From IMG/VR virus record IMGVR_UViG_3300020727_000006: 20,000 nucleotides of DNA, one strand, 5' to 3'. The notes beneath the pieces are model-generated. The model saw nothing but the letters and a program-made list of their open reading frames with translations. It had not been told where the DNA came from and did not search any database. Of this stretch, positions 1 to 20,000 are shown piece after piece. The stretch's first letter is position 1. Every line of letters begins with the position of its first letter. This stretch comes from an uncultured virus (IMG/VR IMGVR_UViG_3300020727_000006). Lineage: Duplodnaviria; Heunggongvirae; Uroviricota; Caudoviricetes. The position numbers and the translations under genes were made by a program.

Positions 1-1
1 A

Positions 2-196
2 CGCAATGTTGGTCCAGTCACCAATGGCGGACTCATAACCGAAGGACTAGACCATATGCCAGAGGGTGCACATTGGAGACTTAAACATTCAACAATAACA
101 CCCAAAGGACAGCGAGTTGCCACTGGACTTTTTTGCGAGTTTGATGACACAGTAGATGAAGGCATCATCTTATATTTTGCACTGAGGTGGGTATAA
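2..196 (+). CDS. Partial small hypothetical protein (3' end), member of the C-terminal 'F..(L/M)RW' paralog family
   Basis: Open frame read manually from base 2 to TAA at 194-196 (...GLFCEFDDTVDEGIILYFALRWV*). The C-terminus resembles the ORFs at 1702-2398. Confidence 0.7.
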   Translation, partial: RNVGPVTNGGLITEGLDHMPEGAHWRLKHSTITPKGQRVATGLFCEFDDTVDEGIILYFALRWV

Positions 197-1383
197 TTAT
201 TTTGGAAAAATATTATATATTTTCATCTTCTTTTTCTACAAGCGTTAAAGATATCGAAGAAATAAAAAAATTTTTGAATAAATGCCATCTCTATAACAAT
301 TTTATTTTTGTTGTAAATTATAAAAGATATCAAAATGTTAATTTTTTTAAAAAAGAAATAATAAAAGAGCAATCAGAAATATTATTAAAGTATAAAAAAT
401 ATTGCAGCAATAATAATTTAAATTTTAAATTATTAATTTACGCTGGAACGGAAGCGCCAACATATAGAAACAACTTAACAAAATACTGTAATTATATTGT
501 AGGATTATTAGACATATCGTTATTTGACATAATAATATTTGGACAAGCTGAGCACCAATACAACGACAATGTAAATTTTGCAATCACTAATCTTAACAGC
601 ATTCATAAAAAAATTTTTATCAATACCAATGCTAATCTTCTGCCTACTCATCATTTTGTTAGTTTATCACGAGTTGCTAAACCGCATAGATTATATTCAA
701 CTATTGAAATAATTAATAAAAAGTTAGACGCCTATGGAAAAGTAAGTTTATGTAGTGGATTTCATTATTCAGACAATGAAAGTAAAATCATACAGTTTCT
801 GCCAGAAAAATATAAAAACATTATACCACTTGAAATAGATGGACAAATTATTGGCAATGATGATAAAATATTCTCTGGCATGTGTCCTTCTATACAATTA
901 GCATTTGTTAATGTAGTGCAAGAATCTGCATATGAACCAGCATTAGATGATGAAATTTTAAAAATTTATAATATTAACGATCCTTGGTTAAAAAGAAAAA
1001 ATGAAAAATACAAACACACATATTGGAGTGTAAACAGTTTTACTGAAAAAAGTATGAAACCTTTTGCGTGGGGGCAAATACCCCTCTTCAATTGTGTACA
1101 TGACAATATAAAGTATATTCGTAAATTAGGATTTGATTTATTCGATGATATTATAGATCATAGTTATAATAATATATCAGACCCTATATCTAGAATAGAT
1201 GCAATGTTGAACGAATTGAAAAAAATATGTCAATGGTCAATAGACGATTGTATAAAATACAAAGTAAAAAACATGTCACGGTTTATTAAAAATAGAGAAA
1301 TTGCTAAAGAATTAGATGATTTTAAATTTAAAGAAATGGCAACATTCAGTCTACAATCAGCGATTGACAAATACAACATTTAG
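187..1383 (+). CDS. Putative glycosyltransferase-like protein (phage GT10/exostosin-like C-terminal domain)
   Basis: Motifs FVNVVQES, FTEKSMKPFAWGQIP and LGFDLFDDIIDHSY also occur in both halves of 12224-14179. The true start may be TTG at 202. Confidence 0.6.
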   Translation: MGIIILEKYYIFSSSFSTSVKDIEEIKKFLNKCHLYNNFIFVVNYKRYQNVNFFKKEIIKEQSEILLKYKKYCSNNNLNFKLLIYAGTEAPTYRNNLTKYCNYIVGLLDISLFDIIIFGQAEHQYNDNVNFAITNLNSIHKKIFINTNANLLPTHHFVSLSRVAKPHRLYSTIEIINKKLDAYGKVSLCSGFHYSDNESKIIQFLPEKYKNIIPLEIDGQIIGNDDKIFSGMCPSIQLAFVNVVQESAYEPALDDEILKIYNINDPWLKRKNEKYKHTYWSVNSFTEKSMKPFAWGQIPLFNCVHDNIKYIRKLGFDLFDDIIDHSYNNISDPISRIDAMLNELKKICQWSIDDCIKYKVKNMSRFIKNREIAKELDDFKFKEMATFSLQSAIDKYNI

Positions 1384-1391
1384 TATATAAT
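1364..1391 (+). promoter_or_regulatory. Sigma70-type promoter, probably giving a leaderless mRNA
   Basis: TTGACA (1364-1369), 16-nt spacer, TATAAT (1386-1391). ATG at 1398 is 6 nt after the -10 box, with no SD. Confidence 0.75.
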
Positions 1392-1397
1392 AAAGAT

Positions 1398-1709
1398 ATG
1401 AATAATAGTTTTCCTATTCCTGTTCCAGGTCAAATGTGGTATGATTCACTAGAATTAAAATTCTTTGATGGCACCGATTGGATAACTATTAAAAAAATGA
1501 AACCTATAAAAAACGATATTGCAGTAACTTATATATGGAAGCGCAAGTTTGCCTTTATGCCACATCGTTGCAAATTATCAGGCAATATCATATGGTTAAA
1601 ATATGGTATGTGCGGAGAACACAGCATGAGCGGTTGGGCAGGTAAGTTAATTGAATATCGTTGGCATGATGAACACGAGCATCTAACTTGGGTAATTAAA
1701 AATGTTTGA
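1398..1709 (+). CDS. Hypothetical phage protein
   Basis: 103-aa ORF. The N-terminal PGQMWYD...LKFFDGTDW motif resembles repeats in phage virion proteins. Overlaps the next ORF. Confidence 0.7.
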   Translation: MNNSFPIPVPGQMWYDSLELKFFDGTDWITIKKMKPIKNDIAVTYIWKRKFAFMPHRCKLSGNIIWLKYGMCGEHSMSGWAGKLIEYRWHDEHEHLTWVIKNV

Positions 1710-1920
1710 TGTGCCAAAAGATATGGTTCATAAATGGTTATATTATGAAACTGGGTTTGAACAGTTTCATCCAATTCCAGATATTATTCGTTGGATGGAA
1801 GAACAAGGTTATCTATATGGCAGGGATTGGAAAGTAGATACTTTTACTGGACACAAATATTATATTATATTTCCTAATGATGAAATAGCAGCATTATTTG
1901 TAGCACGATGGTCGGCATGA
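1702..1920 (+). CDS. Small hypothetical protein, 'F..RW' paralog family
   Basis: 72 aa, ends YYIIFPNDEIAALFVARWSA; overlaps both neighbours. Confidence 0.75.
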   Translation: MFDVPKDMVHKWLYYETGFEQFHPIPDIIRWMEEQGYLYGRDWKVDTFTGHKYYIIFPNDEIAALFVARWSA

Positions 1921-2171
1921 TTGATTTAGATTTTACAAATGGTTTTTGGATTCCAAATAGCTGGCATGAAAAAAAATCAGAATCTGGTACCATGTGGAGA
2001 AATTTTGCGGCGTATTGTCAGAGCAAAGGTGCTTTCAATGAAGTTGTGTTGTTGACTGAGTTCAATGCCAAAGCACAACGATATGCGGGTGATGATGATG
2101 GCGATGACCAATGGTTTGTGCGATTTAATACACCCGAAGACTATACTTTTTTTGTAATGAAATTTGCATAA
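1917..2171 (+). CDS. Small hypothetical protein, 'F..RW/KF' paralog family
   Basis: Start placed at the ATGA overlap (1917). Ends WFVRFNTPEDYTFFVMKFA. Confidence 0.75.
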   Translation: MIDLDFTNGFWIPNSWHEKKSESGTMWRNFAAYCQSKGAFNEVVLLTEFNAKAQRYAGDDDGDDQWFVRFNTPEDYTFFVMKFA

Positions 2172-2398
2172 TGGCTAAAATGAGAGTACACGAGTTAGGA
2201 CCAACTCGCTGGCATATGAGTGTGTGGTTTAATAACGACGATGGCAGCGTAAATTGGGAGTTTAAGAAGTGGATGGCTGACAACTATCCAGATTGCCTTT
2301 GCATACACAGATTTAACAATGGCGAACCATATTGGGAATTGCGCGGCGGTGACCAAGCAGATCAAGCATTTATTGCTATGCGTTGGGGCGGCGAGTAA
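2171..2398 (+). CDS. Small hypothetical protein, 'F..RW' paralog family
   Basis: TAATG coupling to the upstream ORF. Ends WELRGGDQADQAFIAMRWGGE. Confidence 0.75.
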   Translation: MAKMRVHELGPTRWHMSVWFNNDDGSVNWEFKKWMADNYPDCLCIHRFNNGEPYWELRGGDQADQAFIAMRWGGE

Positions 2399-2401
2399 AT
2401 A
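2395..2401 (+). promoter_or_regulatory. Putative T4-late-like promoter (GTAAATA)
   Basis: GTAAATA-AAGTC-ATG, almost identical to the minus-strand context at 4270-4256 (GTAAATA-TTGTC-ATG). Confidence 0.5.
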
Positions 2402-2406
2402 AAGTC

Positions 2407-3540
2407 ATGAAAATATCAATGATCGGTTTAGGCAAACTTGGACTAGAAGCAGCCAATGTTATCAATAAAAGTTATCCTGTAATAGGATATGATATTAATA
2501 CCGTGGTAGCACCATTTCCAGTGGTCAATACCATAAAAGATGCTATAAAAAATAGTAAATTTATTTTCGTAGCGGTTCCTACACCGCACCATAGTGAGTA
2601 TAGTGGCAGCAATCCTACCAGTCACCTACCACCAAAAGATTTTGATTATACTATATTAAAAAATGTTTTAACAGAAATTGCAAAGCACCTTGAACCAGAA
2701 CAACAAGTTTGCGTAATATGCACTGTTATGCCAGGCACAACTCGCCGTGAATTGGCAACAATCATTCCTAATATTTTATATAATCCAACTGTAATTGCGC
2801 AAGGCACTGTTGCCAAAGATTTTGAAAATCCTGAGATTGTAATCGTAGGCGGTGAGTCAAACAATCCAAACCGCGCTAAACTAGCGCAATTCTATCGCAG
2901 TATTAATGGTGAAAGTGTTCATCTTGTTGAAGGTGAATGGGAAGATGCTGAACTTACAAAAATATTCTATAATACATTTTTAACTTATAAAATCACGCTT
3001 GCCAATACAATTCACGATATGGTTCAAAAACTTGGTCATGGGAATAGTGATATCGTGACCGATGGTTTAGCTAATTGCACCCGTAAGATAAGCGCACCAG
3101 CCTATATGACTGCTGGTATGGGCGTAGGTGGTCCTTGTCATCCTCGTGATATTATTGCAATGAATTGGTTTAGCCAAAGTATTAACCTTGGGTATGATTT
3201 ATTTGGAAATCTAAGCCAAATCCGTGAAATTCAAGCTAAAAACCTAGCTGATAAACTATCTAGTTATGGATTGCCAGTTGTAATATTAGGGCGCGGATTT
3301 AAAGAAAACCTTGCGCAGCATGATGGAAGTTATGCGCTGCTCGTTGGACATTATATAGATGGAGTTAGCTATCATGATCCACTCAATAACATTGAATATA
3401 GCGGCGATAACCCAGTTGTATATCTTGTAAGTTATCATCACGATTGGTTAAAGGATTATAACTTTATTCCTAATAGTATCATAATTGATCCTTGGCGTAA
3501 AAATTTATCAATACCAAATTGTAATGTTATTAACTTTTAG
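2407..3540 (+). CDS. ugd: UDP-glucose/GDP-mannose 6-dehydrogenase family protein
   Basis: Rossmann motif MKISMIGLGKLG, FVAVPTP, TVMPGTT, YNP, ELTKIFYNTFL and catalytic Cys in GGPCHPRD. Start moved to ATG 2407. Confidence 0.9.
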   Translation: MKISMIGLGKLGLEAANVINKSYPVIGYDINTVVAPFPVVNTIKDAIKNSKFIFVAVPTPHHSEYSGSNPTSHLPPKDFDYTILKNVLTEIAKHLEPEQQVCVICTVMPGTTRRELATIIPNILYNPTVIAQGTVAKDFENPEIVIVGGESNNPNRAKLAQFYRSINGESVHLVEGEWEDAELTKIFYNTFLTYKITLANTIHDMVQKLGHGNSDIVTDGLANCTRKISAPAYMTAGMGVGGPCHPRDIIAMNWFSQSINLGYDLFGNLSQIREIQAKNLADKLSSYGLPVVILGRGFKENLAQHDGSYALLVGHYIDGVSYHDPLNNIEYSGDNPVVYLVSYHHDWLKDYNFIPNSIIIDPWRKNLSIPNCNVINF

Positions 3541-4258
3541 GCATGAAGTTAGCAACTATATAATCAAATAGTTTACGAAAACCAACTCTGCTTGGTTCAC
3601 TATTTTTTGTAAAATTATTTACTATGTCATCTGATAAAAAATCGTGTAATGATTCAACTACTGGAATAAGATATTTGTAATTTTTCATAAGATTTAAATC
3701 TAATTTACCACCACCGCCTATACAATGAATAGGCATATAAATGCTGTTTAATTTGCTATATATTTCATCTAGTGGTTCATTGGTTTCTGATTGAAACCAA
3801 ATAGTCATTCTAGGTTCTGCATCCCAATCAATAGTATCAATTCTAGGAACTGATTTATTCCACCAAAAAAGATCATCTAACTCTTCATTGAGCCAGTCTT
3901 TCATAAATTCTTCTTTATCAGTATATTTAAAATATATTGGTTTTGTTCCACCATCTAATAAATGTCTTTGAACTTTTCTTCCATTGAAATAAAGCCATTG
4001 GGTATATCTAATTTCTCCCGTATCTGGATCACGCTCAAAAGGTATTGGAAAAGCTGCTCTGATAGCATTATAACTATCCAAATTTGTTGCATAGTATGAT
4101 GATATATTGTTTACGCTGCACCCAATGTTACGAAAGTACGCTTCTAATCCACGATGGGAAATGTTTTTCTCTTTTACTATTTTTTTTGTAACAGGGTCAA
4201 TTTTAGAATTTGCCCATTCACCAAGACCATACCTGTCGCCGCTTATTAATATATGCAT
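3530..4258 (-). CDS. Hypothetical protein with an SGNH-hydrolase-like N-terminus
   Basis: 242 aa. N-terminal ILISGDRYGLGEW resembles the GDS block, with R in place of the catalytic Ser. Convergent 3' overlap with ugd. Confidence 0.55.
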   Translation of the reverse strand: MHILISGDRYGLGEWANSKIDPVTKKIVKEKNISHRGLEAYFRNIGCSVNNISSYYATNLDSYNAIRAAFPIPFERDPDTGEIRYTQWLYFNGRKVQRHLLDGGTKPIYFKYTDKEEFMKDWLNEELDDLFWWNKSVPRIDTIDWDAEPRMTIWFQSETNEPLDEIYSKLNSIYMPIHCIGGGGKLDLNLMKNYKYLIPVVESLHDFLSDDIVNNFTKNSEPSRVGFRKLFDYIVANFMPKS

Positions 4259-4263
4259 GACAA

Positions 4264-4270
4264 TATTTAC
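4264..4270 (-). promoter_or_regulatory. Putative T4-late-like promoter (GTAAATA)
   Basis: Lies 5 nt upstream of the ATG at 4258, the same spacing as at 2395-2407. Confidence 0.5.
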
Positions 4271-4280
4271 AAAAAAGTAT

Positions 4281-4308
4281 TTGACATTTTTTAAAAATAT
4301 AGTATTAT
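4281..4308 (+). promoter_or_regulatory. Sigma70-type promoter
   Basis: TTGACA (4281-4286), 16-nt spacer, TATTAT (4303-4308). ATG at 4316. Confidence 0.65.
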
Positions 4309-4315
4309 TATTAAT

Positions 4316-4453
4316 ATGAAAGATAATCTAATAGAACGGATAGATGAATTGTTAAAAAGTCACGGACATCTGTCCGAATTTCGGCCATTTGTAAAGATTC
4401 TAATTGAAGTTCGAGAACAGCTAGCAAAAAAGAAAGAGAAATCACATGCCTAA
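4316..4453 (+). CDS. 45-aa hypothetical protein (not in the ORF track)
   Basis: MKDNLIERIDELLKSHGHLSEFRPFVKILIEVREQLAKKKEKSHA*. Directly follows a promoter and has an amphipathic-helix pattern. Confidence 0.6.
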   Translation: MKDNLIERIDELLKSHGHLSEFRPFVKILIEVREQLAKKKEKSHA

Positions 4454-4471
4454 TTGGTGTAAATAATTTAT

Positions 4472-4500
4472 TTGACAATGTTTATTTTTTATGATAGGAT
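4472..4500 (+). promoter_or_regulatory. Sigma70-type promoter with extended -10
   Basis: TTGACA (4472-4477), 17-nt spacer, TGnTAGGAT (-10 at 4495-4500). SD GGAGG at 4521-4525. Confidence 0.65.
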
Positions 4501-4530
4501 ACATAATCAATTTAAAAACAGGAGGTTACA

Positions 4531-5148
4531 ATTCCAAACTGGTGCTATAACAGTGCAAAGTTTACGCATAAAGACCCTGCAATGATTGCACGAGTTGCAA
4601 AGGGGTTTAATGAAGGAAAATTGTTTAGCGAATTTGATCCAACTCCGCCAGAATTGCTTGAGGGTGAGCCTGTTGGTGAGAATTATGTTGAGCGCAATGC
4701 AGCTCGTGAAAAAGAAAACGAAGAAAAATTTGGTTACAAAGATTGGTACCAATGGAATATTAACAATTGGGGAACCAAGTGGGATGCCAATACTGAGGAT
4801 CAAGACGCTGACTTGACTGATGGCGCTACTGAAATTTCTCTATCATTCGACACAGCGTGGGCACCACCAATCGAATGGTATCGCACAATGACCGATGAAT
4901 TTGATTTTGAAGTTGAAGCCTACTATAATGAAGAGGGCATGGCGTTCTGTGGAAAGTATACATCAGAAGTTGATGACGATTTTTATGAATACAGCGACAA
5001 AGATGCTGATTGGGTGCGAGAAAACATTCCGCTAGACATCGATGACCACTGGAGTATTTCTATGTTCCTAGAAGACATGGCAGAAGAAGAAGACGAATTT
5101 GGCATGGACGATGCCGAAGATAACGACAGCGAAGAAGAATCTGAATAA
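4531..5148 (+). CDS. DUF1281/YubB ferredoxin-like-fold phage protein with probable ATT start
   Basis: Motifs DWYQWNINNWGTKWD, FDTAWAPP and YYNEEGMAFCG. The family N-terminus (M)PNWCxN is in frame from ATT 4531, 5 nt after GGAGG. Confidence 0.8.
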   Translation: MPNWCYNSAKFTHKDPAMIARVAKGFNEGKLFSEFDPTPPELLEGEPVGENYVERNAAREKENEEKFGYKDWYQWNINNWGTKWDANTEDQDADLTDGATEISLSFDTAWAPPIEWYRTMTDEFDFEVEAYYNEEGMAFCGKYTSEVDDDFYEYSDKDADWVRENIPLDIDDHWSISMFLEDMAEEEDEFGMDDAEDNDSEEESE

Positions 5149-5149
5149 A

Positions 5150-5380
5150 ATGGTCAGAAAAAGCAGTGAAATTATTGAAGATTTTATTGACTCGCTAGAG
5201 AAACTTATTGATACTCTAGATGATGAATGGCATCACAACGATGAGGGCGAATGGCGAATGGCTGATAACATTCGTCAAACTGTGCTGCCGCATGCTAAAG
5301 AAAAATTCAAGGAACACCTTGATGAATATATTGATCGTAGAATTGAAACATACTTAGAAAGAACAAAACAAAATGACTGA
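5150..5380 (+). CDS. Hypothetical protein
   Basis: ATG at 5150, just after the upstream stop; acidic, helical composition. Confidence 0.7.
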   Translation: MVRKSSEIIEDFIDSLEKLIDTLDDEWHHNDEGEWRMADNIRQTVLPHAKEKFKEHLDEYIDRRIETYLERTKQND

Positions 5381-5861
5381 TGAAGTAACTTCAAAGTTAA
5401 TTGAATATAAAGTATCAACTCGCCATAAAAAAAGTGTTACAGAGATTGAATATTTTGTAAAAGATGGCAAAACTATTTCTTATAGCACAGGTTGGCGTTG
5501 GGGGTATGTGACGCTACTTGTTCCGCAAGGTGTTGACCTTGCCGCCGAACTTGATGCAGAAAATAACGAAGAAGTTGAAATTGATGGTCTTGGGTATGAT
5601 ATCAATGACCGTGAAATGGACGATGGTTGTTGGGATGATTGGGATTATGGTGATCTTGACGATGAGGCAATTGCTGCCATTGACGAAGCCGTAGAAGAAG
5701 ATGGCAGTGCATACGGTGCCCTAGTTGATGTTTTAGGCTGGGATCAGCACGATAGTATATTGGTGTTCAGTGGTCCGCTAGATATTGAAAACATGGGCGA
5801 ATATGTTCCATATGTTTATACTCCAACCGAAGAAGAAGGTGAAGACGATGTACAAGATTGA
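5373..5861 (+). CDS. Highly acidic hypothetical protein
   Basis: 162 aa, D/E-rich, with motifs GWRWG and DDGCWDDW; coupled to its neighbours. Confidence 0.75.
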   Translation: MTDEVTSKLIEYKVSTRHKKSVTEIEYFVKDGKTISYSTGWRWGYVTLLVPQGVDLAAELDAENNEEVEIDGLGYDINDREMDDGCWDDWDYGDLDDEAIAAIDEAVEEDGSAYGALVDVLGWDQHDSILVFSGPLDIENMGEYVPYVYTPTEEEGEDDVQD

Positions 5862-6093
5862 AATTAGTGACGAAACCGCAGAAAGCATGTTCCGTGATAT
5901 TCTTGTTGAAGACTATCGCCGTATTCGTAGCGATATCTATGATTTGACTAACCGTGCAGTTGAAAAGGGAGAATTGAAACCTTTTGAACAAGAAGACCTT
6001 GAAAATAACAAGCAGTACTTTGAAGCTATAAAGGTTATGCTTGGTTATTACCTGCCACTAAGTGATGCAGAAGCAATTATTGGTGAAGCATGA
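5848..6093 (+). CDS. Hypothetical protein
   Basis: Start placed at ATG 5848 (MYKIEISDE...), with AAGGTG upstream; ATGA overlap with the next gene. Confidence 0.7.
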   Translation: MYKIEISDETAESMFRDILVEDYRRIRSDIYDLTNRAVEKGELKPFEQEDLENNKQYFEAIKVMLGYYLPLSDAEAIIGEA

Positions 6094-6350
6094 AGATTGT
6101 TAAAAAACTTGATGAAATTGCAGAAAATTGTGAATGGGGCGAGCGTTCACCTGTCAGTGGAATTTCTACTTGGCCAAAGGAAACTACGGTTGAGTGGAAG
6201 GCTGCTGATATTATTACACTGGCAATGCGAGAACTTACCGTTATCAGTGAGATGAATGAAGCGGTACCAGCCGAAGCAATTCGTCATAGTGCCAAAATTG
6301 CAATTGCTCAATTAATGGAGTTAGCTAATGCCGAAGACTTGGACGGCTGA
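6090..6350 (+). CDS. Hypothetical protein
   Basis: 86-aa ORF within a coupled run of genes. Confidence 0.7.
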   Translation: MKIVKKLDEIAENCEWGERSPVSGISTWPKETTVEWKAADIITLAMRELTVISEMNEAVPAEAIRHSAKIAIAQLMELANAEDLDG

Positions 6351-6507
6351 ACTAATTGAAGACCTAGAAACTAAAGAACTCCTTCTTACATTTCCAGAAG
6401 ATGTAATCAAAGAACTAGAATGGGAAGAAGGAACACTGCTTTGTTGGGAAATTATGACTGACAATACGATTGTTATCAAAAAGAAAGAAGATATTGAAAA
6501 AGTTTAG
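6328..6507 (+). CDS. AbrB/MazE/SpoVT-like DNA-binding protein, 59 aa (not in the ORF track)
   Basis: MPKTWTAELIEDLETKELLLTFPEDVIKELEWEEGTLLCWEIMTDNTIVIKKKEDIEKV* matches the AbrB pattern L.(I/F)P..(V/I)...L...EG..L. SD GGAG upstream. Confidence 0.7.
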   Translation: MPKTWTAELIEDLETKELLLTFPEDVIKELEWEEGTLLCWEIMTDNTIVIKKKEDIEKV

Positions 6508-7222
6508 TCATATCTATTTGGTAGGTTGCAGCTATATGAACAGTTATGCTGCAACCAAGCCGCTAACACAAATTACAGATTACTTTGGCGGAGAATTGGT
6601 TGACATAACCAAAGCTGCCACTGGGTTTGATTATCATGAACGAAACCTTTTCAATCGCATGTTAATAGATAAACCAGAAAAAGCACTTATTATATGGGGA
6701 TTGAGTTTCTGGCATAGGTTTGAACTTGGTTATCGTGATATCAAAGATCGTCGAACGGTTGATTATATTCAATTTAATCCTAGTAGCATAATTCAAAATT
6801 CAATGGCAAGGGACTTTGGATTTCATCATGATGAATTAAAATTTTTACCAGAACAGTTGTTTAAACATAAAACTTATGTCACTGATCCGTATATAGAAAA
6901 ACATTTTCGTGATTTAAGCTATATTAGCGGATGGCTTAAAAACAATAATCATGAACATATTATTTTTAACTTTGCAGATGGCGGATATCCAAAATTCTTA
7001 AAACAAAATCCAAATTATAATGCATTATTTGATAAAAATGCAGGTTTTGTTGATTTAAAAAATTTTCAAATGAATCGTTGGTTATTTGATAATGGTGTAG
7101 AACCAGACCCTGAAAATTTAAAAATTATAACCAGAGATGTATGTCATCCAGTAGTAGATGAAAATTTAAAAAAAATCATGTCAACTTGGATAATTGAATA
7201 TTACGAGGAAAATTTAAAATGA
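6494..7222 (+). CDS. Hypothetical protein, SGNH/GDSL-hydrolase-like
   Basis: IYLVGCSY (block I-like), IIWGLSFWHRFE and C-terminal DVCHP (DxxH). Start is uncertain (TTG at 6470 or 6494). Confidence 0.55.
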   Translation: MKKFSHIYLVGCSYMNSYAATKPLTQITDYFGGELVDITKAATGFDYHERNLFNRMLIDKPEKALIIWGLSFWHRFELGYRDIKDRRTVDYIQFNPSSIIQNSMARDFGFHHDELKFLPEQLFKHKTYVTDPYIEKHFRDLSYISGWLKNNNHEHIIFNFADGGYPKFLKQNPNYNALFDKNAGFVDLKNFQMNRWLFDNGVEPDPENLKIITRDVCHPVVDENLKKIMSTWIIEYYEENLK

Positions 7223-7425
7223 AATACGCATTGACAATTGCTGCTGCTGTGCTATTATGTAGTTGTATGAAGACCACTGATTATGTTTTGCCGCAATCTC
7301 CTGTTGCAGCAGAACGCAAGCCGCTTACTGTGCCTCATCGTGATTGGCTTGAAAGTGGATGTTGGTTTAAGAGTGAAAATGGCAAAGATGTGAAAGTATG
7401 TCATGAAAATTCAAATAGTAAGTGA
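7219..7425 (+). CDS. Small putative lipoprotein
   Basis: Signal peptide MKYALTIAAAVLLCSC with a lipobox-like Cys. Confidence 0.6.
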   Translation: MKYALTIAAAVLLCSCMKTTDYVLPQSPVAAERKPLTVPHRDWLESGCWFKSENGKDVKVCHENSNSK

Positions 7426-8230
7426 TTTACATATGGAGTTTAGAAAAGAACTCCCACCTATCAAGAATATAGGCAGTGATGTTCTTGTTCTTGCTGGCGA
7501 TATTTGTGTAGCACATCATCTATATCGTCATCCTCGTGGTTCTCTTCCCAACAATGCCGAAAACGGTCACAAGGCTGCGCTATGTCGTGAGTTCTTACAG
7601 TATTGCAGCGATAATTGGGAAAAAGTTATTATGGTTGCGGGAAATCACGAGTTTTATAGTGGTGATTGGGAAAAAGTTACTGACATTATGCGTGAAGAAA
7701 CGCAGCACTATCCAAATATCTCATTCTGTGATCAGGATCGTGTTGATTTAGGCGATGTAACATTTCTTGGAGCAAGTCTCTGGACTAATTTTAATAATGG
7801 TGATCCTCTTACTATGATGTCAGTAAAGGATTTAATGAGTGATTATCATGCCATTACTGAAAATCCAAAGGAAGGAATATATCATAAGTTGCGTCCAGTC
7901 ACCACTTTTGCCAAACATAACAGTGATTTGGATTGGTTGCGCACTCAACTATCTTTGCTAAAAGACCGCAAGGTAGTGGTAGTTACACATCATCAGCCAA
8001 GTTTTCGCAGTGTGCATGAAAGATTCAAAACGCAAACTATTATGAATGGAGCGTTTTGTAGTAACCTTGATGATTTTATTATAGATCATCCGCAGATAAA
8101 ACTGTGGTGTTCAGGTCATGTTCATAATACTTGGGATTATATGATTGGTGAAACCAGACTTATAACCAACCCATTTGGATATCCAGGTGAAAATACAGAA
8201 TGGGATGCTAGTTTGATGGTAGAAGTTTAA
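7403..8230 (+). CDS. Calcineurin-like metallophosphoesterase
   Basis: Complete motif set SDLH, LAGDI, AGNHE, VTHH and SGHVH. Confidence 0.92.
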   Translation: MKIQIVSDLHMEFRKELPPIKNIGSDVLVLAGDICVAHHLYRHPRGSLPNNAENGHKAALCREFLQYCSDNWEKVIMVAGNHEFYSGDWEKVTDIMREETQHYPNISFCDQDRVDLGDVTFLGASLWTNFNNGDPLTMMSVKDLMSDYHAITENPKEGIYHKLRPVTTFAKHNSDLDWLRTQLSLLKDRKVVVVTHHQPSFRSVHERFKTQTIMNGAFCSNLDDFIIDHPQIKLWCSGHVHNTWDYMIGETRLITNPFGYPGENTEWDASLMVEV

Positions 8231-8493
8231 TCTTCTACCTCTGCCACATAATATCCGCAACCCTCATGTTTATCAAATGCCATTAGTGAACCTACTTCGG
8301 GATAACGGCGGCAACCATCTGGTCTGGTTTCATAAATTGTGCAAGATAAATTTACTTGGTCAAAGTATTCACACCAAGATTCTGTATAATTAACTGCATC
8401 AGTATAATTTCTAAATTTGCAGCAATTACCGCCACATGCTTTTGGTGTGCAACTACCTTTAATAACAAGATTATGCCACTTGCTTTGTATCAT
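8227..8493 (-). CDS. CxxCxxCC (YkgJ/FliB-like) Zn/Fe-chelating protein
   Basis: CTPKACGGNCC...CEYFD...CTIYETRPDGCRRYP. ATGA overlap with the fibre gene stop. Confidence 0.8.
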   Translation of the reverse strand: MIQSKWHNLVIKGSCTPKACGGNCCKFRNYTDAVNYTESWCEYFDQVNLSCTIYETRPDGCRRYPEVGSLMAFDKHEGCGYYVAEVED

Positions 8494-11400
8494 GTCCAAG
8501 CAAAATAATTTATAGTAGTTGCGGCTGGTGTAATGCCAGCACCACTAAAATTATGAAATTGTATGCTTAAAGTATTCAACGAACTTGCGTATGCTGCGCC
8601 AATGATAACACCATAGGATTGGTCTGCTGATGGAATAACAACAACTCTATGACTTGTGGTTAAACCAGTAAGCGTAAATGTTTGTGTGCTTGTGCTATTT
8701 TTACCAATAGCACCTGGTGTTATTGATAATTGACCTGCAAGGATATTAGAAGCAGCAACAAGGTTATTTGCTTTGGAAGCAGTTCCACTTAAATTACCTA
8801 CAAAGTTGCCACTGGTTGAAGCATTACCAACTGTCAAGTTTCCACTAACTGTGCTGTTGCCAGTAACAGAAAGTGTATTAACAACTTCTGTGTTTGTAAC
8901 AGTTAAGTTGCCAGCACGAATATTACCACTATATGTTGTTAAGTATGCAGCAGTTACTGTATTGGCATTAGTTCCAAGACTGCTAATAGCACTATTAGCA
9001 GCCGTCACATTAGCGTTGATAGTTGTAATGTTATTAGTATTAGTTGTAATAGCACTATTGGCAGCAGTGATATTTGCCTGATTAGAAGTAATAGCACTAT
9101 TTGCTGCTGTAATGTTTGCCTGATTAGAAGTAATAGCACTATTTGCTGCTGTAATGTTTGCTTGATTACTTGTAATTGCGCTATTTGCTGCCGTCACATT
9201 GGCATTAACAGTTGTGATTAGATTTGCTTGTGTTGCCGCATTTGAAGTAAGTGTAGAAATTGCACTATTTGCCGCAACAATGTTTGCATTAATAGTTGTA
9301 ATGTTATTTGTATTAGTTGTAATTGCGCTATTAGCAGCCGTTACATTAGCATTAATGGTAGAGATTGCGCTATTAGCAGCCACGACATTAGCATTTGTTG
9401 AAGCAATTGCGCTATTAGCAGCAGCCACATTAGCATTAAGTGAAGCAAATGCCTGGTTGTTTGCAAGACCGCTCATTAGGCTTGCATTACCAAAATGATA
9501 GTTTGCTGAAATATTACCAGTAAGCGCAATACCAGTTCCATTAACATAGGTTAGGGAGGTATTGCCATTTATTTGTAACTTGCTGGTACCATCATCAACC
9601 GCACCAAGTAACCAACGACCACTATAAATTCTGCCTGCTTCATTTGCTGCAAGTGTTCCACCAGTATGGAATACAACTGCCTTTTGTGTAGTCTGTGTTC
9701 CAATGGTTAGATTACCACCATTTGTATAAACATAACCATCAAGTGGATATTGTAGTGTAAAACCAGGATCAGCATAGCCGCTGCTATTGATACCCATATC
9801 AATAAAGTTTGTAGATGCACTGCCAACATCAGCAGCAGCAATATAATCGGTGCTTGCTGCACTCAAGTTAGAAATATTTTGCGTAACAGTCTGTGCATAA
9901 GAGTTGGCGTTGCTTGTAAATTGTGCAATTGTGTTAAAGTCAATAATTGGTTGAATACCAACACTTAATTCGCCAGTTACATATGCATTGCCAGCATACA
10001 TATTTTTCCAAACACGAGTAGCATTACCAAGTGATTGTGCAAGCGTAGTAACAGGAACCATATCTATGCTGCTAATCCATGCCGTTTGCGAATCACTATA
10101 CAATAGATGCGCATAATCAACATTACCGATAACAATGCCAGCGCCATCAGCAGCGCCACTAGTTGCAGCATTTGCAGCAAGAGTAAGCGTTAATCCACTT
10201 ACAGTCTGTGCTGTGCTAAATGTAGTTGTAGTAGTTCCCTTAACATTCAAGTTACCATAAACAATTAAGTTACCAGCAATAGCACTATTTGCAGTTGCAG
10301 CAGTAGTATTGATAGTATAAGCACTAATATTGCCAACTGCCACATTACCAAAATTGTCACGAGAGACAATTGTAGATGGTTGGTTGCTTGGCGTAGCATC
10401 GGATGTTAGGTTAAGATAACGAACAGAACCAACATAACTTGTGCTGCCTGTGATATGACCGCCATTATTAATAGCACCAAAGGCAGCAGTGGTTTGCACC
10501 GAACCATCATTAAATGCAATATTAGCAGTTCCACTTAGCGTAATTTGGTTATTAATAAAGAATGGACCATTTTGTGTGCGGATACCATTATCAGTAACAT
10601 TACCACTGCGGAAAGTATCACCAAAAACATAAAAAGCACCAGTCTGTGTAGTAGTTCCAGTAAAATTAGTTGTTCCGAAACTTGCAGCAGCACCAGTGGT
10701 GTTAATATTTCCTACAAAATAAACATTGCCATTTAGCGTAGATGTTCCATTTGATGTAAAGGCACCAATTAGATTAGTAGTGCCGCTGGCAATAATATTA
10801 CCAGTCATTAGCGTGGTGCCTTGATTGATACTGTTGCCTACTACATAAGAGTTGCCTTGCGTGGTAATATTGCCTTGAATATTAAGGTTGGCTTGAAAGA
10901 ATGAACTTGCAGCAACAGTAATTGGACCAGTGAAACTTGTATTACCAGTATGCACAACATTACCTGTAAAGGTAGTTGTTCCAACACTTATACTATTACC
11001 AGTTTGTGTAATATTTCCTGTTTGAAGAATATCACCGTAAAAATATGATGCACCAGTATTAACTGCTGTGCCAATAATATTAACATTCGTTAAATTAACA
11101 TTGCCACCATCAAAGGATGCGGTTTTAGTGAGTGTAGTAGTTCCAATTGGTGTAGTCCAGATTGAAATATTACTGCCAGCATTTGATGGAGTTTGTGCTT
11201 CTGTGGTGGTCATACGAATATGAGCAATGCCACCAACAGGTGCTAACACACCATTATAAGCAGTGCCGCCATAACGAACCATATCTTCGCCAGCACCTAC
11301 CGCATACGGCGTATCTACGGTATTATCATATCTACGACCAGCATACAGTGCATAGTTACCAAAGGCATCATTATATACCTTTGATGATAGTGTTCCTTGA

Positions 11401-11849
11401 CCAGTGATATGCAGCATAACACCAGTTGAAGTTGGATTAATGATTGTGCCACTTGCGCTACCAATAATATCAATTCCGCTATCGGTGCTGTTTTGAACTG
11501 GTGTATAAAGATTAAGTGTGCCGTTTTGTAGCGTTTGAATAATAGGTTGATTAGAAGTGTTTGTAACTACGAACTCACCAAGAATATTAACAGTTCCCGT
11601 GCCAGTAGTATCAATATTGATATTAGCATTGGGAGTAATAGTGGATATAGTAGTATTAGATATAGAAAGATTACCAACATTGGCACTGTTTGTAGCAACA
11701 TAAACTGGAATACCACCGACAGTATGACCATCAGTTAAGCGCAATTCACCTGTGCTTGTGTTATAGAATAATTGGCCAGCCTCGCCAACAAAGCCAGCAA
11801 ATCCAACGGTATTAACACGACCTGCCTTAATTTTGGCTAACTGGCTCAT
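8490..11849 (-). CDS. Large virion fibre / tail-fibre-like protein
   Basis: 1119 aa rich in G/T/N/A/S. N-terminal GQLFYNTSTGELRLTDGHTVGG motif typical of phage structural proteins, beta-helix-like G-x5 repeats and a coiled-coil repeat block. Confidence 0.8.
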   Translation of the reverse strand: MSQLAKIKAGRVNTVGFAGFVGEAGQLFYNTSTGELRLTDGHTVGGIPVYVATNSANVGNLSISNTTISTITPNANINIDTTGTGTVNILGEFVVTNTSNQPIIQTLQNGTLNLYTPVQNSTDSGIDIIGSASGTIINPTSTGVMLHITGQGTLSSKVYNDAFGNYALYAGRRYDNTVDTPYAVGAGEDMVRYGGTAYNGVLAPVGGIAHIRMTTTEAQTPSNAGSNISIWTTPIGTTTLTKTASFDGGNVNLTNVNIIGTAVNTGASYFYGDILQTGNITQTGNSISVGTTTFTGNVVHTGNTSFTGPITVAASSFFQANLNIQGNITTQGNSYVVGNSINQGTTLMTGNIIASGTTNLIGAFTSNGTSTLNGNVYFVGNINTTGAAASFGTTNFTGTTTQTGAFYVFGDTFRSGNVTDNGIRTQNGPFFINNQITLSGTANIAFNDGSVQTTAAFGAINNGGHITGSTSYVGSVRYLNLTSDATPSNQPSTIVSRDNFGNVAVGNISAYTINTTAATANSAIAGNLIVYGNLNVKGTTTTTFSTAQTVSGLTLTLAANAATSGAADGAGIVIGNVDYAHLLYSDSQTAWISSIDMVPVTTLAQSLGNATRVWKNMYAGNAYVTGELSVGIQPIIDFNTIAQFTSNANSYAQTVTQNISNLSAASTDYIAAADVGSASTNFIDMGINSSGYADPGFTLQYPLDGYVYTNGGNLTIGTQTTQKAVVFHTGGTLAANEAGRIYSGRWLLGAVDDGTSKLQINGNTSLTYVNGTGIALTGNISANYHFGNASLMSGLANNQAFASLNANVAAANSAIASTNANVVAANSAISTINANVTAANSAITTNTNNITTINANIVAANSAISTLTSNAATQANLITTVNANVTAANSAITSNQANITAANSAITSNQANITAANSAITSNQANITAANSAITTNTNNITTINANVTAANSAISSLGTNANTVTAAYLTTYSGNIRAGNLTVTNTEVVNTLSVTGNSTVSGNLTVGNASTSGNFVGNLSGTASKANNLVAASNILAGQLSITPGAIGKNSTSTQTFTLTGLTTSHRVVVIPSADQSYGVIIGAAYASSLNTLSIQFHNFSGAGITPAATTINYFAWT
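8980..9440 (-). repeat. Intragenic heptad-based repeats (NANVTAANSAI / NQANITAANSAITS)
   Basis: About ten degenerate AANSAI units. The 42-bp unit at 9079-9120 is repeated at 9121-9162 with 41/42 identity. Confidence 0.9.
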
Positions 11850-11856
11850 TTAATTT

Positions 11857-12201
11857 TTAACTCTCTATTTCTTCATCGCTCGCAATATGTGCTACGATAG
11901 GATGTATGCCAGCATTACGCTTGATAATAGCAAGTTCATCGTCTGGTTGTTCTTCTGCACTATCATCATACATTGAATCTACGCCAGCAACTTTCTTTAG
12001 CAACTCAATCTTCTGCTGTAGTGGAGGCACCATTACACCGCCAGTTTCATCACTGGTATGTTCATCTTCTGGAAAATCGCCAGTAGGCTGTGGAGCAAGA
12101 ACTGCTGTAAGTTTAGCACCTTGCGGAGCAGCAGCCTGTGCTGGTTCGTTAATTTGTGTTAAAACATCTATTAGTTTGCGGATAAGTTCTGCGGCTTCCA
12201 T
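11857..12201 (-). CDS. Hypothetical protein, probably late/structural
   Basis: Start placed at ATG 12201 (MEAAELIRKLID...), with AGGA SD and CTAAATA upstream. Contains the motif MVPPLQQKIELLKK. Confidence 0.75.
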   Translation of the reverse strand: MEAAELIRKLIDVLTQINEPAQAAAPQGAKLTAVLAPQPTGDFPEDEHTSDETGGVMVPPLQQKIELLKKVAGVDSMYDDSAEEQPDDELAIIKRNAGIHPIVAHIASDEEIES

Positions 12202-12220
12202 AGGTAAATCCTGTTTTAGA

Positions 12221-12227
12221 TATTTAG
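12221..12227 (-). promoter_or_regulatory. Putative T4-late-like promoter (CTAAATA)
   Basis: CTAAATA upstream of the 12201 gene and the fibre gene. Confidence 0.55.
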
Positions 12228-14179
12228 TTATTGTTGCCAATCCAATGATCATAATCTAATTGTGCAGTAAGTTTATCTAACAATTTTTGACTGTAAAATA
12301 AGTTATAGTTTGCCAATCGGCGTTCTTCTGTATCTTTAAATATCTTTTTCCAGTTATAATCTACAATTGTATCAAGTTGTTCATGAATCATATCGATTCG
12401 TTTATGCCAATCATCTTCAAAATCATAGCTATGATCTATGATATCATCAAATACATCAAACCCAAGTTCACGAAAAAAATTAACAAGCGTTGGATTGCCA
12501 AGAAATATTGGCATCTGACCCGCACGAAACGGCTTCCAACTTTTTTCACTAACATATAAATCTATAGTATTAACAGTTGTTTCAGTTACAAGATTAATAT
12601 ATGAGTTATGATAAGCTTCATCTTGAACAGAATAATCGATAGGATATTTTTCTGGAAGCCTATCACATAAACTTAGATAAGTTGGCAATATAGTGTCGTC
12701 ACAAAAATGCAACCCAGGCCTTTCTGTTTTTTCTTGTGCTTCATCAAAGTTATTATACATTGAAAACCGCAACTTATTGAACCAAGGTTTCTTTACTAAC
12801 TTTACAAAATTTTCTATTCTATGCGGTCTACTACGATCATTTAAGCAAGATATAGGATAGTGTCTATAAGAATTTGCAACTAAAAGTGGCGATGGTTTAT
12901 GGTCGTGTGATTGAAGATAACAATATGGAAAATACGCAGCTTTATCTAATGCGTTATTAAGATATTTTACATCACCAGTTAGTATTAAAAAATCATCAAA
13001 TGTTTTTGATAGTTCAGGAACTATTTTTTCTGTGGTATCATTATATGGACAATTTGATAAATCTATTATCAGCTTATCATTTTTAATGCCAGATTTTATT
13101 TTATCTATATCCATATCAAATTTTTTAGTTTTTTCAAAATCAAACAAATTCCAAAATGAAATAGAATTTTCTATAAAATTCCAATATTTTTTATGTTCAA
13201 CTATTTTTGGCTGACTTATGTTTATATTTGGTAACGATGTATCTAAAGTTATATGTTTAGTTAATTTCTTTAGCAAATCTTCGCTATAAAACAATTTACT
13301 ATTAGCAAGTCTGCGTTCAAGTGTATCTTCATAAATTTTAGGCCAATCATAACCACTTACTTTATCTATTTGTTCATGTACCATATCGATTCGTTTATGC
13401 CAATCTGATTCTGTGTCATAGCTATGATCTATGATATCATCAAACATATCAAATCCAATTTCTCGTAAAAATTTTACAATTTCTACGCCTGTTATATAAA
13501 GAGGAATCATGCCGCATTTTAATGGTTTATATGTTTTTTCAGATATAAAATACGATGAATTGCTAACAGAAGCATCCGTGATTAAACTTATATAACTGTT
13601 TCTCCAAGCAGGATTACTAACAGTCATCGCTGATGGATAAGTGCTAGGTTTATCTTTTATTAAATTTAAAAATTTAGGCAATATGTTTTTATTGGCATAT
13701 TGCACTTCTGTTTCATTGCTTTCATGTGCATGATTATAATTGTTGAAGATAGTATAATATGTTTTATCAAACCATGATTTAGTAGACATCTTGACAAAGT
13801 TTTCAACGCGATGCGGTCTGCTGCGACCATTTAAGCAAGATACTAGATATTTTCTTTGTGAATTTTTAATTAAGTTAGTATCAAAGTTGTCAGATGAGGT
13901 TGTATACAAGAACCAAGGAAAATAAACTATATTGTTTGTTGGTTTGTACCAATATTGTAAATTTCCAGATAAAATTAAAAACTTGTCATAAATTTTTTCA
14001 AGTTCGTTAACTATATCTTGAGTGGTTGAAAATTCTAAATCATTGCTTATATTAACAATAGGATATTCATTAGAATTAAATTTATTTTTAATAGTATTAA
14101 TAGGATCAAGATAATCGTAAATTTGCCAAGGCGGAGGTAATTTATCTACAAAATTTTTTAATTCTTGATAATATGTCAT
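12224..14179 (-). CDS. Tandem-duplicated glycosyltransferase-like protein (two GT10/exostosin-like domains)
   Basis: Each half has SCLN.RSRPHR.ENFVK, SYI.L.T, SEK..KP...G..P and GFD.FDDIIDHSYD.E.DWHKRIDM.HEQ. The DNA repeat offset is 993 bp. Confidence 0.65.
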   Translation of the reverse strand: MTYYQELKNFVDKLPPPWQIYDYLDPINTIKNKFNSNEYPIVNISNDLEFSTTQDIVNELEKIYDKFLILSGNLQYWYKPTNNIVYFPWFLYTTSSDNFDTNLIKNSQRKYLVSCLNGRSRPHRVENFVKMSTKSWFDKTYYTIFNNYNHAHESNETEVQYANKNILPKFLNLIKDKPSTYPSAMTVSNPAWRNSYISLITDASVSNSSYFISEKTYKPLKCGMIPLYITGVEIVKFLREIGFDMFDDIIDHSYDTESDWHKRIDMVHEQIDKVSGYDWPKIYEDTLERRLANSKLFYSEDLLKKLTKHITLDTSLPNINISQPKIVEHKKYWNFIENSISFWNLFDFEKTKKFDMDIDKIKSGIKNDKLIIDLSNCPYNDTTEKIVPELSKTFDDFLILTGDVKYLNNALDKAAYFPYCYLQSHDHKPSPLLVANSYRHYPISCLNDRSRPHRIENFVKLVKKPWFNKLRFSMYNNFDEAQEKTERPGLHFCDDTILPTYLSLCDRLPEKYPIDYSVQDEAYHNSYINLVTETTVNTIDLYVSEKSWKPFRAGQMPIFLGNPTLVNFFRELGFDVFDDIIDHSYDFEDDWHKRIDMIHEQLDTIVDYNWKKIFKDTEERRLANYNLFYSQKLLDKLTAQLDYDHWIGNNN

Positions 14180-14472
14180 TATCCACGATAAACCGTATAT
14201 GGATTTCCCAATCCACCCGTAAAAGCATTGCCGCCACTATATGTAATTACATAATTTGCGCCACTTGTGGATACACCACTAATAGTACCAGTTCCACCTG
14301 CAACGGTGATTTTCATGCCACTAGTTGGCATACCAGTTTTAAAATCGCTTTTCTTTACCGTCGCACTACGCAAACTACTGCCATTAGCAACAGCAATTAC
14401 GCCATTGGTTTGAGCAGTAGTAGTTGCACTTGTGCTATGTGGGCGTAGCAAACCATTGTGTAAACCAGGCAT
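14179..14472 (-). CDS. Small G/T/S/A-rich protein, probably virion-associated
   Basis: 97 aa, TAATG-coupled on both sides. Confidence 0.7.
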   Translation of the reverse strand: MPGLHNGLLRPHSTSATTTAQTNGVIAVANGSSLRSATVKKSDFKTGMPTSGMKITVAGGTGTISGVSTSGANYVITYSGGNAFTGGLGNPYTVYRG

Positions 14473-14771
14473 TACTGGCTCTTTAATTCAAGAACATTGC
14501 AAAGACCGCTAGTGGTACTTTGAATTGCTGCTACTTTGTCACCGCCATTGACAGCGATAAATTCAACACCACCGCCTACGATTAGCATACAATTTCCAGT
14601 ATTGAAAGCAGTAGGATTAGCACCCCATGCAATATAGGTATCTGCATTTGTTGTTACACGAAGTATACTTGCTACACTACTAAATGCAGCCGTTGAGTTG
14701 CTACTGCTGCCCGTGGTGATTGTTTGTGCATTTGCTACTGCATAGGCACCTTTTCTTAAAAGAACTGACAT
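14472..14771 (-). CDS. Small protein, probably virion-associated beta-sandwich
   Basis: 99 aa with motif LRVTTNADTYIAWGANPTA...GDKVAAI. GGGGA SD and ATAAATA upstream. Confidence 0.7.
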   Translation of the reverse strand: MSVLLRKGAYAVANAQTITTGSSSNSTAAFSSVASILRVTTNADTYIAWGANPTAFNTGNCMLIVGGGVEFIAVNGGDKVAAIQSTTSGLCNVLELKSQ

Positions 14772-14796
14772 TTATGATTCCCCGAATCTATAAGAA

Positions 14797-14803
14797 TATT
14801 TAT
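14797..14803 (-). promoter_or_regulatory. Putative T4-late-like promoter (ATAAATA)
   Basis: Heads the minus-strand run 14771->12224, back-to-back with the methyltransferase promoter. Confidence 0.5.
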
Positions 14804-14804
14804 C

Positions 14805-14833
14805 TTGACTTATATTATAAGAAATAGTAAATT
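14805..14833 (+). promoter_or_regulatory. Sigma70-type promoter, probably leaderless
   Basis: TTGACT (14805-14810), 17-nt spacer, TAAATT (14828-14833). ATG at 14840 is 6 nt downstream, with no SD. Confidence 0.6.
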
Positions 14834-14839
14834 ATATGT

Positions 14840-16063
14840 ATGGCAAATGTAACACTACTACACGGCGACTGCCGCGATCAACTCAAAACTCTACCTGACA
14901 ATAGCATTGACAGCATTGTAACTGATCCACCGTATGAACTTGGATTTATGGGTAAAAGTTGGGATGCCAGTGGCATCGCATATAATACGGATATGTGGCG
15001 TGAATGCTTGCGTGTACTAAAGCCAGGCGGACATATGCTTGCTTTTAGTGGTTCACGCACATATCATCGTATGACGGTTGCCATTGAAGATGCTGGTTTT
15101 GAAATTCGTGACCAAATTATGTGGGTGTATGGCACAGGGTTTCCAAAGAACCATGATGTTAGTAAAGCAATTGATGCCAAGATATTAACAGGCGGGTCAC
15201 ATAGTAAAAATATTAAATCTGCAATTGAACAGCGGCCTGGCGAAAGCAGAGAAACAGCAACTCTTCCAAATAATGGCGTTATGAGCGATGAACGCAAAGG
15301 TGGAATTACAAATGATAATCCCGCAACGCCAGAAGCGCAACAATGGAGCGGCTGGGGAACTGCACTTAAACCATCGCATGAACCAATTTGCGTAGCAAGA
15401 AAACCGTTGGGTGAAAAAACTGTTGCAGAAAATGTACTAAAGTATGGCACAGGTGCACTGAATATTGATGCTACTCGCGTTGAAGGCGAACCACCAAAAG
15501 CCATGATAGGAACTGGATGGGCAGCACAAGATAAGAAAAACGCAGAGCATGGCTTTCGTCCTAACGCATATTATACAGATCAAAATGGCGTAGAGTATGA
15601 ACCAAATGATCTTGGTCGTTGGCCAGCAAACTTTATTCATGATGGCAGCATAGAAACAGAATGGTCAAAGTTTTTCTATGGCGCAAAAGCAAGTCCACAA
15701 GATCGAAATGATGGTCTAGATGACTTTGAAGGTGGAAAAACAAATGACGGTCGCAAAGTAGATGCTAACAACGCTTATCAGCGCGGCGCAACTGTTAGAA
15801 AGAATACACATCCAACAGTAAAACCAACTGATTTAATGATTTACTTGTGCAAGATGGTAACACCGCCTAACGGGACTGTTCTTGATCCTTTTATGGGGTC
15901 GGGGTCAACTGGGCGAGGAGCAATCAATGGCGGGTTTAATTTTATTGGCATTGAGATGAGCCAAGAATATATTGATATTTCTCGTGCTCGTATTGCAATT
16001 GTTGAAAAAAGAGAAGAAGCTAAAATTAACACTGTGTTTAATAATTTATTTGAGGAAGAATAA
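14840..16063 (+). CDS. DNA N6-adenine/N4-cytosine methyltransferase, beta class
   Basis: Catalytic TDPPY near the N-terminus; HPTVKP and SAM-binding VLDPFMGSGST near the C-terminus. Confidence 0.95.
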   Translation: MANVTLLHGDCRDQLKTLPDNSIDSIVTDPPYELGFMGKSWDASGIAYNTDMWRECLRVLKPGGHMLAFSGSRTYHRMTVAIEDAGFEIRDQIMWVYGTGFPKNHDVSKAIDAKILTGGSHSKNIKSAIEQRPGESRETATLPNNGVMSDERKGGITNDNPATPEAQQWSGWGTALKPSHEPICVARKPLGEKTVAENVLKYGTGALNIDATRVEGEPPKAMIGTGWAAQDKKNAEHGFRPNAYYTDQNGVEYEPNDLGRWPANFIHDGSIETEWSKFFYGAKASPQDRNDGLDDFEGGKTNDGRKVDANNAYQRGATVRKNTHPTVKPTDLMIYLCKMVTPPNGTVLDPFMGSGSTGRGAINGGFNFIGIEMSQEYIDISRARIAIVEKREEAKINTVFNNLFEEE

Positions 16064-16329
16064 TGACCAAGCAGCTTGATAACAACTTGTTTGAAGAAGA
16101 GGAAACTCATACATTTAATCCACGAGATGAATGGAAAAACATGCCTGAATTTGTGCAAGAGAAACAAGAGCCATTTGCTAAGATCATTGTAAGATTTGAC
16201 AGTGCAGAGGCATTAGAAGAATTTAGTAAATTAATTGGACAAAAGCTTACGCCAAAAACAAAAAGCATTTGGCACCCTCAACTAGTTCGTGGTCTTAACG
16301 CAAGCAAGCGGTGGGTAGATGAATCCTAA
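16063..16329 (+). CDS. Small protein associated with the DNA-base glycosyltransferase
   Basis: Motif WKNMPEF.QE...IIVRF...IGQKLTPKTKSIWHP, which I recall next to GREB1/TAGT-like glycosyltransferases in phages; coupled on both sides. Confidence 0.65.
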   Translation: MTKQLDNNLFEEEETHTFNPRDEWKNMPEFVQEKQEPFAKIIVRFDSAEALEEFSKLIGQKLTPKTKSIWHPQLVRGLNASKRWVDES

Positions 16330-17179
16330 TCATCCAGTTTATATCGTGTCTAAAGGCAGATGGGAATCTAGGCTAACCAGTAAAGCACTGGAAGAAATCA
16401 ATGTGCCATATCATATTGTAGTTGAAGCAAGTGAATATGACAAATATGCCGCTGTCATTGATCCTAAAAAAATTCTTGTACTTGACCAAAAATACCTAGA
16501 TGAATATGATACATGCGATGACCTTGGAAGTACTAAGAGCAAAGGGCCTGGCGCTGCTAGAAACTTTGCATGGGAACATAGCATAAGCCAAGGCGCAACT
16601 AAACATTGGGTATTGGATGATAACTTTGATGCGTTTCATCGTTTTAATCGCAATGTTAAAGCAGAAGTTAAAAGCGGAACAATATTTAAAATTGCAGAAG
16701 ATTTTGTAGACAGATATGAAAATGTTCCAATAAGTGGATTTAACTATTATAGTTTCTGTAAAGCAACTGATGCAGTACCACCATTTGTATTGAACACTAG
16801 AATTTATTCTATTCTTCTTATACAAAACGATATACCATATCGTTGGCGTGGACGATACAATGAAGATACTGATCTATCATTGCGAGTATTAAAAGATGGG
16901 TTTTGTACTATCCAATTTAATACTTTCTTAGCTGGAAAAGTTACTACACAGCGGATGGCAGGTGGCAATACTGCTGACTTTTATAAACAAGAAGGCACGA
17001 TGGCAAAATCTCAGATGTTAGCTGATTTACATCCTGATGTTGCCAAAGTAGTATGGCGCTTTAATCGTTGGCACCACCATGTTGATTATCGTCCATTTAA
17101 AAATAACAAACTAATAAAAAAAGCAGGACTAGTAATTCCAGATCAAATTAATAATTATGGAATGAAGTTAGTGTCATAA
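16319..17179 (+). CDS. GREB1-like / TET-associated (TAGT) GT-A glycosyltransferase, probably DNA-base modifying
   Basis: Motifs VYIVSKGR, GPGAARNFAWEHS, HWVLDDN (DxD-like), NTRIYS, WRGRYNEDTDLSLRVLK and GGNT. Confidence 0.8.
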   Translation: MNPNHPVYIVSKGRWESRLTSKALEEINVPYHIVVEASEYDKYAAVIDPKKILVLDQKYLDEYDTCDDLGSTKSKGPGAARNFAWEHSISQGATKHWVLDDNFDAFHRFNRNVKAEVKSGTIFKIAEDFVDRYENVPISGFNYYSFCKATDAVPPFVLNTRIYSILLIQNDIPYRWRGRYNEDTDLSLRVLKDGFCTIQFNTFLAGKVTTQRMAGGNTADFYKQEGTMAKSQMLADLHPDVAKVVWRFNRWHHHVDYRPFKNNKLIKKAGLVIPDQINNYGMKLVS

Positions 17180-17204
17180 TACTGTCACAATAGTGTGATA
17201 AATT
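17171..17204 (+). promoter_or_regulatory. Pho box (PhoB site) with downstream -10 element
   Basis: GTGTCAT-AATA-CTGTCAC (17171-17188) vs the consensus CTGTCAT-A(A/T)A(T/A)-CTGTCA(C/T). TAAATT starts after a 10-nt spacer (17199-17204). Directly upstream of pstS. Confidence 0.85.
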
Positions 17205-17233
17205 ATGTTTAGCATTTCAAAGGAGAAAACCAT

Positions 17234-18163
17234 ATGCTAACTAGACTACTCACTGTTGCAGCAGCAACGATTATTGGTACAGCAGCGTATGCTGCTGAAA
17301 TTACAGGTGCAGGTGCTACCTTCCCATATCCAATTTATGCAAAATGGGCAGATGCTTATAAGAAGAGTTCAGGCAATACCTTAAACTATCAAGCAATCGG
17401 TAGTGGCGCAGGTATTAAACAGATTGAAGCTAAAACAGTTACATTTGGTGCTACTGATATTCCAGTAAAGCCAGAAGACCTTGAAAAGAAAGGTCAGGTA
17501 CAGTTCCCAATGATCGTTGGTGGTATTGTTCCAGTTGTAAATCTTAAAGAAGTTGCAAGTGGCAAGCTAGTTCTTTCAACTGACATCCTTGCCAAAATCT
17601 ATATGGAAAAGATCAAGCGTTGGAATGACAAGGAAATTGCAGCAATCAATCCTGGTGTCACATTACCAGACCTTCCAATCATCAAGATTCGTCGTAGTGA
17701 TGGTTCGGGAACAACTTGGAACTTCACTCGTTTCCTAGCAGAAGCAAATGCCGATTGGAAGAAGACATATAACTTTGGTCAATCAATTGAGTGGGTAGGC
17801 GGTGCTATTGGCGCTAATGGTAACGCTGGCGTTGCAGCAAATGTTCAGCAAACCAATGGTTCAATTGGTTATGTAGAATATGCTTATGCAAAGCAGAATG
17901 ATCTTACTGTTGCTAATATGATTGGTAGCGATGGCAAGTCAGTTGCTCCAAGCCTAAAGGCTTTCCAAACTACTTGGCCAATGGTTGCTACTTCTTATAT
18001 CGTAATGTATAAGGAACCAGGCGATAGTGATGCTTCAAAGGCTGCAATCAAGTTCTTTGAGTATGGTTTTGCCAATGATAAGATGGCAGAAGAACTAGAT
18101 TATGTTCCGTTAACTGCTGCTCAGAAGGCGGATGTAAAAAAAGTTTGGGCTAGCATAAAATAA
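17234..18163 (+). CDS. pstS: Phosphate ABC transporter substrate-binding protein PstS
   Basis: Signal peptide; ITGAGATFPYPIYAKWA, NYQAIGSGAG, FGATD, RRSDGSGTT and IGYVEYAYA; SD AAGGAG. Confidence 0.96.
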   Translation: MLTRLLTVAAATIIGTAAYAAEITGAGATFPYPIYAKWADAYKKSSGNTLNYQAIGSGAGIKQIEAKTVTFGATDIPVKPEDLEKKGQVQFPMIVGGIVPVVNLKEVASGKLVLSTDILAKIYMEKIKRWNDKEIAAINPGVTLPDLPIIKIRRSDGSGTTWNFTRFLAEANADWKKTYNFGQSIEWVGGAIGANGNAGVAANVQQTNGSIGYVEYAYAKQNDLTVANMIGSDGKSVAPSLKAFQTTWPMVATSYIVMYKEPGDSDASKAAIKFFEYGFANDKMAEELDYVPLTAAQKADVKKVWASIK

Positions 18164-18198
18164 CTCTTGACATATTAAGTCAATAGATGTATAAAGAG

Positions 18199-18231
18199 AA
18201 GGTGAGAGGGAAAACCCTTTCACCTTTTTTT
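18199..18231 (+). terminator. Intrinsic terminator after pstS
   Basis: 12-bp stem AAGGTGAGAGGG-AAAA-CCCTTTCACCTT (one G-U pair) followed by a T run. Confidence 0.85.
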
Positions 18232-18257
18232 ATTTTTAAAAAAGATAAAAAAAGTTC

Positions 18258-18287
18258 TTGACAAATATTTTTTATCGTGTATAAATA
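18258..18287 (+). promoter_or_regulatory. Promoter of the leader/HNH/tRNA unit (sigma70-type, overlapping an exact TATAAATA)
   Basis: TTGACA (18258-18263), 16-nt spacer, TATAAA (18280-18285). TATAAATA at 18280-18287 equals the T4 late consensus. Confidence 0.75.
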
Positions 18288-18309
18288 GAACTACAAATTG
18301 AGAGCAAAC

Positions 18310-18396
18310 ATGACTAACACGCCTAAACATTATGATTATAACATTTGCCGCATGCCAGAAGGTTTCTGGATGGTGGGGGCGTGTGCCTTGATGTGA
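18310..18396 (+). CDS. Putative attenuator leader peptide, 28 aa (MTNTPKHYDYNICRMPEGFWMVGACALM)
   Basis: Lies just after the promoter with a weak SD (GAGAG, 18300-18304). Overlaps segments 1 and 2 of the alternative helices and stops 24 nt before the terminator stem. Confidence 0.6.
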   Translation: MTNTPKHYDYNICRMPEGFWMVGACALM

Positions 18397-18452
18397 TATG
18401 CACATCATAGTATGCACTTAGCCCCCGAAGCGAAAGTTTCGGGGGTTTTTTT
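18317..18452 (+). promoter_or_regulatory. Putative ribosome-dependent transcription attenuator
   Basis: 1:2 helix ACACGCC(18317-23)/GGCGTGT(18378-84). 2:3 helix GGGGGC(18375-80)/GCCCCC(18421-26), extended by GTGC/GCAC and TGATGTG/CACATCA. 3:4 is the terminator. Confidence 0.7.
18420..18452 (+). terminator. Intrinsic terminator (attenuator 3:4)
   Basis: AGCCCCCGAAGC-GAAA-GTTTCGGGGGTT, running into a T tract. Confidence 0.92.
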
Positions 18453-18552
18453 ATATCTACGGGACGCTACTCCCCACGCATAAGAGTAGCCCTTGACTAG
18501 TACTGGCTCCAAATGGACGCAGGTGGTTTCAGCAAGGCAAAATTTAATATTA

Positions 18553-18603
18553 TAGCACGATGGTTTTTTGAACCATCGTGCTAAATACTCTCAAAGGAGT
18601 ATT
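18553..18603 (+). promoter_or_regulatory. 13-bp inverted repeat, CTAAATA late-like promoter and SD-sequestering hairpin of the HNH gene
   Basis: TAGCACGATGGTT(18553-65)/AACCATCGTGCTA(18571-83); CTAAATA at 18581-87; AATACTC(18584-90)/GAGTATT(18597-603) pairs over the GGAG SD. Confidence 0.7.
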
Positions 18604-18605
18604 AT

Positions 18606-18992
18606 ATGCCAAAAGGTTTCGTATCATCAACTGCGGGAAAAAATTATAATAAAATAATTGAGGCGGCTCAAAAAAGAGCATTTTCGGATGAAATTGTATT
18701 TGTTGAAAATTCATCACATCCAAGACATAGAGTAAAAGAAAGATTAATAAATCGCAATTTAATACCGCATTTATGCGAAGAATGTAATCAAGATTCTAAT
18801 TGGAATGGAAAAAAATTAGTTTTACAACTAGATCACATAAATGGTATTAACAATGACAACAGAATAGAAAATTTAAGATTTCTCTGTCCTAATTGTCATT
18901 CGCAGCAGGATACATATGCTGCAAAAAACAAATTAAATGAGGATAGAAAACCAAAGAAATATTACAAGTCTAAAAGAGCAGGAATAAGTTAA
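18606..18992 (+). CDS. HNH endonuclease, probably a free-standing homing endonuclease
   Basis: CEEC...LQLDHINGINNDNRIENLRFLCPNCHSQ. The last 15 nt overlap the tRNA. Confidence 0.92.
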   Translation: MPKGFVSSTAGKNYNKIIEAAQKRAFSDEIVFVENSSHPRHRVKERLINRNLIPHLCEECNQDSNWNGKKLVLQLDHINGINNDNRIENLRFLCPNCHSQQDTYAAKNKLNEDRKPKKYYKSKRAGIS

Positions 18993-19052
18993 TTGGCAAA
19001 CTATCAGTCTCCAAAACTGAAATTTCCAGATCGTTGCTGGATTCCTGTGCCA
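18978..19052 (+). tRNA. trnW: tRNA-Trp (anticodon CCA) with encoded 3' CCA
   Basis: Acceptor GCAGGAA/TTCCTGT, D-stem AGTT/AACT, anticodon arm TCAGT-CTCCAAA-ACTGA, T-arm TCCAG-ATCGTTG-CTGGA, discriminator G, then CCA. Confidence 0.92.
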
Positions 19053-19060
19053 TTTTTCTC

Positions 19061-19088
19061 TTGACAACCTTAAAAAACATGATATATT
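19061..19088 (+). promoter_or_regulatory. Sigma70-type promoter, probably leaderless
   Basis: TTGACA (19061-66), 16-nt spacer, TGnTATATT (-10 at 19083-88). ATG at 19095 is 6 nt downstream. Confidence 0.7.
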
Positions 19089-19094
19089 AGTAAT

Positions 19095-19331
19095 ATGGCT
19101 AGAGCATCAAAACCGCTTAACAAACCCGTTATTCCAGAGGATACCTGTCCTTATATTGACATGGTAATTGACCTTACTGAAAAGATGGCAAGTGATCCTA
19201 ACTATGATTGGCGTAATGAACAGCAAATACTTGTCAAAGCACTGCTAGAATATGTGCGTGAAAGCAACCAAAAACTGCGAATTTCATCCAAATTCTGGTA
19301 TGAACAGTACCAAAAAGTGTCAAAAAACTAA
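19095..19331 (+). CDS. Hypothetical protein
   Basis: 78 aa behind a promoter; motifs IPEDTCPYID and LEYVRESNQKLR. Confidence 0.75.
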   Translation: MARASKPLNKPVIPEDTCPYIDMVIDLTEKMASDPNYDWRNEQQILVKALLEYVRESNQKLRISSKFWYEQYQKVSKN

Positions 19332-19375
19332 GTTTTTGTGTCAAAATATTGGCAAACCTGTCAAAAAAATAACAC

Positions 19376-19403
19376 TTGACAACAATTTTAACTATGGTAT
19401 ATT
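19376..19403 (+). promoter_or_regulatory. Sigma70-type promoter, near-duplicate of 19061-19096
   Basis: TTGACA (19376-81), 16-nt spacer, TGnTATATT (-10 at 19398-403). SD AGGAG at 19421-25. Confidence 0.7.
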
Positions 19404-19432
19404 AGTAATATACCGCAGTTCAGGAGAATTAT

Positions 19433-20000
19433 ATGCGCAAGATTGCCCTATTTTCCCATCACCCACAATGCTCCCGTGACTCCACAAACGGCATTATTGC
19501 CGCCCTAAGTGGTGCTTACGATGTTGAGACCTTTCGAGTAGATGATGACTTTGGCGCTATTTTGGGCGAGGCTGACATCGTAGCCTTTCCTGGCGGTATC
19601 GGTGACAGTCAGTCATTTGACCATCTGCTTGGTGACAAGGTAGAGATGATCCAAGACTTCGTAACGCATGGTGGCAAGTATCTTGGTATCTGCATGGGTG
19701 CTTATTGGGCTGGTAGCCACTATTTCAACCTGCTTGATGGCGTAGACGCTGTTCAGTATATTCGCCGTCCACAGGCTTGCACGGCTCGTCCATATGGCAC
19801 TGTGGTAGAAGTAGATTGGTGTGGTGACAAGGAAGCCATGTACTTCTATGATGGTTGTGCATTGGTTGGTAACAAGCGTAAGTTTGAGACTGTTGCTACC
19901 TATGCTAACGGCGATGCTATGGCTATTCGCCAAGGCAATGTAGGTATCATCGGTTGCCATCCAGAGAGCCAAGAGTATTGGTTTGATACATGGCAATATA
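19433..20000 (+). CDS. Class I glutamine amidotransferase-like protein (BPL_N-like), cut by the window end
   Basis: Read manually, not in the ORF track: MRKIALFSHHPQCS...IVAFPGGIGD...GGKYLGICMGAYWAG...IIGCHPES. The Cys nucleophile elbow and HPE motif are present. Confidence 0.85.
   Translation, partial: MRKIALFSHHPQCSRDSTNGIIAALSGAYDVETFRVDDDFGAILGEADIVAFPGGIGDSQSFDHLLGDKVEMIQDFVTHGGKYLGICMGAYWAGSHYFNLLDGVDAVQYIRRPQACTARPYGTVVEVDWCGDKEAMYFYDGCALVGNKRKFETVATYANGDAMAIRQGNVGIIGCHPESQEYWFDTWQY

Follow-up and report, generated by a model that had tools for sequence, protein, structure and literature searches.

A candidate ribosome-mediated attenuator ahead of a structured RNA and tRNA genes in an uncultured phage

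The DNA analysed here, a 20,000-nucleotide stretch from an uncultured phage (the window), carries a short leader unit, consisting of a promoter, a small open reading frame and an intrinsic terminator, at the head of a set of RNA genes. We give about an even chance to the interpretation that this leader is a ribosome-mediated transcription attenuator heading a phage RNA-gene unit. The elements of the leader, their conservation among relatives and the alternative pairings of its RNA are observed directly (Table 1).

The switch that we infer from these elements, like the translation and the termination on which it depends, would operate as follows. Transcription from the promoter at 18258 would produce an RNA whose first 142 nucleotides contain a short translated frame, and a G-rich segment in the final codons of that frame (18375-86) can pair with the 5' arm of the terminator and its flank (18414-26). 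If the leading ribosome is on pace to the end of the frame, it would cover 18375-86, the 12-bp terminator would form and transcription would end at 18452. If the ribosome lags or stalls at about codons 2-17, the segment would be free to pair with the 5' arm of the terminator while the 3' arm has yet to be transcribed, and with this anti-terminator in place the polymerase would continue into a structured RNA, here termed RNA-X, and tRNA-Trp, or into a longer tRNA cluster in relatives. Untranslated RNA of the window type would likewise favour termination, by folding 18317-24 onto 18377-84. The signal would be the general speed of decoding, not a single amino acid.

Table 1. Coordinates of the leader unit and of the features that follow it in the window
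Feature	Position	Strand	Details
Promoter	18258..18287	+	TTGACA 18258-63, spacer 16 nt, TATAAATA 18280-87; read from sequence
Shine-Dalgarno-like GAGAG	18300..18304	+	5 nt upstream of ATG 18310
Leader ORF	18310..18396	+	28 codons + TGA (18394-96), MTNTPKHYDYNICRMPEGFWMVGACALM
Segment 1 (A)	18317..18324	+	ACACGCCU; pairs with 18377-84; present in computed fold
In-ORF hairpin	18355..18369	+	CCAGAA-GGU-UUCUGG; 100% paired in 20 sequences
Segment 2 (B)	18375..18386	+	GGGGGC GU GUGC; anti-terminator 5' strand, final ORF codons
Hairpin C	18389..18407	+	UGAUGUG AUAUG CACAUCA; arms 18389-95/18401-07; begins at/adjoining stop codon
Anti-terminator 3' strand	18414..18426	+	GCAC 18414-17 and GCCCCC 18421-26 (latter also terminator 5' arm)
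Intrinsic terminator	18420..18452	+	Stem 18420-18447, 12 bp (7 G-C), loop GAAA, seven U to 18452
RNA-X, structured RNA	18460..18541	+	P1 18466-72/18484-91; P2 18492-99/18531-37; inner hairpin on CCAAAUGG
Homing-endonuclease cassette (inserted)	18549..18977	+	Hairpin 18556-86; HNH ORF 18606-18992 runs into tRNA
tRNA-Trp (CCA)	18978..19052	+	First tRNA of cluster; ARAGORN; Rfam tRNA 48.1 bits
Next promoter	19061..19088	+	TTGACA-16-TATATT; 11/12 matches in scan; adjoins tRNA-Trp

Recurrence of the leader unit in related phages

The features on which the original prediction was built (promoter, ORF, terminator, HNH gene and tRNA-Trp) all lie where it had placed them. The search it proposed, for a conserved small ORF ahead of tRNA clusters in related phages, was successful: the unit recurs in 20 distinct close variants (the window type) and in three very divergent leaders (L130, L136/L148 and L159/L160), whose upstream genes differ. 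Common to all variants are a promoter, a terminator, a frame that is open over 26-50 codons and provided with a start signal and, in its final codons, a G-rich segment complementary to the terminator 5' arm. The suggestion that the unit precedes a group of tRNA genes also holds, as tRNA genes lie downstream in every locus with sufficient downstream sequence and the unit heads a large tRNA cluster in relatives; the first tRNAs in L130, L136 and L159 are Cys or Glu. Among cultured phage records there was no DNA match to 18160-18610 or 14000-20000 and no protein match to the 651-aa ORF, and the prokaryote genomes searched gave one match, a phage-like contig of 8.4 kb (L154).

TTGAC(A/G) and TATAA are conserved in 23/23 distinct promoter-to-terminator stretches, and in L159 as well. 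The promoter at 18258-87 is missing among the sites given by our promoter scan, presumably because the scan rule wants a T at the last -10 position. Two kinds of translation start signal are conserved. All 20 window-type leaders have GAGAG (GAGAA in L011) at a variable distance from the ATG, while the divergent L130, L136 and L159 have a leaderless start, with the ATG 7-8 nt past the -10 element. Either way, a short ORF with a translation start signal lies close to the promoter, as in an attenuator.

All 23 distinct leaders keep this frame open, across the same range of lengths, as does L159; its indels are multiples of three (L011, L142 and every indel between L130 and L136). The ORF list also holds a TTG-extended version (18298-18396). 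The leader peptide, to judge from its variation, is under little constraint. The two codons following Trp are hypervariable (MV, IE, IT, NG, TE, SE, VV, MM or GV), the 5' half of the L011 frame encodes a different residue order, and L136-type variants place E or N in the hydrophobic stretch. Third codon positions are invariant in 18343-69 and 18375-87, with the exception of one synonymous change; since these positions are frozen while the peptide varies, the constraint acts on the RNA. Some parts of the peptide are conserved (ICRMPEGFW..GACA; WL.AGV..CG.DR.VELPA.G), and the leader may encode a functional small protein; the peptides have no match in Pfam or PHROG.

Terminator and alternative pairings of the leader RNA

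The terminator ranks top among the 18 terminator-like sites of our scan and separates the leader ORF from the downstream genes. Its stem is 100% paired in 20 sequences, and L130, L136 and L159 have a different terminator sequence at the same place. The RNA of 18293-18455 folds at -58.1 kcal/mol (z = -4.60), and 0 of 200 shuffles were equally stable.

Segment B has two possible partners within this RNA. In the anti-terminator, GGGGGC (18375-80) pairs with GCCCCC (18421-26) and GUGC (18383-86) with GCAC (18414-17). These helices and hairpin C, all of them proposed in the original prediction, exist, and jointly they make up the minimum-energy fold when the nascent transcript extends to 18431. The upstream partner it had proposed for segment 2, ACACGCC at 18317-23, is likewise recovered: the 1:2 pairing of ACACGCC(U) 18317-24 with (G)GGCGUGU 18377-84 is part of the minimum-energy fold of the window leader. 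The positions given here for GCAC and GUGC are refined ones. Once the window RNA is full-length, its terminator fold is favoured over the anti-terminator fold by about 12 kcal/mol, and any switch effect must therefore be kinetic.

The duplex between the 3' part of the ORF and the terminator 5' arm has an energy of -21.5 kcal/mol, which was reached in 9/2000 dinucleotide shuffles; shuffles reached the corresponding energies of L130 in 66/2000 cases and of L136 in 48/2000. Across the 20 window-type sequences the anti-terminator pairing is kept in 100% of cells, and GGGGCGTGTGCC is invariant in 20/20 leaders, third codon positions included; the first G is an A in L085. The helices between segment B and the terminator arm are near-invariant in this type, with only one compensatory pair (L085) and two compatible one-sided changes; pair 95:147 is G-C in 17 sequences, G-U in two and A-U in one, and pair 103:137 is G-C in 19 and G-U in one. 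Hairpin C, 100% paired, shows one compensatory pair (A-U, n=13, versus G-C, n=7). In the in-ORF hairpin one A-to-G change retains a G-U pair, and the loop is altered in L011. Of the cells of the 1:2 helix across the 20 sequences, 99.4% are paired; one cell is broken, two changes, each on one side only, give wobble pairs, and in L011 CCCC:GGGG lengthens the complementarity.

L130 and L136 have a contiguous anti-terminator helix, (C)GGGGUGU with (G)CACCCC(G), which is part of their minimum-energy fold; this fold has -85.5 kcal/mol in L130 and -77.2 kcal/mol in L136, versus -78.2 and -73.4 kcal/mol when the terminator is enforced. L159 has ACACCCC, by which one U-G pair becomes U-A. Neither L130 nor L136 has a 1:2 pairing that competes with the anti-terminator, and their naked RNA prefers the anti-terminator; the three-state logic is therefore not general. 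The expectation of covarying helices in relatives was thus borne out in part: the terminator/anti-terminator pairing is kept, but the anti-terminator shows a single compensatory pair and the 1:2 helix is absent in L130 and L136.

Constrained folding, also proposed at the outset, left the trp/his-like logic intact under ribosome masks. The nascent RNA adopts the anti-terminator when any of codons 4-16 occupies the A site, and cannot do so when codon 20 or the stop codon is there. The anti-terminator excludes the terminator, and its 5' strand can be covered by a ribosome close to the stop codon. L130 allows partial cover, as its stop codon lies 12-19 nt past segment B and a terminating ribosome would mask that segment only in part.

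RNA-X, tRNA-Trp and read-through

The original prediction took the HNH gene to be the first gene downstream. The first gene under the putative control is another one, RNA-X, a structured RNA of about 80 nt directly 3' of the terminator that had been absent from that description. Both-side changes occur in 9 of its 22 predicted pairs across 22 distinct sequences, with 99.8% of cells paired, and both-side cells number 80, where shuffles give 28.4 +/- 4.3 and slid controls no more than 18. RNA-X is single-copy in each of five records. It has no match in Rfam, where only tRNA passes the gathering threshold in the window and six relatives, where the only match overlapping 18460-18541 is a chance-level snoRNA match (E 2.1), and where nothing was found for T-arm RNA. 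By its covariation, RNA-X is a well-supported structured RNA without a known family.

The U-run and RNA-X lie only about 10 nt apart, and none of the 60 promoter-like sites listed by a sigma-70 scan falls between them. In L005, L085 and L088 a 52-codon ORF with AAGGAG begins 12 nt past the U-run. A separate promoter would not fit ahead of the downstream RNA genes, and read-through must therefore matter. A phage-specific promoter type invisible to the sigma-70 scan could lie downstream of the terminator.

The HNH ORF (Pfam HNH, E 5e-4; phrog_10822, E 6.8e-34) is, by comparison of loci, a mobile insertion between RNA-X and tRNA-Trp. The cassette is missing in L134 and L138, in which tRNA-Trp begins right after the AAAATTTAAT that follows RNA-X, and L003 and L083 have a likely GIY-YIG gene in place of HNH. 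The late-like promoter at 18581, originally suspected of bypassing the switch, therefore belongs to the mobile cassette and lies outside the conserved unit. Right after tRNA-Trp comes a new promoter whose ORF begins at 19095, with leaderless spacing, so that a switch of the window type would directly govern only RNA-X and tRNA-Trp.

Possible signal, alternative explanations and known systems

The leader contains no run or enrichment of one regulatory codon, and no tandem residues beyond incidental pairs; it is therefore not an amino-acid sensor of the trp/his type. Of the trp/his attenuator logic originally invoked, the anatomy, the anti-terminator and the behaviour under ribosome masks stand, but the regulatory codons are missing and the 1:2 pairing is absent in L130 and L136. 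A possible, if doubtful, reading is that the leader tests decoding speed: its frame would sample most or all amino acids, the ribosome would have to keep step with the polymerase, and a shortage of tRNA would make it lag and so turn on the phage tRNA genes and RNA-X. Such a shortage could stem from codon-usage mismatch, from starvation or from cleavage of host tRNAs by anticodon-nuclease defences. If so, the leader would form a feedback loop by which the virus gauges the translation capacity of its host and tops it up on demand.

Leaders of 26-32 codons contain 15-18 different amino acids, and the versions of 48-50 codons contain all 20 (19 in P0002). The 18 different residues among the 28 of the window leader are equalled by 1.0% of background windows, and the full set of 20 in the 48 and 50 residues of L130 and L136 by 2.0% and 2.5%, both in post hoc tests; the remaining window-type variants have only 15-17, and the diversity of the peptide is suggestive only. 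We dropped the idea that the leader codons sample the phage's own tRNA set. In five comparisons on four records, made against codon usage, the leader codons decodable by phage tRNAs numbered 17/20, 13/20, 14/20, 15/20 and 12/20 (p = 0.056, 0.19, 0.67, 0.14 and 0.12), which is not significant; an earlier run with window codon usage had given p = 0.037. Sensing of Trp, considered on account of the one invariant TGG and the tRNA-Trp that comes first, was rejected because a ribosome that has TGG in its A site extends over 18352-81, hiding segment B and so favouring termination, and because the first tRNAs of L130, L136 and L159 are others. Direct occlusion of the terminator, as in pyrBI, was rejected too: the stop codon lies 24 nt upstream of the stem, so that a terminating ribosome cannot reach it.

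If there is no switch, the leader might be an ordinary small early gene for a functional peptide of 26-50 aa, with a terminator whose constant leakage supplies RNA-X and the tRNA genes and a complementarity that is non-regulatory. This would account for the conserved frame and start signals, for the motifs common to the peptides of each type, for the absence of regulatory codons and for the stability of the terminator fold once the window RNA is full-length. We nevertheless consider it unlikely, given the radical substitutions in the peptide, the different residue order in L011, a length that nearly doubles among relatives and the lack of a Pfam or PHROG match. Nor does it explain why synonymous sites are frozen at the helices, or why the anti-terminator complementarity exceeds that of shuffles in three lineages and belongs to the minimum-energy fold in L130 and L136.

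Control by a phage or host RNA-binding protein or by a small ligand, with the ORF secondary, seems improbable. The invariant GGGGGCGUGUGCC region or the 1:2 domain would be what is recognised, in a PyrR/TRAP-like or riboswitch-like manner, and the nucleotide-level invariance of the core is what such a site would show, as is an OFF-riboswitch architecture in which the 3' strand of the closing helix is shared with the anti-terminator. Also in its favour are weak Rfam similarities, below threshold, to PyrR (22.9 bits, gathering threshold 54) and to His_leader (21.6 bits, gathering threshold 49); no family reaches threshold on the leader. L011 has another 5' half in this domain, and in L130 and L136 the domain is different throughout, yet the ORF and anti-terminator are retained. 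This pattern does not fit a conserved aptamer or a conserved protein site, and the conservation of start signals and frame would also go unexplained. With no conserved aptamer core across L011, L130 and L136, a riboswitch proper was rejected, as was a T-box leader, for which Rfam gave no match at E up to 10 in 18150-19100.

It is very improbable that the product is the terminated 160-nt leader transcript, acting in trans as a small RNA, possibly with a dual function through its peptide, and that the downstream genes are expressed independently. This RNA has strong structure, nucleotide-level conservation and a promoter and terminator of its own, and there is a precedent in rnTrpL/peTrpL, an attenuator-derived trans-acting small RNA with a peptide, as presented in excerpts of PMC6614838 and PMC7968998. 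Transcription of the promoterless RNA-X, or of the 52-codon ORF of relatives, is left unexplained, and a small RNA is in any case compatible with attenuation and hence no true alternative to it.

Phage tRNA genes are usually viewed as constitutive cargo. Gating by translation of the leader, if real, would mean that the phage provides tRNA when it is needed, with a bearing on the ways in which large phages deal with codon mismatch and with tRNA-cutting defences of the host. Attenuation of phage tRNA genes is not described in the titles and abstract beginnings of the literature searched, and leader-type control of such genes would be a new variant of a mechanism already known. It would extend leader-peptide attenuation from amino-acid operons to RNA genes and from bacteria to viruses, and sensing from a single amino acid to overall decoding speed. 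RNA-X is of separate interest, as a structured RNA without known family present once per genome and adjoining the first tRNA gene.

Among phages, the Pseudomonas jumbo phage PA5oct resembles the relatives in its large myovirus-type genome and its cluster of 12 tRNA genes, and the large terminases of PA5oct and the complete relative G003 share 53.6% identity. Unlike the clusters of the relatives, that of PA5oct lies behind tandem TTGCAA-17-TATAAT promoter-like sites; a scan of 700 nt showed no terminator-like site, and neither the leader module nor RNA-X was found in PA5oct. The tRNA gene cluster of phage T4 includes two small stable RNAs of unknown function. In T4, too, phage tRNAs are co-transcribed with structured RNAs other than tRNA, and homing endonuclease genes are close by; to our knowledge, no leader frame or attenuator has been described there.

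Leader ORFs that respond to general stalling are known from bmrB-bmrCD and ermK. The mef/mel leader is another attenuator that senses ribosome stalling, according to an excerpt of PMC4335068. In these systems, as proposed here, stalling in a short leader frame leads to read-through and needs no amino-acid-specific codon run; they differ in controlling bacterial resistance genes in response to antibiotics, whereas the phage output would be RNA genes and the phage leader has no known stalling motif. The closest anatomical parallel comes from the leader-peptide attenuators of enterobacterial amino-acid operons (trp, his, leu, thr, ilv and pheA). The phage leader lacks the run of cognate codons that defines the classical ones, is followed by RNA-X and tRNA genes in place of biosynthetic enzymes, and has no 1:2 pairing in distant relatives; His_leader scores it well below the gathering threshold, as given above. 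Like those attenuators, it has a short frame close to the promoter, an intrinsic terminator before the genes that would be regulated, an anti-terminator that uses the terminator 5' arm and whose 5' strand a ribosome at the stop would cover, and, in the window type, a 1:2 pairing that would favour termination when the leader is not translated.

Alternative folds of the leader

The original prediction had placed a promoter, a short ORF and a strong intrinsic terminator upstream of the tRNA gene, with two alternative pairings of one G-rich segment, and every one of these elements is found in the sequence. The terminator ranks first of 18 terminator-like sites in a scan of the window. The minimum-energy fold of 18293-18455 (-58.1 kcal/mol, z = -4.60; 0 of 200 shuffles equally stable) combines this terminator and two hairpins, at 18355-69 and 18389-18407 (hairpin C), with the 1:2 pairing, in which ACACGCCU at 18317-24 is joined to GGGCGUGU at 18377-84. 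Alternatively, the G-rich segment in the last ORF codons (segment B) forms an anti-terminator with the terminator 5' arm and its flank, GGGGGC (18375-80) pairing with GCCCCC (18421-26) and GUGC (18383-86) with GCAC (18414-17). The anti-terminator is the minimum-energy fold of a nascent RNA ending at 18431, and 9 of 2000 dinucleotide-shuffled ORFs reached its duplex energy of -21.5 kcal/mol.

Features of the leader and its surroundings in the window
Feature	Position	Strand	Basis
Terminator of PstS gene	18194-18231		Terminator scan
Promoter (TTGACA, 16-nt spacer, TATAAATA)	18258-63, 18280-87	+	Read in sequence
Start signal (GAGAG, then ATG)	18300-04, ATG 18310	+	Read in sequence
Leader ORF (28 codons, stop TGA)	18310-18396, TGA 18394-96	+	Read in sequence
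Intrinsic terminator (12-bp stem, GAAA loop, seven T)	Stem 18420-47	+	Terminator scan
RNA-X, structured RNA of about 80 nt, directly after terminator	18460-18541	+	Covariation, 22 distinct sequences
Inserted HNH cassette, at point after AAAATTTAAT	18549-18977 (HNH ORF to 18992)	+	Comparison with L134, L138
Next promoter, after tRNA-Trp	19061-88	+	Promoter scan

The window derives from a large phage. By family matches, the genes upstream of the unit include, in a row at 14840-18163, a DNA methylase, a TET-associated glycosyltransferase (Pfam TAGT, E 5.9e-46; phrog_842) and the phosphate-binding protein PstS, a gene row that hints at hypermodified DNA and an auxiliary gene for phosphate uptake in what may be a jumbo-type phage. 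Within 18169-18231, a promoter-like TTGACA-17-TATAAA site lies immediately upstream of the PstS terminator hairpin, and a transcript from it would be little beyond that hairpin. The nearest record (G001) is a 14.9-kb fragment ending within the region, and cultured phage records gave no match to the region itself. One relative with the same leader unit (G003) is a complete genome of 338,435 bp with terminal repeats; its large terminase and the one of the Pseudomonas jumbo phage PA5oct share 53.6% identity.

Conservation of the unit among relatives

Relatives were gathered by PstS and sequence-pattern searches of viral contigs, metagenome contigs and prokaryote genomes, together with a peptide-based scan. 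There are 20 distinct leaders of the window type (alignment A5) and three strongly divergent, more G+C-rich ones (loci L130, L136/L148 and L159/L160); in 5 further loci the sequence ends before the promoter. The expected recurrence of a conserved small ORF ahead of tRNA clusters was borne out by close and divergent leaders alike, with tRNA genes downstream wherever the sequence of a locus is long enough. Their order is Trp, Cys, Asp, Glu, Ile, Met, Lys, Arg, Gly, His, Tyr, Met, Pro, Lys, Asn, Leu, Thr, Ser, Gly in one relative's record (G002), Cys, Asp, His, Tyr, Pro in L130, and Glu, Ile, His in L136/L148 and L159. The upstream neighbour varies, being PstS in most relatives and other genes in L138, L130 and L136.

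Pairing of the anti-terminator holds in 100% of cells across the 20 window-type sequences. One of its pairs is G-C in 17, G-U in two and A-U in one, another is G-C in 19 and G-U in one, and all other pairs of the two helices joining segment B to the terminator arm show no variation. The covariation seen for the anti-terminator consists of one double change plus two single changes compatible with pairing. In the helices of the terminator state 99.8% of cells are paired, the sole compensatory pair falling in hairpin C (A-U in 13, G-C in 7). The diverged 5' segment of L011 is still complementary to segment B, with the pairing extended by CCCC:GGGG.

The design recurs in the divergent relatives despite their different sequences: (C)GGGGUGU in the last codons pairs without a break with (G)CACCCC(G), which lies at the base of a different terminator. 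The naked L130 and L136 leaders contain the anti-terminator in their minimum-energy folds (-85.5 and -77.2 kcal/mol, respectively, versus -78.2 and -73.4 with the terminator enforced), and blocking the G-rich segment during folding restores the full terminator; their duplex energies were matched by 66/2000 and 48/2000 shuffles. At L159, ACACCCC converts a U-G pair to U-A, the terminator carries compensating changes, and the minimum-energy fold is the terminator state.

RNA-X and the genes behind the terminator

HNH and tRNA-Trp had been put forward as the genes following the terminator. Both are present, but RNA-X, which had been missed, comes first, and the HNH gene, by comparison between loci, is an insertion between RNA-X and tRNA-Trp; in L134 and L138, RNA-X is followed by AAAATTTAAT and then at once by tRNA-Trp. 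Nine of the 22 predicted RNA-X pairs vary on both sides yet stay paired, and 99.8% of cells are paired (22 sequences). Double-change cells number 80, against 28.4 +/- 4.3 in column shuffles (0/500 reach 80); slid controls gave no more than 18. Three supported helices are accompanied by long invariant unpaired stretches (AGUACU, CCAAAUGG and AGGUGGUUUC). Rfam gave no family match for RNA-X in the window or its relatives. A covariance model hit a single copy per record in five records, the complete genome included, and none in L159/L160 or PA5oct. The RNA-X core is identical even in relatives with otherwise unalignable leaders (L130, L136); in L159, where RNA-X is absent, a different 220-nt non-coding stretch (1720-1940) runs from the terminator to tRNA-Glu.

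The gap between the terminator U-run and RNA-X, about 10 nt, holds no promoter-like site among the 60 listed for the window, and in L005, L085 and L088 a 52-codon ORF with a strong AAGGAG ribosome-binding site, starting 12 nt past the U-run, lies ahead of RNA-X. These observations argue that functional downstream genes require transcription through the terminator. The inserted ORF (L085 2294-2452) is without its own promoter and had no family match at the Pfam threshold. Since a new promoter follows tRNA-Trp, the terminator-controlled unit of the window type is RNA-X plus tRNA-Trp; in L130, tRNA genes follow without intervening ORFs.

The HNH insertion site holds another ORF in L003 and L083 (L003 3510-4205), likely a GIY-YIG/NUMOD3 homing-endonuclease gene from its sub-threshold GIY-YIG and NUMOD3 matches. 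One site is occupied by two different homing-endonuclease genes, and by none in L134 and L138; beside the HNH cassette, the tRNA-Trp allele is divergent. After RNA-X, some relatives have a further non-tRNA element on the + strand (L148 950-1080, L085 2560-2700), a stem of ~15-17 bp closed beside a canonical T-arm (GGUUCGAUUCC). It drew no ARAGORN call and, in Rfam, chance-level tRNA-Sec and tmRNA T-arm matches only; we read it as a tRNA-like RNA. L153 906-977 (= L008 5343-5414), directly after RNA-X, is an ARAGORN tRNA-like gene with a two-base 'anticodon'.

Two near-identical TTGACA-16-TATATTAGTAAT promoters lie at 19061-19097 and 19376-19435, the first with 7 nt, a leaderless spacing, between its -10 element and the ATG of a 78-codon ORF. 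The divergent leaders L130, L136 and L159 are likewise leaderless, suggesting that leaderless mRNAs are translated well in the host.

The proposed switch and its relation to known systems

With its alternative structures, the unit appears to work like a leader-peptide attenuator, a reading that draws on sequence and on folding the nascent window RNA under a 30-nt ribosome mask. When codon 4, 8, 10, 13 or 16 is in the A site, the RNA folds into the anti-terminator; when codon 20 (TGG) or the stop codon is there, the mask hides segment B and the anti-terminator cannot form. A ribosome that keeps up with the polymerase until the frame ends would bring about termination, and a lagging one read-through. 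Untranslated RNA of the window type could also terminate via the 1:2 pairing, and that of L130 and L136 would be read through. In full-length window RNA the terminator fold is favoured over the anti-terminator fold by ~12 kcal/mol, so the choice must be kinetic, as it is in known attenuators.

Sensing of a single amino acid can be dismissed because the leader has no codon run. We also rejected sampling of the phage's own tRNA set by the leader codons: in five tRNA-set comparisons drawn from four records, the share of decodable leader codons did not significantly exceed that given by codon usage (p 0.056-0.67). The window peptide has 18 different residues in 28 (equalled in 1.0% of background windows), and the L130 and L136 peptides have all 20 in 48 and 50 (2.0% and 2.5%), as do 4/5 further L136-type proteins; other window-type variants have 15-17. 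This diversity fits a sensor of general decoding speed, and is a lead only, the test having been devised after the data were seen and the lineages being related.

The frame is open over 26-50 codons in 23/23 distinct promoter-to-terminator stretches, and also in L159. Indels preserve it (+3 in L011, +3 in L142, every L130-versus-L136 indel), and start signals of two kinds are kept, GAGAG with a variable spacer or, in the divergent relatives, an ATG 7-8 nt past the -10 element. A small peptide with a function of its own, combined with a terminator that leaks, seems rather unlikely. The peptide itself is loosely constrained: the codon pair after Trp reads MV, IE, IT, NG, TE, SE, VV, MM or GV across leaders, E or N occurs within the hydrophobic stretch of L136-type variants, L130 and L136 have 20 shared codons, 5 synonymous differences and 19 amino-acid differences, and the first 21 positions of the L011 peptide have a different residue order yet the same 15-amino-acid set as the window. 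Third codon positions are invariant in ATT TGC CGC ATG CCA GAA GGT TTC TGG and GGG GCG TGT GCC, except GAA to GAG, across 19 window-type sequences (L011 and L135, with unalignable 5' halves, were excluded). The pattern fits an RNA for which being translated counts for more than the peptide made. As for readings that look to the RNA or a partner of it, a switch set by a factor or ligand is improbable, and a trans-acting leader RNA, which could coexist with attenuation, very improbable.

The attenuator reading had been framed in the logic of trp/his attenuators. The structural features and alternative pairings proved real; the regulatory codon run by which that class is recognized is missing from the phage leader, and we therefore keep the unit apart from it. 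The PA5oct tRNA cluster differs in having promoter-like sites in tandem and no leader of this kind, and the titles and abstract openings returned by a full-text literature search held nothing on attenuation of phage tRNA genes. The stall-sensing leaders of resistance genes, among them the mef/mel leader (PMC4335068), are closer in logic to the phage unit. What is new is a variation on known attenuation and, separately, a new structured RNA, RNA-X.

Follow-up and report, generated by a model that had tools for sequence, protein, structure and literature searches.

Several described systems come close to the locus reported here. The E. coli pyrBI leader is an attenuator that reads the general progress of the ribosome and not one amino acid, and the T-box riboswitch, which has no leader peptide, directly binds one specific uncharged tRNA. 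The put element of phage HK022 is a cis-acting RNA of processive antitermination. We know of essentially no description of how the expression of phage tRNA genes is controlled. According to the accessible part of the report, the bmrB-bmrCD leader is an antibiotic-responsive attenuator that likewise reads general ribosome progress (PMC4191407), and the accessible parts of two further papers describe a Sinorhizobium trpL attenuator giving rise to a trans-acting RNA, rnTrpL, and a peptide, peTrpL (PMC7298713, PMC7968998). In the available part of one account, phage tRNA genes are regarded as a response to mismatched codons, to a decaying host tRNA pool and to immunity that cuts tRNA (PMC10264068). 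In the full-text literature searched, neither an attenuator nor a leader peptide was described upstream of phage tRNA genes, and the use of all amino acids was not noted of any leader; attenuators reading general ribosome progress were likewise not found there to precede tRNA genes or to be encoded by phages.

The window, a stretch of 20,000 nucleotides from an uncultured virus of the Caudoviricetes (IMG/VR record IMGVR_UViG_3300020727_000006), contains at 18310-18396 what looks like the leader ORF of a translation-coupled, attenuator-type RNA switch. The predicted elements of the locus are as follows.

18258 to 18286, + strand: leader promoter, consensus -35 at 18258-18263 and -10 at 18281-18286
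18300 to 18304, + strand: purine-rich, Shine-Dalgarno-like stretch preceding the leader ORF
18310 to 18396, + strand: leader ORF; ATG at 18310-18312, 28 sense codons, TGA at 18394-18396
18317 to 18324, + strand: region 1 (codons 3-5), pairing with 18377-18384 as an anti-antiterminator, in the MFE fold
18355 to 18369, + strand: mid-ORF hairpin of 6 bp with a 3-nt loop, holding the sole Trp codon
18375 to 18388, + strand: region 2 (final sense codons), antiterminator 5′ strand in partial-transcript folds
18389 to 18407, + strand: small stop-codon hairpin, enclosed by the antiterminator
18409 to 18426, + strand: region 3, partner of region 2 (antiterminator) or, from 18421, of region 4 (terminator)
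18420 to 18452, + strand: intrinsic terminator; 12-bp stem (18420-18447), 4-nt loop, seven T (18446-18452)
18455 to 18542, + strand: RNA X, about 88 nt, starting 7 nt past the terminator; covariance model score 87.9 bits
18606 to 18992, + strand: HNH homing-endonuclease ORF between RNA X and tRNA-Trp; Pfam and PHROGs matches
18978 to 19052, + strand: tRNA-Trp (CCA), first tRNA of the island; found by ARAGORN, Rfam tRNA score 48.1 bits

The promoter hexamers are separated by a 17-nt spacer with TG at its end, and both are invariant across eight aligned relatives. The promoter was read directly from the sequence; it had been missed by a pattern scan, the -10 rule of which failed at 18280-18285. 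The leader RNA folded better than all shuffled versions (z=-5.0; 0 of 200 equally good). The duplex of regions 2 and 3 was calculated at -21.5 kcal/mol versus -22.4 kcal/mol for regions 3 and 4, and that of regions 1 and 2 at -14.8 kcal/mol. The pairing of region 1 survives, with one G-U, in a relative in which the following codons all differ; pairing between regions 1 and 2 showed no excess over shuffles in the lineage of the window (P=0.30) and exceeded them in four of 12 representatives. In equilibrium folds of the full transcript the terminator was present at any ribosome position. Such folds are uninformative because attenuation is kinetic, and partial transcripts were therefore folded. 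The antiterminator was the MFE structure of the nascent transcript when the ribosome was modelled at codons 5-15, and it was lost when the ribosome was moved on to codon 20 or the stop codon.

Variation among relatives follows these elements. Across 12 variants none of the 13 bases of region 2 changed, third codon positions included; the two preceding codons were hypervariable, and the terminator was nearly invariant. The stop-codon hairpin showed a compensatory change from G-C to A-U, alongside a 1-nt indel that shifts the stop by two codons. The loop of the mid-ORF hairpin is altered in L011 and L094 with the stem retained, and other lineages have a hairpin at the equivalent position, which might possibly serve as a polymerase pause site. 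Searches of the leader against Rfam yielded no family at gathering level and none that fitted up to an E-value of 10, only tRNA passing in the window; the best cis-regulatory scores (His_leader, PyrR site, trpB motif, L20 leader and others) were 21.6-22.9 bits against thresholds of 49-59, His_leader itself reaching 21.6 bits against 49. No T-box match was obtained in Rfam at E≤10.

The module belongs to a family of about 50 copies from lake metagenomes, and its carriers are giant freshwater phages. No record with the leader/RNA X module was found among the cultured phages of INPHARED, and a look-up of RNA sequencing runs listed none that contains the stretch. The nearest bacterial PstS proteins were alphaproteobacterial (47-54% identity), which is too distant for a host to be named. 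Three loci were dropped, L088 and L102 from the pattern scan as chance matches and L084 as truncated. The layout of the attenuator was common to all 12 representatives of lineages A-F, and complementarity between the end of the ORF and the 5′ arm of the terminator exceeded that of shuffles in 11 of them (P≤0.041; 0.073 in lineage D). The lineage of the window is too invariant for covariation, and the covariation evidence for the helices comes from a diverged sister group, 12 leaders of which were aligned with MAFFT without fitting to a structure. In this alignment the antiterminator comprised 13 pairs (86.5% paired), seven of them changed on both sides, with a covariation score of 0.473 versus 0.247 after shuffling (0 of 500 as high) and at most 0.128 in slid controls. 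The terminator comprised five pairs (100% paired), three changed on both sides, and scored 0.491 versus 0.217 (0 of 500 as high). In the strand that the two helices share, one column covaries with both partners.

RNA X consists of an H-type pseudoknot and a long hairpin whose internal loop is conserved. Among 29 distinct sequences, 92.5% of the alignment cells were paired and 12 of 22 pairs were changed on both sides, with a covariation score of 0.503 versus 0.171 after shuffling (0 of 500 as high). Its identity remained at 77%, as against 27% mean column identity for the adjoining leader peptides. RNA X of the window, of L008 and of six other loci matched no Rfam family at E-value limits from 0.1 to 10. 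By these alignments, RNA X is a new structured RNA, backed by covariation, whose presence marks where tRNA islands begin. The gap between RNA X and the terminator is only 4-12 nt in lineages A, B, C, D and F, and RNA X would therefore be made there only by read-through. Between terminator and RNA X there is a good promoter-like site in sister group E/E2 and in the relatives of that group, and at L268 no leader accompanies RNA X. In part of the lineage of the window, a terminator-like hairpin and a new promoter lie between RNA X and the next genes; read-through may there yield RNA X alone.

The module with RNA X was located at the 5′ edge of a tRNA array in all ten larger records examined, from six lineages (A-F), and on the same strand as arrays of 6-22 tRNA genes (including G002, G003, G004, G005, G006, G007, G009 and G010). 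tRNA genes also lay downstream of the module in short loci of lineages B, C, D and F and of L277, and the near relative G002 has 18 more tRNA genes on the same strand after tRNA-Trp. Such a position at the head of a phage tRNA array would fit a sensor of tRNA or translation supply. The insertion site of the HNH gene is empty in relatives or holds a GIY-YIG-like or another ORF. In the window the HNH gene separates RNA X from tRNA-Trp, an arrangement that was counted against read-through always reaching the tRNA genes. A specific link of the leader to tRNA-Trp was rejected; the first tRNA is Trp only in lineage A, with Glu/Lys or Asn/Trp in B and Ser/Tyr in E, and a ribosome at the Trp codon of the leader would already cover region 2. 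The early leader codons matched the phage's own tRNA set in G002 (15 of 17, P=0.013) and G006 (15 of 16, P=0.017) and showed no enrichment in G003, a complete genome (12 of 17), or in G009 or G010, an inconsistent outcome in a comparison in which the fragment records have incomplete tRNA sets.

The reading that we favour, at roughly even odds, is that the module is a ribosome-dependent attenuator whose diverse leader gauges the global supply of tRNA and translation and controls read-through into RNA X and the tRNA genes. The strong promoter at 18258-18286 would initiate transcription. The final codons of the leader (18375-18388) would pair with 18409-18426, and the antiterminator so formed would sequester the first six bases of the 5′ arm of the terminator. 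A ribosome arriving in time at the end of the leader would cover or melt the antiterminator, so that the terminator at 18420-18452 would form and the transcript would end. With a ribosome delayed earlier in the leader, the antiterminator would stay intact and polymerase would read into RNA X (18455-18542) and on into the tRNA genes where nothing intervenes. Because the leader uses nearly every amino acid, such a delay would report the general supply of charged tRNA and not that of one amino acid, and the outcome would be a demand-driven boost of transcription of the phage tRNA island. The direction of control, the signal and the selection of diversity for sensing are here inferred from the arrangement of the elements. 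A more elaborate version, which we put forward tentatively as possible but doubtful, is a two-part feedback controller of phage tRNA supply, in which the leader with its nearly 20 amino acids would meter the pool of charged tRNA and RNA X would drive expression of the array. Any shortage of tRNA, whether from host shut-off, starvation or tRNA-cutting defence nucleases, would open the attenuator, and RNA X, once transcribed, would act on the transcription complex or on the precursor to allow expression of the long tRNA array.

The favoured reading of an attenuator that gauges global supply depends on the composition of the leader peptide. The sequence-only reading had given the coordinates and peptide of the ORF correctly, and its counts were reproduced: 18 of the 20 amino acids are used, S and Q being absent, and the first 20 codons specify 15 different residues. 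No residue except Met is present more than twice, and the leader of the window, with its 18 different residues in 28 codons, lacks a regulatory codon run for any single amino acid. At least 18 distinct residues in 28 had a probability of 0.015 under the amino acid composition of the 15 long ORFs of the window, and of 0.023 among 4715 real 28-residue windows of the proteins of those ORFs. Among 34 ATG ORFs of 24-30 codons in the six frames of the window (mode 14), the leader was the only one with 18 distinct residues. Taken alone, the diversity of its first 20 codons was ordinary (P=0.064). The 14 distinct leaders of the same lineage had 15-18 residues in 26-28 codons, seven of them at P<0.05, and diversity was thus kept only moderately within this lineage. 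The distant lineages were located through the neighbouring RNA X, blind to peptide content, and the leaders found were as follows.

Lineage B leaders: 18-19 distinct residues in 25 codons
Lineage C leader: 15 distinct residues in 27 codons, ordinary (P=0.45)
Lineage D leader: 18 distinct residues in 24 codons
Lineage E and E2 leaders: 18-20 distinct residues in 34-35 codons
Lineage F leaders: 20 distinct residues in 48 codons and 20 in 50 codons
Leaders of further lines: 17-19 distinct residues in 27-32 codons

All 38 distinct leaders were above the expected diversity (mean z +2.13; 22 at P<0.05); the counts omit row L138, a mis-picked end of pstS. Taking the least diverse member of each of six manually defined lineages without the window, Fisher's method gave P=3e-5, and 6e-5 with codon-uniform odds. 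Automatic clustering of the peptides at 45% identity left three clusters (P=2e-3); it over-merged lineages A, B, C, D and F, which is an artefact of the shortness of the peptides. The sequences share descent, and in all these statistics the lineages are not fully independent.

That the attenuator is real and the diversity has no role in sensing seems to us rather unlikely. The module would then couple termination to leader translation as such, or have a leaky terminator; it could, for example, be a timing device under host translation shutdown, with diversity a by-product of packing RNA helices into a short ORF. Such packing would agree with the coincidence of conserved residues and helix bases, as in the Trp codon of the mid-ORF hairpin, and with the other five frames, which were also somewhat above the expected diversity (mean z +0.26 to +1.25). 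The translated frame, however, lay about 1.4-2.3 z units above all of these (mean z +2.61; at least +1.5 in 10 of 11 representatives), and the six-lineage test remained positive even with flat odds for a 20-letter model (Fisher P=4e-3). The portion of the leader in which a stall should favour read-through gave a divided picture. In the window (codons 1 to about 17) it was ordinary, with 12 distinct residues (P=0.45), a point in favour of diversity without sensing, and in lineage C it had 13 in 19 codons. Against this, the part before region 2 was itself diverse in E, in F and in L147, one of two B representatives (14 in 16 codons, 17-18 in 25-27 and 20 in 38-42; P=0.004-0.04). On alignment of the homologous leaders, the high amino acid diversity was conserved and specific to the frame, and the peptide sequence itself was not conserved.

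The reading frame was present in all 34 non-truncated versions of the module and in 13 of 14 further loci, and the distance from the leader stop codon to the T-run of the terminator was 49-61 nt in every version. Indels preserved the frame (+3 in L156; +4/-1 in L011). Helices conserved without the frame, which would have spoken against the sequence-only reading, were not the pattern observed, every homologue keeping its frame. Variable sites in lineage B leaders fell 2, 4 and 14 times on codon positions 1, 2 and 3, and nine codons varied only synonymously. Judged by this pattern of substitution and by the retention of the ORF, the leader is translated or under selection. A second overlapping ORF, in another frame inside the leader, was not retained throughout lineage A and was dropped.

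Purifying selection on the lineage B peptide would also be expected of a micro-protein gene that is independent and has a promoter and terminator of its own, possibly with a dual function as in the rhizobial trpL leader, and that acts through its peptide or short terminated RNA in trans, perhaps together with RNA X, an explanation that we consider improbable. It could draw on the presence of Cys, Trp, Lys and Pro in all nine representative leaders, on the promoter-like site of RNA X in the E group, by which the leader unit stands alone, and on leader peptides that act in trans, as described in the accessible part of PMC7298713. The peptides are, however, barely alignable between lineages, ranging from 24 to 50 residues and conserving Met1, one Pro and nearly one Trp; the variable sites of lineage E are even across codon positions (10, 11, 10), and 11 leader peptides from all lineages matched no Pfam or NCBIfam family above the curated cut-offs. 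A micro-protein would moreover leave unexplained the covariation between the end of the ORF and the terminator arm, which points to a role of the RNA in cis.

The sequence-only reading had further proposed that the early codons are matched to tRNAs cut by anticodon nucleases (Lys; His/Tyr/Asp/Asn; Arg), the leader being a sensor in counter-defence. Its attenuator leader, kept frame and diversity held up, whereas the nuclease-matched codons and the link to queuosine did not, and we now regard that sensor as very improbable. In codons 2-16 of the window, eight of 15 were in the whole set (P=0.056) and six in the His/Tyr/Asp/Asn set (P=0.084), and changes of these codons within the lineage were mostly synonymous or stayed inside the set. 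The Lys/His/Tyr/Asp/Asn block is, however, confined to this lineage; it was lost in the closest diverged relative, L112, and was unenriched in B, C, D, E and F, the set standing at a background of 3-5 of 15 in nine of 11 other representatives (7 and 8 in the remaining two). Any leader with 18 of the 20 amino acids also holds these residues by necessity. For queuosine there was no support, neither the complete relative G003 nor G006 having a homologue of Tgt or QueC. G003 does encode a T4 Rnl1-like RNA ligase (100 bits), which would suit counter-defence; an Rnl2-type ligase was searched for and was absent. Ligases of the Rnl type are, in the available part of one account, of the kind that repairs tRNA cut by nucleases such as PrrC (PMC10264068).

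That the locus encodes a non-coding small RNA with a fortuitous ORF, as the strong fold of the leader and the better conservation of its 3′ half than of its 5′ half, bases after the stop included, might suggest, is hardly credible in view of an equally placed ORF in every lineage, when a comparable one arose in just 3-6% of shuffled sequences per lineage, of the in-frame indels and of the third-position bias of lineage B.

Sequence comparison thus shows the ORF, a pair of competing helices, the synteny and a diversity that is conserved, and the module family and RNA X are defined independently of the mechanism. In the more elaborate version of a two-part controller, the attenuator would be the first known to sense tRNA supply globally and would offer the first described logic by which viral tRNA islands are regulated. 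If the attenuator gauges global supply as proposed, it would be a new sensor design derived from a known mechanism, codon diversity replacing repetition, and a compact portable part reporting global translation capacity. The timing of and the reason for the switching on of phage tRNA genes would become testable with simple reporters.

Among the described systems, HK022 put offers a lead only for RNA X. Both are compact two-domain RNAs at the 5′ end of a long, hairpin-rich phage transcription unit, a likeness by description; RNA X has an H-type pseudoknot, and no put-like Rfam family was matched. By analogy with the T-box, the module would be a cis terminator/antiterminator switch that reports tRNA charging and regulates genes of translation supply. 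In contrast to the T-box, the ribosome would be the reader in the phage module and all tRNAs would be sampled. As with Sinorhizobium trpL, so far as its published description is available, the terminated leader RNA and peptide of the phage could have functions of their own, which bears on the lineages in which RNA X has a promoter; the phage leader differs in having no sequence similarity to that system and no evidence for a target in trans.

In architecture the module resembles the trp, his, phe, leu, thr and ilv attenuators, which likewise have a short ORF right behind a promoter, an intrinsic terminator and an antiterminator using the 5′ arm of the terminator. As in these amino acid operons, the position of the ribosome on the leader is predicted to select the helix, between helices calculated to be similar in strength. 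The phage module departs from them in being phage-encoded, in preceding a structured RNA and tRNA genes instead of biosynthetic enzymes, in the weak support for its 1:2 helix, and in a leader with 15-20 amino acids in 24-50 codons and no run of a single residue. The pyrBI and bmrB-bmrCD attenuators, as far as the available part of the literature on them goes, control nucleotide synthesis or drug efflux and are not reported to have a leader selected for diversity. With these two, to the same extent, the module shares the lack of a codon run, an output that would follow the distance between ribosome and polymerase, and read-through as the expected consequence of slow translation.

The window derives from a large phage genome. 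Its relatives were contigs from IMG/VR and lake metagenomes; the closest record was a 14.9-kb fragment, and the complete relative, G003, is a 338-kb genome with terminal repeats. The leader module and its surroundings comprise the following features.

Features of the window referred to in the text
2383-3540: UDP-glucose dehydrogenase
14840-16063: DNA methylase
16319-17179: TET-associated glycosyltransferase
17234-18163: PstS (phosphate-binding protein), upstream of the module
18194-18231: pstS terminator, between pstS and the leader promoter
18258-18263 and 18281-18286: -35 (consensus hexamer) and -10 of the leader promoter, after the pstS terminator; a purine-rich stretch lies between promoter and leader ORF
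18310-18396: leader ORF
18389-18407: hairpin containing the leader stop codon
18420-18452: canonical intrinsic terminator (stem 18420-18447, seven T to 18452)
18455-18542: RNA X, about 88 nt, structured by covariation, immediately 3' of the leader terminator
18606-18992: HNH homing-endonuclease ORF, between RNA X and tRNA-Trp, its last 15 bases overlapping the tRNA gene
18978-19052: tRNA-Trp

A phosphoesterase is also among the window genes, and the UDP-glucose dehydrogenase, DNA methylase and TET-associated glycosyltransferase together suggest a hypermodified phage DNA of the glycosylated hydroxymethyl-pyrimidine type. Right behind the pstS stop codon (18166-18231) a second promoter-like hexamer pair was seen, and its -10 and the 5' arm of the hairpin of the pstS terminator overlap; the related locus L008 (3935-3999) keeps this layout. 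Inside the leader, an overlapping ATG ORF of 19-24 codons in frame +2 (18332-18391) is probably fortuitous, as it is confined to part of lineage A, the window's own group of module versions.

The 167-nt RNA from about 18290 gave a fold of -58.1 kcal/mol (z=-5.0 against 200 shuffles). When the full transcript was folded at equilibrium the terminator won every time, a result which says little because attenuation is kinetic. Nascent transcripts ending before the 3' arm of the terminator were modelled, and in these the last leader codons paired with the 5' arm of the terminator and the sequence ahead of it (18375-18380 with 18421-18426 and 18383-18388 with 18409-18417), enclosing the stop hairpin. 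The predicted energies, -21.5 kcal/mol for this antiterminator and -22.4 kcal/mol for the terminator, make the two close rivals. With a ribosome modelled at codons 5-15 the antiterminator forms, and with one at codon 20 or at the stop it cannot; with no ribosome, codons 3-5 can pair with the last leader codons (-14.8 kcal/mol, predicted). In all 12 representatives the last ORF codons can pair with the terminator 5' arm, enclosing a small hairpin that lies at the stop or behind it, and a ribosome modelled at the stop abolishes this pairing in every one; the complementarity beat that of shuffles in 11 of the 12.

Covariation of the two helices was tested in the E group, a diverged sister group that is diverse enough for it, on a plain MAFFT alignment. 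Of 13 antiterminator pairs 7 were changed on both sides (score 0.473 versus 0.247 in shuffles; 0/500 as high), as were 3 of 5 terminator pairs (0.491 versus 0.217; 0/500 as high), and one position of the shared strand changed jointly with both of its alternative partners. The comparison is direct evidence that a switch with two states exists and that the end of a translated ORF provides its 5' strand. The same two-state design is predicted for the window's lineage, where covariation cannot be shown because the sequences hardly vary.

A BLAST search and two pattern scans yielded about 20 contigs of lineage A with 12, later 15, distinct versions of the module, all of which retained the leader ORF. 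A 1-nt indel shifting the stop by two codons coincided with the replacement of a G-C by an A-U pair in the hairpin, and one version carried an in-frame 3-nt insertion. In the version shared by L011, L094 and L112 the entire first half of the ORF was rewritten, with +4 and -1 indels restoring the frame. The final 13 bases ahead of the stop region were invariant, third positions included, and directly preceded by two hypervariable codons, a pattern that marks an RNA constraint. One branch (L082, L083 and L085) also has an ORF of 52 codons, preceded by a strong Shine-Dalgarno sequence, between terminator and RNA X, about 17-180 nt after the T-run, which could be expressed only by read-through.

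Distant loci were found in IMG/VR and the metagenome collection with the core of RNA X as a pattern, a search blind to peptide content. RNA X was present at L040 (5860-5950), L170 (314-404), L172 (320-410) and about 45 other loci, and had no match to an Rfam family. Its structure combines an H-type pseudoknot and a 7-bp stem with a long bulged hairpin, the internal loop of which is highly conserved. In the alignment 92.5% of cells were paired, 12 of 22 pairs showed changes on both sides, and the covariation score was 0.503; shuffles scored 0.171 (0/500 as high) and slid controls 0.05-0.13. The helix of the pseudoknot had been left out of the model used for alignment.

In all, 36 + 13 distinct module versions were obtained. 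A short ATG ORF of 24-50 codons precedes RNA X in lineages A, A', B, C, D, E, E2 and F and in four further lines, in all of which its stop lies 49-61 nt ahead of the terminator T-run; such an ORF arises in 3-6% of shuffles per lineage. The sole exception was L268, in which RNA X (near 640-730) follows a protein gene and a promoter-like site with neither leader ORF nor terminator, so RNA X can exist without the attenuator. The reading frame is thus conserved beside the RNA helices, as the sequence-only reading required, while the leaders themselves are barely alignable across lineages (mean column identity 27%, with conservation limited to Met1, one Pro and, almost, one Trp).

That reading had described the window's peptide as using 18 of the 20 amino acids, all but S and Q, and as having 15 different residues in codons 1-20; the count was confirmed. 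The probability of at least 18 distinct residues was 0.015 from amino-acid composition and 0.023 when real 28-residue windows of this phage's own proteins were used, and among 34 similar-sized window ORFs the leader alone reached 18. By itself this is a modest, post-hoc oddity, and recurrence in relatives is the real test. Lineage A leaders had 15-18 different residues (P<0.05 in 7 of 14). Distinct residues numbered 18-19 in 25 codons in lineage B, 18 in 24 in D, 18-20 in 34-35 in E and E2, 20 in 48 and 20 in 50 in F, and 17-19 in 27-32 in the further lines; the lineage C leader, with 15 in 27, was ordinary. All 38 distinct leader peptides exceeded the expected diversity (mean z +2.13). A Fisher test that took the least diverse leader from each of six lineages, defined manually and with the window's excluded, gave P=3e-5 (6e-5 with codon-uniform odds, 4e-3 with flat odds), and a crude, over-merging automatic clustering of the peptides gave 2e-3. 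The real frame had a mean z of +2.61 versus +0.26 to +1.25 in the five other frames of the same DNA, so base heterogeneity imposed by the RNA accounts for a minor part of the diversity. Even rare residues were nearly always present, Cys and Trp in 9 of 9 representatives and His in 8 of 9; the mid-ORF hairpin partly accounts for the Trp codon. The expectation that diversity would be conserved was therefore borne out, since leaders found through RNA X and barely alignable remain diverse. The Lys/His/Tyr/Asp/Asn block, also expected to be kept, was not conserved among the representatives and was lost in the L011/L094/L112 version.

Slow codons would promote read-through only ahead of the point where the ribosome touches the last leader codons. 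Diversity ahead of that region was unusually high (P=0.004-0.04) in lineages E, E2 and F and, of the two lineage B representatives, in L147; in A, C and D it was not unusual. Variable sites in lineage B showed a strong third-position bias (2, 4 and 14 by codon position), which fits either a conserved tRNA-per-codon reading or a functional peptide; no such bias was found in lineage E (10, 11 and 10). A match between leader codons and the tRNAs that the phage itself encodes was found in two records but was missing in three others. Published work offers ample documentation of defences that cut tRNAs and of phage tRNAs that counter them (PMC10264068), and the complete relative G003 encodes a T4 Rnl1-like RNA ligase (contig 280587-281174, minus strand; Pfam PF09511, 100 bits), with no Rnl2-type ligase, Tgt or QueC found there. 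On this background tRNA depletion is a plausible signal, but no result of this analysis connects the leader with particular nucleases.

Each of the 10 larger records examined has the module and RNA X at the 5' edge of a tRNA array, on the same strand (19 tRNAs in G002, 15 in the G003 island, 22 in G006, 18 in G009, 11 in G010 and 6 in G007), and tRNAs also follow inside the short loci of lineages B, C, D and F and in L277. The first tRNA differs between lineages, which rules out a special tie to tRNA-Trp. RNA X occurs once per island, always between leader terminator and array, and from this position it may be the 5' leader of the tRNA precursor, a signal for processing or an RNA that acts in antitermination. 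As only 4-12 nt lie between it and the T-run in lineages A, B, C, D and F, its transcription there can come only from read-through of the terminator. Three observations speak against so simple a picture: a good promoter-like site separates terminator and RNA X in the E group; in part of lineage A, RNA X is followed by a terminator-like hairpin and a new promoter; and insertions of mobile endonuclease genes (HNH in the window, GIY-YIG-like elsewhere) and of small ORFs occur at various points. RNA X is thus the only product found downstream in every case, and the tRNAs are probably reached by read-through in some lineages and have additional promoters in others.

At the HNH site, a hot spot of mobile endonucleases within the tRNA island, relatives have a GIY-YIG-like ORF, a winged-helix-like ORF of 93-113 residues or nothing. 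L008 (4225-4620) has tRNA-like pieces, flanked by a repeated hairpin, in the stretch from RNA X to tRNA-Trp. Among them are an ARAGORN call (4343-4414) whose two-base anticodon is undetermined and, near 4567, a stretch resembling a T-arm; the pieces may represent degenerate tRNAs or signals for processing. Behind tRNA-Trp, a promoter close to consensus (19061-19088) would drive a conserved 78-residue ORF and a class-I glutamine-amidotransferase-like ORF (19061-19999), both present between tRNA-Trp and the main tRNA block in all lineage A relatives.

Taken together, the leader element is very probably a translation-coupled attenuator. Whether it gauges the global supply of tRNA or translation, and so controls transcription of RNA X and the tRNA island, we consider an evenly balanced question. 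In full-text literature outside subscription journals and the older work on phages T4 and T5, no attenuator ahead of phage tRNA genes and no leader of nearly all amino acids was found described. By its structure the leader element would work like a leader-peptide attenuator, with a short ORF behind a promoter, an intrinsic terminator and a competing antiterminator; it differs from such attenuators in having no regulatory codon run and no biosynthetic genes downstream. Closest to it in logic are the attenuators that read the general progress of the ribosome.
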